The position numbers were made by a program, and so were the translations under genes. Shown in pieces: positions 1 through 64,000 of a stretch of 64,000 bases of DNA. This DNA comes from Lachnospiraceae bacterium (lineage in GTDB: Bacteria > Bacillota > Clostridia > Lachnospirales > Lachnospiraceae). The stretch spans positions 40,718-104,717 of the forward strand of contig JAIKZQ010000050.1 in the NCBI GenBank assembly GCA_024682075.1. The letters are read 5' to 3'. The notes beneath the pieces were generated by a model. The model did not search any database. It saw nothing but the letters and a program-made list of their open reading frames with translations, and was not told where the DNA came from. Each line of letters starts with the position of its first letter. Position 1 is the first letter of the stretch.

Positions 1-8716: not shown

Positions 8717-10744
8717 TTACGCTGTCTCGGCGCCCTCGGTTTCCATCTTCCTGTATGCTTCGCATACCTCCTTGGGATCACCGACCATGCGGAGGATTCC
8801 CTTTTCTATCCATACGCACTTGGTACAGTTATCTAGGATGGTTCCCATGCCATGGCTCACGATAAGTACAGTTCTTCCGCTGTGGATCATTTCCTTGATC
8901 CTGGCAAGACTCTTCTTGCGGAAGAATTCATCTCCGACGCTTAGGACTTCGTCCAGTATCAGTATCTCGGCAGCATCTCCTGCTGTGGCTATGGCAAAGC
9001 CGAGCCTTGACACCATTCCGGACGAGAAGTTCTTGACCTTCTCCTCCATGAAATCCTGAAGCTCGGCAAACTCGACTATTTCGTTATAATGTTCATCAAG
9101 GAATGATTTGGAATATCCTATGATAGAGCCGTTCAGGTACACGTTTTCCCTTGCTGTCAGTTCCATATCGAATCCGGTTCCGAGCGTAAGGAGCTGAACT
9201 TTCTTTCTGTCGACTTCAACTTTTCCTGATGTGGGTTTGAGTGCACCCGACACGATCTTAAGCAGGGTACTCTTTCCTGATCCGTTTGTTCCTATGATGC
9301 CTACTATCTCTCCCTTATATACATCGAAGCTTACATGATACAGTGCAAACAGCCTTCTGTAAGAGATATTTCTCTTGAGCATCTGGATAATGTAATCCTT
9401 AAGTCCCGAAGGGTTATATGCCGCAAGATGGAATTCCATTGTGACATCTTCTATTGATATAACCTTATCTCTTTCAATAGTCAGAAATTCACCGGGGAAC
9501 ACATACTCTTCTTCACCGGATTCAGATTCGTCACCTGCATTATGTGATACATTCTCAAGTGCATTGTTTTCACCGGCAATCTCTGCTGCGCCGGATTCAG
9601 GTTCTTCATTCTGTGCATTTTCAGCCCCCGACTCAGTCTGCGCATGCACAGTATTACTTTCCGGTTCATCACTGTCGGTGAACTCATCGGAATAATCTTC
9701 CTTCTCCTCCTCCTTTTCGAACCAGATTCCGTTTTCTTCGAATTCTCCTCCAAAATACTTCTCATACAGTTCGCGTCTTCTTCTCTTGACCTTCAGTTCA
9801 TATCTGGACTGACAGAATCCGATCATCAAAAGAAGAAATGCAATGACAAGGATATAGACCCATACTTCGGTATGATGATAAAGCCATGGCTCAGAGTCCG
9901 GTGTTTCATCGGGCCCATCCTGTGACTGCGTATCGGCATCCACGGGCATGCTGTCTCCACCATCTGAAACCTCCGCATCAGTTTCATCAGGCTTCACATC
10001 CGCGTCCCCGGCATCTGAGAGATCCTGATCGTCCGGGCCGGTAACAGCTGTTTGATTTTCTTCCGTCCCGGGCTCTTCAATGCTCTGCTCATCATCCGCC
10101 TGATCATCCGTCCGGCCATCCGCATCTTCATGCTCCTGCCGATCATCAGCTTCATTTTCATCCTGTCCGCTGTCTGCATCCTGCTGAGTGTCTGCGTCAT
10201 GACCGCCATCCGCATCAGTCTGATCCTGCACGGTCTCCACAGGCTTTGTGATGGTTACAGGTGCAATGTCATCTTCGGCAAATACACACTCCTCGGCAGG
10301 GGCCTCCGGAATGATCGTTCCATCTTCTAGAACAGTTTCGGGATGCGGATAAGTGAATACATACTGCGGTGAAAGACATATTCCCGTTACGCCCTCCATT
10401 CTGGGCTCGAACACAAGCATATACTTCTGTTTATTAAGTCCGTTCCCGACTTCATCCACGAGATAGATCAGGCCGCTTTCGGTATCGGCAAAGGAACCTC
10501 CGCCTTTGTACTCGAGAATGTTCGGATCATATCCGATCATGACACAGTGGGCTCCGACTCCTTCATCGCATCTGATAAAAATGCCTACGTTAAAGTCACT
10601 TCCCGTCTCTATCTCATAGGAAGCAGAACCGCAGTAGATAACTGCCTCTGCGGCAAGGACGTGGATATTCGGTTTTAGGATCATGAGGATCATCGCCAGA
10701 AGGGCCGGCATCATCCTCCGAATTCTAATCCGCATTTTCATCAC
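8717..10744 (-). CDS. wzt: Wzt/TagH-type polysaccharide ABC exporter ATPase fused to signal peptide, cohesin-like domain, acidic linker and TM helix
   Basis: C-terminal about 250 aa carry Walker A GTNGSGKST, FSSGM signature, ILILDE and VSH. The N-terminus has a signal-like peptide ending VLA-A, a beta-rich domain with GYDPNILEY, a D/E-rich linker and the hydrophobic helix VWVYILVIAFLLLMIGFC. Confidence 0.82.
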   Translation of the reverse strand: MMKMRIRIRRMMPALLAMILMILKPNIHVLAAEAVIYCGSASYEIETGSDFNVGIFIRCDEGVGAHCVMIGYDPNILEYKGGGSFADTESGLIYLVDEVGNGLNKQKYMLVFEPRMEGVTGICLSPQYVFTYPHPETVLEDGTIIPEAPAEECVFAEDDIAPVTITKPVETVQDQTDADGGHDADTQQDADSGQDENEADDRQEHEDADGRTDDQADDEQSIEEPGTEENQTAVTGPDDQDLSDAGDADVKPDETDAEVSDGGDSMPVDADTQSQDGPDETPDSEPWLYHHTEVWVYILVIAFLLLMIGFCQSRYELKVKRRRRELYEKYFGGEFEENGIWFEKEEEKEDYSDEFTDSDEPESNTVHAQTESGAENAQNEEPESGAAEIAGENNALENVSHNAGDESESGEEEYVFPGEFLTIERDKVISIEDVTMEFHLAAYNPSGLKDYIIQMLKRNISYRRLFALYHVSFDVYKGEIVGIIGTNGSGKSTLLKIVSGALKPTSGKVEVDRKKVQLLTLGTGFDMELTARENVYLNGSIIGYSKSFLDEHYNEIVEFAELQDFMEEKVKNFSSGMVSRLGFAIATAGDAAEILILDEVLSVGDEFFRKKSLARIKEMIHSGRTVLIVSHGMGTILDNCTKCVWIEKGILRMVGDPKEVCEAYRKMETEGAETA

Positions 10745-10789
10745 TCGTTAACGCAACACACATAAACTGTCATTCATAAAACAAAATGA

Positions 10790-11569
10790 TCATAGCGTCT
10801 GCATGATCTTGTTTTCTTTAACCTTAAAAACAGCAAGTCCGATTCCCATGCTGATGACGCTCCATATCCCGAGCCTTAGCCAGACCCAGGCTTCAGGCAC
10901 TCTTCCGTACATCACGCATTCTCTGGCAAAGTGGATCAGCAGATAGATGGGGTTCAGATTTACGACCTTCTGCATATTATCGGACAGGCTTGTGACAGGA
11001 TAAAATACTGCAGACATATACATCAGCACACGCAGCACGACGCTGTACAGGTATTTGATGTCTGCAAAAAACACATATTCAGTTGCAAGCAGATAACTGA
11101 ATCCTATCGAAATGATCAGAGCAAAGAGCACTCCGACAGGAAACAGAAGCATTGTCACTGAAGGATGTACCCGGAATATCATGAGCATCAGGATATAAGG
11201 TATGCAGGTGTATCCGAAATTCACAAGAGCCGTATATACTCTCGACAAAATGAAAGTGTGCTTGGGAAGCTTTGCCTTGATCAGAAGAGTTTTATTATCC
11301 ACCAGTGCCGTCATGGCCGAATTGGATGCAGTATCGAAAAGAGTCCAGATGATCTGTCCGGTAAGATAATAGATGGGGAAATTCTCAATATTTCTGCTGA
11401 ACATTTTAGAGAATATGAGTGACATCACCACCATCATCAGAAGAGGATTGAGAACGCTCCAGATAATGCCGAGTGAACTTCTTGCATATTTTCTTTTGAT
11501 CTCCCTGGAAGTCAGTTCGCTTATTACAAACGCATATTGCGCTATTCCGCTTTTCTTTTTATCTTCCAC
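10790..11569 (-). CDS. wzm: ABC-2 type polysaccharide export permease (Wzm/TagG)
   Basis: REIKRKYARSSLGIIWSVLNPL, six TM segments and NLNPIY; lies directly upstream of the Wzt-like gene. Confidence 0.9.
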   Translation of the reverse strand: MEDKKKSGIAQYAFVISELTSREIKRKYARSSLGIIWSVLNPLLMMVVMSLIFSKMFSRNIENFPIYYLTGQIIWTLFDTASNSAMTALVDNKTLLIKAKLPKHTFILSRVYTALVNFGYTCIPYILMLMIFRVHPSVTMLLFPVGVLFALIISIGFSYLLATEYVFFADIKYLYSVVLRVLMYMSAVFYPVTSLSDNMQKVVNLNPIYLLIHFARECVMYGRVPEAWVWLRLGIWSVISMGIGLAVFKVKENKIMQTL

Positions 11570-12989
11570 GCTTTACACCTGACTTTCTGACTTCAGTCAA
11601 TATTTTGGATCTTCTCTCGGACCTTAAGTACCTTCCGGCTTTTGACGCTTCTCCCTTGCAGGCATTTACTATCGAACCTTCAGGCCATCCGCTTTCAGGG
11701 AGCGAGCCATTTTTCATTCCGCATTTGATGCGAAGCTTATTCATCAGCCGATTGGCGGACAGATCCGATTCGTCCCACTTTTCGGCAAGGTCCTTCATGT
11801 CATTTTCAAGGACGTCGTCACAGAACTTCATCTTTCCAAAGCAAGACGCCTCCTCACAGGACGGCTCACTCATGCATAGAGATAACAGATCCTCGCACAT
11901 CCTCTCCAACTTTGAAAGGCACGCACTGCTTTCCGTTAAAGATGTCCCCTCAGCCAGTCTCCCTGCATCTTTCAGGAGTATTTCCTCATATCTCACGATC
12001 GCATCCTTATTGGGATTTCCTTCTTCCGAGGTGACGGGAATTATCTTTCCGCTGCCATCGTGAATATAACCGGTTGTAAGTCCTTCAGGCGCAGAACACA
12101 CTGCTTCGAAAAGACATATTGAAAACCGTGATCTTCTCCGGATGTTCTTAATTGACAGATCAGGAGATATGTAATAACTGTGATATCTGCTGCTGTCCGT
12201 TCCCGCGGGAAGACTGTACAGGCCGAAATAATATCCCTCAAGTTCAGACCCGGTATCCTTAGGCCATGTAATAAGCCTGTCCAGGCTTTTCTGAACCGTT
12301 CCTATCCATCCGCTGTCAACTATGGCGATCCCTCTGCCGAATCCTTCTTTCATTCCTTCCTGCGCAAGGTAATCCTGAAGGATCTGCCATTTACCTGATG
12401 CATGTTTTTTTACAATCTCAAAGAATTCCGGAACGTTTCTCAGCCTTTCTTTCAGATCGCATATCTTACGATAATCCAGCACATCATCGATACGGCCTGA
12501 CATCTCCGTCTTTGAAGCGATGTAATCCGTCTCCTCATCTTCAAGACTGGCACGCTTCATCATCTTGCGAAATGTCATGCCAAGTCCGCCGGTGCAGATA
12601 GTATCCATGCACTTTTCCCCGGATATGAAATATTCGGCACTCCTCAGGCTGAATCTCGAAACCGACATATATGTCAGTTTGATATCCGGTGCGATCACCG
12701 GAGCAAGCAGAAGTGCAGCCTTATAGAACAGATATCCGTCTCTTGCGAGAAATACAAGCTTCCCGATGCCCCGTTCATGTGCATCATTCAACACATACAG
12801 GACATATGAAAAAATGACCGGTGCAAATACATGTCCAAAAACAGCAATATCTGCTCCGGCCACATCAAGTGACTGATCAGGTCCCTCAGGATATGGACTT
12901 AAGTTTTCCCTGAATAACGGAACCCTGTTCACAATATTCCGGTATCTGTTCAAACGTTCTTCGAAGTTCATGATCCGGCGTATATGCAT
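11559..12989 (-). CDS. Conserved polysaccharide-locus protein resembling the C-terminal part of HAD-annotated proteins; start uncertain (12989 or 12971)
   Basis: FLARDGYL, VSRFSL and VDSGWIGTVQ motifs; I see no N-terminal DxDxT HAD motif. Confidence 0.6.
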   Translation of the reverse strand: MHIRRIMNFEERLNRYRNIVNRVPLFRENLSPYPEGPDQSLDVAGADIAVFGHVFAPVIFSYVLYVLNDAHERGIGKLVFLARDGYLFYKAALLLAPVIAPDIKLTYMSVSRFSLRSAEYFISGEKCMDTICTGGLGMTFRKMMKRASLEDEETDYIASKTEMSGRIDDVLDYRKICDLKERLRNVPEFFEIVKKHASGKWQILQDYLAQEGMKEGFGRGIAIVDSGWIGTVQKSLDRLITWPKDTGSELEGYYFGLYSLPAGTDSSRYHSYYISPDLSIKNIRRRSRFSICLFEAVCSAPEGLTTGYIHDGSGKIIPVTSEEGNPNKDAIVRYEEILLKDAGRLAEGTSLTESSACLSKLERMCEDLLSLCMSEPSCEEASCFGKMKFCDDVLENDMKDLAEKWDESDLSANRLMNKLRIKCGMKNGSLPESGWPEGSIVNACKGEASKAGRYLRSERRSKILTEVRKSGVKRGR

Positions 12990-13818
12990 TCTCCCTGATC
13001 TCTTTTGCCATTCTTCCTTCGGTTCGTTTAACCAGCCCGATCAGGGAAGGAGGCACCGCGCACGCTGCAATGGGTCTGATCACATACAGCCACCCGAGAG
13101 GAAACAGCATGCCCATCTTCTTAAAACCCTGGTATCTGATCCTTGCCTCGCACACTCTGTATCTTATTGTTCTTTTGTGATAGGACTTTTTTGTTTCGCG
13201 ATATCTGAAAAGAGCATCCTGAAGATTGTATCCTTTCAGACCTTTATCAGATAAGTTCATGAACATCTCGTAATCCTCACACCGAAGTGTTTCTTCGGAT
13301 TCGAGATATCCGTTTTCCTCATTAAAGATCTCGCCCCGGAACATCACGGAAGGGTGAATGAAGGGCGAATATTTATAATAATCTCTTTTTTCGGGGATTT
13401 CGGGCATCTGCCTGTATCCCCAGGTGCCGTCCTCATCAAACAGCTCGGCCGCAGAACCGCACCATGAATATTCTTTGTTTGATTCCAGAAATCCGACCTG
13501 TTTTTCAAATCTGTCGGGAAGGCTCTCATCGTCAGCATCCATCCTGGCAATGTATCTGCCCCTTGCCATCTTGATGCACTCATTCAGGGAAAAAGCAAGT
13601 CCTCTGTTTTCATCGCATCCGGCAAGTCTGATCCTCGGGTCCATGGAGGGGAGCTTATTAAGAAGTTCCAATGCCCCGGCATCAGAACCGTCATTCCAGA
13701 TGATGAATTCAAAATCCCCGCATGTCTGCGCAAGGACCGAATTCACGGCTCTTTCGAGAGCCTCTGTATCCCATTGGTTGTGCACCCCCATGATAACGGA
13801 GATCAACGGATCACTCAC
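12886..13818 (-). CDS. GT2 glycosyltransferase
   Basis: ISVIMGVHN, WNDGSD, YIARMDADD, HPSVMFR and CEDYE. Confidence 0.9.
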   Translation of the reverse strand: MSDPLISVIMGVHNQWDTEALERAVNSVLAQTCGDFEFIIWNDGSDAGALELLNKLPSMDPRIRLAGCDENRGLAFSLNECIKMARGRYIARMDADDESLPDRFEKQVGFLESNKEYSWCGSAAELFDEDGTWGYRQMPEIPEKRDYYKYSPFIHPSVMFRGEIFNEENGYLESEETLRCEDYEMFMNLSDKGLKGYNLQDALFRYRETKKSYHKRTIRYRVCEARIRYQGFKKMGMLFPLGWLYVIRPIAACAVPPSLIGLVKRTEGRMAKEIRENAYTPDHELRRTFEQIPEYCEQGSVIQGKLKSIS

Positions 13819-13822
13819 TTTA

Positions 13823-14974
13823 TTATTTCCCCACCCTCATGATCGCGTCCTCATATATCGGACGCATGCTTTTTCTGATCTCATCAGTTGTGAACTTCAG
13901 AGCTGAATCCCTGCACAAGGCAGAGTAACGCTCCAGCATTTCCTTATCCTCGGCAAAACGGTTTATCGCCTCGGCATATTCTATGGCACTCCCGGAGCGG
14001 CATATTATGGAATTACCGCCATCGACCGCATACTCCCTGATGCCTCTGGTATCCGATGCGATCAGAGGAACTCCGGACAATAGAGCCTCCACTGCCGCAA
14101 CGCCAAATCCCTCCCTCTTGGAAGGAAAAGCGAACACATCGGCTGTCTGAAGGATCTCCTCCATGTCGGTCCTGTATCCGAGAAGTCTTACCCTGTCCGA
14201 AAGATCGTATTTTCCGATCAGCTCCTTCAGCTTTTCTTCATTCGGACCTTTTCCGCAGATGCTGTAATATATCCTGTCAGACTTGATCGCAGCGATCGCT
14301 TCTATGATCACTTTCTGATTCTTGTTGTCATTAAGTTCGGCGGCGGTGACGATATGAAACGCATCAGCCGGAACCTCTATTTCTTTTCTCTTGGACTCCC
14401 TGATCTCAGGTCTGGGGCGGAATCTGTCGGGATCAACGCCCACTCCGTGGATCTGGGAAACATTCCATTTTTTCCTGACGTGGAATTTCACGGCTCTGAG
14501 ATAATCTTCACGATTTATTGTTATTATCCTGTCGGTCCACCTTGCGAGAAATTTCTCCGCAGGATAATACAGCAGCCAGTTTTTCAGCGGAGCACCGTCG
14601 TAGAAATGAAATCCGTGTGCCGTATATATCACATACGGATGCCTCTTGCTGAATCTTGCAGCAGCCCTTGCCACCACGCCGCCCATCGGGTTATGGCAAT
14701 GGATCATGTCTATCTCTTCTCTGTCAATGATGCGTCTTAACGAAACAAATGCCCGAAAGTTATCGAAAAACCTTGCCGGATTTTTCTTCACGCTTATCCT
14801 GTGAAGCTTTATTCCTTTTTTTATAAGAGCATCCTGATCGAACGGATAAATGGAATTTTCAAAATCGGATGCATAATGAATATTGCAGCCGAGTTCTTCC
14901 GCCAGTTCGACATCGCTCATCTCGAACTGCGGAAGAAAACCACTGATTGTAGTAACGAACAAAAGATTTGTCAT
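13823..14974 (-). CDS. GT4 glycosyltransferase (EpsD-like)
   Basis: HCHNPMGG, YTAHGFHFY, ELNDNKNQ and FPSKREGFGVAAVEA. Confidence 0.9.
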   Translation of the reverse strand: MTNLLFVTTISGFLPQFEMSDVELAEELGCNIHYASDFENSIYPFDQDALIKKGIKLHRISVKKNPARFFDNFRAFVSLRRIIDREEIDMIHCHNPMGGVVARAAARFSKRHPYVIYTAHGFHFYDGAPLKNWLLYYPAEKFLARWTDRIITINREDYLRAVKFHVRKKWNVSQIHGVGVDPDRFRPRPEIRESKRKEIEVPADAFHIVTAAELNDNKNQKVIIEAIAAIKSDRIYYSICGKGPNEEKLKELIGKYDLSDRVRLLGYRTDMEEILQTADVFAFPSKREGFGVAAVEALLSGVPLIASDTRGIREYAVDGGNSIICRSGSAIEYAEAINRFAEDKEMLERYSALCRDSALKFTTDEIRKSMRPIYEDAIMRVGK

Positions 14975-15657
14975 GCCCTGCGGAATTTTCTGAAAGCAAA
15001 TGCTGCACCGGTCAGGGATGCGAGTGCCAGTATCCAGAGAACGGATGATGAAGCACCGGTTCTGGGTGACTGCGCAGGTGAAGAACCGGATACTCTGACA
15101 ATGGAGATGGGTGAGAAGTTAGCCATTCTGAAAGTGATGACTCCGTCGGTCAGGCAGATTCCCCTGATGAGTTCCCAGGTAGTTCCGTTATAGTGAAGGA
15201 TGACAAGATTGTCGCCGGCCTTTACATAGGGATTGCTTACAACGATCGTGTACATTCCGTCGCTGTCGGGCACTGCAGTGGTCCTGTCTATGTCAACTGT
15301 GGCAAGGATCTCAGCCGTAACGGTTGCTCCCTGAGTTGTAGCTGCTGCCTGAAGGTTTGCGTCGCCCAGGAATGCTCCGAGTGCGGCAACATCCCTGAGG
15401 ATGAGGTTCTGTACAGCTACCTTTGCAGCATCAGCGGTTGTCTTTGATACCACTTCAACCTTATAACCATCGGATGTTTTGGTAATGTTCACGTAAGTGT
15501 CGGGATCTGCAGTCTCGGACACATATGTGATCGCGGTCTGTGTAGCTACAGGTGCCTGTACGGTATCCGGAGTGGGTGATCCTGCTGCAAGGGCAGTTAT
15601 GGAACTCATCATCGTCATCACCGCAACAGACATAAGTGCCAAAATCTTCTTTTTCAT
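14971..15657 (-). CDS. Sortase-anchored cell-surface protein (SPRTG sorting signal)
   Basis: N-terminal signal peptide; C-terminal QSPRTG, hydrophobic stretch and RKFRRA tail; Thr/Ala-rich; stop codon overlaps the next ATG (ATGA at 14971-14974). Confidence 0.82.
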   Translation of the reverse strand: MKKKILALMSVAVMTMMSSITALAAGSPTPDTVQAPVATQTAITYVSETADPDTYVNITKTSDGYKVEVVSKTTADAAKVAVQNLILRDVAALGAFLGDANLQAAATTQGATVTAEILATVDIDRTTAVPDSDGMYTIVVSNPYVKAGDNLVILHYNGTTWELIRGICLTDGVITFRMANFSPISIVRVSGSSPAQSPRTGASSSVLWILALASLTGAAFAFRKFRRA

Positions 15658-15744
15658 TTATGAATCCTCCTTCATAATAATTCTCTTCATATATATCAAG
15701 CAGAAATTCTTCTGCGGGATATCATAATGACACGGTCGTCATTT

Positions 15745-16854
15745 TCAATAGCTTGTCACCGGCTCGTAAAACAGGTCAACGATAAGTCTCTGCAGTGCTT
15801 CGTCATCAACATAATACTCTTCAAAATCGTTGCCCATTACCGTTTCTCCCGGAACAGTGTACAAATAATCAGCGTCAAATTCATACTCCATTGTCTCGGA
15901 TATAAGATAGGTGTAACTGCTCAGATTAAGATCAGTTACCATATATTTCTGGAGAAGCTGAAACAGTTCAACCGCTGCATTTACATCTCCGTTCACACAT
16001 TCTCTTGCTCTTGCGGCAAAGCAGGTCAGATACTGCTTCTGTCGTTCAAGTCTCAGTGCGTTCGAGTTGAATACATTTTCATTCCTGAGCCTTACGTACC
16101 AGTAAGCCTTCTCTCCCATGAGCGTGACAGTATCACCCTGATGAAGATCCATCTCATATTCGGGATAGATGATGTCATCGAGCACCTCCACGGTCACTCC
16201 GCCAACAGCATCATTAAGTTCCGGGATCGAATCCATGCTCACCGCTGCATATGCATGGATCGGAATGTTATAGAACATTCTCGAGACTGCTCTGACCTGA
16301 TGCTGAGCACATTCTGCCTGGTCGGAGCCGTATCCGTGCTGCAGTGCGATCTGCTGGGTAAATAGGCCTTTGTAATTCCCTTCCTTATCCCACACGTCAA
16401 CTTCGGCCATTGAATTTCTGTTTATTCCCACAACCCGAACGGTTTCATCATGAGGGTTCAGCAGCAGCAGGAAAAGTGCATCGGCCTGACCGCCGGTATT
16501 ATTTGATCCTTCTTCGGCGGTCCAGCTCTGTCCGCCGATCTCCAGTGCGGTCTCTTTGTCTATTCCCATCACAAGGATGCAGATCAGATCAGCATTGGGA
16601 ATGTATTCAACACCGTCCATTGTGACGTGTCCGTCAGCAAGACCGCTTATTCCCGCATTCCCGGCAAGACTTTCACTAACTATCACGTGAGATGTTTCAA
16701 GTCCCTCAACAGGTTTATGCAGGCTCCTTCCGCCGATCGTTTTCAGGACGATGAATATCCCGAAAATGATAAAAGCGATCATAAGGAGCGTAAGCACCAT
16801 TACTCCGCCGGCACTGCGTTTTTTCTTTTCTGTAATAACCTTATCTTCAAGCAT
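15745..16854 (-). CDS. LCP (LytR-CpsA-Psr) family glycopolymer-phosphate transferase
   Basis: N-terminal TM; ILVMGID, GQADAL, INRNS, LNDAVGGVTV and YVRLR...RLERQKQY. Confidence 0.88.
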   Translation of the reverse strand: MLEDKVITEKKKRSAGGVMVLTLLMIAFIIFGIFIVLKTIGGRSLHKPVEGLETSHVIVSESLAGNAGISGLADGHVTMDGVEYIPNADLICILVMGIDKETALEIGGQSWTAEEGSNNTGGQADALFLLLLNPHDETVRVVGINRNSMAEVDVWDKEGNYKGLFTQQIALQHGYGSDQAECAQHQVRAVSRMFYNIPIHAYAAVSMDSIPELNDAVGGVTVEVLDDIIYPEYEMDLHQGDTVTLMGEKAYWYVRLRNENVFNSNALRLERQKQYLTCFAARARECVNGDVNAAVELFQLLQKYMVTDLNLSSYTYLISETMEYEFDADYLYTVPGETVMGNDFEEYYVDDEALQRLIVDLFYEPVTSY

Positions 16855-16863
16855 TCGTTTTCA

Positions 16864-17793
16864 TCACGGATTCAAAAGGACTCCGACGACCAGAAATCTC
16901 TTTGAAGCATCATGGTTAACAGTGCAGGTCGAGAGAGTAATGAGCCTGTCATCCACATCCGGCTCTATATCATGACGGATGTTGGCCGGATAAGGGCTGG
17001 TGGAATCCATATTTTCTATATTTCTGATGTACTGTGCAAACACATACTCATTCGACACATCAAAATTCAGCAAAAGGTGGATCGAGACATATTCATATGC
17101 GGCGAAGATCTCATACACCAGTTCTCTTCCGTCCTCAGTGTATATGTAGATATAGTGAGGCTCTTCCACCATCTGAGGATCCGCGAAATTATGCAGCGTG
17201 GAAAACATCGTGTCGTTATCCATGTTGTGTCCGTAGATCACCGTGTTGGGATCGGTAAAATCCCTGCTGTTGTAATTCTCCGTATATATCACGCCCGGAA
17301 AGCCGTATGATCCGTCCAGGTTGTGATTGAGATAATACTCATTGTTCGAAGGATGCTGCAGGACAGGATAGTCAACGCATGTCCCCGGCACATATATCCA
17401 CGCATAAATATCCGGATTGGTCTGATGAAGCTTATCCCAGTCAAGTTCTCTGACAGGAGCTTCGGGAATATCCGATGCGTCTCCGTCATCAGAGATTTCA
17501 TCACTCCCCTGTTCCGATGCATTCTCCGAGTTCTCTCCCTGCGCGGCAGCTTCCATGAGCCCCTCGGGAGACAGACCGCCGGTCGTCCTATCATCCGCTC
17601 CTTCCGAAACTTCGGCTGCGGATCCTGCGCCTTCTGTACTCGCTTCCTGAGCCAGCTGTTCATACGCCGCACGCCGGGCATTTTCATTCTTTTCACGTAT
17701 CACGGATGCTATCACGCAAAAAGCCCCGACACACAGCAGCCAGGCAGCAATGGCAAGCCACAGTATTTTTTTTCGGAAGTCATTATTTTCCAT
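16864..17793 (-). CDS. srtB: Class B sortase
   Basis: N-terminal TM; NPDIYAWIYVPGT, IYGHNM (His), TLSTCT (Cys) and RFLVVG (Arg). Confidence 0.92.
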   Translation of the reverse strand: MENNDFRKKILWLAIAAWLLCVGAFCVIASVIREKNENARRAAYEQLAQEASTEGAGSAAEVSEGADDRTTGGLSPEGLMEAAAQGENSENASEQGSDEISDDGDASDIPEAPVRELDWDKLHQTNPDIYAWIYVPGTCVDYPVLQHPSNNEYYLNHNLDGSYGFPGVIYTENYNSRDFTDPNTVIYGHNMDNDTMFSTLHNFADPQMVEEPHYIYIYTEDGRELVYEIFAAYEYVSIHLLLNFDVSNEYVFAQYIRNIENMDSTSPYPANIRHDIEPDVDDRLITLSTCTVNHDASKRFLVVGVLLNP

Positions 17794-17918
17794 AATTTAT
17801 TGCAAACTACACCTCAATATATTATATAACATATACTATTCAAAAGAAATGCTTATTTTTCGGGGGATGTCCACTGTTCGTTTGACTAAAAACAGAGCAC
17901 TGATATATTATTCTATCT

Positions 17919-19064
17919 ATGAATAAAAAAATCGACAAAATCTCAATGGCAGGAATTATCCTTTTGCTCGTGACAGCCGCCACGGTTTTCGCGGTAAACT
18001 TACGCATCCCGTTTATGATGGATGACTTATGGTATTCAACTCTTCTGTATTCCCCCGAACGAATCGATTCCTTTTCCGACATAATAAGCGCCCAGGTCTG
18101 GCATTATAACAACTGGGGCGGAAGAAGCATCACCCACGGCCTTCTCCAGCTGATACTCATGTGCGGGGAAAGCGCTGCGGATGTGCTCAACACACTGTTC
18201 ATCTTCATTCTCTCAGGTTCCATGCTGCTGACGGCATCCGTCGCTTCCGGCAAAACAAAGAATCTTCCGGCAAGTCTCTCAGCCTGCGCAGGAATGATCA
18301 TCGGTCTTAACGCCAACTGGAAGATGAGCATGTTCTGGGAGGCCGGAGCTGCCAATTACCTGTTCATCACCGTCTTCATAATGCTGTTTTTATTCTGCTA
18401 TCTCAGGGAAGTTCCCGAAAAAGAAAACGCGGATCACAAAAGTCTTCCCGGAATATGCATATGGATGATCCCTCTCGCGATCATCGCAGGATGGAGCAAC
18501 GAGAACATGGGCCCCACCTGTTTTATCATCTCAGTCGCCACCATGATACTGATCAAAAGAGCGGGCAAAAAGATCTCTCTTTGGATGATCGAAGGAAGCA
18601 TCCTGTCCCTTGCGGGTTCCGTGATGTGCATCGTTGCACCCGGAAATTTTGTCCGCAACTCCCAGATTCCCAAGAAAGGTTTTCTGTGGACGATCTTCCT
18701 GAGATGCTACACGGAATGCACCGCGGCACTCAGTTTCCAGATCCTGACCGTCACTGTTCTCGCCGCTATACTCCTGATAAGCACCGTCTTCTGTGGCATA
18801 AAGCTGAAGAAGACGGAAAAGCTCCTGCTCCTTGCATCACTTCTTTCATGGGGCGCCATGTTTTTGTCACCGCATTATCCCGACAGGGCCACTTTCGGCA
18901 CCATGTGTCTGATGATAACCGTCATCATGTCAAGAGTTTCCCTGACCGTTAAACAAAAAAAAGAAGCCCTCGGGCCTCTTTTTCTCGGATCTATGATCAT
19001 CTGGGTCAAGGGCATGTATGACCTGACCGAATTTCTGGCAATATGTTTCGGATGGATCACCTGA
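17919..19064 (+). CDS. DUF6056-like polytopic membrane protein (possible GT-C fold)
   Basis: MMDDLWY, WGGRS, GAANYL, WSNEN and APGN motifs; about 10 TM segments. Confidence 0.65.
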   Translation: MNKKIDKISMAGIILLLVTAATVFAVNLRIPFMMDDLWYSTLLYSPERIDSFSDIISAQVWHYNNWGGRSITHGLLQLILMCGESAADVLNTLFIFILSGSMLLTASVASGKTKNLPASLSACAGMIIGLNANWKMSMFWEAGAANYLFITVFIMLFLFCYLREVPEKENADHKSLPGICIWMIPLAIIAGWSNENMGPTCFIISVATMILIKRAGKKISLWMIEGSILSLAGSVMCIVAPGNFVRNSQIPKKGFLWTIFLRCYTECTAALSFQILTVTVLAAILLISTVFCGIKLKKTEKLLLLASLLSWGAMFLSPHYPDRATFGTMCLMITVIMSRVSLTVKQKKEALGPLFLGSMIIWVKGMYDLTEFLAICFGWIT

Positions 19065-19068
19065 TGAA

Positions 19069-20610
19069 CTAAGCACGTGCGTGATGAGGTGAATCATCAT
19101 ATTCTTTCATATATTCTTTGACATAATCGGCATCGGATCTGCATGGCGCATATACGGTGCCGTATTTTTGTCTGGTTTCCTCGCCTTTTCCGGTTATGAG
19201 CAGGACTGTGGGCTTTCTGACTTCCATTATCGACTTGTGAATGGCCGCGCCTCTGTCCTCGATCTCTTCGTATTCTATTCCGGCTTCCCTGGCATATGAA
19301 GCGACCTCTTTCGAGATCTCCTCTGCAGGATCAGGACCGGGATCCTCTGCGCAGATGTAAAGTTTGTCCGCGTACTTTGCTGCAGTCTGAGGAAGTTCAT
19401 ACCTTCTCTGATATGCCTTTCCTCCGGGGCATCCGAATATTCCGACGATCCTTGATCCCGGATACTCCTTTTTGGCGGATGAATACAGTGCCTCAAAGCT
19501 CAGCTTGTTATGAGCATAATCGACAAATGCATTGATCAGGCCGTCCCTGCTTTTGAAATGTTCCATTCTTCCGGGAGATTTTGCCTTGCGGAGTCCTTCT
19601 TTTATGTCACTGACGGGAATCTTGTATGCTCTTGCAGCAGCGATGACTCCGAGGGCATTTTCCACATTGAAAAGTCCCGGCATCGTCAGTTCAAAATCCT
19701 CTTCAAAAGAATCCTCACCGTTCGCCCTGACCTTGAAGAAAATGCTGTCTCCTTCTTTTCTGATATCCGTTGCATGATAATCCGCGGATCCGTCTTTACA
19801 GCTGAATGTCACGATTCTTCCAGCAGCCCCTGCTTCATCCAGAACTCTGTCTATGCAATCGGAATCAAGATTAACGACAGCTGTGTCACAAAGTGCGAAC
19901 ATCTTCATCTTGGATGCCAGATAATCTTCGAAATCGGCATGTTCATTGGGGCTTATATGATCTTCGGATATGTTCATGAACACTCCGACGCCGAATCTCA
20001 TGCCCAGCACTCTGTCATATTTGAGAGCCTGGCTGGAGACTTCCATCTCAAGATAATCGATCCCGCTGGATACGGCATTATCCAGATGCATGTGAAGTTC
20101 CAGTGACTCTGCGGTAGTAATATGGGATTCTTCTCTTATGACCCCGTCGTAATTATCTATCGAGGAGAGCACCGCGCTTTCCGGCTTGCCCATTCCTTTC
20201 AGATATTCATCCACGACATATTTCATGTAATAGGTCGATGTTGATTTTCCCTTGGTCCCGCCGAAAGCGGTTATGTTTATCTTGTTCTGAGGATAGTCGT
20301 AGAACAGATCTCCGAGCATAGGCATTGCTTTCCTGATGTCGGTCACGATCATGGCAGGTATCCCGTTTCCTTCCGGATACTCACTTTCCGACACATAAGC
20401 CACAGCGCCGTCACTTATCGCACTCTTAAGATACTCGGATTTAAAAGCGGCACCTTTGCACACAAAAAGCGTTCCCTGCCTGACCTGTCTGGAATCATAT
20501 GTGACTGATTCGATCCTGACACCAAATTCTTCTTCAAGATTGCATTTGACCAGAAGTCCCGCTTCCTGCAGTGCATCCCTGTATTTTTCAAGATTCATGA
20601 CCTTGCTCAT
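19069..20610 (-). CDS. murE: UDP-MurNAc-tripeptide synthetase (MurE family) with a non-DAP-type specificity loop
   Basis: GGTKGKST P-loop, EVSSQAL, NISEDH, DYAHN and LITGKG; EDPG where DAP-specific enzymes have DNPR. Confidence 0.85.
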   Translation of the reverse strand: MSKVMNLEKYRDALQEAGLLVKCNLEEEFGVRIESVTYDSRQVRQGTLFVCKGAAFKSEYLKSAISDGAVAYVSESEYPEGNGIPAMIVTDIRKAMPMLGDLFYDYPQNKINITAFGGTKGKSTSTYYMKYVVDEYLKGMGKPESAVLSSIDNYDGVIREESHITTAESLELHMHLDNAVSSGIDYLEMEVSSQALKYDRVLGMRFGVGVFMNISEDHISPNEHADFEDYLASKMKMFALCDTAVVNLDSDCIDRVLDEAGAAGRIVTFSCKDGSADYHATDIRKEGDSIFFKVRANGEDSFEEDFELTMPGLFNVENALGVIAAARAYKIPVSDIKEGLRKAKSPGRMEHFKSRDGLINAFVDYAHNKLSFEALYSSAKKEYPGSRIVGIFGCPGGKAYQRRYELPQTAAKYADKLYICAEDPGPDPAEEISKEVASYAREAGIEYEEIEDRGAAIHKSIMEVRKPTVLLITGKGEETRQKYGTVYAPCRSDADYVKEYMKEYDDSPHHARA

Positions 20611-21335
20611 AATTCCTCGTACTCCGCTCCGCTTCTGATGATGGATTCCCTGACCAGGACATCCAGGGCATCAACGCAATGAACCGGCACCTTGTGATGT
20701 TTCTTGTATACGCTGAGTTCGGTGCATGCAAGAATGATCACATTACAGCCCTTGTCCTGAAGATTGGATACAGCCGCATGGAACTTATCCTCATCACCGA
20801 GCTTTCCTGCCTTGATGTCATCATATATCAGGGACATTACCTTCTTCTGATACCCGGGATCGGGGATATCGGATTCAAGGCCGTATTTGGTACACGCCTT
20901 CTGATAAAGTCCCGTCTTGACAGCACCATCCGTTGCAAGTATTCCGACCTTCTTCACCCTGATCTCGCCCTCTGCGATGGATCTTGCGGTTTCCTCGATC
21001 ATATTGATGACAGGAATGTCAGTCATCGCCTGTATCCTGTCTATGAAAAAGTGTGAAGTGTTACAGGGTATCGCTATATTCCCGGCTCCGCATTTTTCAA
21101 GCTTTTCAATCTCGCCCTTCATGGCCTGCAGGAGTGCGTCGTGCTCTCCGGTATTGATTGCCTCGGTCCTGTCCGGCATTGATGCGTGACTCAGAATGAC
21201 CATGTCGATATGATCCTGATCCCTGAGAGCTTTTGTATGTGCAATGACTTCTTCATAGAAGTATGCCGTTGCCTCCGGACCCATTCCTCCTATCACGCCT
21301 AATATCTTCTTCATAAGATCATCCTTTTCACTCAA
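20607..21335 (-). CDS. Aspartate/glutamate racemase family protein (probable aspartate racemase)
   Basis: GVIGGMGPEAT, IPCNT and LACTEL (both catalytic Cys present). Confidence 0.88.
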   Translation of the reverse strand: MSEKDDLMKKILGVIGGMGPEATAYFYEEVIAHTKALRDQDHIDMVILSHASMPDRTEAINTGEHDALLQAMKGEIEKLEKCGAGNIAIPCNTSHFFIDRIQAMTDIPVINMIEETARSIAEGEIRVKKVGILATDGAVKTGLYQKACTKYGLESDIPDPGYQKKVMSLIYDDIKAGKLGDEDKFHAAVSNLQDKGCNVIILACTELSVYKKHHKVPVHCVDALDVLVRESIIRSGAEYEEL

Positions 21336-22567
21336 AGCTTGTAGTATTTTTTGAACTTGACATAATGGCTGAAATACGTCCGGATCATCCTGTACATCCT
21401 GCCCGGCTCGGAATCACCCTTGAGGAATACCGGATTTACAACCTGTCCGGAATTCCAGAGTTTTATCATCCTCTCTTTAAGTTCCGGATCCCTGACATAC
21501 TTAAGAGCAACGCCCTTCGGAACCACCGTCCACAGATGCTCCTCCTCCGCATACTTAAGAGGAAGCTCCTTTCCGTAGAAATAGTCCTCGGTAATGTACT
21601 CGGCAACATTGAAACCGGAGCCTGTCACATAATAATTGCTGCGACCCTGTCTTGTGTTGATCTCAAAGAATTTGAATTTTCCGTCACGCGTGTCATATTT
21701 GATATCGAAGTTCGAATATCCGACATAATGCATTGACTCAAGCAGCCCCTTTACTCTCTCCATCAGCTCCTTATTGGGCTCTGTGATGATGAGAGCGTGG
21801 TTTCCGAGTCCGTGGGGGGTATGCTCTTCGAGGAGCACATGTCCCAGACACATCATCCTGACTTTTCCTTCATGATCGGAATATGATGTCAGCACTCTCA
21901 TGTACTCATCATTTCCGGGGATCATGTCCTGGATGATCATCTTATCCGTATATCCTGCCGAGTAAATATCATTCAGCACGCTGATAAGCTCATCACGGTC
22001 ATGTATCGTGTATACTTTTTTCTGTGTGTCAAAGGGATGCTCCCAGTACTGGATGCCGTTTGAAGGCTTCATGATGACAGGATACGGAAAAGACATCTCA
22101 AAATCTTCGCCCATATTCCGGTCATATATGACAGTTCCGGGATAGTCGATGCCCCACTTATCGCAGAGGCCATAGAAAGTTTCTTTCATCTGAAGAGAAT
22201 GCATCAGCTCATAATCGATATACGGAGTGATGACGTTCTCTGCGAGCTCATTCTTATGCTTTGAGCAAAGCGCCACATATGAATCCCCGCAACCGATGAG
22301 TATTATGGTCTTATCCTTATGAGATGCGGCAAAATCATTGATCCTCTTAACAAAATAGTCATCGGTCTCTATTCTTGGATCGGCTTCATATTCAATGAAC
22401 CTGCTTCCGTAGCTCGGACCGGTCGCGTATTTTCCGAAAACGTAACATTTTACGTTGTATTTTTCATAAAAGGCTCTTGAAACGCTGTAAGTATTGATAT
22501 CCCCTCCGAGCATTACAGGGATGAATTCTTTTTCCGTAAAAGTCATGGATCCGTTCGTTCCTTTCAC
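21332..22567 (-). CDS. ATP-grasp carboxylate-amine ligase, D-aspartate ligase (Asl)-like
   Basis: LGGDINTYSVSRAF, YPVIMKP, IQDMIPG, NFDIKYD and FEINTRQGRSNY; coupled to the racemase gene. Confidence 0.85.
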   Translation of the reverse strand: MKGTNGSMTFTEKEFIPVMLGGDINTYSVSRAFYEKYNVKCYVFGKYATGPSYGSRFIEYEADPRIETDDYFVKRINDFAASHKDKTIILIGCGDSYVALCSKHKNELAENVITPYIDYELMHSLQMKETFYGLCDKWGIDYPGTVIYDRNMGEDFEMSFPYPVIMKPSNGIQYWEHPFDTQKKVYTIHDRDELISVLNDIYSAGYTDKMIIQDMIPGNDEYMRVLTSYSDHEGKVRMMCLGHVLLEEHTPHGLGNHALIITEPNKELMERVKGLLESMHYVGYSNFDIKYDTRDGKFKFFEINTRQGRSNYYVTGSGFNVAEYITEDYFYGKELPLKYAEEEHLWTVVPKGVALKYVRDPELKERMIKLWNSGQVVNPVFLKGDSEPGRMYRMIRTYFSHYVKFKKYYKL

Positions 22568-22708
22568 TTTAATGCCATGAACAACATCATTTAGTATACC
22601 ACATTTTGGCTTCCCTGCGTCATTTGCAAAGGCTTTCGATAAATCTTGGAATATCTCTTCTTTTGAAGTAAAATGTATGTTCAGAATCAGGAAAACAGAG
22701 GTTTCAGG

Positions 22709-23788
22709 ATGAAAAAACCATTAAAGATCACATTAAAGGTCCTGTTATGGATCATCGCGGCATCTGCGGGTGCTTTCGTGCTCATGATACTGTGGCTGAC
22801 GATCCGTGAATACAGACCTGCCGAAAAAGAAGCTCTGAGCGTTGAGTCCTCCGGCGCAGGCACGGCCGTTTCGCTGAACGAAGAGATCCGGATCATGACA
22901 TGGAATGTCGGTTGCGGCGTGCTCGGCGATAATGCCGATTTCTTCATGGATGGCGGCAGCATGGTCTACACAGCGGATAAAGACCGGGCACGGAGCAATC
23001 TGTCCGGGATCTGCGAAACTTTAAGCGAAACAGGTGCGGACATCATTCTGCTCCAGGAAGCCGACCGGGATGCGTCCAGATCCTACCACATAGACGAGAC
23101 TGCGATCGTTTCGAATCTTTTTCCCGAATACGATCATACATATGCATACAACTTTCACGTTGATTACGTCCCCTATCCGATCCCGCCAATTGGAGAGGTA
23201 AAAAGCGGACTTTTGACTTTATCACGCTTTGGCATCTCATCAGCCGAAAGGATCCAACTCCCCTGTCCCTTCAAGTGGCCCACAAGAGTTGCCAATCTCA
23301 AGAGATGCTTATCGGTAAACAGGATCCCCATCGAAGGATCCGGCTCGCAGCTGGTGATCGTCAATCTGCACCTCGAAGCGTATGATGACGGAGAAGGCAA
23401 GGAAGCTCAGACAAGAATGCTCTGCGAATTCCTCGAAAATGAGGTTGCAGCCGGCAATTACGTCATAGCAGGGGGAGATTTTAACCAGACATTCTCGGGC
23501 ACAGATGCCTCTGCATATCCCGCATATGAGGACAAATGGCATCCGGGCATCCTGGATGAATCGGCATTTCCGGGCAGTTTTACTTTCCTTCAGGATCCTT
23601 CATCCCCGAGCTGCAGATCACTGGATCAGCCCTATGACACGGCTTCGGACAAAGAGCACTTCCAATTCTATGTGATAGACGGATTCATAGTCTCAAGCGG
23701 CATAGAGGTGATCCGGGCAGATACCGTGAATCTGAATTTCAGAAACACAGACCACAATCCCGTCGTGATGGATGTGATAATACACTGA
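22709..23788 (+). CDS. Membrane-anchored endonuclease/exonuclease/phosphatase (EEP) family protein
   Basis: N-terminal TM; MTWNVG, LLQEAD, NLHLEA, GGDFNQ and TDHNPV; ATG at 22709 preferred over 22673. Confidence 0.85.
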   Translation: MKKPLKITLKVLLWIIAASAGAFVLMILWLTIREYRPAEKEALSVESSGAGTAVSLNEEIRIMTWNVGCGVLGDNADFFMDGGSMVYTADKDRARSNLSGICETLSETGADIILLQEADRDASRSYHIDETAIVSNLFPEYDHTYAYNFHVDYVPYPIPPIGEVKSGLLTLSRFGISSAERIQLPCPFKWPTRVANLKRCLSVNRIPIEGSGSQLVIVNLHLEAYDDGEGKEAQTRMLCEFLENEVAAGNYVIAGGDFNQTFSGTDASAYPAYEDKWHPGILDESAFPGSFTFLQDPSSPSCRSLDQPYDTASDKEHFQFYVIDGFIVSSGIEVIRADTVNLNFRNTDHNPVVMDVIIH

Positions 23789-23819
23789 TGTTTTATATGC
23801 ACACTGATGTTTCATACGC
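23782..23819 (+). repeat. 19-bp tandem direct repeat with 2 mismatches, spanning the EEP stop codon
   Basis: acactgatgttttatatgc followed by acactgatgtttcatacgc. Confidence 0.8.
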
Positions 23820-23824
23820 AAGAG

Positions 23825-23856
23825 CAGGCCCCGCCTTTCGGCAGGGCCTGTTTTTT
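23825..23856 (+). terminator. Intrinsic terminator between convergent EEP and pgi genes
   Basis: caggccc-cgcc-tttc-ggca-gggcctg followed by T6. Confidence 0.8.
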
Positions 23857-23891
23857 GCAATGAATAGATGTTATCGGAATCTTTAGATCTG

Positions 23892-25463
23892 TCAGATCTC
23901 GAAGAGATCACTGTATGCCTTAAGAGCACCGTCGGTCTCATGAGCAAGTACCTTCTTGGCAAGTACTTTGCCGAGCTGTACTCCCTCCTGATCGAAGCTG
24001 TTAAGGTTCCATACAAATCCCTGGAACATGACCTTATTCTCAAAGTGCGCAAGAAGTGCTCCGAGAGCTTCGGGGGTGAGCTTTTCTCCCACGATTATGC
24101 TGGAAGGTCTGTTTCCGGCGAAATTCTTATTCTTATTGTCATCAGCCTTGCCGCCTGCAAAGGCCATGATCTGAGCAACGACATTAGCACAGAGCTTCTT
24201 CTGGCTGGTGCTGCCCTGAATGTCAACATCTACGCCCTGCTGGCTCTCCTTAAATCCGATGAACTGAAGCGGGATTATGTCGGTGCCCTGATGAAGGAGC
24301 TGATAGAATGAGTGCTGTCCGTTTGTTCCGGGCTCACCGAAAATTACGGGACCGGTCACATAACTGACAGGCTCTCCGAATCTGTTCACGCTCTTTCCGT
24401 TTGACTCCATGTCAAGCTGCTGAAGATGAGCCGGGAATCTGCTCATTGCCTGTGAATAAGGCAGGACAGCAGTAGAGCCGTAGCCAAGGACGTTCCTTTC
24501 ATACACGCCGATGAGTGCATCGAGAAGATCGGGATTCTCAAGGATATCGGATGCAGTAGCAAGCTTATCCTCTTCAGCTGCTCCGTTAAGGAATCTTGCA
24601 AATATGTCGGGACCGAATGCAAGTGAAAGAACGGCACCGCCGACTGCCGATGTTGATGAATATCTTCCGCCGATGTAGTCATCCATGAAGAATGCATCAA
24701 GATAATCGCTGTTTCCTGCAAGAGGAGATGTTTCGGATGTGACGGCGATCATATGTTTGGAAGGATCAAGACCCGCCTTCTTAAGCGCATCCTTCACAAA
24801 TGCTTCATTGGTGAGTGTCTCAAGAGTGGTTCCGGACTTGGACACGAGGATGAAGATGGAATGAGCCACATCAACGTTTGCAAGGACGCCTGCTGCATCA
24901 TCGGGATCCACGTTTGAGATGAACTGTGCTCCCATCTTGAAGCATCCGTTTACCTTTGCCCAGTTCTCAAGCGCAAGGTACATTGCCCTGGGGCCGAGAT
25001 CAGATCCGCCTATGCCGATCTGCACTGCGGTGGTGAACTTCTCGCCCTTTTCATTTACTATCTCACCGGCATGAACCTTGTTTGCAAATTCAGCGATCCT
25101 TTCCTGCTGTTTTACATAGAAAGCTCTCTTGTCGGTTCCGTCACACTCTACCTTATTGCCGAGCTGTCCCCTTGTGAGATGATGAAGCACAAGTCTCTTC
25201 TCACCCGTGTTGATGACCTCTCCGTTAAAAAGAGCCTCAAACTTCTCGACAAGGCCTGCCTCATCGGCAAGTTTCTGCAGATCCTTCAGGATGGCATCAT
25301 CCACATTCTTGGCAGCGAAATTATAATCCATGCCGGCTGCCATCCTGACAGAGTACTTCTGTACCCTCTCTGCCGTCATGACCTTGGTGAGGTCTGCGGG
25401 AGCGTCGGATGCAAGTTTTGCGGATGCATCAAGCTGATCGTAGTTAATCCATTTAATTGCCAT
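23892..25463 (-). CDS. pgi: Glucose-6-phosphate isomerase
   Basis: IGIGGSDLGP, SKSGTTLET, GGRYS, QQLDMESNGK, GTNGQHSFYQLLHQG and FDQEGVQLGK. Confidence 0.96.
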   Translation of the reverse strand: MAIKWINYDQLDASAKLASDAPADLTKVMTAERVQKYSVRMAAGMDYNFAAKNVDDAILKDLQKLADEAGLVEKFEALFNGEVINTGEKRLVLHHLTRGQLGNKVECDGTDKRAFYVKQQERIAEFANKVHAGEIVNEKGEKFTTAVQIGIGGSDLGPRAMYLALENWAKVNGCFKMGAQFISNVDPDDAAGVLANVDVAHSIFILVSKSGTTLETLTNEAFVKDALKKAGLDPSKHMIAVTSETSPLAGNSDYLDAFFMDDYIGGRYSSTSAVGGAVLSLAFGPDIFARFLNGAAEEDKLATASDILENPDLLDALIGVYERNVLGYGSTAVLPYSQAMSRFPAHLQQLDMESNGKSVNRFGEPVSYVTGPVIFGEPGTNGQHSFYQLLHQGTDIIPLQFIGFKESQQGVDVDIQGSTSQKKLCANVVAQIMAFAGGKADDNKNKNFAGNRPSSIIVGEKLTPEALGALLAHFENKVMFQGFVWNLNSFDQEGVQLGKVLAKKVLAHETDGALKAYSDLFEI

Positions 25464-25536
25464 ATCTTTGTCTCCTTCATGATTTAGGATTTATAGTGCA
25501 TTGACTAACATATATTACTAGTTTGGCGGACGTTTT

Positions 25537-27861
25537 TCAACGTTCGGAACCGGACATTTCTATGGAAAGAGTAGCCTCATAAATCCTGACGCTCCTTGCC
25601 TTTATCCTGAATGAGCCGTAGCATCGTTCTCTTTCGGTTTCAAAGGGTTTTTCCAGAAATGTATCGGCTGCCAGTACCCAGCTGTATCCGCTTCCCTTCG
25701 GAAGTGCCGGAAGGGTCGCATCCAGATCTTCCCAATATGTATTTACTGCCAGAAATACCGCCTGAGGATAGTTACGGTTATATTTTCCGGGATAACCCGC
25801 AAAGCACACTCCGACATAGTGGGAATAATCACAGAAATCGCTTTTCCAGGCCTGCGTGTCATGAACCGACATTCCGGGAAGTCCCAGTGCGTCATTTCCG
25901 CAGTTCTTGCGGATGCAGTCATGTTCCTTCCTGAATCTTATGAGATTCTTGAAAAAGTCGAACAGATCCCTGTTTGAATCCAGATCTTTCCAGTTGAGCC
26001 AGGAAATGTAATTATCCTGACAATATGCATTGTTATTGCCGCCCTGCGAGTTGCCGAACTCGTCTCCCATGAAGAACATCGGGGTGCCGCGGCTGATCAT
26101 CAGGACCGCTGCGGCATTTCGCACCATTCGTCTCCTGAGTGCATTTATCTCGGGATCGCTGGTCTCACCCTCCGTTCCGCAGTTCCAGCTTCTGTTATCA
26201 TCCGCACCGTCGGTATTGTTCCAGTTATTCTCCTCGTTGTGCTTCTGATTATAGACGTACATGTCATGGAGAGTGAATCCGTCATGGCAGTCCAGAAAGT
26301 TCACGGATGCGTTGTGGCCTCTCACTTCGGGTATGTACAGATCCGGCGATCCGCATATTCTCTTTGCGGCATCGCACGCCTTTCCTTCATCTCCCTTAAG
26401 GAAAGATCTGAGATCGTCTCTGTATCTTCCGTTCCACTCAGCCCATCTGTTCCAAGAAGGAAACGTACCGACCTGATACAATCCGCCGGCATCCCAGGCT
26501 TCCGCGATCAGCTTGACTTTTCCGAGAATGGGATCATATGCGAGACTCTGCAAAAGGGGCGGCTTGCTCATGGGTGAGCCGTCTTCATTTCTTCCGAGTA
26601 TCGATGCAAGATCGAATCTGAATCCGTCAATGTGATACGTCGTGACCCAGTATCTCAGGCAGTCCAGGATAAGGTTCTGGACAAGCGGATGATTGCAGTT
26701 AAGCGTATTGCCGCATCCCGAGAAATTGAAATAATGCCCGTCCGTAGTGAGCATATAATATATGTTGTTGTCTATTCCCTTGAGTGAAAACGCCGGGCCG
26801 TTCTCGTTGCCCTCGGCAGTATGATTGAAAACAACATCCAAAAGGACATCTATGTCATTTTCGTGACACAGCTTTATCAGCTGTCTGAGTTCCGTTCCTT
26901 CGCGGTTATACTCAAGTGCCGAGGTGTAACTGGTATTGGGTGCAAAGAAGGACACGGTATTGTAGCCCCAGTAATCCATGAGCTCTCTTCCGTAGAAATC
27001 CCTGTGATCGAGGGTCTCATCGAATTCGAATATAGGCATCAGTTCAAGCGCATTGACGCCCAGTTCCTTAAGATAGGGGAGTTTTTCCATGATGCCGGCA
27101 AAGGTACCCGCCTTGTCTCCCGTTCCCGAAGAAGCATCCTTGGTAAAGCCCCTGACATGCATCTCATATATAATGAGATCTTCCATGGGCTTAAGCTTTC
27201 TCGTTGTCCTGCCCCAGTCAAAGTTGTTCTTCACAACGCGGGCTTTGTAGACGGAGGCATTATGCTGTCCCCACACGCTCTGTCCAGTGACAGCCTTTGC
27301 ATACGGATCGAGGACTATCCTGTTCCTGTCAAATATCAGGCCCTTCGCCTTGTCATACGGCCCGTCGAACCTGTATGCATATTCAAAGTCTTCTATGTCT
27401 ATGTCGAACACTATCATCGACCAGACATTTCCTATACGGTAACTGTCGGGAAAAGGAAGAATGGCATACGGAGTATTGCTTTCTCTTTTGAACAAAAGAA
27501 GCTCGCATGAATATGCCTGATTGGAAGAAATGGTAAAGTTAACTCCTGTCGGGATCGCCGTTGCACCGTTCAGCTCATAGATACCGGGCCTTACTCCGAA
27601 ACCTTCGATAACGTCATAAGGCTCCATGTGGATCTCTCCGAGATTGGAGATCGCGGCACGGACATCCGAGATGGTCGCGAACTTCCTTACGGCGTTCTTG
27701 GTCTCAAGTGCTATTTCCTCGGCTGAGGCAGACAGATTCTTCACAGCCGTTTTTTTCGCAGGCTTTTCCGCAGCGGATGCCGCAGACTTTGAAACAGACT
27801 TTGTGTCCGTCTTTGAAGTGCTTTTTTTTGATGAGGTCTTCTTTCCGGTCGTCTCTGACAT
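25537..27861 (-). CDS. glgX: Glycogen debranching enzyme (GH13 isoamylase type) with N-terminal low-complexity extension
   Basis: IYEMHVRGFT, YWGYNT, DVVFNHTAEG, GFRFDLAS, AEAWD and CHDGFTLHD. Confidence 0.93.
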   Translation of the reverse strand: MSETTGKKTSSKKSTSKTDTKSVSKSAASAAEKPAKKTAVKNLSASAEEIALETKNAVRKFATISDVRAAISNLGEIHMEPYDVIEGFGVRPGIYELNGATAIPTGVNFTISSNQAYSCELLLFKRESNTPYAILPFPDSYRIGNVWSMIVFDIDIEDFEYAYRFDGPYDKAKGLIFDRNRIVLDPYAKAVTGQSVWGQHNASVYKARVVKNNFDWGRTTRKLKPMEDLIIYEMHVRGFTKDASSGTGDKAGTFAGIMEKLPYLKELGVNALELMPIFEFDETLDHRDFYGRELMDYWGYNTVSFFAPNTSYTSALEYNREGTELRQLIKLCHENDIDVLLDVVFNHTAEGNENGPAFSLKGIDNNIYYMLTTDGHYFNFSGCGNTLNCNHPLVQNLILDCLRYWVTTYHIDGFRFDLASILGRNEDGSPMSKPPLLQSLAYDPILGKVKLIAEAWDAGGLYQVGTFPSWNRWAEWNGRYRDDLRSFLKGDEGKACDAAKRICGSPDLYIPEVRGHNASVNFLDCHDGFTLHDMYVYNQKHNEENNWNNTDGADDNRSWNCGTEGETSDPEINALRRRMVRNAAAVLMISRGTPMFFMGDEFGNSQGGNNNAYCQDNYISWLNWKDLDSNRDLFDFFKNLIRFRKEHDCIRKNCGNDALGLPGMSVHDTQAWKSDFCDYSHYVGVCFAGYPGKYNRNYPQAVFLAVNTYWEDLDATLPALPKGSGYSWVLAADTFLEKPFETERERCYGSFRIKARSVRIYEATLSIEMSGSER

Positions 27862-27921
27862 GAAAAATCCTCCCTAGAATATCACATAAGAACGTGATAA
27901 TTATACCATTTTCGCAGGTGT

Positions 27922-27950
27922 TTGCATATATTGCGGGCCTGTGGTAGTAT
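27922..27950 (+). promoter_or_regulatory. Sigma70-type promoter upstream of the cobalamin riboswitch
   Basis: TTGCAT-N17-TAGTAT with an extended -10 TG. Confidence 0.55.
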
Positions 27951-27974
27951 CTGTTTGCAACAAAATAATGAAAA

Positions 27975-28212
27975 TGCTTACAGGTGCCTGTATCCGGGCC
28001 AAAACAGTCATATCTTTCCGCCAAAAACGGAGATGACAATACGGGTACGGGAGAATAGGGAAGCGGGTGTGATTCCCGCACGAACGCGTCGCCGTGACGG
28101 TTTATGGCGTTCACCTTTTGTCCGGCAGACAAGCCCATTGAAGCCAGCACACGTGCTTTGAGAAGGTGGTGAACAGTCGCTTTAAAAACCCCAGCCGAAA
28201 GACCTGCCTGTG
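27975..28212 (+). ncRNA. Cobalamin (B12) riboswitch
   Basis: acAGGTGc...aatAGGGAAgcgGGTGtgAtTCCcgcaCGaaCgcgtCgCCGTga...gcCCATTG...ttGAGAAGGt...aGCCGAAAGACCTGCCtgt matches the B12-element boxes; it precedes DUF4430 and ECF S-component genes. Confidence 0.88.
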
Positions 28213-28333
28213 ACTTATGTTCCAAGCCCCGCGTAATGGGTAAAGGATGCCTTTTTATGCACCGGCAGGGTGCACCTTTTTGGTGTGCAAATGAAACCCT
28301 TTGTCCGATGCTGTTAAAGTGTCTCTTTTCATT

Positions 28334-28360
28334 TCCGGGGGAAACCCGGATTTTTTATTT
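28334..28360 (+). terminator. Putative riboswitch-controlled intrinsic terminator in the leader
   Basis: tccggg-ggaaa-cccgga followed by ttttttattt, between the aptamer and the start codon. Confidence 0.6.
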
Positions 28361-28450
28361 TCCGAAAGCAGGTACAGGGGATCACAAAAGGCTCTCCGCA
28401 CAAATCATGCCGATAAGCATTTTCCGGATGCAAAAGGAGTATATGAAAAA

Positions 28451-29263
28451 ATGGAAAAGAAAAAAGGTCTTATCATCGGAGTCATTGTACTTGCGGTACT
28501 GGTTGCGGCATTCATCGTTGTCTACAACATGACCAAGCCCGGATCAGGCAATTCGGGAAATCAGCAGGTGGCCACCGGCACTTCAGCTGATTCTGCCGAA
28601 GGAACTTCAGGACTCAAGAACATCACAATCGAAGTAAAAGGTTCGGACGGAAACACCGTATCTTATGCCGTTTCCACCGAGGCAGAATTCCTCAGACAGG
28701 CAATGGATGAGGCTGAAGGCCTTACCTACAGCGGAACCGAGAGCGATTTCGGAATGATGGTCGAAGTGGTAAACGGAGAACAGGCTATCTACGCCGTTGA
28801 CAACGCTTACTGGGCATTCTATGTAAACGGCGAGTACGGACAGTATGGTATTGATTCACAGCCCGTTACTGACGGCGATACATATTCGATCGTTTACGAA
28901 CCGGCTGAAGTCATCCCCGAAGAGACTGCAGATACAACCGGTGAAGTTGATGCGGAGGATGAAGGAAGCAAGCACATCATAATCGAAGTCACAAGCGCTG
29001 ACGGAACCAGCGTTACCTATGAAGTCGCTACCGATGCCGAGTTCCTCAGACAGGCAATGGATGAGGCTGAAGGCCTTACCTACAGCGGAACCGAGAGCGA
29101 TTTCGGAATGATGGTCGAAGTGGTAAACGGAGAACAAGCTATCTACGCAGTTGACAATGCTTACTGGGCATTCTATGTAAACGGTGAGTACGGTCAGTAC
29201 GGCATCGATTCCCAGCCCGTTGAAGACGGAGATACATATTCAATCGTATACGAAGCAGCATGA
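28451..29263 (+). CDS. Membrane-anchored protein with two tandem DUF4430 (transcobalamin C-terminal-like) domains; probable cobalamin-binding protein
   Basis: N-terminal TM IIGVIVLAVLVAAFIVVY; two near-identical copies of ...AYWAFYVNGEYGQYGIDSQPV.DGDTYSIVYE; under a B12 riboswitch; ATG at 28451 after aaggag. Confidence 0.82.
   Translation: MEKKKGLIIGVIVLAVLVAAFIVVYNMTKPGSGNSGNQQVATGTSADSAEGTSGLKNITIEVKGSDGNTVSYAVSTEAEFLRQAMDEAEGLTYSGTESDFGMMVEVVNGEQAIYAVDNAYWAFYVNGEYGQYGIDSQPVTDGDTYSIVYEPAEVIPEETADTTGEVDAEDEGSKHIIIEVTSADGTSVTYEVATDAEFLRQAMDEAEGLTYSGTESDFGMMVEVVNGEQAIYAVDNAYWAFYVNGEYGQYGIDSQPVEDGDTYSIVYEAA
28688..29136 (+). repeat. Intragenic direct repeat with 354-bp period; 95 bp perfectly identical (28688-28782 vs 29042-29136)
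   Basis: ttcctcagacaggcaatggatgaggctgaaggcc...gtaaacggagaaca occurs twice; downstream similarity continues with mainly third-position changes. Confidence 0.92.
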
Positions 29264-29271
29264 TGACAAGC

Positions 29272-29310
29272 AAATGCCTGCGGTCAGATCAAAGTCCGCA
29301 GGCATTTTTA
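29272..29310 (+). terminator. Stem-loop / intrinsic terminator between the DUF4430 and S-component genes
   Basis: aaatgcctgcgg-N12-ccgcaggcattt followed by tta. Confidence 0.65.
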
Positions 29311-29360
29311 TGATTTACCTCATTCAGAGATTTTTTTCGGAGCAGTTTATTCATACAGTT

Positions 29361-29888
29361 ATGAAAAAAGGATTCAGCATCAAGGATATCGCATATATCG
29401 GAATGGCCGTCGCGCTTATTGAAAGCTGCAAGATGGCTCTTGCTTTCCTGCCCAACATCGAGCTGACATCCTTCTGGATCGTAATGTTCACTCTGCTGAT
29501 GGGCTGGAAGGCTCTTGTGATCATACCTGTCTTCATTGCTGTTGAGGCCGGGCTCTACGGTCCGCACGTATGGGTCATAATGTATCTGTATGTATGGCCG
29601 ATATTGTCCATACTGACGCTTATATTCAGGAAAAACAATTCAGCGCTCTTCTGGGCCCTGGTATCCGGATTCTTCGGGCTGGCATTCGGTCTTTTATGCA
29701 CCCCGGCACAGGTCATTCTCCTAAGCAAGCCCGACTCGCTGCAGAAAGCCTTCAAGGCGGGTTTTACATGGTGGGCCGCCGGAATACCTTTTGACGTGGC
29801 GCACTGCATCGGCAACTTCACACTGATGCTTGTGCTTTACCATCCTATCAGGGTCGCGGTCAATAAACTTCGCCACGAGCCCCGGTAA
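29361..29888 (+). CDS. ECF transporter S component, CbrT-like (cobalamin); start uncertain
   Basis: KDIAYIGMAVAL, FLPNIELTSF, FGLAFG and GIPFDVAHCIGNF; about six TMs; downstream of the B12 riboswitch. Confidence 0.8.
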   Translation: MKKGFSIKDIAYIGMAVALIESCKMALAFLPNIELTSFWIVMFTLLMGWKALVIIPVFIAVEAGLYGPHVWVIMYLYVWPILSILTLIFRKNNSALFWALVSGFFGLAFGLLCTPAQVILLSKPDSLQKAFKAGFTWWAAGIPFDVAHCIGNFTLMLVLYHPIRVAVNKLRHEPR

Positions 29889-29924
29889 ATGATCCTCACT
29901 GAATGAACGATCAATTACCGCAAC

Positions 29925-29964
29925 AAAAAAGGTCTTCCCCGACAGATTTGGGGAAGACCTTTTT
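29925..29964. terminator. Bidirectional intrinsic terminator
   Basis: aaaaaggtcttcccc-N9-ggggaagaccttttt between convergent genes. Confidence 0.88.
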
Positions 29965-29965
29965 A

Positions 29966-31042
29966 TCATATTCTCATCTCGGTATCGGGATCAAACAGAT
30001 ACACGCTTTCATACGGCACTGAAAATTCCATCTCCGTATCCATTGCGGGTGTGTTGTGAGGATTGACCTTTAATATTGCCTTATCCTCCCCGATGTTCAC
30101 ATACACGTTCGTATTGTCACCCAGCATCTCGGTAAGCTCTACCGTGCATTTCATTCCGTATGCTCCATCCGTGATCATGGGCACAATGGCCTCGGGCCTG
30201 AATCCGATGATGATGTCCCTGCCCTCGTAAGCACCGATCTTATCAGCAAAATTCAAGCCGAGATCGATCTCATTGCCACCGATCGAAGCTTTGCCGTCTT
30301 TTACGGCTGTTCTTATGAAGTTCATCGGAGGCTCGCCTATAAACCCTGCAACGAACACGTTCACCGGATCAAAATACAATTCCTTGGGAGTGCCGATCTG
30401 CTGAACAACTCCCTCCTTCATGACTACGATCCTGTCAGCCATGGTCATGGCCTCGGTCTGATCATGCGTTACATATATCGTGGTAGCTCCGGTCTCCTTA
30501 TGAATGTTGGTGATCTCGGAACGCATCGTGACTCTCTGCTTGGCATCAAGGTTAGACAGAGGCTCATCCATGAGAAAGATCCCAACCTTTCGGATGATCG
30601 CACGTCCCACGGCAACACGCTGTCTTTGTCCGCCTGATAAAGCTCTGGGATATCTGTCGAGATAATCCGTAAGACCCAGGACAGCCGCAACCCTGGTCAC
30701 CTTCTCTTCTATCTCATCTTCATCGACTCCCTGGAGAGTCAGTCCGTAACCGAGATTATCATACACTGTCAGCTGCGGATACAGCGCATAGCTCTGGAAC
30801 ACCATTGCGATCTCTCGCTGTCTGGGTCCCAGCTCATTTGCACGCTTTCCTTTTATGAGGAATTCTCCCTTACTGATATCTTCGAGTCCCGCGATCATTC
30901 TGAGCGTCGTTGATTTACCGCACCCGGAAGGTCCGACAAAGACAATGAATTCTCCCTTTTCAATGGACAGGTTGAAATCATGAACGGCATGGAATCCGTT
31001 GGGATATATTTTGTTTATGTCTTTAAGTTCCAGATATGCCAT
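29966..31042 (-). CDS. MalK/MsmX-type sugar ABC ATPase (copy 2)
   Basis: GPSGCGKST, LSGGQRQRVA, FLMDEPLSNLDAK, YVTHDQ and C-terminal TOBE-like region. Confidence 0.93.
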   Translation of the reverse strand: MAYLELKDINKIYPNGFHAVHDFNLSIEKGEFIVFVGPSGCGKSTTLRMIAGLEDISKGEFLIKGKRANELGPRQREIAMVFQSYALYPQLTVYDNLGYGLTLQGVDEDEIEEKVTRVAAVLGLTDYLDRYPRALSGGQRQRVAVGRAIIRKVGIFLMDEPLSNLDAKQRVTMRSEITNIHKETGATTIYVTHDQTEAMTMADRIVVMKEGVVQQIGTPKELYFDPVNVFVAGFIGEPPMNFIRTAVKDGKASIGGNEIDLGLNFADKIGAYEGRDIIIGFRPEAIVPMITDGAYGMKCTVELTEMLGDNTNVYVNIGEDKAILKVNPHNTPAMDTEMEFSVPYESVYLFDPDTEMRI

Positions 31043-31057
31043 AAGTCTCTCTCCCGG

Positions 31058-31705
31058 TCACGGTTTCCTGACCTGTTCCTTAGCATCTTTTATGATGCCG
31101 GCAAATACATTTTTCATTTTGATGAGCAGCAAGTCAAAGCCTGTGTAAAGTGCTCCGTACAATATCGGCTCAACTCCCAGAGCCAGCATGTCCGATGCTC
31201 CCGTCACATTTGCCGCGAAAGCATTGACTGCGGCATACACTGTCATGACGAAGAAAAGGATCACAAAAGAATAAATGATATTGAAAATGAAGTTCCTGTA
31301 TCTTTTGTCAGGGAACATCATGTATTTATCATTTGCTCCCTTCGTGCTTTCCGTGAATCTGAGCACATTGTTGACCAGAAGATCGGTAAACACGCCGCCC
31401 GCGAGTCCGAGAATGAAGAGCTGGTCAAGCATGTCGGTGATGTATAACCCCAGTCCCCATAAAAAGAGAAAGCATACGCATCCTGCGAACCACCACTTGA
31501 TCAGTATCGCCCTGATGAGCGGTCCGCCCTTAAACTTCACCTTCCGTCCGGTGTATCTGGCGATCTCCTCATCGGAAACCTCAGGTGAATTATCCTCGGT
31601 CGCATTTACAAGTTCGTCTATTGCCTCGCTGTGGAGATCGTAATAGTTGCTCTCGATATCGGCCTTATCTTTTTTTTCGTCGATCGAAGTCTTCTTTTTG
31701 CTCAT
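31058..31705 (-). CDS. Uncharacterised membrane protein (about 4 TM) in the ABC operon
   Basis: Soluble N-terminus YYDLHSEAIDELVNA, then hydrophobic segments; tightly packed with its neighbours. Confidence 0.75.
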   Translation of the reverse strand: MSKKKTSIDEKKDKADIESNYYDLHSEAIDELVNATEDNSPEVSDEEIARYTGRKVKFKGGPLIRAILIKWWFAGCVCFLFLWGLGLYITDMLDQLFILGLAGGVFTDLLVNNVLRFTESTKGANDKYMMFPDKRYRNFIFNIIYSFVILFFVMTVYAAVNAFAANVTGASDMLALGVEPILYGALYTGFDLLLIKMKNVFAGIIKDAKEQVRKP

Positions 31706-32289
31706 TGATCATCCGAAAGTTCAATCTCACCCATCTGATCATTGCCTTCGATCACCACTCCCGTGGGGATCATGTTAAGGAGCTTTTTGTAAACCGGGAT
31801 GAGCAATGTCAGCACTGAGGCTATGATCAGGAGTATCTCATGTGTATACAACATATTATACGCCTTTGCGATATACACTTCGAGCTTGACCGGATTCTCC
31901 GATCTGGTAAGCGCGGTCTTTACTATCTCTCTGTATTTGAAATCACAGAAGAAAACCACGGCAGTCATGGCAAACATCAGTATGAGCATCGGGTAATTGG
32001 GCTTTTTTCTCCTCGGAAAAGAATTCATGAAACATACTATGAGGAGAATGGAAAAGAGCATTGTGATGAATCCGTAGAGTCCCATGTTCCTGCCAAGTAT
32101 CCTTGCGGTTGTGTTGGACACATTCGTAAGTCCAAGTGAATAAACGCAAAAAGCGATAATGAAGATCAGGAAAGGGATATTCTGCGGACGGCGTTTGAGT
32201 GAGACAATGAATTTACGTAAGAATTCAGGTCCTTTGAAGATGCCGCTGCCCTTCTTTTTATTTTCTTTAGCGCTCTTGCCCATTTTCAC
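31702..32289 (-). CDS. Uncharacterised membrane protein (about 4 TM) in the ABC operon
   Basis: KRRPQNIP followed by TM segments; 4-nt overlaps with both neighbours. Confidence 0.75.
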   Translation of the reverse strand: MKMGKSAKENKKKGSGIFKGPEFLRKFIVSLKRRPQNIPFLIFIIAFCVYSLGLTNVSNTTARILGRNMGLYGFITMLFSILLIVCFMNSFPRRKKPNYPMLILMFAMTAVVFFCDFKYREIVKTALTRSENPVKLEVYIAKAYNMLYTHEILLIIASVLTLLIPVYKKLLNMIPTGVVIEGNDQMGEIELSDDQ

Positions 32290-33359
32290 GCCTCCGGACG
32301 AATAGCATTTGTCGTTTCTTTATCGAAGAAGTGGCATTTTGTGAATCCCACATCGACATAGTCACCATCTTTGTAATCGCACCAGCCCTTGAACTTGCCG
32401 GTTATCTTTACCGTCGAATCCCCGAGACGTCCGTGAACCAGCGTGTTCATTCCGAGATTCTCGTTGGATGTTATCCTTACCTTAATGCTTCCGCCGGGTC
32501 TTACATCTTCGGGGCGGACGCCGAGAGTTACCTCTTTGCCGTTATAGGATGCGAGCATGTCCTTCTCTGCAGGGAGCAGTTCCATCTTAAACTGTTCGCA
32601 TACAGCATTCCCGCCATCGATCTTCACATCAAAGAAATTCATGGGAGGAAGTCCTATGAATCCCGCAACAAAGAGATTGGCAGGATTATCATACAGTTCA
32701 AGAGGTGTGCCTATCTGCTGAACATGTCCCATTGACATGCACACGATCCTGTCAGCAAGAGTCAGTGCCTCCGTCTGATCATGTGTAACATACATCATCG
32801 TGGCACCGAGTCTCTTATGGAGCAAAAGTATCTCACGTCTCGTAGATCCACGAAGTTTCGCATCGAGGTTGGATAGAGGCTCATCAAAAAGAAAGAGCTT
32901 CGGACTTCTTACTATCGAACGTCCCATTGCAACGCGCTGACGCTGACCGCCGGAAAGCTGTGCAGGCTTTTTGTTGAGCTGTTCTGTAAGTCCCAGTATC
33001 TCGGCTGCGGCAAGGACCTTCTTATGAATGACATTGGGATTTTCCTTGCGAAGAGTGAGCGAAAAAGCCATGTTCTCATACACGGTCATATGTCCGTAAA
33101 GAGCATAATTCTGGAACACCATGGCCATGTCACGGTCCTTGGGAGGAGTCTGGGTGATGTCCCCCCCGTCCATTATGAGATGACCGCCGGAAATGTCTTC
33201 AAGTCCGGCAACCATTCTGAGCGTTGTGGATTTTCCGCATCCCGAAGGACCGACGAGAACGATCAGTTCACCGTCTTTGATATCAAGGTTAAAATCATAT
33301 ACTGCCTGTACCTTGTTGTCATATATCTTTTCAAGATGCTGCAGGGATAATTCAGCCAT
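32286..33359 (-). CDS. MalK/MsmX-type sugar ABC ATPase (copy 1)
   Basis: GPSGCGKST, LSGGQRQRVA, FLFDEPLSNLDAK and YVTHDQ. Confidence 0.93.
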   Translation of the reverse strand: MAELSLQHLEKIYDNKVQAVYDFNLDIKDGELIVLVGPSGCGKSTTLRMVAGLEDISGGHLIMDGGDITQTPPKDRDMAMVFQNYALYGHMTVYENMAFSLTLRKENPNVIHKKVLAAAEILGLTEQLNKKPAQLSGGQRQRVAMGRSIVRSPKLFLFDEPLSNLDAKLRGSTRREILLLHKRLGATMMYVTHDQTEALTLADRIVCMSMGHVQQIGTPLELYDNPANLFVAGFIGLPPMNFFDVKIDGGNAVCEQFKMELLPAEKDMLASYNGKEVTLGVRPEDVRPGGSIKVRITSNENLGMNTLVHGRLGDSTVKITGKFKGWCDYKDGDYVDVGFTKCHFFDKETTNAIRPEA

Positions 33360-33864
33360 TTGACTGCTCCTTTAGTAATGCCTTTTCATGAGATGAGAGT
33401 TCTCCGCACCTGATCAGACCCACGACCGCAGAGATCACGCAGCATGCTCCCGATGCAAGAAGGTATGCGGAAACAAGTGTGAACTGTCCTTTGCCCATGA
33501 CTTTTGTGACCACGTCACCGACCGCATAATCCGCCTGTGTGGCCTTGAGAGGAAGAAGGAATATCCTCACCACCTGTATGATGCCTATGAAGATCAGGAA
33601 GAAACTGTAATTTCTCTTATAGCTCTTAACTCCTTCGGAACACAGGAATGCGGCCAGCATGAAGAGAAGGTTATAAACAATGGATATGCCCATCCTCATC
33701 TGATAATAATATGTTCCCACCTCGTAATTGATGTCGGATGCATAGATGTTGATGAAATAAACGACATCAAACAGGATGGCCAGATAGGCGAGGCCGGCAG
33801 AAAGAGTATTCTTGGTATAGCGCATGCGGTCTATCCGCGTGAACTTTTCATCCGCTTCCATCAT
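33352..33864 (-). CDS. Uncharacterised membrane protein (about 4 TM) in the ABC operon
   Basis: DRMRYTKNTLSAGLAYLAI...; ATG at 33864 overlaps the upstream stop (ATGA). Confidence 0.72.
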   Translation of the reverse strand: MMEADEKFTRIDRMRYTKNTLSAGLAYLAILFDVVYFINIYASDINYEVGTYYYQMRMGISIVYNLLFMLAAFLCSEGVKSYKRNYSFFLIFIGIIQVVRIFLLPLKATQADYAVGDVVTKVMGKGQFTLVSAYLLASGACCVISAVVGLIRCGELSSHEKALLKEQSNG

Positions 33865-34451
33865 GCCGCCTCCTTTCCGGATTGTAACAGCTTCTTCTCG
33901 CCGTCCATCAGCACGAATTTCCATACGAGCGTGCCCGTAAGAAGAAGGCAGGAAATTATCGAGAAACCGAAAACATATATGTGAACGTCAAACCAGAACG
34001 TTGATTCCGTATAGTATGAATTCATGAGGTCGGCATAATCACGAAATGCCTGAAAATCAACCTCAGTCAGGAACTTGTTTTTATACATGTCTATCTGTCC
34101 GGATGCCCAGACAGTTACTGCTATATTGGCTATAACGTTAGCCATTACGGCGAAGACATTACCGACATAATATCTTCTGCGGATATGTGTATTGGTCACA
34201 AACAAAAGAAGTGAGATCAGAATGAGTGCAATGCCTGCATGAAGAAAACTTTTGTTAAAGGCCTGCATGTCGTAATAGATAAGCGAACCCGCGATCGGAT
34301 TCCTGTCAGGGTTTTCGGTACTTCTTATAGAATAATAGAATGACTCGTAAAGGTCACTCATTATGCCCAGAGAATAGGCAAAAGTCACGACCGATGATGC
34401 GAGCATTATGAAGCAGACTATCTTCTGCATTATCATCTGTTTCTTGTACAT
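33861..34451 (-). CDS. Uncharacterised membrane protein (about 4 TM) in the ABC operon
   Basis: Four hydrophobic segments, RRRYYVGN loop and FWFDVH. Confidence 0.75.
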   Translation of the reverse strand: MYKKQMIMQKIVCFIMLASSVVTFAYSLGIMSDLYESFYYSIRSTENPDRNPIAGSLIYYDMQAFNKSFLHAGIALILISLLLFVTNTHIRRRYYVGNVFAVMANVIANIAVTVWASGQIDMYKNKFLTEVDFQAFRDYADLMNSYYTESTFWFDVHIYVFGFSIISCLLLTGTLVWKFVLMDGEKKLLQSGKEAA

Positions 34452-34556
34452 TGGAAAATCCCCGTAAGTTTTTCAAATTCCCGGCCCCGAACCGCCGCAG
34501 CAGTCCGGGACCGTAGTATTTGAATCAAGAATCAAAAATCTTTACATGCCTCAGGA

Positions 34557-36866
34557 TCAGTTTCCGAGTGAAGCATAGAAATCCTGATCCTCTTCCCATG
34601 CCGTGTTAAGGATGGTAAGGTACTGTCTTCCGTTATAGGTATCTGCAACCGTTGCAACTGCCTCTGAAGGTGAGCCGAATCCTGCAACTGCTCCGCCGTT
34701 TCCGCTTACGATGATGTTTACAAGAACATTGATCTTATCGTCACCCTTTGCGGAACTGAAATTGGTAGCAAGATCTGTGTAGCTGTTGATCAGATCGTTA
34801 TCAGCAGTTGTGGTAGGAAGAGTTGCGGGAACTGATGTATACCAGCTGTTCTCAGCAAGTCCGAGCTCGGGATGATGGATCGTTCCGAGACCGATAGCAG
34901 TTGAGATATATCCTGCACCTTCACGGCCTGCCGCTGTGGTGCACTGATACTCGAATGCCTGGCTCTTCATGAACGAAAGAGTTGATCCGAGGAACTGACG
35001 TGCATAGTTGGTATAGTTGCCGCTTGCCTTCTCCCAAAGCTCTGCCCTGGTAGCGTCTGAGATCTCAGGCATCTCTACTCCGTTGAAGCTGAAGGTTACA
35101 TAGCTTCCGTCGGAATTGGTCTTGATGAATGCATCGGGACCGTAAGACATGAGAATGGTTCCTTCTGCGCTGTATGCATAGTCAATGAGCTTAAGTGCTG
35201 CGTAGAGCTTGTCCTGGTTGCCTTCAACGCCTGCTGCGGAGATTCCCCATCCGTCAGTCTTGACTGATCTCCAGGACTCGGTAAATCTCATGTATACGCC
35301 GTCAGCATTTGTTCCGTCATACCAGCGTGCGACGGGAACCATGACTGCCATGTATCTCTCACCTGCATCTGCATCAAGCACGCCCTGCTCGTTGTAGATG
35401 GTCTGAGTCTGGTTGTAGTCATAGTGCATGAATCCGTTGTCATTCTCAAGATAGCTCTTGGTGCTCTCACTCTGAGAATTGACAAATGCCTCGGAGATAA
35501 GCCCCTCCTTGACCATGTCATACATTCTGAGAAGTGCTTCGTAGGTCTCTTCTTCCTGACGTGCGTCATGAAGCTGTCCGTCGGTTCCGACATAGAGATA
35601 ATCCTGACGTGATTCAAGTCCTCTTACACCAAAGAGAGTTCCGCAGAATCTGAACATGTCAACACGTCTCTGGTTATTTGCATCCTCACGTGAGAACACA
35701 CCCTGAACAGAATCGGTTCCGTTGAGTGTCTGAGGGTTAGCAACAACGCATCTGAGAAGAGCAACGAGTTCATCGGCATCCCATGCTGCGTTCTGTCCTA
35801 CAAAGAGATTGGAACGGGTTGTTCCGTAATATCCGTCGTATGCAACATCGATATAGTTACGAAGCATGTTGACTGCCTCAACTCCGCTGAGGGTTCCTGC
35901 ATCGTTCATGAGCTGTACGATATTGCCGGCTGCATCATAATTCTTGGTGATGGTCTCAACGGATGTTCCGTCAAGAGATACGACTTCAATATCAACGCTT
36001 CCGGACAAGGGCATGTAGGGCTGATATGCAGCAGGCTTGGTGTTATTGCATGCATCAGCGGTAAACTCGCCTTCGCCGTCAAGAAGTGCCACTACCCAGT
36101 CGGTTCTCATGAGGGGCATTCTCTCGATGTCATCAACACCGTCGAAATAAGGGCTGAAGTAGATTGCACCTGTGTCTACGTTTCCGGTAATGGAAAGGCG
36201 GACAATGGGATTTGCTTCAAGATAAGCCCTGAAATTGGGCATGAGATCAAGATACTCTGCGATATTGACGATAGCTCCGGTCTCACCGAACTCATTGAGC
36301 TTGGTTGCGGTACCGGATACCATGTCAACCTGATCAAGCTGCTCTTTCCAGTAATCGAATTCCTTTGCAGCGGAATTGCCCTGGTATACGCTTGTGAAAG
36401 TCATGCCGAGACGATTCTGAACTTCAACCCAGGTCGGCTTAAGATCGCCTGCCATATAGGTATTGCCATCTGCAAGAGTAATGGTAAGACCTGAGTAAGC
36501 TTCCTGTTTTGCTTCCTCGATCGCTGCAGCGATCTCCTCTTCGGTCTTGCCGTCAGCTTCCATCTGTTCTCTGATGGCATCTTCATCAACAGTGACCTTG
36601 TTAACCTTTGCGATAGTCTCAGAATCAAAGACTATTCCCGTTGCGGCACTGTTGTAACCGGTAGCCATGCGAAGCTCTGTTCCTGCGGCAAACGCAAGTG
36701 GATCTACCGCAACTTCCTCTCCGCCATTACCTTCGTCGCCGGTAACTGTTGTCACAGGCTCGGTCGAGTCAGGCGTAACGGGTACTTCTATCGTATCACC
36801 GCAGCCTGCGAGCATTGTAACCGCCATGCATGATACCAGAAGCATCGATACTAACTTCTTTTTCAT
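34557..36866 (-). CDS. Large extracellular solute-binding lipoprotein (carbohydrate ABC SBP-like)
   Basis: RBS aggagg then MKKKLVS...MLAG/C lipobox; NIAEYLDLMPNF, IYFSPY and LKLIDYAYS..G...MSYGP; ATG at 36866. Confidence 0.85.
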   Translation of the reverse strand: MKKKLVSMLLVSCMAVTMLAGCGDTIEVPVTPDSTEPVTTVTGDEGNGGEEVAVDPLAFAAGTELRMATGYNSAATGIVFDSETIAKVNKVTVDEDAIREQMEADGKTEEEIAAAIEEAKQEAYSGLTITLADGNTYMAGDLKPTWVEVQNRLGMTFTSVYQGNSAAKEFDYWKEQLDQVDMVSGTATKLNEFGETGAIVNIAEYLDLMPNFRAYLEANPIVRLSITGNVDTGAIYFSPYFDGVDDIERMPLMRTDWVVALLDGEGEFTADACNNTKPAAYQPYMPLSGSVDIEVVSLDGTSVETITKNYDAAGNIVQLMNDAGTLSGVEAVNMLRNYIDVAYDGYYGTTRSNLFVGQNAAWDADELVALLRCVVANPQTLNGTDSVQGVFSREDANNQRRVDMFRFCGTLFGVRGLESRQDYLYVGTDGQLHDARQEEETYEALLRMYDMVKEGLISEAFVNSQSESTKSYLENDNGFMHYDYNQTQTIYNEQGVLDADAGERYMAVMVPVARWYDGTNADGVYMRFTESWRSVKTDGWGISAAGVEGNQDKLYAALKLIDYAYSAEGTILMSYGPDAFIKTNSDGSYVTFSFNGVEMPEISDATRAELWEKASGNYTNYARQFLGSTLSFMKSQAFEYQCTTAAGREGAGYISTAIGLGTIHHPELGLAENSWYTSVPATLPTTTADNDLINSYTDLATNFSSAKGDDKINVLVNIIVSGNGGAVAGFGSPSEAVATVADTYNGRQYLTILNTAWEEDQDFYASLGN

Positions 36867-36940
36867 ACTAATCCTCCTTAAGATTAAGTAACAACTATTA
36901 TTCGGATCCTTCATCCGGAATAATCTGGTTTTAGGCAGGA

Positions 36941-37831
36941 TCACTCCTTGACTCCGCCCATGTTAACGCCCTTTGCAAAATACTTCTGTATAAAGGGATA
37001 AATCACAAGTATCGGGATTATCGAACAGACAATAAGTGCATATATTATGGAGTCCGATGAATATACCTCGTTCCATCCTGCCGTATATTCGGGATCCTGA
37101 TACTGCTCAAGAAGCTCTCTTATGAACACCTGCAGAGGCTTTTCAAATCCTCTTGAGATCATCTGACGTGCCCAGAAATATCCGTTCCATCTCGATACTG
37201 CGAAGAACAGTGCAACCGTGGCTATCGTCGATTTGCTCATCGGAATGTAGACTGTCCTGAGCACCTGGAATTCCGTAGCTCCGTCCACTATCGCCGCTTC
37301 CTCGATCTCGGAAGGGATTCCTTCGAATGCATTTCTCAGAAGGATTATGTTCATTGCAGCCATTCCCATTGCAATGACTACAAGCCATTTATCATCCGTG
37401 ATCCCCACACTGTTAAAAACCGACTTCGTGGCCAGATAGTTAAGATACTGCGGAACTATTCCGGCAGAGAACCACATCGTGAATACAAGGAAGAAATTGA
37501 AGAACTTTCTGAACAGGAGGCGCTTCTTGGAGAGCGCATATGCTCCGAGGATCGAGTAAAACATTGCCCAGAGAGTTCCGAACACGGTGAGGAACAATGT
37601 GTTGGAATATGCATTCCAGAACATGTTGTCGCCAAACATCTTACGGAATGCGTCAAACTGTATGTTCTTGGGAAGAAGCACTATCTCGTTGTAATCGACT
37701 TCGTGGGCTCCGCTTATCGAAGCTGAGATCGCATAAACGAATGGATACAGACACATCAGTGCAAACACAGCCAGGAACAGATAGCTGAATATCTTGAATA
37801 TTAATTCTGATATTTCAAGTTTTCTTTTCAT
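36941..37831 (-). CDS. Carbohydrate ABC permease (MalG-like)
   Basis: EAA loop IPSEIEEAAIVDGATEFQ and FFAVSRWNGYF; ATG at 37831 after aggag. Confidence 0.9.
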   Translation of the reverse strand: MKRKLEISELIFKIFSYLFLAVFALMCLYPFVYAISASISGAHEVDYNEIVLLPKNIQFDAFRKMFGDNMFWNAYSNTLFLTVFGTLWAMFYSILGAYALSKKRLLFRKFFNFFLVFTMWFSAGIVPQYLNYLATKSVFNSVGITDDKWLVVIAMGMAAMNIILLRNAFEGIPSEIEEAAIVDGATEFQVLRTVYIPMSKSTIATVALFFAVSRWNGYFWARQMISRGFEKPLQVFIRELLEQYQDPEYTAGWNEVYSSDSIIYALIVCSIIPILVIYPFIQKYFAKGVNMGGVKE

Positions 37832-37842
37832 CTCCGCTCCTA

Positions 37843-38904
37843 TCAATAAAGTGACGTATCCGATGCCTTGCGGGCTATGGTATTGGCTCCGATGACAAGG
37901 AGCATGCTTATTACATTACTCATCATCTCCGCCGCGGAGGATATTCCCTTTGCCGCGCCCTCAAGTCCGTAACGGTTTGCGAGCGTCGAGACGACATCGG
38001 CTGTGATGAATGTGTTTGCGTTATACAAAAGAAGTACTTTTTCATATCCTATGGAAAGAAGAGTTCCTATCCTGGTTATGAGCATGATAACGATGGTTGA
38101 GAGAATGCTGGGAAGGACCACGTATCTCATCTGCGCCCATTTTCCGGCTCCGTCTATCTGGGCAGCTTCGTAACTGGTCGGGGAGATCGATATGATCGCC
38201 GCAAAGAAAACGATGCTTCCGTATCCCGAGCCCTCCCATATTCCGCTGAGAATGTATATGGGCCTGAAGAACCTCGGAAGATTAAGAAGTCCTGCATATG
38301 CCGTTTCCTGATCGACCATTCCGAGCTTGACAAGGAGCTGGGAAACAACACCCATGTTGGAAGTGAGTGCCCCCTGCTTGACCAGCATCACGACAAGAGA
38401 AGTGATGACAACCGTCGACATGAACTTGGGCAGATATGTAAGGACCTGGAAGACACTCCTGAGAATGTTGGAACGGATCTCATTAAAGAAAAGAGCCAGT
38501 ATTATCGGAAAAGGAAATCCGAATAAAAGTCCGTAGAAACTCAGGATGAAAGTATTCCTGAGTGCTCTCCAGAATTCAAAAGATATCGTAGTCTGACCGG
38601 AAAGAAGGACTTTAAAATTGTAGAATCCCGAAAAGAGCTGATCGGATACGGACAGAGTATTGTCGGAAACCTTGAAGCATCCGAGAAGCTCATACATGGG
38701 GAAATATCTCCAGAACAAAAATACGAGGAGCATCGGAATAAGCATCACATACAGACGCCAGTCCTTGACTATGGTGCGTCCTACGTGAAGCCAGTAATGC
38801 TTCTCGACATCATCTCTTACGGCCTGCTCGGGATCCATATGATAAGTGCCGTTTGCCTCATCGAATATGAGATAATCCGAACCCTTCGCTTTTGTATCAG
38901 CCAT
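37843..38904 (-). CDS. Carbohydrate ABC permease (LplB/MalF-like) with N-terminal extension
   Basis: LILALFFNEIR-type segment, TYLPKFMS, ISPTSYEAAQIDGAGKW and GYEKVLLLYN; ATG at 38904. Confidence 0.88.
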   Translation of the reverse strand: MADTKAKGSDYLIFDEANGTYHMDPEQAVRDDVEKHYWLHVGRTIVKDWRLYVMLIPMLLVFLFWRYFPMYELLGCFKVSDNTLSVSDQLFSGFYNFKVLLSGQTTISFEFWRALRNTFILSFYGLLFGFPFPIILALFFNEIRSNILRSVFQVLTYLPKFMSTVVITSLVVMLVKQGALTSNMGVVSQLLVKLGMVDQETAYAGLLNLPRFFRPIYILSGIWEGSGYGSIVFFAAIISISPTSYEAAQIDGAGKWAQMRYVVLPSILSTIVIMLITRIGTLLSIGYEKVLLLYNANTFITADVVSTLANRYGLEGAAKGISSAAEMMSNVISMLLVIGANTIARKASDTSLY

Positions 38905-39484
38905 TTTCGTTTTCCCCGTTTTGGTTCTGTTTCTGTAACCCAAGAAGATAAGATCTCTGATCTTCAAAAATCCCGTCCAGTCTGGATGCCGTAAAAACTA
39001 TCAGGATCGTGAACAATTCCGAAAGAGCATCCATGGTGATGAAATTAAGGATGGCTCCGATCCCGGCTCCCATGATAACAGCCACGATCCCGCGTCCTGT
39101 CTGCATCAGCAGCTGAACGGTCAGCGCATACCCTATCACCAGAAGAACGTTCCCCCGGATCCTGTCCTTGCCCAATGTTTTGATCAGGAGCATCGCGATA
39201 AGGGCGAATTCATTGCCTATTATGTATATGACCAGCTGCTCTGAGGTCCCGCCCTGAATACCCACATACACGATCCCGGCAAGAGCCGCATGAACGGCCG
39301 ACCACGTTCCCCATCTCATCATCACTATCGCCACAACCGCAGCAGATGCGGAAACGGTATAGAGCTGTCCCGGGAACCATTTGCCGGAAGCCGATATTAT
39401 CACCGCTTCGGATACGACGAGGATGATCCCAAACAGAAGATTGTCTATGAACCTGTATTGTCCGTAACTTATCTGTCTGTCCAT
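38897..39484 (-). CDS. Uncharacterised multi-TM protein, first gene of the ABC operon
   Basis: 195 aa with about six hydrophobic segments; RBS gaggag; overlaps the permease start. Confidence 0.75.
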   Translation of the reverse strand: MDRQISYGQYRFIDNLLFGIILVVSEAVIISASGKWFPGQLYTVSASAAVVAIVMMRWGTWSAVHAALAGIVYVGIQGGTSEQLVIYIIGNEFALIAMLLIKTLGKDRIRGNVLLVIGYALTVQLLMQTGRGIVAVIMGAGIGAILNFITMDALSELFTILIVFTASRLDGIFEDQRSYLLGLQKQNQNGENENG

Positions 39485-39548
39485 AAAAGTCTCTCCTCAC
39501 AGTGCAGGGGACTCTCATTATTCCGCGTTTTTTCAATGATCTGCACGA

Positions 39549-39623
39549 TGTAAGCGCTTACTTGATGAGACGATTATAACAATTCATTTTCATAAATGCA
39601 ACTGAAAAATGTAAGCGCTTTTA
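39549..39623 (-). promoter_or_regulatory. ABC-operon promoter flanked by two LacI/CcpA(cre)-type operators
   Basis: Minus strand TTGCAT-N17-TG.TATAAT (-35 at 39596-39601, -10 at 39573-39578); operators tgtaagcgcttact (39549-39562) and tgtaagcgctttta (39610-39623). Confidence 0.8.
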
Positions 39624-39882
39624 TTGTGCAAATTATACATAAAAGCACGAATTTATGCGGTTTCCCGGATGCCAGTTTCAGGTCTGTGATAGTTCTTCTT
39701 ACATGTTCTTTCATAAAATTTTCATAAACTCTCCGATCTATTGAAAGCATGTCGCAAAACGGTCCGTATCCTTAATAGGCTCTGGATTTATGCGGTTTTT
39801 GATGTTTCTGCCCATATTTGGTGCAATGTCCCCGTCACGGAAACTTGAAATTGCTTACATCGGCTCCCTCTTCAAATCCCGA

Positions 39883-39911
39883 TTGACTCAAACCTCAAAA
39901 ACATATATATT
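39883..39911 (+). promoter_or_regulatory. Promoter for tRNA-Ser
   Basis: TTGACT-N17-TATATT about 45 nt upstream of the tRNA. Confidence 0.6.
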
Positions 39912-39954
39912 AGGATAGTTGAAAAAAAGTCCCTTACGAGGACTTTGGCAAACT

Positions 39955-40040
39955 GGAGACGTATCGAAGTGGTTATAACGGGGCGCACTCGAAATGCGTT
40001 TGCCCTCCGGGGCACGAGGGTTCGAATCCCTCCGTCTCCG
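39955..40040 (+). tRNA. tRNA-Ser (anticodon CGA), long variable arm, CCA not encoded
   Basis: Acceptor ggagacg/cgtctcc plus discriminator G; anticodon arm gcgca-ctCGAaa-tgcgt; variable arm tgccc-tccg-gggca; T arm gaggg-TTCGAAT-ccctc. Confidence 0.95.
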
Positions 40041-40041
40041 T

Positions 40042-40073
40042 AAGCTTCCGCCGGACCGGCGGAAGCTTTTTTT
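40042..40073 (+). terminator. Intrinsic terminator after the tRNA
   Basis: aagcttccgccg-gac-cggcggaagctt followed by a T run. Confidence 0.9.
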
Positions 40074-40108
40074 CATCACGTGATTTCTGTAATAACTGGG
40101 AGAAAAAA

Positions 40109-41434
40109 ATGGGACTTTTCGGAAACCCTTGCTCAGAAGCGTCATTTGTCTTCGGCATTGAAGACTTATTTCATCTGAAGAGCGGAAAAGACATCGTAGT
40201 AATTGGAACAGTGAAGGGAACTGTCAGACCCGGCTGCGAGGCAAATGTCATCAATCCGGGTGATGATGAGCAGTCCGTGACAAAGATCCGCATAAAGAGA
40301 CTTGAGATAAACAACCGTCCCGTGTCCGAAGCTTCGGATACACTCGTGGCCATAATGACCGAAGCACCCGCTGACCTGAATCTCCGCATCGGTTCGGTTT
40401 TCTTCAGCGAAAGCTCCTCAGATGACGACATTTATTCGTGCTACGTGGGGGCACTCGGGCATTCGTTCGGTGCGGTCAGGCGGTTTAGCATAGAACCGGA
40501 AAATCTGGAAAAGATGAGCATAGGCGATCTTGCCGAGACCTGGATACACGCAAGATACGCCATGGATGCTGCGGATGATATGACGGACGAAACCCGGGAT
40601 GTCATTTATTCAAGGCTGGGAAGCATCGCGCAAAAATTGATCTCAGGGATCCTCAGCGCAAAAGAGATCTTCTATGTTTACAACGCCCGAACCGATGAAG
40701 CGCATATGTTCAGTCAGACCCGTCTGCGTGACGATGAATACGAATGCCTTCCTCCACACATTCTCCTTATACCGAAATCGCACGCCCTGCGTCTTTCGAA
40801 ACAGTTCGAACAGGATGACTTCGAGATCCGCTCCGTGGAAAACGGCGAGGATGGAAAAGGAATCTACAACTTCCTCGGAAATGCGTTCTACCTTAACGGA
40901 GCAGCAGGAATATCGGTTCTGTCAACGCTGATCCTGATAGATGCTTCCTTTGTTGTTCGGAAACCATCTTATGAAGGAGTGCCCAAAGCAAGCATCCCCG
41001 TCACCAACCCGGATCTTGTAAGATGGCTGCTTCTGATGGGACAGATGAGCGAGCCCTTCACAGACGACGCAGACCTCATACACGAGCTGTATTACGGATG
41101 CTTCCTGGATGAACTCCCTAAGGCCAGACTTCTGATACCGATAAAAGGCGGACTTGGCGAAGAAGAGGCGGATGAGGAAGGAAACGTCATGCTTCAGGAA
41201 GGTCAGGCCCTCACTCTGCCGATAATGCCGGGCTATGACGGAAAAGAAGCTGTCGCGATGTTCACCGACTGGCAAAAACTTCGCAAGCAATTCGATATGT
41301 CATGGAGCGGAATGGTCGAAACGGTAGGCGGGATCATAGAGCGTTATGACTGTGCGATCAACGCAACAAAGTTTGTTGCGGCAGGATGTTACGTGGACAG
41401 TGATGCTTATGACGCTGCGCTGGACAGACAGTAA
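40109..41434 (+). CDS. SseB-family protein with an N-terminal EF-Tu domain II-like beta-barrel
   Basis: N-terminal FVFGIEDLFHLKSGKDIVVIGTVKGTVRPG; C-terminal ARLLIP...AVAMFTDWQKL...AIN. Confidence 0.6.
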   Translation: MGLFGNPCSEASFVFGIEDLFHLKSGKDIVVIGTVKGTVRPGCEANVINPGDDEQSVTKIRIKRLEINNRPVSEASDTLVAIMTEAPADLNLRIGSVFFSESSSDDDIYSCYVGALGHSFGAVRRFSIEPENLEKMSIGDLAETWIHARYAMDAADDMTDETRDVIYSRLGSIAQKLISGILSAKEIFYVYNARTDEAHMFSQTRLRDDEYECLPPHILLIPKSHALRLSKQFEQDDFEIRSVENGEDGKGIYNFLGNAFYLNGAAGISVLSTLILIDASFVVRKPSYEGVPKASIPVTNPDLVRWLLLMGQMSEPFTDDADLIHELYYGCFLDELPKARLLIPIKGGLGEEEADEEGNVMLQEGQALTLPIMPGYDGKEAVAMFTDWQKLRKQFDMSWSGMVETVGGIIERYDCAINATKFVAAGCYVDSDAYDAALDRQ

Positions 41435-41441
41435 AAAAATG

Positions 41442-41486
41442 AGTGCTGAAGTACCGGACATGCCTTCCGGAACTTCAGCACTTTTA
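41442..41486. terminator. Bidirectional terminator between convergent genes
   Basis: agtgctgaagt-accgga-N7-tccgga-acttcagcact, with an A run before and a T run after. Confidence 0.8.
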
Positions 41487-41531
41487 TTATATTCTTCTGT
41501 TCTCCCGTATTCTTAAGTTCTCTTCCGTTCT

Positions 41532-43358
41532 TCAGTTTTCTTCGGGAAGATAATCCGTTATGTCCACAGGAGTTCCATTCAGCGTGAGCATGATACCGAG
41601 ATGAGGCCCCGTTGACCTGCCCGTATTTCCGAGAGTTCCTATCACATCACCTGAAGTAACCACATCTCCCGGAGCGACATTCATATCGTCAAGATGACTG
41701 TATCTGATCTCCGCATTCATCCCTTCAATTTCAATCTTAAGGATCACCGTATTGCCGGTAGCTGCATCGAAGAACGCATCCGTCACCGTGCCGGCACAGA
41801 CCGCATACACAGGCGTGCCCTCTTCACCGCATATATCGGTTTCGGGATGAGTCTCGGCATCAAATCCTCTGGTGATGATAAAACTGTCATAAGGCATCCC
41901 CAGAACCAATGAAACCGTCTGTTCATCACCTTCGGTGACATCACCTGCATTCACGGTACTGCCTTCAGCACCTTCTGCATTTTCATTATCAGCCACCGGG
42001 ACTTCCGCTCCGTACTCCTCTTCCGGATGATATGTTACAAACTCTTCGCCATCCTTTAAGCTTACAAGAAGAAAATTATCGGATCCCTCCTCAATGAAGA
42101 ACAGTGAGTCTCCCTCAATCCTGAATCTGTTCACTCTGGGAGTACATACATACGGATCATCGTTAAGTGTAAGGATTCCATCCTCTATCGTGTATTTTCC
42201 GCATCCAATATAACTGCTTACAGGACTTTCGTACCAGGTATAGGCTCCGTCGGAATTAAGAGAGATCGTAAAATCTATCCACTGACCATCTTCTGTCATG
42301 CCTGTATTTCCCGAGTAAGCATAAACGCGATCAATGACCTGCCCTTCGGAGTCTCCCGCTGTTTCTTCATCCGTAACCGTGACAACGGGAAGTTCCTCAC
42401 CGTCAGATGATGCCGCATTAACGGAAGTTCTCTTCGGATCCGTTGCAAAACATGCCGCAACCGCCACACATGCCATCAAAGATGTCATGATGATCCAGAA
42501 CGCAGGCTTTCTGTAATTAAGTATTCCCCTGACCCTGCTTTTAACATCGGTCTCTCCGAACGCTACCGGGCAGGCGGCAATGGATCTTCTGCGGATACTG
42601 CAGTTAAGCAGTGCCTGGGAATATGCAGCCATGTAATCACGGTCCTTGTCACGGATGACTTTTTCATCGCATGCCGCCTCAATATCCCTGCACAGGAGCA
42701 CATAAGCGATCCAGCAAAGAGGATTGAACCAGTATACGGAAAGAATCAAATATCCCAAAGGCTTCCACAGATGATCGCGCCTTTTAAGATGAGCTCTTTC
42801 ATGCGCCGTCACGTATTCATACATTTCTTTATCCATTCCGGACGGAACATATATCACCGGACGAAGGATTCCCAATATAAAAGGTGACCTTACCTCATCG
42901 CACTCGTACACGCCTTCCGCTACAGGAGCCGAGACCCTGACCTTCCTCTTAAGCATCAGAAAGCTTATAAGTGCATAAACGACCATCGCCGCTGCTCCTG
43001 TTATCCACAGGCATCCCATCACGAAGACTGCGACCTGCATCGGATTAACACTCGATCCCGGATCGGGCGCCATGGTCTGTGACACAACCGGATTGACCGC
43101 ATTATCGATCACCCTGATACCGGAATAAATATGGGGATCCGTCATTATGCTTTCCGGGATGACTTCACCGCTCGGAAGAAGACTCAGCACGCTCTGGAAA
43201 GACAACGGACATACAAGCCTGAATGCCACGATCCCCCAAAGCATGCACGATGCCCATTTAGGCGCCTTCTTAAGAGGGATCCTCAGGAGCATCACTGCCA
43301 GGATCAGCCATGATGCATTCAGTGTCATATTCAGTAATTTCAAAAACACACCGCTCAT
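41532..43358 (-). CDS. BlaR1/MecR1-type M56 metallopeptidase signal transducer with a C-terminal (degenerate) M23 domain
   Basis: SPFILG, AHERAHLKRRDH (HExxH), YWFNPL and EAACDE; C-terminal HPETD, GTPVYAV.AG.V, YSHL and STGPHLG. Confidence 0.88.
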   Translation of the reverse strand: MSGVFLKLLNMTLNASWLILAVMLLRIPLKKAPKWASCMLWGIVAFRLVCPLSFQSVLSLLPSGEVIPESIMTDPHIYSGIRVIDNAVNPVVSQTMAPDPGSSVNPMQVAVFVMGCLWITGAAAMVVYALISFLMLKRKVRVSAPVAEGVYECDEVRSPFILGILRPVIYVPSGMDKEMYEYVTAHERAHLKRRDHLWKPLGYLILSVYWFNPLCWIAYVLLCRDIEAACDEKVIRDKDRDYMAAYSQALLNCSIRRRSIAACPVAFGETDVKSRVRGILNYRKPAFWIIMTSLMACVAVAACFATDPKRTSVNAASSDGEELPVVTVTDEETAGDSEGQVIDRVYAYSGNTGMTEDGQWIDFTISLNSDGAYTWYESPVSSYIGCGKYTIEDGILTLNDDPYVCTPRVNRFRIEGDSLFFIEEGSDNFLLVSLKDGEEFVTYHPEEEYGAEVPVADNENAEGAEGSTVNAGDVTEGDEQTVSLVLGMPYDSFIITRGFDAETHPETDICGEEGTPVYAVCAGTVTDAFFDAATGNTVILKIEIEGMNAEIRYSHLDDMNVAPGDVVTSGDVIGTLGNTGRSTGPHLGIMLTLNGTPVDITDYLPEEN

Positions 43359-43364
43359 CGTTTC

Positions 43365-43730
43365 TCAATCCCCCTTTTTAAAAGCGTCGATCATCTTCTG
43401 GATCTCATCCACTTCTTTTTTGCTCAGCTTTTTATGGGAAGTGAATGCCGCAATGAACGCCGGAAGAGACCCGTTATATGAATCATCAACGATCTGCTTG
43501 CTCTTTGCGGAATAAAAATCCTCCCGGCTTATCAGAGAAGTGACCACGCCGTTTTCATTTTGCAGAAGTCCTTTTTCGCAAAGCTTTCTCAGCACCGTAT
43601 ATGTTGTGGGCTTTTTCCATTCGAGTTCCTTCTCGCACAGCTTTACCAGTTCTCCGGATCCGACGGGCTCATTGGCCCACACGATATCCGCAAATCTTTC
43701 CTGGACAGCTGCAAGTTCTATTTCAGCCAT
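43365..43730 (-). CDS. BlaI/MecI/CopY family repressor
   Basis: WKKPTTYTVLRKLCEKG...SLISREDF; RBS ggagg then ATG at 43730. Confidence 0.9.
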   Translation of the reverse strand: MAEIELAAVQERFADIVWANEPVGSGELVKLCEKELEWKKPTTYTVLRKLCEKGLLQNENGVVTSLISREDFYSAKSKQIVDDSYNGSLPAFIAAFTSHKKLSKKEVDEIQKMIDAFKKGD

Positions 43731-43747
43731 TTGAATGTCCTCCGTTG

Positions 43748-43787
43748 GTTTACACCTGTAAACTAATGCGAGTTTACACCTATAAAC
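43748..43787. promoter_or_regulatory. Two BlaI-type operators (TACA-N2-TGTA)
   Basis: gtttacacctgtaaac (43748-43763, perfect inverted repeat) and gtttacacctataaac (43772-43787), 24 bp apart, just upstream of the repressor RBS. Confidence 0.85.
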
Positions 43788-43827
43788 CAAACATGTCAAC
43801 AATATTTTTTAACAAAAACAGGCAGTG

Positions 43828-43861
43828 AAAAGCGGCTCTGCCCTCCTGCAGGCAAAGCCGC
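43828..43861 (-). terminator. Intrinsic terminator after the EAL gene
   Basis: Minus strand gcggctttgcc-N8-ggcagagccgc followed by tttt. Confidence 0.7.
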
Positions 43862-43908
43862 CCTGTTCATATTGTCTTTTACATCCTTCTTCCCGTCCGC
43901 GATGCGGA

Positions 43909-45876
43909 TCACGAAGCCTTCATGGATCTCTTGCAGAATTCTATGAACTCAGCTTCAGGCATAGGCTTGGCATAATAGAATCCCTGAATATACTCGCAGC
44001 CCATTTCTGAGAACCACTCAGCCTTTTCCCTGTCTTCAACGCCTTCAACCACGATCTCCGCTCCGAGGCTTTTAAGAAGGCTGATCGTCTGTCTCATTAT
44101 CTCATAGCTTCTCTGGTCTGTCAGACTGTCCACAAGGGACTTATCCAGCTTGATGATCCTGTAAGGGAAGTTCATGACGCGTCCGAGGTTGGAATAACCG
44201 GAACCGTAATCATCGAGCGAGAAGCCGTTGCCGTTGCCAGATATGTCGTTCATCGTCCTGAGGACCGCCTCTGCAAAATAATCGGAAGCAGTCTCGGTTA
44301 TCTCAAAATTGATACGGTTCGGGGAGATCGAATATTCCTCAAGCACTTCTTTTATCTTGGATGCCATGTTGGCCTGCATGCACTGAACGACGGACAGATT
44401 CACTTCAACGAATCTGATGCCCGTGTTTTCTTCTTCCATGTCGGACAAAAACCGGCATACATCCTTGATGACAAAATCACCTATCTGCAAAATGCTTCCG
44501 CTCTTCTCCGCAGCGGGTATGAACAATCCGGGCGAGATGAAACCGAGCTGATCATCCTTAAGCCTGATCAATGCCTCAGCGGAAACGAACCTGCCTTCCT
44601 TTGTCGAATAGATCGGCTGGTAATACATCTCGAACTTCTCGTTCTTGATAGCCTCGGTGATTATCCTGTCAATATTGTTCCTGACTATGAAATCCTTCTC
44701 AGGTGCCATCTCGGAATATCTGACGTATTTGTTCAGCGGAACAGCAAGATGGTATGTTTCGGAGAGCTTGATCAGCTGTCTCTCATTTCCGATCTCGTTG
44801 GGAACGATCACGCCGCAGATTGCAAAGTCGAGCTTGAGTCTGATGCCATCCACCTCGAACAGATCCCTCAGTTTGGGGATCATTGTCTGTGCGGTGCTTT
44901 CAATGACCGAGACATTGTAATTGCCTCTTATGACATAGGCAAACAGACCGTTCTTGAGATAGTAAAGGTTCATGTCCTCACCGGTCTTGACCTTGAACAT
45001 CGAATAGAAGCTGTCCGCGATATCCCTTAAAAGAATGGAATACATCTCCGAGCCGAGCGTGGTCCTGATGGAAGCCACATTACGCAGCTTTCCGAACATG
45101 ACAAACGCGTCATCATTTGAAGCATACACATTTCTGACACTGCGCCTGAAAGCCGTATATGACTTTGCGCCGGTCTCCATGTCAAGGTACTCCTCGGGAC
45201 TGATGACAAAGAAACTCAGAACCAGAGCACTGATAGCGAATCCGAACATCTGGACAAGAAGATGGGGCCTTAAGCTTTGAATATTGAAAGAGATGATGTT
45301 AAGAGGGAACACCACCATGAGAGCGGCAAATTTCACCTTATCCAGCATCTTTTTGTAATAGCAGTAGATGATATGGATAAAGGCAAAAGCCACGTAATAA
45401 TATCCTACCGCAACAACCGCCCACATCATAGTGCCGCGATGATACTCGACATCCATCTCCCCGACCCTGGTGTAATAAAACACCGAATGAGTAAACGAGT
45501 TCATTATCACCAGACCCAGATCTGCGATAATGGGCAGTAAATAAAGAATCCTTGTTAAGCGGTTTCTAACGATCCTGCGGAATGTTCCGGTCATCTTTCC
45601 AACCATATAGATATATGATGCGTAACCGAAGACATTTAGAAGATTATATGCAGAACACCAGAATTCCCTGAACGACAGGGAGCTTGAGACCGGCCTGATA
45701 ACCGTAAGCGGAGCCGCACGAAAAATATCCGCCACGGCAAGAATGAGGAGGATCATAACATAATGCACAAAGGCTCTGTTTTCTTTGCCACGGTACATTC
45801 TGCGGAATATTAACGATGCCAGCAGAGCTATATAGACAAATATTGCCGCCAGATCAAGGTAATAAACCCTATACAT
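43909..45876 (-). CDS. c-di-GMP phosphodiesterase: multi-TM sensor, degenerate GGDEF-like region, EAL domain
   Basis: YYQPI, AEALIRL, VNLS, EITET, LDDYGSGYS, IKLDKS, EGVE and QGFYYAKP; no GGDEF motif. Confidence 0.9.
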   Translation of the reverse strand: MYRVYYLDLAAIFVYIALLASLIFRRMYRGKENRAFVHYVMILLILAVADIFRAAPLTVIRPVSSSLSFREFWCSAYNLLNVFGYASYIYMVGKMTGTFRRIVRNRLTRILYLLPIIADLGLVIMNSFTHSVFYYTRVGEMDVEYHRGTMMWAVVAVGYYYVAFAFIHIIYCYYKKMLDKVKFAALMVVFPLNIISFNIQSLRPHLLVQMFGFAISALVLSFFVISPEEYLDMETGAKSYTAFRRSVRNVYASNDDAFVMFGKLRNVASIRTTLGSEMYSILLRDIADSFYSMFKVKTGEDMNLYYLKNGLFAYVIRGNYNVSVIESTAQTMIPKLRDLFEVDGIRLKLDFAICGVIVPNEIGNERQLIKLSETYHLAVPLNKYVRYSEMAPEKDFIVRNNIDRIITEAIKNEKFEMYYQPIYSTKEGRFVSAEALIRLKDDQLGFISPGLFIPAAEKSGSILQIGDFVIKDVCRFLSDMEEENTGIRFVEVNLSVVQCMQANMASKIKEVLEEYSISPNRINFEITETASDYFAEAVLRTMNDISGNGNGFSLDDYGSGYSNLGRVMNFPYRIIKLDKSLVDSLTDQRSYEIMRQTISLLKSLGAEIVVEGVEDREKAEWFSEMGCEYIQGFYYAKPMPEAEFIEFCKRSMKAS

Positions 45877-45966
45877 GGAAAACCCCTTTACAGTGAGTTA
45901 TCCTCCCTTTTTCCCTCAGATAATATTTTCACACAACAGGAAAAGGCTTTCAAGACTCCGGGATAA

Positions 45967-47862
45967 TTAATTCCTGCTCCATTCGATCACGTTCTTATCA
46001 AGCCTCTTCATGATAGCTTCTTCAAGTCTTCTTCCGTTTATCGGCTTGGAAACAAAATCGTCAAATCCCTGTCTGATGTACTCATCCCTTGCACCGGTAA
46101 GTGCATTCGCGGTGATCGCTATGAATGACGTGCCGGCGTTCTTGACTCTTTCAATCTGTCTTGCTCTCTTCATCGCCTCAACTCCGTCCATGTCGGGCAT
46201 TATATGATCGAGAAGCACGACGTCGTAGCTGATCCTGGATAGTTCCTCCAGCATTTCCTTTCCTCCGGCTACCTGGTTCGTCTGAACCTCGGTCTCCTTG
46301 AGGAGCATTGCCTCGAGCACGCGGTTAATGTCATTATCGTCAACAATAAGAACTTTCGCCTTCGGTGCCTTGAAAAGAGGTCCTGCCTCTGCCGCATCCG
46401 AAGAAGACATGGACTTATCCGAATCATCTATGAGATCGGAGTCCTCGGCTATCTTATGAGGTATGGTGACGGTGAATTCGGATCCCTTTCCGTATTCACT
46501 CTGAACCCTGACTTCTCCGTCCATCATGTCGGTGAGCTTGGATACGATCGCAAGACCCAGACCGAGTCTCTCACCGCTTCTTGCCTGGACATCGCCGGAT
46601 CTGTCAAACGATCCGAAAATCCCACCGATCTCTTCTTCCCTGATGCCTATTCCGGTATCGGATACCCTGATCTCAAGCATCACGTTCTTCGAATCGATCT
46701 CCTTTGCTCCGACATACATGCTGACCCTTCCCGACGAAGTGAACTTTATGCCGTTCCCGATCAGATTGAGCATGATCTGTCTTATTCTCACGCAGTCTCC
46801 GACCAGCATTTCGGGAACAAGTGAACCGAGATCACAGTTAAGATCAAGCCCCTTCTTCTCAGCCGCGGGCTGACAGGTCTTGAACACATCCCTCACAAGA
46901 GTCTCTATCTTGTACGGAGCCTTGACTATCTCCAGCCTGCCCGCCTCGATATCAGAGTAATCAAGGATCTTGTTGATCGTCTCCATCAGGCTTCCGGCAG
47001 CTGTCGCGATATCCCTTGCGTAACCCGTAATGTACTCGTCGTTGCTTTCCCTCAGGATCATCTCATCCATTCCGAGAACAGTGGTCATCGGGGTCTTGAT
47101 CTCACGGGATATGGACTGAAGGAATTCACTCTTTATCCTCTTGGACTTCTCAACCTGGATCTTGCAGGCATCCAGTTCGATCAGAGTCTCCTGAAGATGT
47201 GCATAATCAGGTGTTTCCAGAAACAGCAGTATTATGATGACACCTATCGTGCCAAAGAAGAACGTGAGCAGAGTCGAGGGGAACATCAGCGACTGGATCA
47301 GCGTTCCGAAAATGATGAACACGAATCCTGAAAAAGAAAGGGTCTCCCTCAGCTCAAGATTCTTGTGATGGATCAGGGCATACGCAAACCCGTAAGTGAT
47401 GAAGTAGAAAGTCGGAATGTAGCACAGATAGTGCACGGGGCCGAACATGTAATTCATGTCTTCGTCAAAATAGAAGATCCACCCCGTCCATATATTTGCC
47501 ACAAGTACCAGCGTATACACCACTACAAGCAGGAGATTGACTTTTGACATAACCTTGTCGATTGCCGACATCTCACCGACAAAGACCTCGGTATAAGAAA
47601 GGTATGCATGGCCGCTCAGTGCCGCAAAAAAGAAATAGAGCGTGTTGGCAAGCGAGACGACCATATACGGAAGTTCCTTGCCATGGTAAATGGTGAGTGC
47701 TCCCAGGATGTCAAATACAAGCCCGCAGAGAACAACTATCATCAGGATAAGGAACTTCTTGTATCTCTCGGTCCTCTTTCTGCGCATCAAAACCAGACAT
47801 GCGATCGAGATGACCATGAAGAACACCGATGCTAATTCAAAAGAAATGTTGTACTGATTCAT
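45967..47862 (-). CDS. Hybrid sensor histidine kinase-like protein (multi-TM, HisKA, HATPase, REC) with Arg at the phospho-His position
   Basis: FLQSISREIKTP (expected SHE), NLIGNGIKFT, DTGIGI, GLGLAI, VLIVDD and LLDHIMPDMDG. Confidence 0.88.
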   Translation of the reverse strand: MNQYNISFELASVFFMVISIACLVLMRRKRTERYKKFLILMIVVLCGLVFDILGALTIYHGKELPYMVVSLANTLYFFFAALSGHAYLSYTEVFVGEMSAIDKVMSKVNLLLVVVYTLVLVANIWTGWIFYFDEDMNYMFGPVHYLCYIPTFYFITYGFAYALIHHKNLELRETLSFSGFVFIIFGTLIQSLMFPSTLLTFFFGTIGVIIILLFLETPDYAHLQETLIELDACKIQVEKSKRIKSEFLQSISREIKTPMTTVLGMDEMILRESNDEYITGYARDIATAAGSLMETINKILDYSDIEAGRLEIVKAPYKIETLVRDVFKTCQPAAEKKGLDLNCDLGSLVPEMLVGDCVRIRQIMLNLIGNGIKFTSSGRVSMYVGAKEIDSKNVMLEIRVSDTGIGIREEEIGGIFGSFDRSGDVQARSGERLGLGLAIVSKLTDMMDGEVRVQSEYGKGSEFTVTIPHKIAEDSDLIDDSDKSMSSSDAAEAGPLFKAPKAKVLIVDDNDINRVLEAMLLKETEVQTNQVAGGKEMLEELSRISYDVVLLDHIMPDMDGVEAMKRARQIERVKNAGTSFIAITANALTGARDEYIRQGFDDFVSKPINGRRLEEAIMKRLDKNVIEWSRN

Positions 47863-48034
47863 TCAGACACAATCCTTCAATGCGGACATCTGATTCCGGG
47901 CATTCCGCAGTGAAATCCTCCTTATGGAAATATACGGTCTAAAATATTATATGCCTTTTTGGCATAAAATACCATTTAAAAAGCTCTCCTCCGTCCGCGA
48001 TGCTCCCGGCAGGCCTATCACCGGTCCCTTATCG

Positions 48035-48066
48035 AAAAAGACCGGAAGGGATCATCCTTCCGGTCT
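48035..48066 (-). terminator. Intrinsic terminator after the AGCS symporter
   Basis: agaccggaagg-N6-ccttccggtct followed by a T run on the minus strand. Confidence 0.8.
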
Positions 48067-48104
48067 GTATTTTACCGTTCGTCAGTATCGGATGCCACCG
48101 GCGG

Positions 48105-49592
48105 TCAGATGCCGTCATCGGTGCGCTTTTCCTGCTCTTCCTGAATCTCGGGGATTGCAGAGAACATAGGCTTTACATCCTTGCCCTTAATCTTTCTGTC
48201 GACATAATTGCGGGTGATCTTCATTACCGTTCCGCTGAGCACTATTACGCCGATCAGGTTGGGCATTGCCATAAGGCCGTTGAAGGTATCGGAAAGATCC
48301 CATGCAAGGGTAAGATCCATGGTAGCACCGAACACGATGAATATAACGAATACCATCTTGTATACCAACACAGCTCTGGTTCCGAACAGATACTCAAACG
48401 CCTTGCTTCCGTAAATGCTCCATCCGAGAACGGTCGAAAATGCGAACAGCGTGATCGCTATGGCGATGAACCATCCTCCGAAACGTCCGAGGGTACCTTC
48501 AAATGCCTCTGCCACAAGTGCTGTCTTCTCGGCAGAAGAGATCATCTCTCCGGTCTCAAGATTCATCACACCGGAGCACAGGACCGCAAGAGCGGTGAGG
48601 GTACACACGACTATGGTGTCTGCAAACACTTCAAAGATTCCCCACATTCCCTGTTTTACGGGCTCTCTTACATTCGAAGCCGAGTGAACCATGACAGAAG
48701 ATCCGAGTCCTGCCTCATTGGAGAACACGCCTCTCTTCATGCCCCAGGTAAGTGCCATTGAAACGCCGCTTCCGACGATTCCACCTCCAACGGCCCTGAG
48801 TCCGAATGCACCCTTGATGATAGCTGTGAATGCTGCGGGAATCTCACCGATATTGGCGATGACGATCACGATGCAGCCGATGACATAAAGCACAGCCATG
48901 AAGGGAACCAGCTTCTCGGTGACATTTGCGATCCTCTTAAGTCCGCCCACTATGACAAGAGACGAGACTCCCATGAGCACTATGCCGGTCGCGACGGCAG
49001 GAATTTTGAAGACCGAATTGAGATTCACGGCGATCGAATTGATCTGGCTCATGTTTCCGATTCCGAACGAAGCAAGGACGCAGAAAATGCTGAAGAGAAC
49101 CGCAAGGACAGCGCCTATCTCCTTGCATCCCTTTTTGCCGCCCAGTCCCTCTTTCAGATAATACATCGCTCCTCCGCACCATTCGCCTTCGGAGTTCTTC
49201 CTTCTGTAATAGATTCCGAGCACATTTTCCGAATAATTGGTCATCATGCCGAAAAAGGCAACGATCCACATCCAGAAGATCGCACCGGGACCTCCTGTTG
49301 CCAGAGCAGCGGCGACACCGGCAATATTACCCGTGCCGATGGTTGCCGCAAGAGCCGTGCAAAGGCTCTGAAACTGGCTTATCTGTCTGTCATGTCCCGG
49401 GGTGTGGGCAGTTATGTGCTTATTCTTGAAGATTCCCCCGAGAGTATTGGAAAACCAGTGTCCGATGTGAGTTACCTGAAAAAAGCCCGTCAGGACAGTC
49501 ATCAGGATTCCCGTGCCGACCAAAAGGACCAGCATCGGCAGTCCCCACACGAATCCGTTTACCGCATCGTTTATGTTTGCTATCAGTTCCAC
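48105..49592 (-). CDS. Alanine/glycine:cation symporter (AGCS family)
   Basis: AATIGTGNIAGVA, GGPGAIFWMW, RGVFSNEAGLGS, FAFSTVLGWS and NGLMAMPNLIG; GTG start. Confidence 0.92.
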   Translation of the reverse strand: MELIANINDAVNGFVWGLPMLVLLVGTGILMTVLTGFFQVTHIGHWFSNTLGGIFKNKHITAHTPGHDRQISQFQSLCTALAATIGTGNIAGVAAALATGGPGAIFWMWIVAFFGMMTNYSENVLGIYYRRKNSEGEWCGGAMYYLKEGLGGKKGCKEIGAVLAVLFSIFCVLASFGIGNMSQINSIAVNLNSVFKIPAVATGIVLMGVSSLVIVGGLKRIANVTEKLVPFMAVLYVIGCIVIVIANIGEIPAAFTAIIKGAFGLRAVGGGIVGSGVSMALTWGMKRGVFSNEAGLGSSVMVHSASNVREPVKQGMWGIFEVFADTIVVCTLTALAVLCSGVMNLETGEMISSAEKTALVAEAFEGTLGRFGGWFIAIAITLFAFSTVLGWSIYGSKAFEYLFGTRAVLVYKMVFVIFIVFGATMDLTLAWDLSDTFNGLMAMPNLIGVIVLSGTVMKITRNYVDRKIKGKDVKPMFSAIPEIQEEQEKRTDDGI

Positions 49593-49614
49593 CTACAATC
49601 TCCTCTCATAACAT

Positions 49615-49645
49615 AAAATAAAGCGCCAATATATAGTATTGGCGC
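49615..49645 (-). terminator. Terminator at the end of the mannan operon
   Basis: gcgccaata-N5-tattggcgc followed by tttatttt on the minus strand. Confidence 0.7.
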
Positions 49646-49700
49646 CTTTGTCAACATAAGTATTTTATTAAATAACAGGACTCCGTGCAAGCATTTTTTC

Positions 49701-52001
49701 TCACACCTGCCGGATCTCGAACATCATCTGGCCATACTCACCCCAAAGAACCGGAAGCATAAGGCCCGCATTCATAAGACTTTTTCCGGATACCGCTCCC
49801 TCCGGAGCCAGGATCTTCCAGTCATGTTTCTTGCCGTGGCTGCAGAATCTGCTGTTTTCATCATCGGAGCCGATCAGCTTCAGACTGTACATCATGTCCG
49901 GATCCAGTCCCTTTAACCGGATCACCCTCTTGCCCGTCCGGGGTGAACCCTTACACTGTACATATGTAAGAAGTGCACGCTTTTTGTCCTTTGTCACGGA
50001 CATCCAGGCATCATAAAGTTCTATATCGGATACTCTCGCGATACGGTAATAATCGCCTTCTCTTACTATGTCACCTACCGAATGGTATATTGCCACCTGT
50101 TCGGGAATGGATTCTCTTTCGGCATCCGGGATCGCAGTTATGTCCAGTTCGTATCCGAATGTGCCGGAAAGCGCCACAGCACCTCTTACATCAAACGGCA
50201 TCACCCTTCCGGAGATATGATTGGGCGAAGCGGAAACGTGCGCCCCCATTGTGCTTAACGGATAGATCATTTCGGTACCGGCCTGGATTGTGAGCCGTTC
50301 ATAGGCATCCGTATCATCCGAGCACCATATCTGAGGTGAATAGAACAGCATACCCGCATCATATCTCGCACCGCCTCCGGAACAGTTTTCCAGAAGCAGA
50401 TCCGGGAATTCCTCAAGAAGTCTTTCCTGAAGATCGTATACCCCGAGCGTATAGAGATATGAAAGTCTTCCCATTGATGATGCATCAAGCCCGGTGCTTC
50501 CCAGGTCCGAAAGCTGTCTGTTCATATCCCATTTCACATAGGATATCTTTGCACTTCTCAGGATCTTCGCCACGCACTCATAGACATGATCCCTGACTTC
50601 ACTTCTGGTTATGTCGAGAACATACTGGTTTCTGATCCTGGTCGGAACCCTTCCGGGAGAACTGATCGCCCAGTCGGGATGCGCACGGTACAGATCCGAA
50701 TCAGGGGATACCATCTCCGGCTCAAACCATATGCCGAATTTCATTCCCATCTTCTCAAGCTCACCGGACAGCCTCTCTATGCCGCCGGGAAGTTTTTTCT
50801 CATTTACAACCCAGTCACCCAGAGATGAATTGTCATCATCACGTTTTCCGAACCATCCGTCATCCATGACGAGCATTTCGATCCCGCACTTTTTCGCATC
50901 ACGGGCTATATCGAGCAGCTTGTCGGTATTAAAGTCAAAATATGTTGCTTCCCAGTTGTTGATGAGTATGGGACGTTCGCTGTACAGATAAGGGCTTCTG
51001 ATGAGATGTCCGCGGAACAGGTCATGGAAGATATGGCTCATTCCGTCAAAACCTTTTTCGGTAAAAACAAGTACCGCCTCGGGAGACTGAAAAGATTCAC
51101 CGGGTTTAAGGTCCCAGGTAAAATGTTCCGGACTGATGCCTATATATGATCTTACCGTCTCAAACTGATCCATTCCGGCACCGCATACGAAATTCCCGGA
51201 CCAGATAAGCGTCTGGGCGTAAATCCTGCCTTTCGAATCATCCGCGCCGTTTTCGCAAAGAGCCATGAAAGGCTGGAACTGATGAGAACTCTCGCCTCTT
51301 GTGGAATAGACTTCCGAATTGCCCCTTGATATCCTTCGCCTGTCCATCCTTCTCTCTCTGGCCCAGCTTCCCGACAGAGTAACGATGTCAGGTTCATGGT
51401 TTTCAAAGCAGCTGAGATCAAGATCAAGATTACTGCTGAGAAGCTTATCAAGGATGACAGTGGTGTCAGATTCGTTTGTCAGCCTGACGCTCTTTAATAT
51501 CGCGTCGCTGTCATCAAAAACCGAATATGAAAGATATGCCCTCAGGCCCAGAACTTTCTCCTCGAGTACTATCCTGAGTGTCTGCGCACCTGCCTTCCCG
51601 GGGAAAGCCGCAGGCATCCTTACTTTTCTGCCGTCTGTCATTTCGGCGGATATTTCTTCCTTGCCTTCATATATCCTGTGCGACACATATGTAAACAGAG
51701 AGGAATCATGTCCTCCGGCATCTCTGACGCAGATCACGGGATTCCTGTAATCTCCGGTTCCTCCCGAAGGAAATTCAAGCCTGGTCTTGTCGAAATAGCA
51801 CCCTCTGTCCCTGTCGTTTCTTGACGGAACTGCCGGATTGTTCTTCCCGCCGAGAAGATATCTCAGATCATCTCTTCCGACCGCGGCCCCGTAATAAGCG
51901 TTGCAAAGAAAGCCCTCTTCATCTGCGAGAGCAAGACACATGGAGGTACCCGGTGTCTCTATGAAAAACAATCTGTTTGCATCATCAAAAAATATGCCCA
52001 T
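49701..52001 (-). CDS. GH36 alpha-galactosidase
   Basis: NNWEATYFDF, VMDDGWFG, FGIWFEPEM, YVKWDMNR, ENCSGGGARYD and WCSDDTD. Confidence 0.95.
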   Translation of the reverse strand: MGIFFDDANRLFFIETPGTSMCLALADEEGFLCNAYYGAAVGRDDLRYLLGGKNNPAVPSRNDRDRGCYFDKTRLEFPSGGTGDYRNPVICVRDAGGHDSSLFTYVSHRIYEGKEEISAEMTDGRKVRMPAAFPGKAGAQTLRIVLEEKVLGLRAYLSYSVFDDSDAILKSVRLTNESDTTVILDKLLSSNLDLDLSCFENHEPDIVTLSGSWARERRMDRRRISRGNSEVYSTRGESSHQFQPFMALCENGADDSKGRIYAQTLIWSGNFVCGAGMDQFETVRSYIGISPEHFTWDLKPGESFQSPEAVLVFTEKGFDGMSHIFHDLFRGHLIRSPYLYSERPILINNWEATYFDFNTDKLLDIARDAKKCGIEMLVMDDGWFGKRDDDNSSLGDWVVNEKKLPGGIERLSGELEKMGMKFGIWFEPEMVSPDSDLYRAHPDWAISSPGRVPTRIRNQYVLDITRSEVRDHVYECVAKILRSAKISYVKWDMNRQLSDLGSTGLDASSMGRLSYLYTLGVYDLQERLLEEFPDLLLENCSGGGARYDAGMLFYSPQIWCSDDTDAYERLTIQAGTEMIYPLSTMGAHVSASPNHISGRVMPFDVRGAVALSGTFGYELDITAIPDAERESIPEQVAIYHSVGDIVREGDYYRIARVSDIELYDAWMSVTKDKKRALLTYVQCKGSPRTGKRVIRLKGLDPDMMYSLKLIGSDDENSRFCSHGKKHDWKILAPEGAVSGKSLMNAGLMLPVLWGEYGQMMFEIRQV

Positions 52002-52050
52002 TATCTCCTCCGCTTACGTCTATAGGCTTTACCGTCTAAATCCGATCGTT

Positions 52051-53037
52051 TTATCTGGTCAGATAGAATTCCTTAAGAGTATCTTCGGCAGGCTTTCCGA
52101 AGATCCCGAAGCCGACATCTGTCACGGGATCATAAGGCCTTCTGCAAACAGCCACCTGGTCCCACCAGAAATATCCGCAAAACCATGGAATGTCCCATGT
52201 TGCCTCCATGGCAGTCCGGTAGAAATCAGACTGTTCCTGAAGAGACACTTCCTTGTCAGGCCTTGGCCTGTAATCGAAAGGATATGCCGAACATCCGTGT
52301 TCGGACCTCATCCCTATCTCGGCAAACATGACAGGTCTGTCATACTTTTTGTGGCAGGCCTCGACTCTTTTCATCTCTCTTGCCCAGCCCTTTCTCATGT
52401 CATCTGCCGATACGTTTTCTCCGTCAGTCACGGCATAATAAGCCGATATGCCTATCACGTCAACATCGGACAGCCATTCAAAATCCAGTTCATCGCCATG
52501 GTTGATGTTGTGCATGAGCTTGCCGTGATATATGGTCCTGACCTTTTCGATGACTTTTCTGCAGTGAGTGCTGATGGCATCCATCCCCGCCATCTCACAT
52601 CCCGTGCAGAGCATTTCGCATCCGCTCAGTTCCGCAATCCGGGCATAATGACACATGAACGCGGTGTAAGATTCAAACCATTTGTCCCAAAATGTCATGA
52701 CATCAAGCGGGAAGGAGACATGAGCTCTCCACACACCGTCCAGGCAATCCACCATCGGCTTCAGGCATACCTTCATCCCCAGCTCCTTGGCTGTCCTGAT
52801 CGCATATATCACATCCTCATCGGTCTGTGTCCTGCCATATACCGGATGTATCAGAAGCGAATGATATGTATCCATGTAATTATTTACCGTGATGCATATC
52901 CAGTCACAGCCGTCCTGTGAGAGCCTTTTGAGGCTCTCTGCGGCTTCCTTGGTCATATAATCTCTGGGGCGTGAGTTAAATCCCCAGCTGAAACCCCTGC
53001 AAAAAAACTCTCTTTCCATCAGATTACCCTCAGACAT
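52051..53037 (-). CDS. GH113 beta-mannanase / mannoside hydrolase
   Basis: KVCLKPMV, WRAH, GCEM (acid/base), IGISAYY, FAEIG (nucleophile) and GYFWWD. Confidence 0.88.
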   Translation of the reverse strand: MSEGNLMEREFFCRGFSWGFNSRPRDYMTKEAAESLKRLSQDGCDWICITVNNYMDTYHSLLIHPVYGRTQTDEDVIYAIRTAKELGMKVCLKPMVDCLDGVWRAHVSFPLDVMTFWDKWFESYTAFMCHYARIAELSGCEMLCTGCEMAGMDAISTHCRKVIEKVRTIYHGKLMHNINHGDELDFEWLSDVDVIGISAYYAVTDGENVSADDMRKGWAREMKRVEACHKKYDRPVMFAEIGMRSEHGCSAYPFDYRPRPDKEVSLQEQSDFYRTAMEATWDIPWFCGYFWWDQVAVCRRPYDPVTDVGFGIFGKPAEDTLKEFYLTR

Positions 53038-53968
53038 CAGACAGGATAACTTCCATATTGCCGGTCATGCGCACCGTTTTTGCTCCCTCTGCCGTGATCA
53101 GCATATGGCTTCCTTTTACGACAGGAGTGTCATGCACATGTCCCGATCCGTTTATCACGCTTGCACAGATAAATCCCGCTGTCGTCCCGAATGTGCATTC
53201 GCCATTGACCTTGACCCTGCTGACTTCATACCTGTCACAGCTTATCAGGCGTACCGGTTCGTTTTCCGCATCTTCCGGAGCCCTTCTTATGCGTTCCGAA
53301 GCAGACGGATCCGGCACGGTTATCACATCCTTGCTCTTATCAAGATGCAGCTCTCTCGGCTTTCCGTTCTGGAGCCTGCCGTAATCATATAACCTGTATG
53401 TTATGTCGCTTGACTGCTGTGTCTCCAGCACGCACACTCCGGCAGTTATGGCGTGCACGCATCCGGGATCGATCTGAACAAGGTCACCCTTACGGATCTT
53501 CACCTTTCGGATCAGTTCATCAAAGCGCCCTTCATCGATCATGCTCTCCAGTTCTTCACGGTCAGCCGCGTTATGTCCCAGTACGATATGGCCGTCTTCC
53601 GGACAATCGAGCACATACCAGCATTCCTTTTTTCCAAACGATCCGTTTTCGTGCACACTTGCATATTCATCATCCGGATGAACCTGTATGCTCAGATCGT
53701 CTCTTGCATCAATGATCTTCACGAGCAGCGGAAACCTGTCACCGGGCGCATTTCCGAACAGGTCCCTGCGGGAATCCCAAAGCTTCGAAAGTTTCAATCC
53801 TTCGAATTCCCCGCACATTACGATGCTCTCGCCCGATGGATGAGCCGATATGCCCCAGCATTCTCCGATGTCATTTCCCGGTTCGTCATACCCGAATTCA
53901 TCCCGGAGTCTTTCGCCTCCCCATATGGTATGTGAAAAATACGGCCTTAACAGGATTACTTTTTCCAC
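53030..53968 (-). CDS. manA: Mannose-6-phosphate isomerase, class I
   Basis: IWGG, GECWGISAHP, FPLLVKIIDA...LSIQVHP, KKECWY, HAI and ETQQSSDITYRLYDY. Confidence 0.95.
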   Translation of the reverse strand: MEKVILLRPYFSHTIWGGERLRDEFGYDEPGNDIGECWGISAHPSGESIVMCGEFEGLKLSKLWDSRRDLFGNAPGDRFPLLVKIIDARDDLSIQVHPDDEYASVHENGSFGKKECWYVLDCPEDGHIVLGHNAADREELESMIDEGRFDELIRKVKIRKGDLVQIDPGCVHAITAGVCVLETQQSSDITYRLYDYGRLQNGKPRELHLDKSKDVITVPDPSASERIRRAPEDAENEPVRLISCDRYEVSRVKVNGECTFGTTAGFICASVINGSGHVHDTPVVKGSHMLITAEGAKTVRMTGNMEVILSDV

Positions 53969-53983
53969 CTGTGATTTCCTCCA

Positions 53984-55129
53984 TCAGTCCCTGCCGGATG
54001 TGATCACGCTCACAAGATAAAACGGCAGCACATCTCCTTCGTGTGTATCCGAAAGTTCTATCCTGACCGTATGCTCTCCGGGATCGCCGTGATCGAGCAC
54101 GGTGTCCAGGACAAGCTTGTCGCCCCAGTCTTCATCAAAGTCCGCATCCAGGATGAATGGCGCATCCGTATTCCCGTCGAGGATCAGTTTTGCCGCAGGA
54201 GCGGGCTTTTGTATCGTTTTTCTGTACTGAACGCCGATACAGGATCCATATACCTTAAAGGTGATGGATGCACCCTTATCCGTAGCCGTCCATCCCTTCC
54301 TGAACACATCGGTGATGACTTCCTGCGGAAGGGAGTCTTTTTCAAATCCCTTGACAGACGTCACGATGCCGCTCGAATTATCGTTTCTGTATCTCACGGA
54401 ATCCTCATATGCGTTCGGGGTCTCGGGTGAGGGCATCTCCTTTTCCGGCTCTTCCGCTTCATTCATTCCTGCCCGGATCTCTTCCAGAACATGTATCACC
54501 ACCGAAGCGACAAGAGAATGCCCGATGTCATTGGGATGCAGATCATCCTGCGTTATGACTCTGTTATCCAGTCTGCCGCTTTCAAGTTCTGGATATATGA
54601 CATCCCTCATGCTGACTGAGGGGACATCATATCTTCTTGCCACCTTCGAGTGCTGAAGCTGGGCATTTCCGCCATCATCATATCTCACATTTTCTATCAG
54701 CATGAGTGCCCTGGAAGGATCGGATGAAAGGATCTTCCTCACAAGTCCTTCATATGTTTCGCGATAATGTTCGGTGGCCTCGTCATTTACGGCAAACTCG
54801 ACAAAGCATATGTCGGGATCATGGATAAGAAGATCCGAATCAGCCCTCGCGCATCCGAACTGGGAATCTGTCGCTCCTATCCCGGCATTCACATACTTAA
54901 CCTCGGCTCTGGGAAAACTCTCCGCAAACCATTCATACACCTTGTGCGCATAGCACTTATCGGGATGAGTTGCAGCGCAGCCCTGGGTTATCGATCCGCC
55001 CAGAAATGCCACCGTGACGGGTTTGCCGTCAGATGCCCTTTTCATCACTTCCTTGATGCGTCTGCGGTTTCCTCTGTATGACACGGCCTTTCCGTAATCC
55101 ACTGCCGGAATTTTCTCGGTTATCATCAT
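53984..55129 (-). CDS. SGNH acetylesterase with C-terminal beta-domain; CE17-type mannan 2-O-acetylesterase
   Basis: [21 protein letters not shown] and DDLHPND.GH; C-terminal [13 protein letters not shown]; closely resembles Roseburia CE17 as I recall it; ATG at 55129. Confidence 0.82.
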
Positions 55130-56304
55130 TTTCTCCCAAATAACGCTTCGTTTTTTTCTATCAGTTCGATCCTCTGTCTTACGCACTGTGCACTGTGAAG
55201 GGGATCCGAAGGAGTATTGAACACATAATCCTCCAGCCTTTCAAGCGTAGTGCCCGCAACATGAAGCCTTGTGTCCGAGGAGGCATAATAGATGAACACC
55301 TCACCCTTTTCATTCACGACAGCTCCGTTGGTAAAAACAACATTGCTGACATCACCGCACCTCTCATATCCTCTGGGCCCTATGAGAAGTCCCGAAGGCT
55401 CTGCTATCACTCTTGCGGGATCATCAAGTGCCGTGGCGAATGCATATATGACATACCGGAGTCCCGCAGCGGTGTTTCTTACTCCGTGGGCAATGTGTAT
55501 CCATCCTCTTTCGGTCTTGATGGGGACTGCACCGGCACCGTTCTTTACTTCGGTTATCGTGTGATATCTTCTGAGCGATGTGAGTTTCTCCTCATCGATC
55601 ACGGCATGCTCTATGTCATCGCAGAGTCCGAAACCTATTCCGCCGCCCGATCCCGTGTTGATGAAATCATCCATCGGTCTTGTATAGAAAGCATACTTTC
55701 CGTCCACAAATTCGGGGAAAAGAAGGCAATTCCTCTGCTGAGGGCTGTTAAGAGTCTTAAGGTTGTCAAGCCTCTCCCAGTGCTCAAGGTCCCTGGTCCT
55801 GACTATTCCCGCTTCTGCAACCGCAGCGGAAAGATCATCGGATGAGGTATCCTTGCTTTCCGAGCAGTACACGCCGTATATGTAACCGTCCTCATGAAGA
55901 GTCAGTCTCATGTCATATGCATTTACTTCTTCCGGATATCTCGAATCGTCTATCAGAATAGGCTTGCCCCTGAATCTGAACCCGTCAACGGGGCTGTCAC
56001 TTTCCGCTATCGCAAAAAATGATTTTCTGTCATCCCCCTCTATCCTGGGACAGAGGATGTATTTTCCGTTCAGGTACAGCGCTCCGGAATTCAGTACCGC
56101 ATTGATGCCCAGTCTTTTTTCAAAGAAAGGATTGGTCTCATCATCCAGATCGTACTGCCACTCAATGGGAACGCTCTCCCTTGTCAGCACGGGATTGACA
56201 TATCTGTCATATATCCCGTTATACATGTCGTCATCTACGTGGTTCTTTCTGGCCAGATACACTTCCTGTCTGGCTTTGAGTTCAAAATATTTCTGATGGA
56301 TCAT
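55126..56304 (-). CDS. GH130_1 4-O-beta-D-mannosyl-D-glucose phosphorylase
   Basis: RVEG-like [46 protein letters not shown] and YYASSDTR. Confidence 0.9.
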
Positions 56305-56352
56305 GTCTTCTCCTTATCCGCAGTCAGAATCACCGTTACAATAACCCTGTCT

Positions 56353-57594
56353 TCACAACATGCCGGTCGCATTTGCTCGTATCAGTTCCATGCACATCCT
56401 TCCGTTGTGATAAGGGCACTTCCACTCCTCAACCATCGCTTCCGATGTATCCGGATCGCCGCCTTTGTCCACGCGGTAGAACCATTCGCTTCCGTTTCTC
56501 TTATCGAATACATGCTCCTTAATGAAATCAAGTTCATGTATTGCTCCGTCCAGATACTCTTCGCGCTCTTCCCTCAGGTATCCGTTCAGAAAACCGAGTA
56601 CCGCTTCAGCCTGAACCCACCAGTCGCGGCGCTCGTTCACGATCCCGTTTTCACTCTCGGCAGGAAGAGATCTTCCGTCAAAAGCCTTACTGAATATGGT
56701 CTCTGTGAGATCCTTTATCATTGGATCCGTCTTTTCCGCCAGGAAATCATAACCGCTTATCCTGCATCCTTTTTCGATGAGCCATGCGGCTTCTATGTCG
56801 TGGCCGAAGGAATGAAGATCGATGATGGTTTCGAATTCATCATTAAAGAAAACTCCCAGCCTGTGAAGTTCCGGCTCGTAGATCTGCACGACAAAATCAT
56901 CCGCAAGTGCGGCGATCCTGTTCTGATAATACGGCGATCCGGACACCCTGTACAATTCGGTATACGCCTCGAACACATGAAGAAGAGTGTTCATCGTCCT
57001 GTCGGCCATTACTCCGTTTTCGGACAGCTTGTCGTTTTCCTCGGGGCCAAACTCCCGGCTCTGTGCTTCAAGATATCCCTTATCATCCCTGCACTTTGCC
57101 TCGATCAGCTCTGCCATGTCGATTGCTGCTTCCAGTGCATCCATATCGCCCGATGCGTCAAAATACGACGAGAGCGCATACACACAGAACGCCTGATTAT
57201 AGGTATGCTTTGTTGTGTCCTCGGGATTTCCCTTGCAGTCGACGGACCAGAATATTCCTCCGTTTTCCCTGTCGATGCATTTTTCGGTAATGAAGCGGTA
57301 TCCGTGCCTTGCAAGATCCAGAACCTCTTCCGGAGTTATCCCGTATTCCCCGAACTTATCTCTGTCAAGAAGGCCCTCCTTGTACAGAAGAAAGATATTC
57401 GAGAAAAACCACGTGATGCGGCTCATCAGGATGCATCCCTTGAAAGCCTGAGTGTCCGTCTTGAGATCATAGGATACGTATCCGTAGAATCCTCCGTTTT
57501 CGTCATCGCGAAGGTTCTTCCAGAAAGGATACAGCTTGCCCAGTAGATGATCCGTTGCCCATTCCGACATATGTCTTAACTGTTCCATGGTCAC
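56353..57594 (-). CDS. AGE-family mannobiose/cellobiose 2-epimerase
   Basis: KHTYNQAF, MNTLLHVFEAY, SFGHDIEAAW, WWVQAE and WKCPYHNGRM. Confidence 0.92.
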   Translation of the reverse strand: MTMEQLRHMSEWATDHLLGKLYPFWKNLRDDENGGFYGYVSYDLKTDTQAFKGCILMSRITWFFSNIFLLYKEGLLDRDKFGEYGITPEEVLDLARHGYRFITEKCIDRENGGIFWSVDCKGNPEDTTKHTYNQAFCVYALSSYFDASGDMDALEAAIDMAELIEAKCRDDKGYLEAQSREFGPEENDKLSENGVMADRTMNTLLHVFEAYTELYRVSGSPYYQNRIAALADDFVVQIYEPELHRLGVFFNDEFETIIDLHSFGHDIEAAWLIEKGCRISGYDFLAEKTDPMIKDLTETIFSKAFDGRSLPAESENGIVNERRDWWVQAEAVLGFLNGYLREEREEYLDGAIHELDFIKEHVFDKRNGSEWFYRVDKGGDPDTSEAMVEEWKCPYHNGRMCMELIRANATGML

Positions 57595-57632
57595 CTCTTT
57601 TCGCAGTGTGCGGAAAACATTCGCCGGCCGGC

Positions 57633-58658
57633 TTATCTGATTCCGAGTTCGGTATCGGAATCCGTCACGTGGCTGTGAGCCTTGATGTAATCAACGATCA
57701 GGTCAACCTTTGTGAAAGCAAGAGATACATAGCTGTCAGCACATCCGTAATAAAGTGCAATCCTTCCGGTCGCGGGATCATGAACCGTAGCGCAGGGGAA
57801 GCACACATTGGGAACAAAGCCTCTTTCCTCGTACCACTCTTCGGGGGTCAGAAGGAAATTCTCGCATCTGTAAAGGACCTTCGAAGGCTCGTTGATGTCA
57901 AGGATCGCGCCTCCGATCGAATAGACATAACCGTTGCATGTACCGGATACGCCGTGATAGAACATCAGCCATCCTTCGGTAGTCTCAATGGGTGCTGCGC
58001 CTCCGCCGATCTTAAGGCTCTCCCACCACTCGTAGCTCCTGCTCATTACATGGCGGTGCTTGCCCCAGTAGACCATGTCAGGGCTCTGTGAAAGGAAGAT
58101 GTCACCGAAAGGAGTATGTCCGGAATCCGAAGGTCTGGAAAGAAGAACATAATTGCCGTTTATCTTCCTGGGGAACAGGACCGCATTCCTGTTAAAAGGA
58201 ATGAACGGATTCTCTATTCTGGTGAAAGTCTTGAAGTCCGTAGTCTTGGCAATGCCGATCGCAGCTCCGAAGAAATCCTGGCACCAGATCACATAATATG
58301 TATCCTCAACCTTTACCAGCCTGGGATCGTATGCATATACGGGCATGAATTCCTTGCCCTCTTCATCAACAAATTTGATCTTGTCATGCTCGAAATCCCA
58401 ATGAATGCCATCCTTGCTTCTTCCGAAGTAGATAAAGGACACTCCGTTTCTCTGCTCACCCCTGAACACTCCGACAAAGGCACCTTCATATGCCACGACG
58501 GCGCTGTTGAAGATCCTTGCAACTCCCTCTATGGGATTGCGCTCTATGATGGGGTTCTCCGAATATCTCCAGATGGGAGCATCCTGGAATGAATCTGGGC
58601 CGTCCTGCCAGGGCATGTTGGGTACATCGGGTGCATTAAGTATCTTGATATCGCTCAT
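57633..58658 (-). CDS. GH130_2 beta-1,4-mannooligosaccharide phosphorylase
   Basis: IFNSAVV, YAYDPRL, NRNAVLFPRKING, RPSDSGHTPFGDI, KIGGG and VPNVCFP; ATG at 58658 after aaggag. Confidence 0.92.
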   Translation of the reverse strand: MSDIKILNAPDVPNMPWQDGPDSFQDAPIWRYSENPIIERNPIEGVARIFNSAVVAYEGAFVGVFRGEQRNGVSFIYFGRSKDGIHWDFEHDKIKFVDEEGKEFMPVYAYDPRLVKVEDTYYVIWCQDFFGAAIGIAKTTDFKTFTRIENPFIPFNRNAVLFPRKINGNYVLLSRPSDSGHTPFGDIFLSQSPDMVYWGKHRHVMSRSYEWWESLKIGGGAAPIETTEGWLMFYHGVSGTCNGYVYSIGGAILDINEPSKVLYRCENFLLTPEEWYEERGFVPNVCFPCATVHDPATGRIALYYGCADSYVSLAFTKVDLIVDYIKAHSHVTDSDTELGIR

Positions 58659-58684
58659 TTTGTTCTCCTTTTTCAAACTTGGTT

Positions 58685-58824
58685 TGGTTAATTTTTAACT
58701 ACGGTTTGATTAAATTTAATTTATTATCTGAGGTGAGTATATCCCAGTGTTTTTCAATTCTCAAGAGTTTTTGCCGTCAGACCGCATTTTCGGCGTTAAA
58801 TCCACTTTTAGCTAAATTTAACTA
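58685..58824 (-). promoter_or_regulatory. Mannan-operon promoter with candidate operator palindromes
   Basis: Minus strand TTGAGA-N17-TATACT (58764-58736); tagttaaaaattaacca (minus strand, 58685-58701) and tagctaaatttaacta (58809-58824). Confidence 0.6.
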
Positions 58825-59834
58825 TGCACTTTTCTTACACTGTCCTTCTTCACCAGTTTTCCGCTTACTATATGGACGCCCTTCTTATGAGCTTCGCCCC
58901 AGGCTCCCTGAAGTGCCAGTTCAACTGCCTGTCTGGACATTTCCTCAAGATCCACCCCGTAGGTGGTGATCTCCGTGTCGCATATCCCGGGATATGTATA
59001 ATTATCGTATCCGGCGACCGAAATATCCCTCGGAACCCTGTATCCGCTCCGCTCAAGCTTTTTGATCAGATGTCCCGCAGTCAGGTCACAGTTACAGAAG
59101 AAAGCCGTAGGCATATCCTTCGGAAGGATCAGTTTTTTCTCCGTGTCGATGAATCCGCTCTTAAGATCCCTGTCATCTATGATCCATTCCTTCTTAATCT
59201 TCCCGCCGTGCTCAAGAACGGATTTCTGATACCCCAGATATCTGTCAGTGATAGAGCCTGTTGCAAGGACCGTCCCCACATATGCGATCTTCCTGTGCCC
59301 CATCTCGAACAGATAATTGGTCATCGCATATGCTCCGTAAAAGCTGTCCGAGATGACACAGTCGTGAGTTTCGTCCGAATCGGCAAAATCAAGATACACG
59401 AAAGGAAGGCTGAAGCGGTTCCTCATCTTCTCCAGATACTCTTCCGAAATATTGCCCATCACGATATACGCATCCACCTTGCTCTCTTCCAAAAGCCTAG
59501 GCATATCGAGTTCTTTTTCCATGTCGGGGGAGATGACCTCCAGCATGGCAAAACTCCCCATCATGGACGAGATCTTGTTCATGTATTGATACATCTGCCA
59601 GTAAAAACTCGAGAATCTGGCCATGTAGCCGTCTCTTGCTATGATCCCCACATGGCAGCTCGGATGACGTGCCGCATATGTGTGGGGTTCATACCCCAGT
59701 TCCTTGGCAACCCTCTGTATCTCTTCGAGTTTCTTCCTGCTGACTCCTCCCTTTCCGGAAAGAGCCTTTGAAACGGACACTATTGAAACGCCGGTTCTCT
59801 CAGCTATATCCGCAAGTCTTACTTTCTCTGCCAT
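58818..59834 (-). CDS. LacI-family transcriptional regulator (probable mannan-locus regulator)
   Basis: VRLADIAERTGVSIVSVSKAL HTH; PTAFFCNCD, RVPRDISVAGYDN. Confidence 0.9.
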   Translation of the reverse strand: MAEKVRLADIAERTGVSIVSVSKALSGKGGVSRKKLEEIQRVAKELGYEPHTYAARHPSCHVGIIARDGYMARFSSFYWQMYQYMNKISSMMGSFAMLEVISPDMEKELDMPRLLEESKVDAYIVMGNISEEYLEKMRNRFSLPFVYLDFADSDETHDCVISDSFYGAYAMTNYLFEMGHRKIAYVGTVLATGSITDRYLGYQKSVLEHGGKIKKEWIIDDRDLKSGFIDTEKKLILPKDMPTAFFCNCDLTAGHLIKKLERSGYRVPRDISVAGYDNYTYPGICDTEITTYGVDLEEMSRQAVELALQGAWGEAHKKGVHIVSGKLVKKDSVRKVHS

Positions 59835-59879
59835 TTTCTCACCTCACGCTGCATGGGGCCAAACACTGATCCACATAAA

Positions 59880-59909
59880 AAAAGCCTGCAAAGGCGGTAT
59901 GCCTTTGCA
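59880..59909 (-). terminator. Terminator-like hairpin between the MBOAT operon and the LacI gene
   Basis: tgcaaaggc-N5-gcctttgca followed closely by a T run on the minus strand. Confidence 0.6.
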
Positions 59910-59982
59910 AGCATTGTAATATAGGCTTAGTTAAAATTAAACTTGGAATTCTTGCTAAAAATTAACCAATGTTTTTAGTTAA

Positions 59983-61062
59983 CTATTCTGTCGCAAACAT
60001 CAGTGCGTAATCATAATTCGTATAAAACTCTTCGACAGACTCAAAATACTCACGGTATGTGTCCCCGGTCAGTTCATGCTCCCCGGCGGCCATCTGCTCA
60101 AGGATCCTGTCGGATATCTCTCCGCTGTAATGATACATGTCCGAGTAATTGTTCAAGTCGGTTATCATGTCCGTGTCATCGTAGAAGCAGAATACATGCA
60201 CATTATCATATTTCAGCATTTCCCCGGTCATGATCTCCATGGTTTCGATATATGCAGGCATGGTACCAAGGGCAATATGAGCGCCTATCCATTCTGCAAT
60301 GCTGTATGGAGGGAAGAAATAATAGAACTCAACATCCGGATAAGCCTCCACGTTGGCAGCAAGATTGCATCTGATGTTTTCCGTCAGCATCAGGCGTTCC
60401 TCCTCTGTCAGATGTCTTTGCAAGACGGCGGGCTCTATCGTGACTATGTCCTGAAGGGCGTATGCCGCACCGAGAGGCCTGTCCTCGGCAAATCTCATAT
60501 AATCTTCCATCGTGTCGGAGGGAATGCCCCTGATCGTCCTTAAGATGATCGGACACACATACTCAAACAGCACGTCTCCGTTGAACAAATATTCCTCATC
60601 GTTATACGGATCGTCATCATACAGATACACCGGGTCGGGTGCCTCGGGATTTCTGTAATCCTTGTCGAACAGCACAAACGAAGTGTCCATGCTCCTGATC
60701 ACCACCTTCAGATCGGGATTGTATTCAAGGGCTCTCCTCTCGGTATCTGCGATCTCCCTGTAATACCCTCCGGCGCAGGTCGCTTTAACGCTCGTTCCGC
60801 CAAACAGCTCATCGCAAAGCGAAACCCTGAAATTCTCGGAAACCGAAGTGCCCGTTATCAGGATGTCATAATCGAAATTCCTGATGATCCCGTCATTCTG
60901 GTATCTCTCGTCATCCATGATGTATGAAAAGCCGGGCAGCGGAGCATGAAAATGAAAGAATGGATCGATCAGCAGGACAAGCCCTGCCGCCAAAAGCATC
61001 AGCAGGGTTGTGAATGAGATCATCAGTATGAGACATTTTTTCCAGTTTTTCTTATCTTCCAT
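59983..61062 (-). CDS. Membrane-anchored SGNH-like partner of the MBOAT (AlgX/PatB/DltD-like role)
   Basis: N-terminal TM...IDPF, ITGTSVSENF (GxS-like), FFPPYS and DMYHYS (DxxH); ATG at 61062 just after the MBOAT stop. Confidence 0.65.
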   Translation of the reverse strand: MEDKKNWKKCLILMISFTTLLMLLAAGLVLLIDPFFHFHAPLPGFSYIMDDERYQNDGIIRNFDYDILITGTSVSENFRVSLCDELFGGTSVKATCAGGYYREIADTERRALEYNPDLKVVIRSMDTSFVLFDKDYRNPEAPDPVYLYDDDPYNDEEYLFNGDVLFEYVCPIILRTIRGIPSDTMEDYMRFAEDRPLGAAYALQDIVTIEPAVLQRHLTEEERLMLTENIRCNLAANVEAYPDVEFYYFFPPYSIAEWIGAHIALGTMPAYIETMEIMTGEMLKYDNVHVFCFYDDTDMITDLNNYSDMYHYSGEISDRILEQMAAGEHELTGDTYREYFESVEEFYTNYDYALMFATE

Positions 61063-61063
61063 G

Positions 61064-62473
61064 TCAGAATTTGAAATAAATGAACTCCGATACTCCGTAT
61101 GCATAAAGGAACGAAAACACGAACAGCATTCCGGTCACAAGGGCCAGTGCAATTCCGGGCTTGTATTTCTTTTCATAAATGTTTTTCGTGCACTGAATGC
61201 CGGCAAAAGTGACTATGTAGAGCAGAGGCACGAAAAGATTCAGATGATACCTGATAAAAGGCATTCTGAGATTAAAGCAGTCATAAAATGCAGGTGAAGG
61301 AGCAATGACTCCCGGGGTGAACATGCTCTTTATGAAGTTCCCGGCACTGCCCAGGTCGGGAGCTGCAAACAGTATCCATCCGAAATTGACTATGAGAAAT
61401 GTCACGGCGATCCTTACGGGCTTCGGGATGACCCTGATCTTCTCTCCCGCCATCCTTTCAAAGACCATGACAGCTCCGTGCAGCGCTCCCCATAATATGA
61501 ACGACCAGTCCGCGCCATGCCAGAACCCGCTTATCACAAAGACGATCATCATGTTGACATAGGTCCTGAGCCTGCCTTTTTTGTTTCCGCCCAAAGGAAA
61601 ATAGACATATTTGCGGAGAAAAGAAGTGAGTGAGATATGCCATCTTTTCCAGAAATCACTTACGGAATCCGCTTTATACGGCGACATGAAATTCACCGGG
61701 ATGTCTATATTGAACATCTTCGATACGCCTGCTGCCATGTCGCAGTATCCGGAGAAATCCAGATATATCTCAAGTGTATATGCTATGGAACAGAGCCATC
61801 CTTCGGCAAGACTTAAGTCCGCCCCCATCAAAAATCCGTATGTCGATGCGGTGCCAAACCTTGAAGCAAGCAGAAGCTTTTTGGACATTCCCACGGTGAA
61901 CCACACGAATCCCGTCGCGATGTTCTCCGGATCGGGAAGCAGTTTTTTCTCATCGTTTACCTGCGGAACGAATTCCTCATGTCTTGTTATGGGACCCAGT
62001 ATCATTCGGGGAAAGAACCATACATACGCAAGGAAATCCAGAACATCCTCACCCTCTGTCTCGCCGCGATACGAATCCACGGTCCAGGATATCATCTGAA
62101 ACGTGTAATAGCTTATTGCGACAGGGAGGATAATGTCGATCGCGGAAAAATCCCTCTCCACGATCCGTGCAATGTTTTCGGCGAAAAAGTTCAGATACTT
62201 GAAAAGAATAAGCGGAAGAACATTGATCACTATCCCTATTCCGAGAAACAGCGGCTTTCTGTTTTTCAGAAGGAAGCGCGAATAGAGCAGATTAAAGACC
62301 GTAGAGGCCGTCAGCACCAGAAAGGACTCGGCACCATACGTGAAAAAATAGAGCATCGAAGCAAGGATCAGCACGATCTTATTAAGACCGCACTTTCCTT
62401 TTTTCCCGACCGCATAGTACAGGACCAGCACTATGGGAAGGAAGATAAAAAATTTAACAGTTAAAAATCCCAC
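61064..62473 (-). CDS. MBOAT-family O-acyltransferase (AlgI/PatA/DltB-like)
   Basis: LPVAISYYTFQ, FFPRMILGPI, YLDFSGYCDMA, FWKRWHISL, PLGGN and SGFWHGA (catalytic His); GTG start. Confidence 0.92.
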   Translation of the reverse strand: MGFLTVKFFIFLPIVLVLYYAVGKKGKCGLNKIVLILASMLYFFTYGAESFLVLTASTVFNLLYSRFLLKNRKPLFLGIGIVINVLPLILFKYLNFFAENIARIVERDFSAIDIILPVAISYYTFQMISWTVDSYRGETEGEDVLDFLAYVWFFPRMILGPITRHEEFVPQVNDEKKLLPDPENIATGFVWFTVGMSKKLLLASRFGTASTYGFLMGADLSLAEGWLCSIAYTLEIYLDFSGYCDMAAGVSKMFNIDIPVNFMSPYKADSVSDFWKRWHISLTSFLRKYVYFPLGGNKKGRLRTYVNMMIVFVISGFWHGADWSFILWGALHGAVMVFERMAGEKIRVIPKPVRIAVTFLIVNFGWILFAAPDLGSAGNFIKSMFTPGVIAPSPAFYDCFNLRMPFIRYHLNLFVPLLYIVTFAGIQCTKNIYEKKYKPGIALALVTGMLFVFSFLYAYGVSEFIYFKF

Positions 62474-62629
62474 CCCGGATATCTCTTTTCATGAATCAAC
62501 ATAAGCACCGGCCCACGCTCAGACCGGAGCAAAACAGCCACATAAGACATTATAGATTACGAGCCCCGGTCATACAAGGTTCATGCATCCGTCCCCGATC
62601 CGTACAAATGTAGGGGGCCCCGGACAGGT

Positions 62630-63541
62630 TCATACAAATGACATCAGCAGAGTGATCGACAGGAACGAAAAGACAGTCGTTACAATGATGCCGCGAGACA
62701 GTATGTCTGTCCTCTCGCCGCTTTTTTCAGCCTGGATCATCGGGAGATTTCCGACAGGAACGGCACACATCAGACAGAAAGTCCTGATCATGTCATCCGG
62801 TGCACTAAGAGCGCGAAGCACAAGCACTGCTGCGATAGGAACAGCTACCATCCTTATCAGGATGAAAAGCCACAGGCGGATGTCCTTCACTTCACGGGCA
62901 ATGTTGCTTCTCCCGACTGTTGCTCCGAGTATCAGCATCGACAGGAACACCGTGGGACATCCTATGTAATCCACGGTCTTGACCACCACTTCGGGAAACT
63001 CCAGATCGTACCAGAATATGAAGAGTGCAACGACCGCCATGAGCACGCCGGGACTGAGCACCTTACGGAGGTTCATCTTCTCCCTGCCCCGGGAAAGAGC
63101 TATGATCCCGTGCGTGTAGAAAAGAAGACAATAGAACACATTGCAGATTATCACATAGAGCATTGCATTTTCGGGAAGGATCGCCCTGGCAACCGGAATA
63201 CCCAGAAAGCCGACATTTCCGTATATGGTCATGAGGGTGTAGAACTTCTTTTCATCCTTCGGAACTCTGATAAGCACCGGGATGATATACCCGAGCAATA
63301 TGAAGACCAGATATATGACGGCACTTACCAGCACGCCGATCAGAAAATCCCGGTGTGTGACCGTGATGTTGCCCGTTAGTATTGCCGAGACGGTCAGTGC
63401 GGGATTACAGATATCCACCACGATGCGCGATATCACCGGAGTGGATTTTTCACTCAGCACGCCCTTTTTTTGCAAAAATATGCCTATACCGACCAAAACC
63501 GCAATGACCGACATCTGTTTTATCACGACTAAAGATCCCAT
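62630..63541 (-). CDS. AEC (auxin efflux carrier) family transporter
   Basis: YGNVGFLGIP, LSMLILG, FILIRMVAVP and CAVPVG; probable start at 63541 (MGSLVVIKQM). Confidence 0.85.
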   Translation of the reverse strand: MGSLVVIKQMSVIAVLVGIGIFLQKKGVLSEKSTPVISRIVVDICNPALTVSAILTGNITVTHRDFLIGVLVSAVIYLVFILLGYIIPVLIRVPKDEKKFYTLMTIYGNVGFLGIPVARAILPENAMLYVIICNVFYCLLFYTHGIIALSRGREKMNLRKVLSPGVLMAVVALFIFWYDLEFPEVVVKTVDYIGCPTVFLSMLILGATVGRSNIAREVKDIRLWLFILIRMVAVPIAAVLVLRALSAPDDMIRTFCLMCAVPVGNLPMIQAEKSGERTDILSRGIIVTTVFSFLSITLLMSFV

Positions 63542-63810
63542 AATTATACCTTTCGCAAAAGCGGAACAATGCATATAAGCTACTCTCTCCGCGCCTAAAA
63601 GATTATATCCTTTACTTAGGAAATAGAAAACACTCCGTTTTTTTGTTTTTGGAAAACGTTTTTCATATGAAAAACAACGTATTTTTAGCATATTTACTAG
63701 AAAAAATGCATTATTTTGAAGATATTAAAAAATTATTAACCCGAATCGACTGATTTTTGATATAATTACATTTGTATATTCTGCATATTCGCAAAGGATG
63801 TTGAGGTAAA

Positions 63811-64000
63811 ATGGCAAAGAAAAAAATAGCTGTCTTCTCAACCGGGTGGGCTGCTGACATTCTTGCTCAATTCATGAGAGGAATGTACAAGGAACTCTCA
63901 CCCGTCGATACAGATATATATCTGTTCATGAATTATGCCACCCCCGGTGAAACGGAAGGCAATGTCCGCGGCGAGCTTAATATCATGAGACTCCCGGATC
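63811..64000 (+). CDS. N-terminal fragment (runs off the window) of a protein starting with a LacI-type sugar-binding-like domain, probably a signalling protein
   Basis: RBS gagg then MAKKKIAVFSTGWAADILAQFMRGM...NIMRLPD; extended -10 tgatataat at 63758-63766. Confidence 0.55.
   Translation, partial: MAKKKIAVFSTGWAADILAQFMRGMYKELSPVDTDIYLFMNYATPGETEGNVRGELNIMRLPD

What the first reader, a model, noticed from the sequence alone, without database searches (positions are those of the whole stretch)
8717..10744. Wzt ATPase fused to an extracellular cohesin-like domain through its own TM helix
Wzt/TagH ATPases are normally soluble cytoplasmic subunits. This one has, in a single open frame, a signal peptide, a roughly 140-aa beta-rich cohesin-like domain (GYDPNILEY), about 120 aa of D/E-rich spacer, a TM helix, another acidic linker and an intact ATPase. 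I see no convincing internal RBS and start before the ATPase. The predicted topology would tether a surface-exposed interaction domain to the glycan exporter. It could recruit the LCP, the sortase or the acceptor protein to the exit site. I know of no characterised example.
Basis: partly seen in the sequence, partly recalled or inferred. Interest (0 to 1): 0.75.

Follow-up and report, generated by a model that had tools for sequence, protein, structure and literature searches.

The report
Wall-polymer exporter ATPase carrying external cohesin
A rumen/gut Lachnospiraceae bacterium makes the motor subunit of a cell-wall-sugar exporter as one protein with a membrane anchor and an outside-facing cohesin "socket"; this is a gene fusion conserved in about twenty related species, and it ties a little-known family of membrane cohesin anchors to wall-polymer export.

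Summary
Window 8717-10744 (-) is one 675-aa frame. It reads: signal peptide, all-beta domain (about residues 33-166), acidic disordered stalk (167-289), TM helix (293-311) followed by KVKRRRR, disordered linker (312-426), and an intact TagH/Wzt-type ATPase (427-675). It lies directly downstream of an ABC-2 permease in an LCP/sortase/glycosyltransferase cluster. Independent metagenome contigs show no indel. At least 16 further Lachnospiraceae species keep the same single frame, although their spacers are unrelated in sequence.

The N-domain is cohesin-like by profile matches and by fold. It belongs to a family present in about 38% of Lachnospiraceae genera, one copy per genome. Most members are stand-alone type-I membrane proteins. 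Fourteen of 68 sampled have a dockerin-tagged SH3b-GH73 autolysin gene immediately upstream, and 19 sit beside LCP ligase genes. Other members are fused to the exporter's ATPase (as here) or to its permease.

This genome has no detectable dockerin or GH73, so the partner here is unknown.

The claim that there is no precedent is too strong. B. subtilis TagH also has a TM helix and an ectodomain, but C-terminal and SH3b-like.

Verdict: real, uncharacterised, a new variant of a known kind. The idea that it recruits LCP, sortase or the acceptor protein is untested.

The parts
8717..10744 (-). Whole fused gene, 675 aa: signal peptide, cohesin-like domain, acidic stalk, TM helix, linker, TagH/Wzt-type NBD
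   Evidence: single frame conserved in relatives
10643..10744 (-). Signal peptide, residues 1 to about 34: R-rich n-region, h-region 14-32, conserved V-x-A-A/E-A cleavage region. The start codon is ambiguous (10744, 10741, 10735 or 10711).
10247..10648 (-). Cohesin-like beta-sandwich ectodomain (residues about 33-166)
   Evidence: AF2 pLDDT 88.8, pTM 0.80. Foldseek top hits are cohesins: 2w1n, 4ums, 2jh2, 3ul4. Pfam Cohesin matches 14 of 16 family members. The PDB profile search returns cohesins in 13 of 14 matches, including all the best.
9878..10246 (-). Acidic (D/E/Q/T-rich) disordered extracellular stalk, residues 167-289
   Evidence: pLDDT about 31. Spacer length is kept (median 107 aa in 74 fused proteins) while composition differs between lineages: acidic, PT-rich or E/A/R-rich.
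9812..9868 (-). Stop-transfer TM helix, residues 293-311, followed by KVKRRRR (positive-inside)
9467..9811 (-). Disordered acidic cytoplasmic linker, residues 312-426. Relatives carry a hydrophobic-x-F-I-D-L-D-type motif here; in this protein it is degenerate (YVFPGEF).
8720..9466 (-). TagH/Wzt-type ABC nucleotide-binding domain, residues 427-675, with all catalytic motifs intact and no Wzt_C domain
10790..11569 (-). ABC-2 permease (Wzm/TagG-like) directly upstream. The same pairing occurs in all 25 related loci whose upstream flank is held.
11559..17793 (-). Conserved upstream core of the cluster: sortase (16864-17793), LCP ligase (15745-16854), 228-aa SPRTG sortase substrate (14971-15657), GT4 (13823-14974), GT2 (12886-13818), 476-aa protein with no Pfam match (11559-12989)
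449..8403 (-). Variable, low-GC (33% against 47%) downstream glycan-specific genes: GT4, GT2-GT8, FrhB-like/pyruvyl transferase, methyltransferase

Best explanation
Shown:
- The gene encodes one polypeptide that is both the ATPase of a TagGH/Wzm-Wzt-type (ABC-2) cell-wall glycopolymer exporter and a type-I membrane protein.
- A signal peptide sends the N-terminal cohesin-like domain and a roughly 120-aa acidic stalk outside. One stop-transfer helix anchors the protein. A flexible linker leads to the cytoplasmic NBD, which pairs with the permease encoded just upstream.
- The N-terminal half is homologous to a Lachnospiraceae-wide family of single-copy membrane-anchored cohesin proteins. Fourteen of 68 sampled members have a cognate dockerin-tagged SH3b-GH73 autolysin encoded immediately upstream. 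Nineteen lie beside LCP ligase genes.
- The same module is found fused to the exporter's ATPase or, in other bacteria, to its permease.

Inferred:
- The gene arose by fusing such a cohesin-anchor gene to wzt.
- Each exporter, as a (permease)2(ATPase)2 complex, therefore carries two cohesin sockets on flexible stalks long enough to sit in or span the wall.
- The socket holds an extracellular partner at the site where the lipid-linked polymer emerges, which couples export to wall assembly or remodelling. Alternatively it fixes the exporter to a wall landmark.
- The partner in this genus is not a canonical dockerin protein and remains unknown. The LCP ligase and the SPRTG sortase substrate of the same operon are candidates only.
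- ATP hydrolysis most likely drives export as in any TagGH. With two disordered spacers, mechanical coupling to the ectodomain is unlikely.
For: Architecture and integrity.

Conservation as a single frame:
- At least 16 species representatives from the search for related loci and two more genera (L038, L047).
- 51 of the best 150 representative proteins carrying the domain also carry a Walker A motif.
- Spacers stay in frame although their sequences are unrelated.

Cohesin identity: and 68 (stand-alone relatives pass Pfam's Cohesin cut-off).

Family and context:
- 115 of 301 family genomes carry the domain, almost always one copy.
- Neighbourhoods.
- Adjacent dockerins.
- The upstream catalytic domain matches Atl/AtlE glucosaminidases.
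- Permease fusions P0049 and P0091.
- The tree groups all fused cohesins with five dockerin-paired ones (split support 100/99).

The same genome also has a classical soluble Wzt with Wzt_C on another contig, so anchoring is specific to this exporter.

Precedent for an NBD-TM-ectodomain arrangement: B. subtilis TagH (PMC11466899).
Against: - There is no protein-level evidence, and the metatranscriptome contigs are uninformative.
- The query's own Pfam Cohesin score is sub-threshold (13 bits against a cut-off of 24.1), and fold TM-scores are only about 0.55-0.62.
- No dockerin and no GH73 are found in this genome, in a 99%-complete genome of the same genus, or (dockerin) in two other genomes with the fused form.
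- Close relatives have lost the cohesin (L021) or keep only the TM helix (L008, L009, L012, L017), and Butyrivibrio relatives have a soluble NBD. The ectodomain is therefore not essential for export.
- One rumen MAG (L002) has the gene split by frameshifts in the linker, leaving an ATPase ORF that starts with Met.
- The cytoplasmic FIDLD-type motif is degenerate here.
Confidence: 0.6

Rival explanations
1. The ectodomain binds carbohydrate (the exported glycopolymer or peptidoglycan) rather than a protein. It would then act like the SH3b-like ectodomain of B. subtilis TagH, keeping the exporter or the nascent chain in register with the wall.
For: No dockerin is present in this genome or in other genomes with the fused form. 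Beta-sandwich cohesin-like folds resemble CBMs, and the fold search also returns non-cohesin Ig-like and CBM-like domains. There is an analogy with TagH.
Against: Sequence profiles hit cohesins almost exclusively. The nearest stand-alone relatives have cognate dockerins next door.
Confidence: 0.2
2. The cohesin and stalk are a relic. Only the TM anchoring of the NBD matters, and the ectodomain has lost its partner and is drifting towards loss.
For: The graded loss series in close relatives: L021 without the cohesin; L008, L009, L012 and L017 with the TM helix only; L020 and L027 soluble. The ancestral dockerin-GH73 partner is absent here.
Against: The domain is kept in at least 16 species at 24-46% identity with conserved core residues. 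The between-strain substitutions observed in the signal peptide (2) and cohesin (2) are synonymous, whereas the spacers take non-synonymous changes. The model is confident.
Confidence: 0.13
3. The fusion is apparent only. The cell makes two products: a membrane cohesin protein, and a soluble ATPase from an internal start, a frameshift or proteolysis in the linker.
For: L002 is split in the linker and its ATPase ORF starts at a Met that is also present in L001. Gene callers disagree on starts. The linker is disordered and could be cleaved.
Against: There are no gaps in independent contigs. The frame is kept open through unrelated linkers in more than 16 species. The query has no in-frame start with a credible Shine-Dalgarno site between residues 330 and 440, and M436 lies inside the first conserved NBD strand.
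Confidence: 0.07

Closest known systems
Bacillus subtilis TagH (TagGH wall-teichoic-acid exporter ATPase)
   Same: It is the NBD of an ABC-2 (type V) wall-polymer exporter, covalently joined to one TM helix and an extracytoplasmic domain on a flexible linker (PMC11466899). The NBD is the best NCBIfam match.
   Different: The order is reversed: here the ectodomain and a signal peptide are N-terminal and the NBD is C-terminal. The ectodomain is cohesin-like, not SH3b-like. The stalk is much longer (about 120 aa against about 30). Scores fall below the TagH equivalog cut-offs.
Membrane-anchored single-cohesin proteins paired with dockerin-tagged GH73 autolysins
   Same: The N-terminal half is homologous and has the same layout: signal peptide, cohesin, stalk, TM helix, acidic cytoplasmic tail.
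   Different: Here the tail continues into an ABC ATPase. No adjacent or genomic dockerin/GH73 partner exists. There is no Cadherin-like stalk domain.
Classical Wzt (for example the E. coli O9a type) with a cytoplasmic Wzt_C carbohydrate-binding domain
   Same: Same NBD subfamily, and the same partnership with an ABC-2 permease in a glycan cluster. The same genome has one such Wzt on another contig.
   Different: The fused protein has no Wzt_C domain. It is membrane-anchored, and its accessory domain is outside the cell.
Non-cellulosomal cohesins of Clostridium perfringens glycoside hydrolases (NagJ/GH84C; PDB 2w1n, 2jh2, 2ozn)
   Same: These are the top fold and profile matches to the N-domain. 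They are cohesins used outside cellulosomes.
   Different: Those sit in secreted enzymes and bind dockerin-like modules of other enzymes. None is attached to a transporter.
FtsEX-PcsB/CwlO (type VII ABC systems that control wall hydrolases from the membrane)
   Same: The logic is similar: an ABC ATPase complex is physically linked to an extracellular wall-enzyme docking site.
   Different: The fold and family differ. There the ectodomain belongs to the permease and transmits force. Here two disordered spacers make force transmission unlikely, and the transporter is a true polymer exporter.

Membership tests
TagH/Wzt-type NBD of ABC-2 glycopolymer exporters | ABC_tran domain with Walker A, Q-loop, SSGM-type signature, Walker B and H-loop | tested here: met
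   Pfam ABC_tran E 8.8e-22. The motifs are invariant in 19 homologues.
TagH/Wzt-type NBD of ABC-2 glycopolymer exporters | Best similarity to TagH/Wzt models, and passing their curated cut-offs | tested here: not met
   The best hits are PRK13545 and PRK13546 (TagH) and the galactan Wzt model, at 143-182 bits. All are below the equivalog cut-offs of 320-538 bits. It is TagH/Wzt-like, not an equivalog.
TagH/Wzt-type NBD of ABC-2 glycopolymer exporters | Adjacent ABC-2 permease, in a glycan biosynthesis cluster with an LCP ligase | tested here: met
   ABC2_membrane gene at 10790-11569; GT4, GT2, LCP and sortase upstream. The arrangement is conserved in relatives.
Classical Wzt with terminal-cap recognition | C-terminal Wzt_C (PF14524) domain | tested here: not met
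   No Wzt_C hit in the fused protein. The domain is present in the genome's second Wzt.
Cohesin (PF00963) | Sequence match above Pfam's gathering score | tested here: not met
   The query scores 13 bits (E 0.12) against a cut-off of 24.1. Fourteen of 16 family members match at E<=10, the best at 2.4e-6. Stand-alone relatives score 30.4 and 24.3 bits.
Cohesin (PF00963) | Nine-stranded beta-sandwich cohesin fold | tested here: inconclusive
   The AF2 model is confident and all-beta. Cohesins are the most frequent kind among the top Foldseek hits, about half of the first 50, but TM-scores are only 0.5-0.62 and other Ig-like folds also match.
Cohesin (PF00963) | A cognate dockerin-bearing partner | tested here: not met
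   No Dockerin_1 in this genome. A custom dockerin HMM gives a best E of 0.063 over all six-frame ORFs. Relatives do have adjacent dockerins.
Membrane cohesin anchor of dockerin-tagged autolysins | Signal peptide, cohesin, stalk, single TM helix, acidic cytoplasmic tail | tested here: met
Membrane cohesin anchor of dockerin-tagged autolysins | Dockerin-tagged SH3b-GH73 hydrolase gene immediately upstream | tested here: not met
   The upstream gene is the ABC-2 permease. No GH73 or homologue of the dockerin protein is found in this genome or in G151.
B. subtilis-type anchored TagH | NBD, then TM helix, then C-terminal SH3b-like ectodomain | tested here: not met
   The domain order is reversed. 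Only the NBD part (positions 6-237 of 549) of PRK13545 aligns.

The most novel reading that the evidence does not exclude
The cohesin on the exporter is a working extracellular docking socket. It recruits a wall-assembly or wall-remodelling protein to the exact exit site of the lipid-linked glycopolymer; the candidates are an LCP ligase, the operon's SPRTG sortase substrate, or a hydrolase with a non-canonical dockerin. Together with the fusions of the same module to the permease, and with the stand-alone cohesin anchors next to LCP genes and dockerin-tagged autolysins, this would define a cellulosome-style plug-and-socket system that organises Gram-positive wall construction around ABC exporters.
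Probability: 0.25. Interest if true: 0.8.

Novelty: new variant of a known kind. Interest (0 to 1): 0.6.

Why it matters
How Gram-positive bacteria couple cytoplasmic synthesis and export of wall glycopolymers to their extracellular ligation and to wall hydrolysis is poorly understood. The ectodomain of B. subtilis TagH has no assigned function.

This gene, and the family it belongs to, give fusion evidence of the Rosetta-stone kind. A membrane cohesin anchor is elsewhere paired with an autolysin or encoded beside LCP ligases. In some lineages it is hard-wired to either subunit of the exporter.

That makes a concrete hypothesis testable in cultured rumen and gut Lachnospiraceae: what does the socket bind, and does it position export relative to ligation or hydrolysis? 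It would also extend the cohesin-dockerin principle from polysaccharide degradation to the cell's own envelope.

Tried and rejected
- RNA evidence: only three short metatranscriptome contigs were found, all over the conserved ATPase part and possibly from relatives. They say nothing about a single transcript or product.
- Source names: the exact-sequence look-up returned no annotation names, and the query's own sequence is not in the collection.
- Literature: four searches found nothing on a cohesin-Wzt/TagH fusion. They gave only the TagH precedent and the R. bicirculans remark. ClcC/ClcD of Cellulosilyticum is a cellulase pair, not this system.
- The word-indexed homologue search with the N-terminal 330 residues found only 5 proteins. 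The exhaustive profile search was needed to see the family.
- Canonical cohesin-dockerin pairing in this genome was rejected. Pfam Dockerin_1 and a custom dockerin HMM over all six-frame ORFs find nothing, and no GH73 is present.
- A cluster-specific partner: no gene within +/-6 kb is specific to loci that have the cohesin as against loci that lack it.
- Internal start for a separate ATPase: no credible Shine-Dalgarno site and start.
- Cytoplasmic FIDLD-type motif: it is clear at the C-terminus of 40 of 68 stand-alone proteins and in 21 of 72 fused linkers by a strict pattern, but it is degenerate in this protein. I do not build the mechanism on it.
Full report
**1. The observation**

The frame 8717..10744 on the minus strand is open for 675 codons.
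- Pfam sees only ABC_tran, at residues 470-600.
- NCBIfam's best models are the teichoic-acid export ATPases TagH (PRK13545, PRK13546) and the galactan Wzt, all aligned to residues about 428-667. All fall below their equivalog cut-offs.
There is an R-rich N-terminus with a hydrophobic core at 14-32 and a V-L-A-A-E-A cleavage region. A beta-rich stretch containing GYDPNILEY follows. Then comes a stretch of about 120 residues rich in D, E, Q and T. A hydrophobic helix at 293-311 is followed by KVKRRRR, and another acidic stretch leads to the ATPase.
- A full-length AlphaFold2 model built on 19 homologues gives the same segmentation: helix 2-22, beta domain 33-166 (pLDDT about 80-89), disorder 171-289 (about 31), helix 287-331, disorder 332-424, NBD 427-674.
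- Walker A, the SSGM signature, Walker B and the H-loop histidine are invariant in the alignment.

**2. Is it an artefact?**

No.
- Assembler contigs from three separate gut metagenome samples are identical to the window wherever they overlap.
- A contig from another study covers 9208-10276 with 21 substitutions and no gap. That stretch runs from the stalk through the TM helix and the linker into the ATPase.
- I mapped the 23 substitutions seen in that strain. All those in the signal peptide (2), the cohesin-like domain (2) and the NBD (10) are synonymous third-position changes. The stalk and linker take 6 non-synonymous and 3 synonymous changes. This is the pattern expected if the whole frame is translated and the spacers are only loosely constrained.
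- Between residues 330 and 440 the in-frame start candidates (V366, V415, M436) have anti-Shine-Dalgarno pairing no better than -3.5 kcal/mol. M436 lies inside the first conserved strand of the NBD.
- The true N-terminal start is ambiguous: GTG 10744, ATG 10741 or ATG 10735, and a GGAGG sits 3 nt before ATG 10711. The choice does not affect the architecture.

**3. Conservation of the fusion**

- A scan of one genome per species returned 27 Lachnospiraceae loci with ATPases 72-87% identical in their best segment, or full-length matches.
- In 16 of them the ATPase is the C-terminal part of one 563-664-aa frame with the same order of parts.
- The extracellular spacer differs completely in chemistry between lineages: acidic, Pro/Thr-rich in L004, E/A/R-rich repeats in L013 and L015. 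It always stays in frame. Its median length is 107 aa in 74 fused proteins, and the cytoplasmic linker's median is 73 aa.
- An ABC-2 permease gene lies directly upstream in every related locus whose upstream flank is held, 25 of 25.
- Close relatives form a graded series:
  - L021 keeps the signal peptide, stalk and TM helix but has no cohesin.
  - L008, L009, L012 and L017 (including Roseburia zhanii) have only an N-terminal TM helix before the NBD.
  - Two Butyrivibrio strains have a plain 250-aa NBD.
  - One rumen MAG (L002) is split by frameshifts in the linker.
- The ectodomain is therefore an accessory that can be lost. Membrane anchoring of this NBD clade is common.

**4. What the N-domain is**

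- The query alone scores below threshold against Pfam Cohesin (E 0.12). Fourteen of 16 aligned family members hit Cohesin and essentially nothing else, the best at 2.4e-6.
- A profile of the family against all PDB sequences returns cohesins in 13 of its 14 matches, including all the best: ScaB adaptors, C. perfringens NagJ and clostridial scaffoldins.
- The domain model is confident (pLDDT 88.8, pTM 0.80, all-beta). Its best Foldseek matches are cohesins (2w1n, 4ums, 2jh2, 3ul4, 1qzn and others). TM-scores are a modest 0.5-0.62, and other Ig-like sandwiches also appear in the list.
- "Cohesin-like" is justified. Strict Pfam membership of this one sequence is not.

**5. The family behind it**

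An exhaustive profile search finds 273 cluster representatives at E<=1e-10.
- Of the best 150, 51 carry a Walker A motif (fused ATPases).
- A few are fused instead to an ABC-2 permease: P0049 and P0091 by Pfam, and P0101 and P0136 by their TM pattern.
- One (P0056) ends in a degenerate NBD.
- Many of the others (some rows are short fragments) are stand-alone proteins with the same layout and a short acidic tail.

Distribution:
- In a one-genome-per-genus sample of the family, 115 of 301 genomes carry the domain, almost always once.
- Outside the family it is rare: 5 of about 290 genomes of the class at E<=1e-8.

I fetched 72 of these loci.
- Four are ATPase fusions, including the query's own.
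- The other 68 are stand-alone type-I membrane proteins of 340-800 aa.
- Some pass Pfam's Cohesin cut-off, and many add a Cadherin-like sandwich domain.
- Forty of the 68 end in a strikingly conserved C-terminal peptide...D-x-F-x-hydrophobic-D-F-I-D-L-D. A looser version of it sits in the cytoplasmic linker of many fused proteins, for example FEFIDLD, LNILDFD, IQFVDVD. It is degenerate in the query.

**6. Context of the stand-alone genes**

Two neighbourhoods recur.
- In one, the gene follows a sugar-phosphate transferase, LCP, GT2 and a second LCP, and it precedes glmS.
- In the other, it follows a large secreted protein and precedes ctsR-mcsA-mcsB-clpC.

A Dockerin_1 search of 30 module-bearing genomes was positive in 13. 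In 9 of those the dockerin is the C-terminal end of the ORF immediately upstream of the cohesin gene.
- The sequences are canonical duplicated calcium-loop dockerins.
- The proteins are SH3b, a catalytic domain, Cadherin-like, Dockerin.
- The catalytic domain matches staphylococcal Atl/AtlE N-acetylglucosaminidases.
- With a custom dockerin HMM, 14 of the 68 stand-alone loci have this adjacent dockerin. None of the fused loci does.

The pair of a membrane cohesin anchor and a dockerin-tagged autolysin has been noted before in this scan. In the literature it appears as a one-line remark for R. bicirculans (PMC4611034). I reached it independently, before reading those notes.

A tree of the cohesin domains puts all 18 fused sequences on one side of a well-supported split (100/99), together with five dockerin-paired cohesins and five short stand-alone ones. 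The other 58 are on the far side. A single origin of the fusion is neither shown nor excluded.

**7. This genome**

- It is a 2.84-Mb MAG, about 90% complete, in the same genus as Lachnospiraceae bacterium AC2028.
- It has one cohesin (this gene) and no dockerin by Pfam. My dockerin HMM over all six-frame ORFs gives a best E of 0.063.
- It has no GH73. The same holds for a 99%-complete genome of the genus. Two other genomes with the fused form also lack a dockerin.
- It has a second ABC-2 exporter on another contig whose ATPase is a classical soluble Wzt with a Wzt_C domain. The anchored, cohesin-bearing form is therefore specific to the exporter of this cluster.
- The core of the cluster is conserved across relatives whether or not they keep the cohesin: LCP, a 228-aa SPRTG sortase substrate, GT4, GT2, a 476-aa protein without Pfam match, permease, ATPase. 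The sortase gene itself recurs in only 3 of the 28 loci compared. Variable low-GC glycosyltransferase genes follow.

**8. Mechanism**

Shown:
- a single translated frame;
- a topology consistent with N-out and C-in;
- an intact exporter ATPase with its permease;
- a cohesin-like ectodomain under purifying selection;
- homology to membrane cohesin anchors that have cognate dockerin partners;
- independent fusions of that module to either exporter subunit.

Inferred:
- The gene arose by fusing a cohesin-anchor gene to wzt.
- The exporter therefore displays two sockets on flexible stalks.
- The socket holds an extracellular partner, or a wall ligand, at the export site.

The partner here cannot be a canonical dockerin protein. 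These genes are equally present in relatives that lack the cohesin. The rivals are carbohydrate binding (like the presumed role of TagH's SH3b-like domain), a relic on the way to loss, and two separate products. They are scored in the Rival explanations section.

**9. Comparison with known systems and novelty**

- The closest characterised relative in architecture is B. subtilis TagH. Its NBD continues into a TM helix and an extracellular SH3b-like domain (PMC11466899). The premise that these ATPases are always soluble is therefore wrong.
- The present form differs in three ways: domain order (the ectodomain comes first, which requires a signal peptide), the kind of ectodomain (cohesin) and the stalk length.
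- I found no description of it in four literature searches.
- I rate it a new variant of a known kind. Its main value is the evolutionary link it gives between membrane cohesin anchors, wall hydrolases and ligases, and wall-polymer export.

Noticed in passing
Loci L056-L106 (for example L080, L090, L093); C-termini of stand-alone cohesin membrane proteins: Forty of 68 stand-alone family members end in a near-invariant cytoplasmic C-terminal peptide (...DDTFKVDFIDLD or ...DDDFEFIDLD). A looser copy lies in the linker of many ATPase-fused forms. Its binding partner is unknown; it looks like a short linear docking motif.
   Followed up: partly
P0049, P0091, P0101, P0136 (representative proteins): The same module (signal peptide, cohesin, stalk, TM helix) is fused to the ABC-2 permease instead of the ATPase in other bacteria. 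Pfam ABC2_membrane was confirmed for P0049 and P0091.
   Followed up: partly
L108-L116 (G022, G187, G227, G175, G132, G289, G283, G002, G064): Two-gene cassettes: a protein of SH3b, GH73-like glucosaminidase, Cadherin-like and Dockerin domains, immediately followed by the membrane-anchored cohesin protein. This is a non-cellulosomal cohesin-dockerin pair that would tether an autolysin to the membrane.
   Followed up: yes
L002:5986-7920: In a water-buffalo rumen MAG the fused gene is split by frameshifts inside the cytoplasmic linker into a 313-aa cohesin/TM ORF and a 258-aa ATPase ORF beginning MIVSDERERVISV. It could be a sequencing error, a pseudogene or a natural reversion to two genes.
   Followed up: no
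window 1-8700 against 8700-64000: GC content drops from about 47% to about 33% directly downstream of the ATPase gene. The low-GC genes (GT4, a 1040-aa GT2-GT8 fusion, an FrhB-like/pyruvyl-transferase fusion, a methyltransferase) occupy the position that varies between relatives. This looks like a horizontally exchanged glycan-specificity module.
   Followed up: partly
window 11559-12989 (-): A 476-aa protein with no Pfam match lies immediately upstream of, and overlaps, the permease gene. It is conserved at that position in nearly all related loci. It may be a cytoplasmic component of the polymer pathway, for example a chain terminator or regulator in place of Wzt_C.
   Followed up: no
window 14971-15657 (-): A 228-aa secreted protein with an SPRTG sorting signal, a hydrophobic tail and RKFRRA sits between the LCP and GT4 genes. 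It is conserved in 21 related loci and has the strongest Shine-Dalgarno site of the cluster (-11.7 kcal/mol).
   Followed up: partly
L013, L015, L003 (stalk regions); L004: The extracellular stalk is built from different low-complexity chemistries in different lineages: E/A/R-rich repeats that resemble single alpha-helix (ER/K) spacers, a Pro/Thr linker, or acidic disorder. Its length is roughly preserved, which suggests selection on reach rather than on sequence.
   Followed up: partly
P0056 (638 aa): A family member whose C-terminal NBD-like domain has a degenerate Walker A (ITGQGKRD). It may be a pseudo-ATPase version of the fusion.
   Followed up: no
genome contig C46:72117-74420: A second ABC-2 exporter in the same genome has a classical soluble Wzt carrying Wzt_C (PF14524, E 2.6e-41). 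The bacterium therefore runs two differently organised glycan exporters.
   Followed up: partly
window 10706-10744: The start codon is ambiguous. The long frame starts at GTG 10744, but the only strong GGAGG lies 3 nt before ATG 10711 (residue 12). Starting there would remove the positively charged n-region of the signal peptide. Gene callers make both choices in relatives.
   Followed up: partly

What the first reader, a model, noticed from the sequence alone, without database searches (positions are those of the whole stretch)
19069..22567. Coupled D-Asp ligase, racemase and non-DAP MurE operon implies an A4-type (Lys/Orn-D-Asx) peptidoglycan
The three genes overlap by ATGA at 21332-21335 and 20607-20610. 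Asl plus aspartate racemase build D-Asp bridges in Enterococcus faecium and lactococci. This MurE has EDPG where DAP-selecting enzymes have DNPR. Many Clostridia use directly cross-linked meso-DAP, so this cassette may switch or diversify the stem peptide. That would affect NOD1 sensing, phage lysin susceptibility and what the nearby sortase anchors to.
Basis: partly seen in the sequence, partly recalled or inferred. Interest (0 to 1): 0.55.

Follow-up and report, generated by a model that had tools for sequence, protein, structure and literature searches.

The report
D-Asp-bridged, non-DAP cell-wall operon
This rumen/gut Lachnospiraceae bacterium has a three-gene operon (D-aspartate-ligase-like enzyme, aspartate racemase, lysine-type MurE) holding its only MurE, so its wall is predicted to be lysine- or ornithine-based with D-aspartate bridges rather than DAP-based: a known chemistry in a little-studied group.

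Summary
The three minus-strand genes are real and correctly named. One detail is wrong: the 21332-21335 junction reads TTGA, not ATGA.

- **ATP-grasp protein:** 35% identical over its full length to the ligase beside the racemase in Latilactobacillus curvatus.
- **Racemase:** best match is the Pyrococcus aspartate racemase 1JFL, with both catalytic Cys kept.
- **MurE:** carries EDPG at the DNPR position. It sits in a clade with Collinsella MurE that is sister to the L-Lys MurEs of E. faecalis and L. curvatus.

**Family survey (301 Lachnospiraceae genera):** all 23 genomes with a close asl homolog also have this MurE type, nearly always adjacent.

**The cassette is not an add-on here.** It holds the only MurE found in this genome (90% complete) and in a 99%-complete genome of the same genus.

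**Second MurE tracks sporulation.** 21 related genera keep a second, DNPR-type MurE, and 20 of them have SpoIVA. None of the 15 single-MurE genomes does. This fits a DAP spore cortex lost together with sporulation.

**Unexplained:** this genus has no MurI, so the source of D-Glu is unknown.

Earlier notes of this scan describe the same cassette and the same two-wall idea in other Clostridia. This is a new member of a known kind, and all evidence is sequence-based.

The parts
21332..22546 (-). asl-like ATP-grasp ligase (predicted D-aspartate ligase), 404 aa from the ATG at 22546. The longest ORF runs to a GTG at 22567.
   Evidence: ORF. Homologs are 403-406 aa. AF2 model has pLDDT 86 and an ATP-grasp fold, with top PDB hits L-amino-acid ligase 3VOT, CPS, PurK and PylC. 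35% identity, E 2e-93, to the L. curvatus carboxylate-amine ligase that lies beside an amino acid racemase. IMG names homologs 'D-aspartate ligase'.
20607..21314 (-). aspartate racemase (two-Cys, PLP-independent), 235 aa from the ATG at 21314. The longest ORF starts at a TTG at 21335.
   Evidence: TIGR00035 213 bits, PF01177 153.5 bits. Best PDB match is P. horikoshii aspartate racemase 1JFL (161.6 bits), with CNTSH and ACTE Cys motifs conserved. 37% identity to the L. curvatus racemase beside the ligase. It is the only PF01177 member in the genome.
19069..20610 (-). MurE of the non-DAP (L-Lys/L-Orn) type, 513 aa. It is the only MurE found in the genome. Its start overlaps the racemase stop (ATGA).
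   Evidence: TIGR01085 274.7 bits against a cut-off of 257.3. EDPG at the DNPR position and GKGEETRQK in place of GKGHExYQE. The clade is sister to E. faecalis and L. curvatus L-Lys MurE, SH-aLRT 100. Single MurE in G000 and G156.
22547..22603 (-). 5' leader with a Shine-Dalgarno sequence (AAAGGA, 22563-22558) and a possible extended -10 promoter element (TGGTATACT, 22601-22593).
   Evidence: Read by eye. The consensus scan did not call it because no -35 matches, so confidence is low. No Rfam family was found in 17000-24000.

Best explanation
The three genes form one operon that sets the peptidoglycan chemotype of this non-sporulating Lachnospiraceae bacterium.

Inferred mechanism:
1. MurE (19069-20610) adds L-lysine or L-ornithine, not meso-DAP, to UDP-MurNAc-L-Ala-D-Glu.
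2. The racemase (20607-21314) converts L-Asp to D-Asp.
3. The ATP-grasp ligase (21332-22546) activates the beta-carboxyl of D-Asp as an acyl phosphate and joins it to the side-chain amine of the position-3 residue of the nucleotide precursor.
4. The D-Asp amine later acts as acceptor in transpeptidation, giving an A4-alpha or A4-beta wall.

Because this is the only MurE in the genome, the wall should contain no DAP.

Shown by sequence: the family memberships, the motifs, the operon conservation and the genomic co-occurrence. Inferred: the substrates and the resulting wall structure.
For: **Ligase**
- ATP-grasp fold.
- Full-length homology (35% identity, 2e-93) to the L. curvatus ligase that lies beside a racemase. 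The D-aspartate review draws RacD and AslA in that species' D-Asp pathway and cites the AslA chemistry from Bellais 2006. The LAB cell-wall review places racD and aslA in one operon in L. lactis.
- In L. crispatus the homolog lies beside a long asnB.
- IMG names homologs D-aspartate ligase.

**Racemase**
- 161.6 bits to the P. horikoshii aspartate racemase, both catalytic Cys kept, against only 29 bits to a MurI structure.

**MurE**
- EDPG replaces DNPR.
- The best named hits are Collinsella, L. curvatus and E. faecalis (249-317 bits). DAP enzymes of Bacillus, Listeria and the like score 191 bits or less.
- In the tree, the P0001-type clade is sister to the L-Lys MurEs with SH-aLRT 100. These carry DDPG and DDPA at the same position.

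**Linkage**
- The asl-rac-murE order is conserved in 14 fetched Clostridia loci, most titled Lachnospiraceae genera. An asl-rac pair is present in about 55 Collinsella/Coriobacteriaceae loci.
- In 301 Lachnospiraceae genera, all 23 genomes with asl at 48% identity or more have this MurE type. All 22 genomes other than G000 carry both genes on one contig.

**Sole MurE**
- One MurE over the cut-off in G000 and in the 99%-complete same-genus genome G156.
- Where relatives do have a DAP-type enzyme, it is a separate DNPR paralog only about 30% identical.
Against: - There is no biochemical or muropeptide evidence for this organism or any close relative. The review PMC11382707 lists Roseburia, Coprococcus and Lachnoclostridium peptidoglycan as uncharacterised.
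- I made no direct comparison with the assayed E. faecium or L. lactis enzymes. The link runs through Lactobacillaceae homologs identified by context.
- P0001 fails every NCBIfam equivalog cut-off, including the L-lysine ligase model (308 bits against 536).
- Lys and Orn cannot be told apart from sequence.
- The racemase also passes the NCBIfam cysteate racemase (CuyB) cut-off, 216.7 bits against 190.
- The racemase is the only Asp/Glu-racemase-family protein in a genome that lacks MurI. It may therefore also, or instead, supply D-Glu.
- G000 is only 90% complete.
Confidence: 0.75

Rival explanations
1. Same architecture, but the bridge acid is D-Glu, or both D-Asp and D-Glu. The operon racemase would be a glutamate or bifunctional Asp/Glu racemase, and the ligase would add D-Glu to Lys/Orn. 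This Lys/Orn-D-Glu type is, from memory, reported for Anaerococcus and Peptoniphilus.
For: No MurI was found in G000 or G156. P0002 is the only PF01177 protein in G000. No D-amino-acid transaminase was found, and the weak hit is IlvE. D-Glu must come from somewhere.
Against: P0002 matches the Asp-specific 1JFL far better (161.6 bits) than the Asp/Glu racemase 5HQT (54.7 bits) or MurI (29 bits). Of the 23 asl-bearing relatives searched (asl at 33% identity or more with this MurE type), 21 have a MurE-linked asl and also a normal MurI, so the linked racemase has its own job there. Homologous pairs occur in D-Asp organisms (L. curvatus; Collinsella, from memory).
Confidence: 0.1
2. The cassette is accessory. 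A canonical DAP-adding MurE exists in the unassembled 10% of the genome, and the operon only diversifies the wall, or serves one cell type, as in sporulating relatives.
For: G000 is 90% complete. 21 of 36 genera with this MurE type do carry a second DNPR MurE, often 0.1-4 kb downstream.
Against: The same-genus genome G156 (99% complete, 10 contigs) also has only this MurE. The position downstream of murE in the window is taken by a convergent DUF6056 gene. All 15 single-MurE genomes, G000 included, lack SpoIVA and SpoVAD, while 20 of the 21 two-MurE genomes have SpoIVA and 19 have SpoVAD.
Confidence: 0.05
3. The MurE still adds meso-DAP despite lacking DNPR, and the ligase/racemase pair modifies something else, such as a wall polymer, a secondary metabolite, or cysteate metabolism (CuyB).
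For: PGAP-style annotation names related enzymes 'DAP ligase'. The CuyB model passes its cut-off. The neighbourhood is rich in glycopolymer genes.
Against: The same 'DAP ligase' label sits on L. curvatus MurE, from a species the reviews group with L-Lys-D-Asp lactobacilli. The arginine of DNPR and the histidine of GKGHE are both missing. In relatives this MurE type coexists with a true DNPR paralog, which would be redundant if both added DAP. The asl-MurE linkage holds in all 22 other genomes.
Confidence: 0.05

Closest known systems
Aslfm/Racfm of Enterococcus faecium and AslA/RacD (+AsnH) of Lactococcus lactis and lactobacilli (D-aspartate ligase EC 6.3.1.12; Bellais 2006 and Veiga 2006, as cited in PMC4155827 and PMC13631041)
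   Same: An ATP-grasp ligase paired in one operon with a two-Cys aspartate racemase, in a genome whose MurE is of the Lys type. 35-37% identity over the full length to the Lactobacillaceae ligases.
   Different: Here the MurE gene is part of the same operon. In L. curvatus murE lies about 11 kb away. No AsnH-like amidotransferase was found. The host is a Clostridia anaerobe. I made no direct comparison with the assayed proteins themselves.
Collinsella aerofaciens and Atopobiaceae asl-rac pair and MurE. From memory, Collinsella has A4-beta L-Orn-D-Asp (Kageyama 1999, paper not held). Atopobium is listed as A4-alpha in PMC11382707.
   Same: These are the closest relatives outside Clostridia: ligase 56-58%, racemase about 50%, MurE 42-44% identical. 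MurE motif is DDPG/EDPA, and each genome has a single MurE.
   Different: In Coriobacteriia murE is not adjacent to asl-rac, and they have a normal MurI.
Lysinibacillus (Bacillus) sphaericus two-wall system: L-Lys-D-Asp vegetative wall, meso-DAP spore cortex (Tipper laboratory, 1970s; from memory, papers not held)
   Same: Sporulating relatives of this genome carry both a Lys-type and a DNPR-type MurE. The DNPR copy is found almost only where SpoIVA and SpoVAD are present.
   Different: This genome is the asporogenous end state with only the Lys-type enzyme. The cortex role of the DNPR paralog in Lachnospiraceae is inferred from co-occurrence only.
Pyrococcus horikoshii aspartate racemase (PDB 1JFL)
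   Same: Best solved match of P0002 (161.6 bits). Both catalytic cysteines and their surrounding motifs are conserved.
   Different: That enzyme is a free-standing archaeal protein with no peptidoglycan context.

Membership tests
D-aspartate ligase (Asl/AslA, ATP-grasp, EC 6.3.1.12) | ATP-grasp fold | tested here: met
   AF2 model pLDDT 86.2, pTM 0.84. Foldseek top hits are L-amino-acid ligase 3VOT, CPS, PurK and PylC, E about 1e-14 to 1e-15. There is no Pfam hit.
D-aspartate ligase (Asl/AslA, ATP-grasp, EC 6.3.1.12) | Full-length sequence homology to Asl of D-Asp-bridged Lactobacillales | tested here: met
   35% identity, E 2e-93, over 413 columns to the L. curvatus ligase next to a racemase. 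35-37% to the L. fermentum and L. crispatus homologs. The assayed E. faecium and L. lactis proteins were not available for comparison.
D-aspartate ligase (Asl/AslA, ATP-grasp, EC 6.3.1.12) | Operon partner is an aspartate racemase | tested here: met
   The racemase lies directly downstream in the window. The pair is conserved in Lachnospiraceae and Coriobacteriia loci and in L. curvatus.
D-aspartate ligase (Asl/AslA, ATP-grasp, EC 6.3.1.12) | Ligates the beta-carboxyl of D-Asp to the side-chain amine of position 3 of UDP-MurNAc-pentapeptide | not testable with these tools
   Needs an enzyme assay.
Aspartate racemase (PLP-independent, TIGR00035) | Family model over cut-off, and two catalytic cysteines | tested here: met
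   TIGR00035 213.3 bits against 93.1. CNTSH and ACTE align with Cys82 and Cys194 of 1JFL.
Aspartate racemase (PLP-independent, TIGR00035) | Specific for Asp rather than Glu or cysteate | tested here: inconclusive
   It matches 1JFL far better than MurI. It also passes the CuyB cysteate racemase cut-off, 216.7 against 190. It is the only family member in a genome without MurI.
L-Lys/L-Orn-adding MurE | MurE family membership (TIGR01085) | tested here: met
   274.7 bits against a cut-off of 257.3, covering model positions 3-471.
L-Lys/L-Orn-adding MurE | DNPR replaced by a D/E-D/N-P-G/A/N type motif | tested here: met
   EDPG in P0001. DDPG in L. curvatus, DDPA in E. faecalis and DDPG in Collinsella at the same column.
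L-Lys/L-Orn-adding MurE | Groups with known L-Lys enzymes in a tree | tested here: met
   Quick IQ-TREE: the P0001-type clade (SH-aLRT 98) is sister to E. faecalis + L. curvatus (SH-aLRT 100), apart from DNPR enzymes. The careful search did not finish.
L-Lys/L-Orn-adding MurE | NCBIfam L-lysine ligase equivalog NF010628 over cut-off | tested here: not met
   308 bits against a cut-off of 536. No MurE equivalog model is passed, so this is a distinct subfamily.
meso-DAP-adding MurE | DNPR motif and GKGHExYQ motif | tested here: not met
   EDPG and GKGEETRQK in P0001. Both motifs are intact in the second paralog of relatives.
A4-type (Lys/Orn-D-Asp) peptidoglycan | Muropeptides with a D-Asp/D-Asn bridge on Lys or Orn, and no DAP | not testable with these tools
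   Needs sacculus chemistry. No data for this clade turned up in the papers searched.

The most novel reading that the evidence does not exclude
A sizeable block of Lachnospiraceae, at least 36 of 301 genera sampled, builds its vegetative wall on Lys/Orn rather than DAP, and 23 of these are predicted to use D-Asp bridges. Spore-formers among them keep a second, DNPR-type MurE solely for a DAP spore cortex. That gene has been lost at least eight separate times together with sporulation, and this genome is one such end point. In this genus the operon racemase may also have taken over D-Glu supply from the missing MurI.
Probability: 0.45. Interest if true: 0.6.

Novelty: new member of a known kind. 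Interest (0 to 1): 0.42.

Why it matters
Peptidoglycan chemistry of most gut and rumen Lachnospiraceae is unmeasured (PMC11382707, Table 1) and is usually assumed to be DAP-type.

If this clade makes Lys/Orn-D-Asp walls, its muropeptides would not be the DAP-type NOD1 ligands. They would also differ as substrates for lysins, amidases and sortases. Genome-based peptidoglycome predictions for the gut would then have to read the MurE type and asl, not the taxonomy.

The MurE-paralog/sporulation pattern also gives a simple genomic marker for two-wall organisms.

The enzymology itself is known, so the gain is in distribution and prediction, not in a new mechanism.

Tried and rejected
- **First search for related loci attempt.** It failed because the 50-sequence alignment had no stretch conserved enough. 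A 12-sequence alignment worked, but its best 80 loci were Clostridia and Coriobacteriia only, so E. faecium and L. lactis were not reached.
- **Solved structures.** There is no solved Asl structure.
- **Literature.** Searches for Lachnospiraceae, Blautia or Collinsella peptidoglycan types and for the B. sphaericus cortex papers gave no primary data. Kageyama 1999 is not held. Those two points therefore rest on memory.
- **Cysteate racemase (CuyB).** Rejected as the main reading on context, not on sequence.
- **AsnH.** The only strong asparagine synthase in G000 is housekeeping AsnB (NF006949, 601 bits). It is 30% identical to the long asnB that lies beside asl in L. crispatus.
- **D-amino-acid transaminase as the D-Glu source.** The only hit is IlvE.
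- **Regulatory RNA.** No Rfam element lies around the operon.
- **Careful tree.** The treekit search did not finish in the time allowed, so I used the quick tree and a FastTree.
Full report
**1. Observation**

Three minus-strand ORFs occupy 19069-22567.

- 19069-20610 is a MurE. TIGR01085 scores 274.7 bits against a cut-off of 257.3, with Mur_ligase_M and Mur_ligase_C domains.
- 20607-21335 is an Asp/Glu racemase. PF01177 scores 153.5 bits and TIGR00035 213 bits.
- 21332-22567 has no Pfam hit and only weak CPS-like NCBIfam hits. An AlphaFold model (pLDDT 86.2) has an ATP-grasp fold. Its best PDB matches are L-amino-acid ligase 3VOT, carbamoyl-phosphate synthetase, PurK and PylC.

The ligase/racemase junction is TTGA, not ATGA.

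The more likely racemase start is the ATG at 21314. It follows an AAGGA Shine-Dalgarno sequence, and the alignments to 1JFL and to the L. curvatus racemase begin there. That leaves a 17-nt spacer rather than an overlap.

The ligase probably starts at the ATG at 22546, since homologs are 403-406 aa.

The EDPG-for-DNPR claim holds in alignments with M. tuberculosis, Bacillus, Listeria and Klebsiella MurE.

**2. The ligase**

The family is large. A search of cluster representatives (one per 50%-identity cluster) gave 3355 matches at E of 0.001 or better. Close homologs come from Lachnospiraceae MAGs, Sellimonas and Coprococcus and are named only 'ATP-grasp domain-containing protein'. IMG calls more distant members 'D-aspartate ligase', and the ESM Atlas lists a cluster of that name among its nearest. 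These are annotations, not tests.

A more direct link came from PLSDB records that are evidently chromosome pieces.

- In Latilactobacillus curvatus a 417-aa 'carboxylate-amine ligase', 35% identical to P0003 (E 2e-93), lies directly after an 'amino acid racemase' and aspS. That racemase is 37% identical to P0002.
- A 2026 review draws RacD and AslA in the D-Asp pathway of L. curvatus and gives the AslA chemistry from Bellais 2006. A lactic-acid-bacteria cell-wall review places racD and aslA in one operon in L. lactis.
- In L. crispatus the homolog follows a 649-aa asnB. In L. fermentum it stands alone.

I could not obtain the assayed E. faecium or L. lactis proteins themselves.

**3. The racemase**

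Its best solved relative is the Pyrococcus horikoshii aspartate racemase 1JFL (161.6 bits), and both catalytic cysteine motifs are conserved. The Asp/Glu racemase 5HQT scores 54.7 bits and MurI 29 bits.

It also passes NCBIfam's cysteate racemase (CuyB) cut-off, 216.7 bits against 190. The Bariatricus orthologue does too. Given the context, I read this as a lenient model rather than a different function.

**4. The MurE**

Among named records, P0001 matches Collinsella aerofaciens (317 bits), L. curvatus (270) and E. faecalis L-lysine ligase (249) best. DAP enzymes of Bacillus, Listeria and other DAP-type organisms score 191 bits or less.

In a quick maximum-likelihood tree, the P0001-type sequences form one clade (SH-aLRT 98). 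This clade includes Collinsella and Thermophilibacter. It is sister to E. faecalis + L. curvatus (SH-aLRT 100) and lies apart from all DNPR enzymes.

The Lys enzymes carry DDPG/DDPA where P0001 has EDPG. Both groups lack the His of GKGHE.

P0001 passes no NCBIfam equivalog, the L-lysine ligase model included. Lys and Orn cannot be separated from sequence. From memory, Collinsella is Orn-D-Asp, and the review lists Atopobium as A4-alpha.

**5. Linkage and distribution**

The genome-collection scan returned 80 loci.

- The asl-rac-murE order is conserved in 14 Clostridia loci: Bariatricus, Mordavella, Dorea, and MAGs titled Lachnospiraceae, Oscillospiraceae, Clostridiales, Eubacteriales or Bacillota.
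- Two loci have asl-murE without the racemase.
- About 55 Collinsella/Coriobacteriaceae loci have asl-rac without murE.

In a sample of 301 Lachnospiraceae genomes, one per genus:

- 27 have an asl homolog.
- 36 have a P0001-type MurE at 43% identity or more.
- All 23 genomes with asl at 48% identity or more have that MurE. In all 22 other than G000 the two genes share a contig, and in 21 of them they lie within about 1 kb.
- Twelve genera have the MurE type without asl.

**6. One MurE or two**

G000 (2.84 Mb, 90% complete) has a single MurE, a single asl and a single racemase. The same-genus genome G156 (99% complete, 10 contigs) also has only this MurE. So the cassette is the wall pathway here, not an add-on.

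Bariatricus, Mordavella, Catenibacillus and a Dorea MAG carry a second MurE, about 30% identical to P0001, with intact DNPR and GKGHExYQE. It often lies 0.1-4 kb downstream of the cassette.

Across the 36 genera with the P0001 type:

| Group | Genomes | With SpoIVA | With SpoVAD |
|---|---|---|---|
| Two MurEs | 21 | 20 | 19 |
| One MurE | 15 | 0 | 0 |

On a tree of the P0001-type enzymes, the single-MurE, non-sporulating state appears in at least eight separate places, with four clean sister contrasts. G068 is the one clear exception: two MurEs and neither spore marker.

This fits the classical Lysinibacillus sphaericus case, which I cite from memory: a Lys-D-Asp vegetative wall and a DAP spore cortex. 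The papers I could search gave no description of it in Lachnospiraceae.

Earlier notes of this scan reached the same reading on other Clostridia genomes. I read them only after my own tests. They are AI notes, not independent evidence.

**7. Loose ends**

- **No MurI in this genus.** No glutamate racemase MurI was found in G000, G156, G040, G228 or G265, while 34 of 38 relatives have one. P0002 is the only PF01177 protein in G000. No D-amino-acid transaminase was found. The source of D-Glu in this genus is therefore unexplained, and P0002 may be bifunctional.
- **No AsnH-like enzyme.** The 528-aa asparagine synthase, about 38 kb beyond the window, is a housekeeping AsnB type. The bridge may therefore stay unamidated.

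**8. Verdict**

The system is a known one (Asl/RacD with a Lys-type MurE) in a group where it has not been described chemically. Hence I classify it as a new member of a known kind, of moderate interest. The more interesting and less certain layer is the family-wide two-wall pattern and the missing MurI.

Noticed in passing
own genome G000 and G156; racemase at window 20607-21314: No canonical glutamate racemase MurI in this genus, nor in G040, G228 or G265. The operon racemase is the only Asp/Glu-racemase-family protein in G000, and no D-amino-acid transaminase was found. The source of D-Glu for the stem peptide is unexplained.
   Followed up: partly
relatives: L018, L020, L021, L023, L095-L097, L107-L117: 21 of 36 Lachnospiraceae genera with the Lys-type MurE also keep a DNPR MurE. 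20 of the 21 have SpoIVA and 19 have SpoVAD, against 0 of 15 single-MurE genera. The DNPR copy was lost at least 8 separate times. G068 is an exception: two MurEs and no spore markers.
   Followed up: yes
P0002 (window 20607-21335); L020:8229-8933: NCBIfam equivalog NF052483 (cysteate racemase CuyB, cut-off 190) is passed by asl-linked racemases of Lachnospiraceae (216.7 and 203.5 bits). These may therefore be named cysteate racemase by automatic annotation.
   Followed up: partly
L098, L099 (Collinsella, Thermophilibacter MurE); L036-L094: Coriobacteriia MurE nests inside the Lachnospiraceae Lys-type MurE clade in a FastTree, and their asl is 56-58% identical to P0003. This suggests transfer of the wall module between the two phyla. 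The direction was not tested.
   Followed up: no
proteins P0126, P0137, P0170, P0174, P0188, P0199; G130:C13:16385-17890, G037:C7:3748-5229: Fused forms exist: asl homologs of 649-677, 817-837 and 1235 aa, and open frames of 865 and 800 aa around the MurE of G130 and G037. The partner domains were not examined.
   Followed up: no
G090, G047, G224, G117, G158, G087, G046, G068, G204, G297, G188, G181: Twelve Lachnospiraceae genera have the Lys-type MurE but no asl homolog. Their cross-bridge, if any, must be made another way.
   Followed up: no
PLSDB records CP117684.1, CP033372.1, NZ_CP143580.1: 'Plasmids' of 592-760 kb from L. curvatus, L. fermentum and E. faecalis carry housekeeping genes (murE, aspS). 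They look like chromosome pieces labelled as plasmids.
   Followed up: no
window 1-8000: The first 8 kb of the window has 33-36% G+C against about 47% elsewhere.
   Followed up: no
window 17919-19064 (+): A DUF6056 gene converges on murE with only 4 nt between the two stop codons and no terminator between them. In Mordavella this position holds the DNPR murE followed by priA and def.
   Followed up: partly

What the first reader, a model, noticed from the sequence alone, without database searches (positions are those of the whole stretch)
29966..39484. Ten-gene sugar ABC operon with two MalK ATPases and five orphan membrane proteins
A canonical CUT1 importer needs an SBP, two permeases and one ATPase. 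Here the order is orf(6TM)-permease-permease-large SBP-orf(4TM)-orf(4TM)-ATPase-orf(4TM)-orf(4TM)-ATPase. Most junctions overlap or nearly touch, and both ATPases keep their Walker A, LSGGQ, Walker B and H motifs. There is no glycosidase or regulator in the operon. The accessory proteins may be extra subunits of a larger oligosaccharide import complex, a second translocation unit, or assembly and regulatory factors. I know of no characterised transporter with this layout.
Basis: partly seen in the sequence, partly recalled or inferred. Interest (0 to 1): 0.72.

Follow-up and report, generated by a model that had tools for sequence, protein, structure and literature searches.

The report
Pectin-sugar ABC importer with five extra membrane proteins
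A rumen Lachnospiraceae bacterium carries a ten-gene sugar-uptake operon, probably for pectin fragments. Its ordinary ABC importer parts are always inherited with two distinct ATPases and five uncharacterised membrane proteins, an architecture that matches no transporter I found described.

Summary
Window 29966-39484 (minus strand) holds o1, permA, permB, SBP, m2, m3, atp1, m4, m5 and atp2. Most junctions overlap by 4-8 nt.

The five small ORFs are real genes:
- dN/dS is 0.06-0.11.
- Most have Shine-Dalgarno sites.
- Bovine metatranscriptome contigs span four of the gene junctions (m2/m3, m3/atp1, m4/m5, m5/atp2).

The first nine genes keep the same order in every sufficiently long locus among about 30 rumen and gut loci. 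These come from Lachnospiraceae, Oscillospiraceae, Christensenellales and one Bacilli MAG. Only atp2 moves. o1 was not found in the Bacilli locus. In 41 relatives and in 400 Clostridia genomes, the components tested occur in the same genomes.

The m2-m5 proteins are four unrelated 4-TM families with no Pfam or PDB match. The o1 model resembles ECF S components (ThiT, Foldseek probability 1.0, TM about 0.5). atp1 and atp2 form two old, catalytically intact clades.

The SBP is distantly related to the uronate-oligosaccharide binders AlgQ1/2 and Smon0123. Neighbours in relatives are GH28, GH105/88, CE8, KduI and KduD, so the likely substrate is pectic oligosaccharide, not cello-, manno- or xylo-oligosaccharide.

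The role of the extra proteins is inferred only. I favour accessory subunits. An ECF-like second unit is not excluded.

The parts
39550..39561 (.). Perfect palindrome GTAAGCGCTTAC (cre / LacI-type operator-like), about 65 nt upstream of the o1 start. A half-degenerate second copy lies at 39611-39622.
   Evidence: It is conserved at the same place in the close relatives L014-L016. The regulator was not identified.
38897..39484 (-). o1: 195-aa membrane protein and first gene of the operon, with an ECF S-component-like predicted fold.
   Evidence: No Pfam hit. AF2 pLDDT 86, pTM 0.82. The top five Foldseek hits are all S components: ThiT 4tkr twice, ThiT 3rlb, 5edl and RibU 3p5n. PanT 4rfs_S is rank 10. 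dN/dS 0.09-0.11. 491 representatives at 50% clustering.
37843..38904 (-). permA: type I ABC importer permease (MalF/UgpA/LplB-like) with an EAA loop. Its start overlaps the o1 stop by 8 nt.
   Evidence: Orthologues are 55-97% identical.
36941..37831 (-). permB: type I ABC importer permease (MalG/UgpE/LplC-like) with an EAA loop.
   Evidence: Orthologues are 57-97% identical.
34557..36866 (-). Large lipoprotein solute-binding protein (769 aa, lipobox LAGC), a distant relative of the AlgQ1/AlgQ2/Smon0123 uronate-oligosaccharide binders.
   Evidence: No Pfam hit. phmmer to AlgQ1 gives E 3e-5. The profile gives AlgQ1/2 at E 3e-17 and 5gub at 1e-10. It has the highest RNA depth in the operon.
34480..34513 (-). 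GC-rich hairpin in the 105-nt SBP-m2 spacer, probably a partial terminator or mRNA stabiliser that sets a high SBP to membrane-component ratio.
   Evidence: dG -50.9 kcal/mol, z -5.6. Analogous 11-12 bp hairpins occur at the same position in five divergent loci. RNA depth drops after the SBP gene.
33861..34451 (-). m2: 196-aa 4-TM protein of a novel family, with conserved extracellular loops (AGSxIYYDMQxFN, STFWFD) and a cytoplasmic RRRYY motif.
   Evidence: dN/dS 0.06-0.08. No Pfam or PDB match.
33352..33864 (-). m3: 170-aa 4-TM protein of a novel family. Its ATG overlaps the m2 stop (ATGA).
   Evidence: dN/dS 0.06-0.08. No Pfam or PDB match. It shows residual co-variation with permA and permB (exploratory).
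32286..33359 (-). atp1: MalK/UgpC-type ATPase with an OB/TOBE C-terminal domain. It is always placed between m3 and m4.
   Evidence: It forms its own clade with support 98/92. All catalytic motifs are intact.
31702..32289 (-). m4: 195-aa 4-TM protein of a novel family, with a conserved cytoplasmic N-terminus (EFFRKRxVxLKRxPQ) and C-terminus (GNxxMGxIE).
   Evidence: No Pfam or PDB match. It was the anchor of the genome-contig scan.
31058..31705 (-). m5: 215-aa protein of a novel family, with a cytoplasmic N-terminal region of about 60 aa and a 4-helix TM bundle.
   Evidence: AF2 pLDDT 82, with the TM core above 90. No PDB fold match: best Foldseek E 1.3, TM below 0.3. 1303 clusters at 90% identity, all 'hypothetical'.
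29966..31042 (-). atp2: second MalK/UgpC-type ATPase, 52% identical to atp1. In relatives its position varies: directly after m5, 1-5 kb further on, upstream, or not found in the region examined.
   Evidence: It forms its own clade with support 100/99. Motifs are intact and there are 32 clade-specific fixed differences from atp1.

Best explanation
This is one operon for the uptake of pectin-derived (uronate-containing) oligosaccharides.

Shown:
- The core is a type I (CUT1/LplABC-like) ABC importer. It has a large lipoprotein SBP related to AlgQ/Smon0123, two permeases with EAA loops, and MalK-type ATPases.
- All ten genes are real, under purifying selection and transcribed. Contigs join four of the nine junctions, and most junctions overlap.
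- The system is gained and lost as a unit.

Inferred:
- The importer is powered by a dedicated atp1/atp2 heterodimer rather than by the genome's shared MsmK-like ATPase.
- The four novel 4-TM proteins (m2-m5) and the S-component-like o1 are stoichiometric or obligatory membrane partners of this transporter.
- They probably pack around permA/permB. Their conserved extracellular loops would help dock the unusually large SBP, and their conserved cytoplasmic segments would contact the ATPases.
- A hairpin after the SBP gene raises the SBP level relative to the membrane parts.
- The imported oligosaccharides are then cleaved inside the cell by GH28 and GH105/88 and fed into KduI/KduD.
For: Gene reality:
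- dN/dS is 0.06-0.11 with dS of at least 1.2 where it could be estimated. For m4 dS was saturated, so no ratio was obtained.
- SD sites and 4-8 nt overlaps are present.
- Metatranscriptome contigs cross the atp2/m5, m5/m4, atp1/m3 and m3/m2 junctions.

Linkage:
- The order o1-permA-permB-SBP-m2-m3-atp1-m4-m5 is identical in every locus that spans it, across several families. o1 is missing only in the Bacilli MAG locus L035.
- SBP, o1 and m2 occur in the same 7 of 41 relatives. m5 occurs in those seven plus one fragmented MAG.
- SBP, m4 and o1 occur in the same 2 of about 400 Clostridia genomes.

ATPases:
- The two clades each contain all lineages.
- Both are catalytically canonical. The fixed differences are concentrated in the helical subdomain and the C-terminal domain.
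- A third, generic MalK-like gene lies elsewhere in the genome.

Substrate:
- The SBP profile hits AlgQ1/2 at E 3e-17 and Smon0123 at 1e-10.
- GH28, GH105/88, GDSL esterase, CE8, KduI and an SDR flank or interrupt the operon in at least 14 loci.
- The own genome has GH105-GH28-CE8-KduI on contig C35.

SBP excess:
- A hairpin follows the SBP gene in six lineages, and RNA depth drops there.

Exploratory mirror-tree analysis:
- The known partner pairs are recovered: permA-permB r 0.52 and atp1-atp2 r 0.44.
- m3-permA gives r 0.60.
Against: - There is no direct evidence of physical association. No multimer prediction was possible.
- The four 4-TM families have no recognisable motif, no homologue of known function and no fold match, so their role is pure inference.
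- o1 looks like an ECF S component. S components normally work with EcfT/EcfAA', not with type I importers, and a general EcfT exists elsewhere in the genome.
- atp2 is not always adjacent. It was not found within the 19.5 kb examined in G413, so a heterodimer is not proven.
- In this window itself no pectin enzyme is adjacent.
- The RNA data are assembled metatranscriptome contigs that are 95-99% alike. They may include relatives or DNA carry-over.
Confidence: 0.5

Rival explanations
1. There are two translocation units in one operon. SBP-permA-permB is an ordinary type I importer. o1 (S-component-like substrate catcher), together with some or all of m2-m5 acting as a scaffold analogous to EcfT, forms a second, ECF-like unit. 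This second unit is driven by the same or one of the MalK-type ATPases. [quoted passage not shown]
For: - The o1 model's best structural matches are all ECF S components.
- o1 has invariant polar and aromatic residues inside its helices (E26, R57, W58, Y87, R131, D152), as expected of a buried binding pocket.
- Two different ATPases are the rule in ECF modules.
- The gene order is [m2 m3 atp1][m4 m5 atp2].
- Exploratory residual co-variation groups o1 with atp1, m2 and m4. It groups permA and permB with m3 and SBP.
Against: - The ATPases are MalK/UgpC type with TOBE domains, not EcfA/CbiO type.
- m2-m5 show no similarity to EcfT/CbiQ and no similarity to each other.
- The fold match of o1 is only TM about 0.5 with E 0.01, and Pfam S-component models do not detect it.
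- S components usually carry vitamins, not bulk carbon sources.
- The mirror-tree analysis has 15 taxa and is weak.
Confidence: 0.2
2. o1 is simply a group II ECF S component for some vitamin or cofactor and uses the housekeeping EcfAA'T. The m2-m5 proteins are assembly, quality-control or regulatory/sensor factors, for example coupling transporter activity to the AraC or MCP genes found nearby in some relatives. They are not part of the translocating complex.
For: - The genome has a general EcfT and several ordinary S components.
- An MCP or AraC gene flanks the operon in some loci.
- m3, m4 and m5 have conserved cytoplasmic tails.
- MalK-type C-terminal domains are known regulatory contact surfaces (established knowledge of MalK with MalT and EIIAGlc).
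Against: - o1 homologues occur only in genomes that have this transporter. Its stop overlaps the permA start.
- Four separate, strictly co-inherited membrane proteins would be many for a chaperone or sensor role.
- They carry no signalling domain.
- Regulator genes are not consistently nearby.
Confidence: 0.2
3. The small ORFs are unrelated passenger genes or mis-called ORFs with no functional tie to the transporter.
For: The only support is the lack of any functional annotation.
Against: - Purifying selection.
- Invariant synteny across families, down to 27-38% identity.
- A matching phyletic pattern.
- Overlapping start and stop codons.
- Junction-spanning transcripts.
Confidence: 0.02

Closest known systems
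AlgM1M2SS-AlgQ1/AlgQ2 alginate importer of Sphingomonas sp. A1 (PDB 4tqu), and the Smon0120-0123 importer of unsaturated glycosaminoglycan disaccharides of Streptobacillus moniliformis (PDB 5gub)
   Same: Both are type I ABC importers for acidic (uronate) oligosaccharides. Their SBPs are the only solved relatives of this SBP. They have two EAA-loop permeases and a MalK-type ATPase with a C-terminal regulatory domain.
   Different: - Those systems are SBP plus two permeases plus one ATPase acting as a homodimer, with no extra membrane proteins (my knowledge of the published systems).
- Here the SBP is about 250 aa longer and matches over only about 210 profile positions.
- Here there are two ATPase types and five extra membrane proteins.
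LplABC / YtcQ-YtcP-YteP and YesOPQ(+YesL) systems of Bacillus and Paenibacillus (KEGG 'aldouronate transport system'; the rhamnogalacturonan loci of B. subtilis)
   Same: - They are Firmicute lipoprotein-SBP CUT1 importers encoded beside GH105 and esterases for pectic or uronate oligosaccharides.
- JGI labels a 70%-identical SBP 'putative aldouronate transport system substrate-binding protein'.
- YesL (DUF624) is a precedent for an uncharacterised membrane protein encoded with such transporters (my knowledge).
   Different: - Those loci encode no ATPase and rely on a shared MsmK-type ATPase.
- None of the five small proteins hits DUF624 or any other Pfam model, even at E 10.
- The nearest LplBC-like paralogue in this genome is only 28% (permA) and 37% (permB) identical and has no such partners.
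TogMNAB oligogalacturonide importer of Dickeya dadantii
   Same: It has the predicted substrate class and belongs to the CUT1 family. It also sits in a genomic context with KduI/KduD-type catabolism (my knowledge).
   Different: It has the canonical four-gene layout with a single ATPase (TogA). No sequence comparison was made here.
ECF transporters (S component plus EcfT plus EcfA/EcfA')
   Same: The predicted fold of o1 is closest to the S components ThiT, RibU and PanT. Both systems have two non-identical ATPases and small integral membrane partners.
   Different: - The ATPases here are MalK type, not EcfA type.
- No EcfT-like protein is present.
- An SBP and EAA-loop permeases are present.
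- o1 is not detected by S-component sequence models.

Membership tests
Type I (CUT1) SBP-dependent ABC importer | Two integral permeases of the BPD_transp_1 family with an EAA coupling loop | tested here: met
   PF00528 hits with E 2.5e-12 and 1.7e-13, plus the MalF/UgpA and MalG/UgpE equivalogs. The EAA motifs YEAAQIDGAG and EEAAIVDGAT can be read directly.
Type I (CUT1) SBP-dependent ABC importer | MalK/UgpC/MsmK-type ATPase with a C-terminal OB/TOBE regulatory domain and intact catalytic motifs | tested here: met
   Both ATPases exceed the UgpC subfamily cut-off (440 and 446 bits against 432). OB_MalK and TOBE_2 hits are. The motifs are conserved in 28 atp1 and 25 atp2 sequences, the window's own included.
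Type I (CUT1) SBP-dependent ABC importer | Extracytoplasmic solute-binding (lipo)protein | tested here: met
   A signal peptide with lipobox LAGC is present. The profile matches the AlgQ1/AlgQ2 SBPs at E 3e-17. However, no SBP_bac_1, SBP_bac_8 or DUF3502 Pfam hit was found.
Type I (CUT1) SBP-dependent ABC importer | Canonical composition: SBP plus two TMDs plus one kind of NBD, with no further membrane subunits | tested here: not met
   A second ATPase clade and five extra membrane proteins are conserved.
AlgQ/Smon0123-like uronate-oligosaccharide SBPs | Full-length homology to the AlgQ fold and binding of uronate oligosaccharides | tested here: inconclusive
   Homology is significant, but the best-scoring stretch covers only profile positions 274-486 of 672 (two stretches were reported). 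Ligand binding cannot be tested with these tools.
ECF transporter S component (for o1) | S-component fold (six-helix bundle) | tested here: inconclusive
   The top five Foldseek hits are all S components (probability 0.82-1.0), but TM is only 0.41-0.49 and E is 0.01-0.6. PanT 4rfs_S, at rank 10, has TM 0.52 and E 1.4. The last helix of the o1 model is amphipathic, not hydrophobic.
ECF transporter S component (for o1) | Match to a sequence family of S components (for example PF12822, PF07155, PF09515) | tested here: not met
   No Pfam hit at E up to 10. The PF12822 scan of the own genome finds four other proteins above the cut-off and one weak match, but not o1. hhalign to three of them gives probability below 1%.
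ECF transporter S component (for o1) | Works with EcfT and EcfA/EcfA' | not testable with these tools
   No EcfT or EcfA gene lies in the operon. A general EcfT exists on contig C9. o1 occurs only where the SBP system occurs.
ECF T component / CbiQ (for m2-m5) | PF02361 homology with Ala-Arg-Gly coupling helices | tested here: not met
   No Pfam hit. The PF02361 scan of the genome finds only C9 and C52. The m5 model has no fold match in the PDB.
DUF624 / YesL membrane proteins of sugar ABC loci | PF04854 homology | tested here: not met
   None of ten sequences (five from the window, five from the human-gut locus) hit it at E up to 10.

The most novel reading that the evidence does not exclude
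The locus may encode a hybrid ABC importer of a kind not described. A heterodimer of MalK-type ATPases would serve a classical SBP-dependent permease pair. It would also serve an ECF-like arm made of an S-component-like protein (o1) held by novel 4-TM scaffold proteins (m2-m5). One machine would then take up both pectic oligosaccharides and a second pectin-derived solute. Alternatively, the S-like protein would act as an in-membrane substrate relay.
Probability: 0.15. Interest if true: 0.9.

Novelty: new variant of a known kind. Interest (0 to 1): 0.68.

Why it matters
The composition of type I ABC importers is considered settled: an SBP, two TMDs and two NBDs. Sugar importers of Firmicutes usually even share one ATPase.

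Here a widespread system does not fit that picture. There are more than 1300 m5 clusters at 90% identity. One variant was seen on 114 contigs, and the three read came from human-gut-type assemblies. The system always carries four new membrane-protein families, an S-component-like protein and two specialised ATPases.

If these are subunits, this is a new architecture for glycan uptake. It would sit in the Gram-positive bacteria that ferment pectin in the rumen and the human colon, and it would give function to five 'hypothetical protein' families.

It also makes a concrete question testable: how do Firmicutes import large acidic oligosaccharides without SusC/D?

Tried and rejected
- **Paralogy of the small proteins ([m m ATPase] x2 duplication).** BLASTP and six hhalign comparisons found no similarity. 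Rejected at the sequence level.
- **Known families for the small proteins.** Pfam at E up to 10, NCBIfam and PDB profile searches gave only scattered sub-threshold hits that were inconsistent between orthologues.
- **Gene fusions as Rosetta stones.** Longer o1 homologues carry no recognisable extra domain and do not match the other operon proteins.
- **hhalign of o1 against the genome's own S components.** No signal, but the templates were single sequences, so sensitivity was low.
- **Search for a core without the accessory proteins.** None was found in 41 relatives. None was found in 400 Clostridia either, but there only two candidates per genome were scored for the SBP.
- **Names for common homologues.** The cluster look-up gave none.
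- **Literature.** Searches for pectin ABC transporters of Firmicutes, DUF624 and CUT1 heterodimers found nothing describing this layout.
- **Earlier notes of this scan.** None concerned this stretch.
- **Structure prediction of m2, m3, m4 and the SBP, and any multimer prediction.** Not possible.

Full report
**1. Observation**

ORF listing and translation confirm ten co-directional genes on the minus strand between 29966 and 39484.
- Pfam and NCBIfam identify two BPD_transp_1 permeases. One is MalF/UgpA-like and the other MalG/UgpE-like.
- They also identify two MalK/UgpC-type ATPases with OB_MalK/TOBE domains.
- The 770-aa protein and the five small hydrophobic proteins hit nothing.

I refined four starts: permA at 38904, permB at 37831, SBP at 36866 (lipobox LAGC) and m3 at 33864. 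With these starts most genes have a Shine-Dalgarno sequence. Five of the nine junctions overlap by 4-8 nt.

The two ATPases are 52% identical to each other.

A sigma-70-like -10 box and a perfect palindrome, GTAAGCGCTTAC, lie just upstream of o1. The palindrome is conserved in the close relatives. So o1 is the first gene of the transcription unit.

**2. The small ORFs are genes**

Against orthologues that are 74-86% identical, dN/dS is 0.06-0.11 where it could be estimated, with dS of at least 1.2 in those comparisons. For m4 dS was saturated, so no ratio was obtained. These values are similar to that of the SBP.

Bovine-gut metatranscriptome assemblies cover the whole operon. Individual contigs cross the atp2/m5, m5/m4, atp1/m3 and m3/m2 junctions.

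The SBP gene is 10-50 times deeper in RNA than the rest. A strong hairpin sits in the 105-nt spacer after it (dG -50.9, z -5.6). Equivalent hairpins, with unrelated sequences, occupy the same spot in five divergent relatives. This is the usual device for making SBP in excess.

Caveat: these are assembled contigs that are 95-99% alike. They may come from close relatives.

**3. Conservation**

*Loci.*
- A profile of m4 recovered 25 loci from rumen and gut MAGs of Lachnospiraceae, Oscillospiraceae, Christensenellales/-aceae, unclassified Clostridia and one Bacilli MAG.
- tblastn and HMM maps show the order o1-permA-permB-SBP-m2-m3-atp1-m4-m5 in every locus long enough to show it.
- The same order appears in human-gut-type contigs, where one m5 variant was seen on 114 contigs.
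- It also appears in a distant Clostridia family, where the small proteins are only 28-38% identical.

*Exceptions.*
- o1 was not found in the Bacilli locus.
- atp2 follows m5 directly in about half of the loci.
- Elsewhere atp2 lies 1-5 kb further on, behind inserted GH28/GH105 genes.
- In L037 atp2 lies upstream, and in G413 it was not found within 19.5 kb.

*Phyletic pattern.*
- In 41 relatives, SBP, o1 and m2 occur in exactly the same seven genomes. m5 occurs in those seven plus one fragmented MAG.
- In about 400 evenly sampled Clostridia genomes, SBP, m4 and o1 occur in the same two genomes.
- So I found neither a core without the accessory genes nor accessory genes without the core.

*Conservation gradient.* Identity to the window proteins across the loci runs permeases 55-97%, ATPases 65-94%, SBP 36-89% and small proteins 27-86%.

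**4. What the parts are**

*m2-m5.* These are four different families. There is no pairwise or profile similarity among them, no Pfam hit even at E 10 and no PDB sequence match.
- Each has four hydrophobic helices.
- m2 has two conserved extracellular loops.
- m3, m4 and m5 have conserved cytoplasmic N-termini, and m4 also has a conserved C-terminus.
- The AF2 model of m5 is a confident four-helix bundle (pLDDT above 90 in the membrane part). It has no structural relative in the PDB.

*o1.* The model has pLDDT 86 and pTM 0.82.
- The five best Foldseek hits are all ECF S components: ThiT 4tkr twice, ThiT 3rlb, 5edl and RibU 3p5n.
- PanT (4rfs_S), CbiM and NikM follow further down the list, mixed with unrelated proteins.
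- For those five hits the probability reaches 1.0, but TM is only about 0.4-0.5 and E only 0.01-0.6.
- Sequence models of S components do not see o1.
- I therefore call it S-component-like, not an S component.

*SBP.* A profile matches the alginate binders AlgQ1/AlgQ2 at E 3e-17. It matches the unsaturated-GAG-disaccharide binder Smon0123 (5gub) at 1e-10. It is thus a distant, enlarged member of the uronate-oligosaccharide SBP group. NCBI calls its homologues 'hypothetical protein'. JGI calls one 'putative aldouronate transport system substrate-binding protein'.

*ATPases.*
- A maximum-likelihood tree gives two well-supported clades, atp1 at 98/92 and atp2 at 100/99.
- Each clade contains the Christensenellaceae and Bacilli representatives.
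- The genome's third MalK-like gene (C29, 52-53% identical) falls outside both clades.
- All catalytic motifs are canonical in both clades.
- There are 32 clade-specific fixed differences. Many lie in the helical subdomain (residues 95-134) and in the C-terminal domain.
- This pattern fits two specialised partners, most simply a heterodimer in which each ATPase faces a different permease. That reading is inference.

**5. Substrate**

The window itself has no glycosidase next to the operon. Its neighbours are a glycogen-branching-like enzyme, PGI and a DUF4430 protein.

Relatives tell a different story.
- In at least 14 related loci, GH105/88, GH28, a GDSL esterase and a xylose-isomerase-like TIM-barrel protein follow or interrupt the operon.
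- The human-gut locus reads: CE8 pectinesterase, then the nine genes, then GH28, GH105/88, AraC, atp2, KduI, an SDR (KduD-like), an esterase and GH4.
- The window's own genome has GH105-GH28-CE8-KduI on another contig, C35.

Together with the SBP's relatives, this points to pectic oligosaccharides (saturated or unsaturated oligogalacturonides, or rhamnogalacturonan fragments).

**6. Mechanism**

*Shown.* The system is a real, co-inherited ABC importer locus of the type I kind, transcribed across the junctions examined, with extra conserved membrane proteins and two ATPase types.

*Inferred (my preferred reading, about 0.5).* The extra proteins are subunits or obligatory partners of a single enlarged importer. 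The ATPases would form a dedicated heterodimer.

*Exploratory co-variation test.* I computed a residual distance-matrix (mirror-tree) correlation on 15 taxa.
- It recovered the known partner pairs: permA-permB (r 0.52) and atp1-atp2 (r 0.44).
- It gave equally strong links for m3-permA (0.60), o1-atp1 (0.47) and m2-m4 (0.44).
- This supports functional coupling. It also hints at two sub-modules: {permA, permB, m3, SBP} and {o1, atp1, atp2, m2, m4}.
- The hint keeps alive the rival in which o1 plus m-proteins form an ECF-like second unit (about 0.2).
- The test is weak. The taxa are few and non-independent, and recombination may confound it.

*Third reading (about 0.2).* o1 is an ordinary S component using the housekeeping ECF module, and m2-m5 are regulatory or assembly factors. 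This is weakened because o1 occurs only with this system, and because its stop overlaps the permA start.

*Passenger genes.* This reading is effectively excluded.

**7. Comparison with the known**

The closest characterised systems are AlgM1M2SS-AlgQ, Smon0120-0123, TogMNAB, and the LplABC and YesOPQ(+YesL) loci. All have the canonical composition, and the Firmicute ones encode no ATPase at all.

No defining feature of ECF T components or of DUF624 is met by the small proteins. The review and genomic papers I could search treat Firmicute pectin uptake only generically as 'ABC transporters'.

I therefore class this as a new variant of a known kind: a type I ABC importer with a conserved set of novel membrane partners and a dedicated pair of ATPases. 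It is widespread in gut and rumen Clostridia, but rare per genome sampled (about 1 in 200-400 Clostridia species; 7 of 25 genomes in the window's genus).

**8. Limits**

- No multimer modelling or biochemistry was possible.
- Only two of the six unknown proteins could be folded.
- The SBP scan of 400 genomes scored only two candidates per genome.
- The taxon labels are those of MAG submitters. Some 70%-identical SBPs are labelled Anaerolineaceae, which suggests mis-binning or transfer.

Noticed in passing
window 39550-39561 and 39611-39622: A perfect 12-nt palindrome, GTAAGCGCTTAC (ideal cre / LacI-family operator core), lies about 65 nt upstream of the o1 start. A degenerate copy lies 60 nt further up. 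The perfect copy is conserved at the same place in three close relatives. This suggests catabolite or LacI-type control of the operon.
   Followed up: partly
window 34452-34556 (stem about 34480-34513); also L039:7025-7145, L024:7698-7845, L020:7740-7825, L037:7670-7815, L053:9456-9560: A GC-rich 11-14 bp hairpin follows the SBP stop codon in six lineages that share no sequence there. In metatranscriptomes the RNA depth of the SBP gene is 10-50 times that of the flanking genes. It is probably an intra-operon partial terminator or stabiliser.
   Followed up: partly
window 39954-40041 (+): A tRNA-Ser (CGA) gene followed by a strong terminator-like hairpin (40042-40068) lies between the operon promoter region and the divergent 441-aa gene.
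   Followed up: no
G000 contig C35:43.5-48.4 kb (outside the window): The window's genome keeps GH105, GH28, CE8 pectinesterase and KduI together on another contig. In many relatives these genes are fused into the transporter operon. The locus has apparently been split, or the transporter was acquired separately.
   Followed up: partly
G000 contig C29:9799-10902 (outside the window): A third MalK/MsmK-like ATPase gene, 52-53% identical to both atp1 and atp2, is probably the shared ATPase of the genome's other CUT1 systems (C22, C29, C46, C27, C10).
   Followed up: no
one search hit list (P0059, P0075, P0087): SBP homologues about 70% identical are filed under 'Anaerolineaceae bacterium' MAGs from the rumen. 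Also, the ATPase tree does not follow the taxon labels. This indicates either horizontal transfer of the whole locus or mis-binned contigs.
   Followed up: no
window 1-8000: G+C is 33-36% here against 46-50% in the rest of the window. The region holds very large ORFs (980 and 1040 aa) next to a glycan-synthesis cluster. It may be a recently acquired segment.
   Followed up: no
L029:1731-2396 and L033:1718-2383: In two Lachnospiraceae loci, one or two additional ABC ATPase-like genes lie directly upstream of o1 (the listed tblastn match is 27-28% identical to atp2). Their role is unknown.
   Followed up: no
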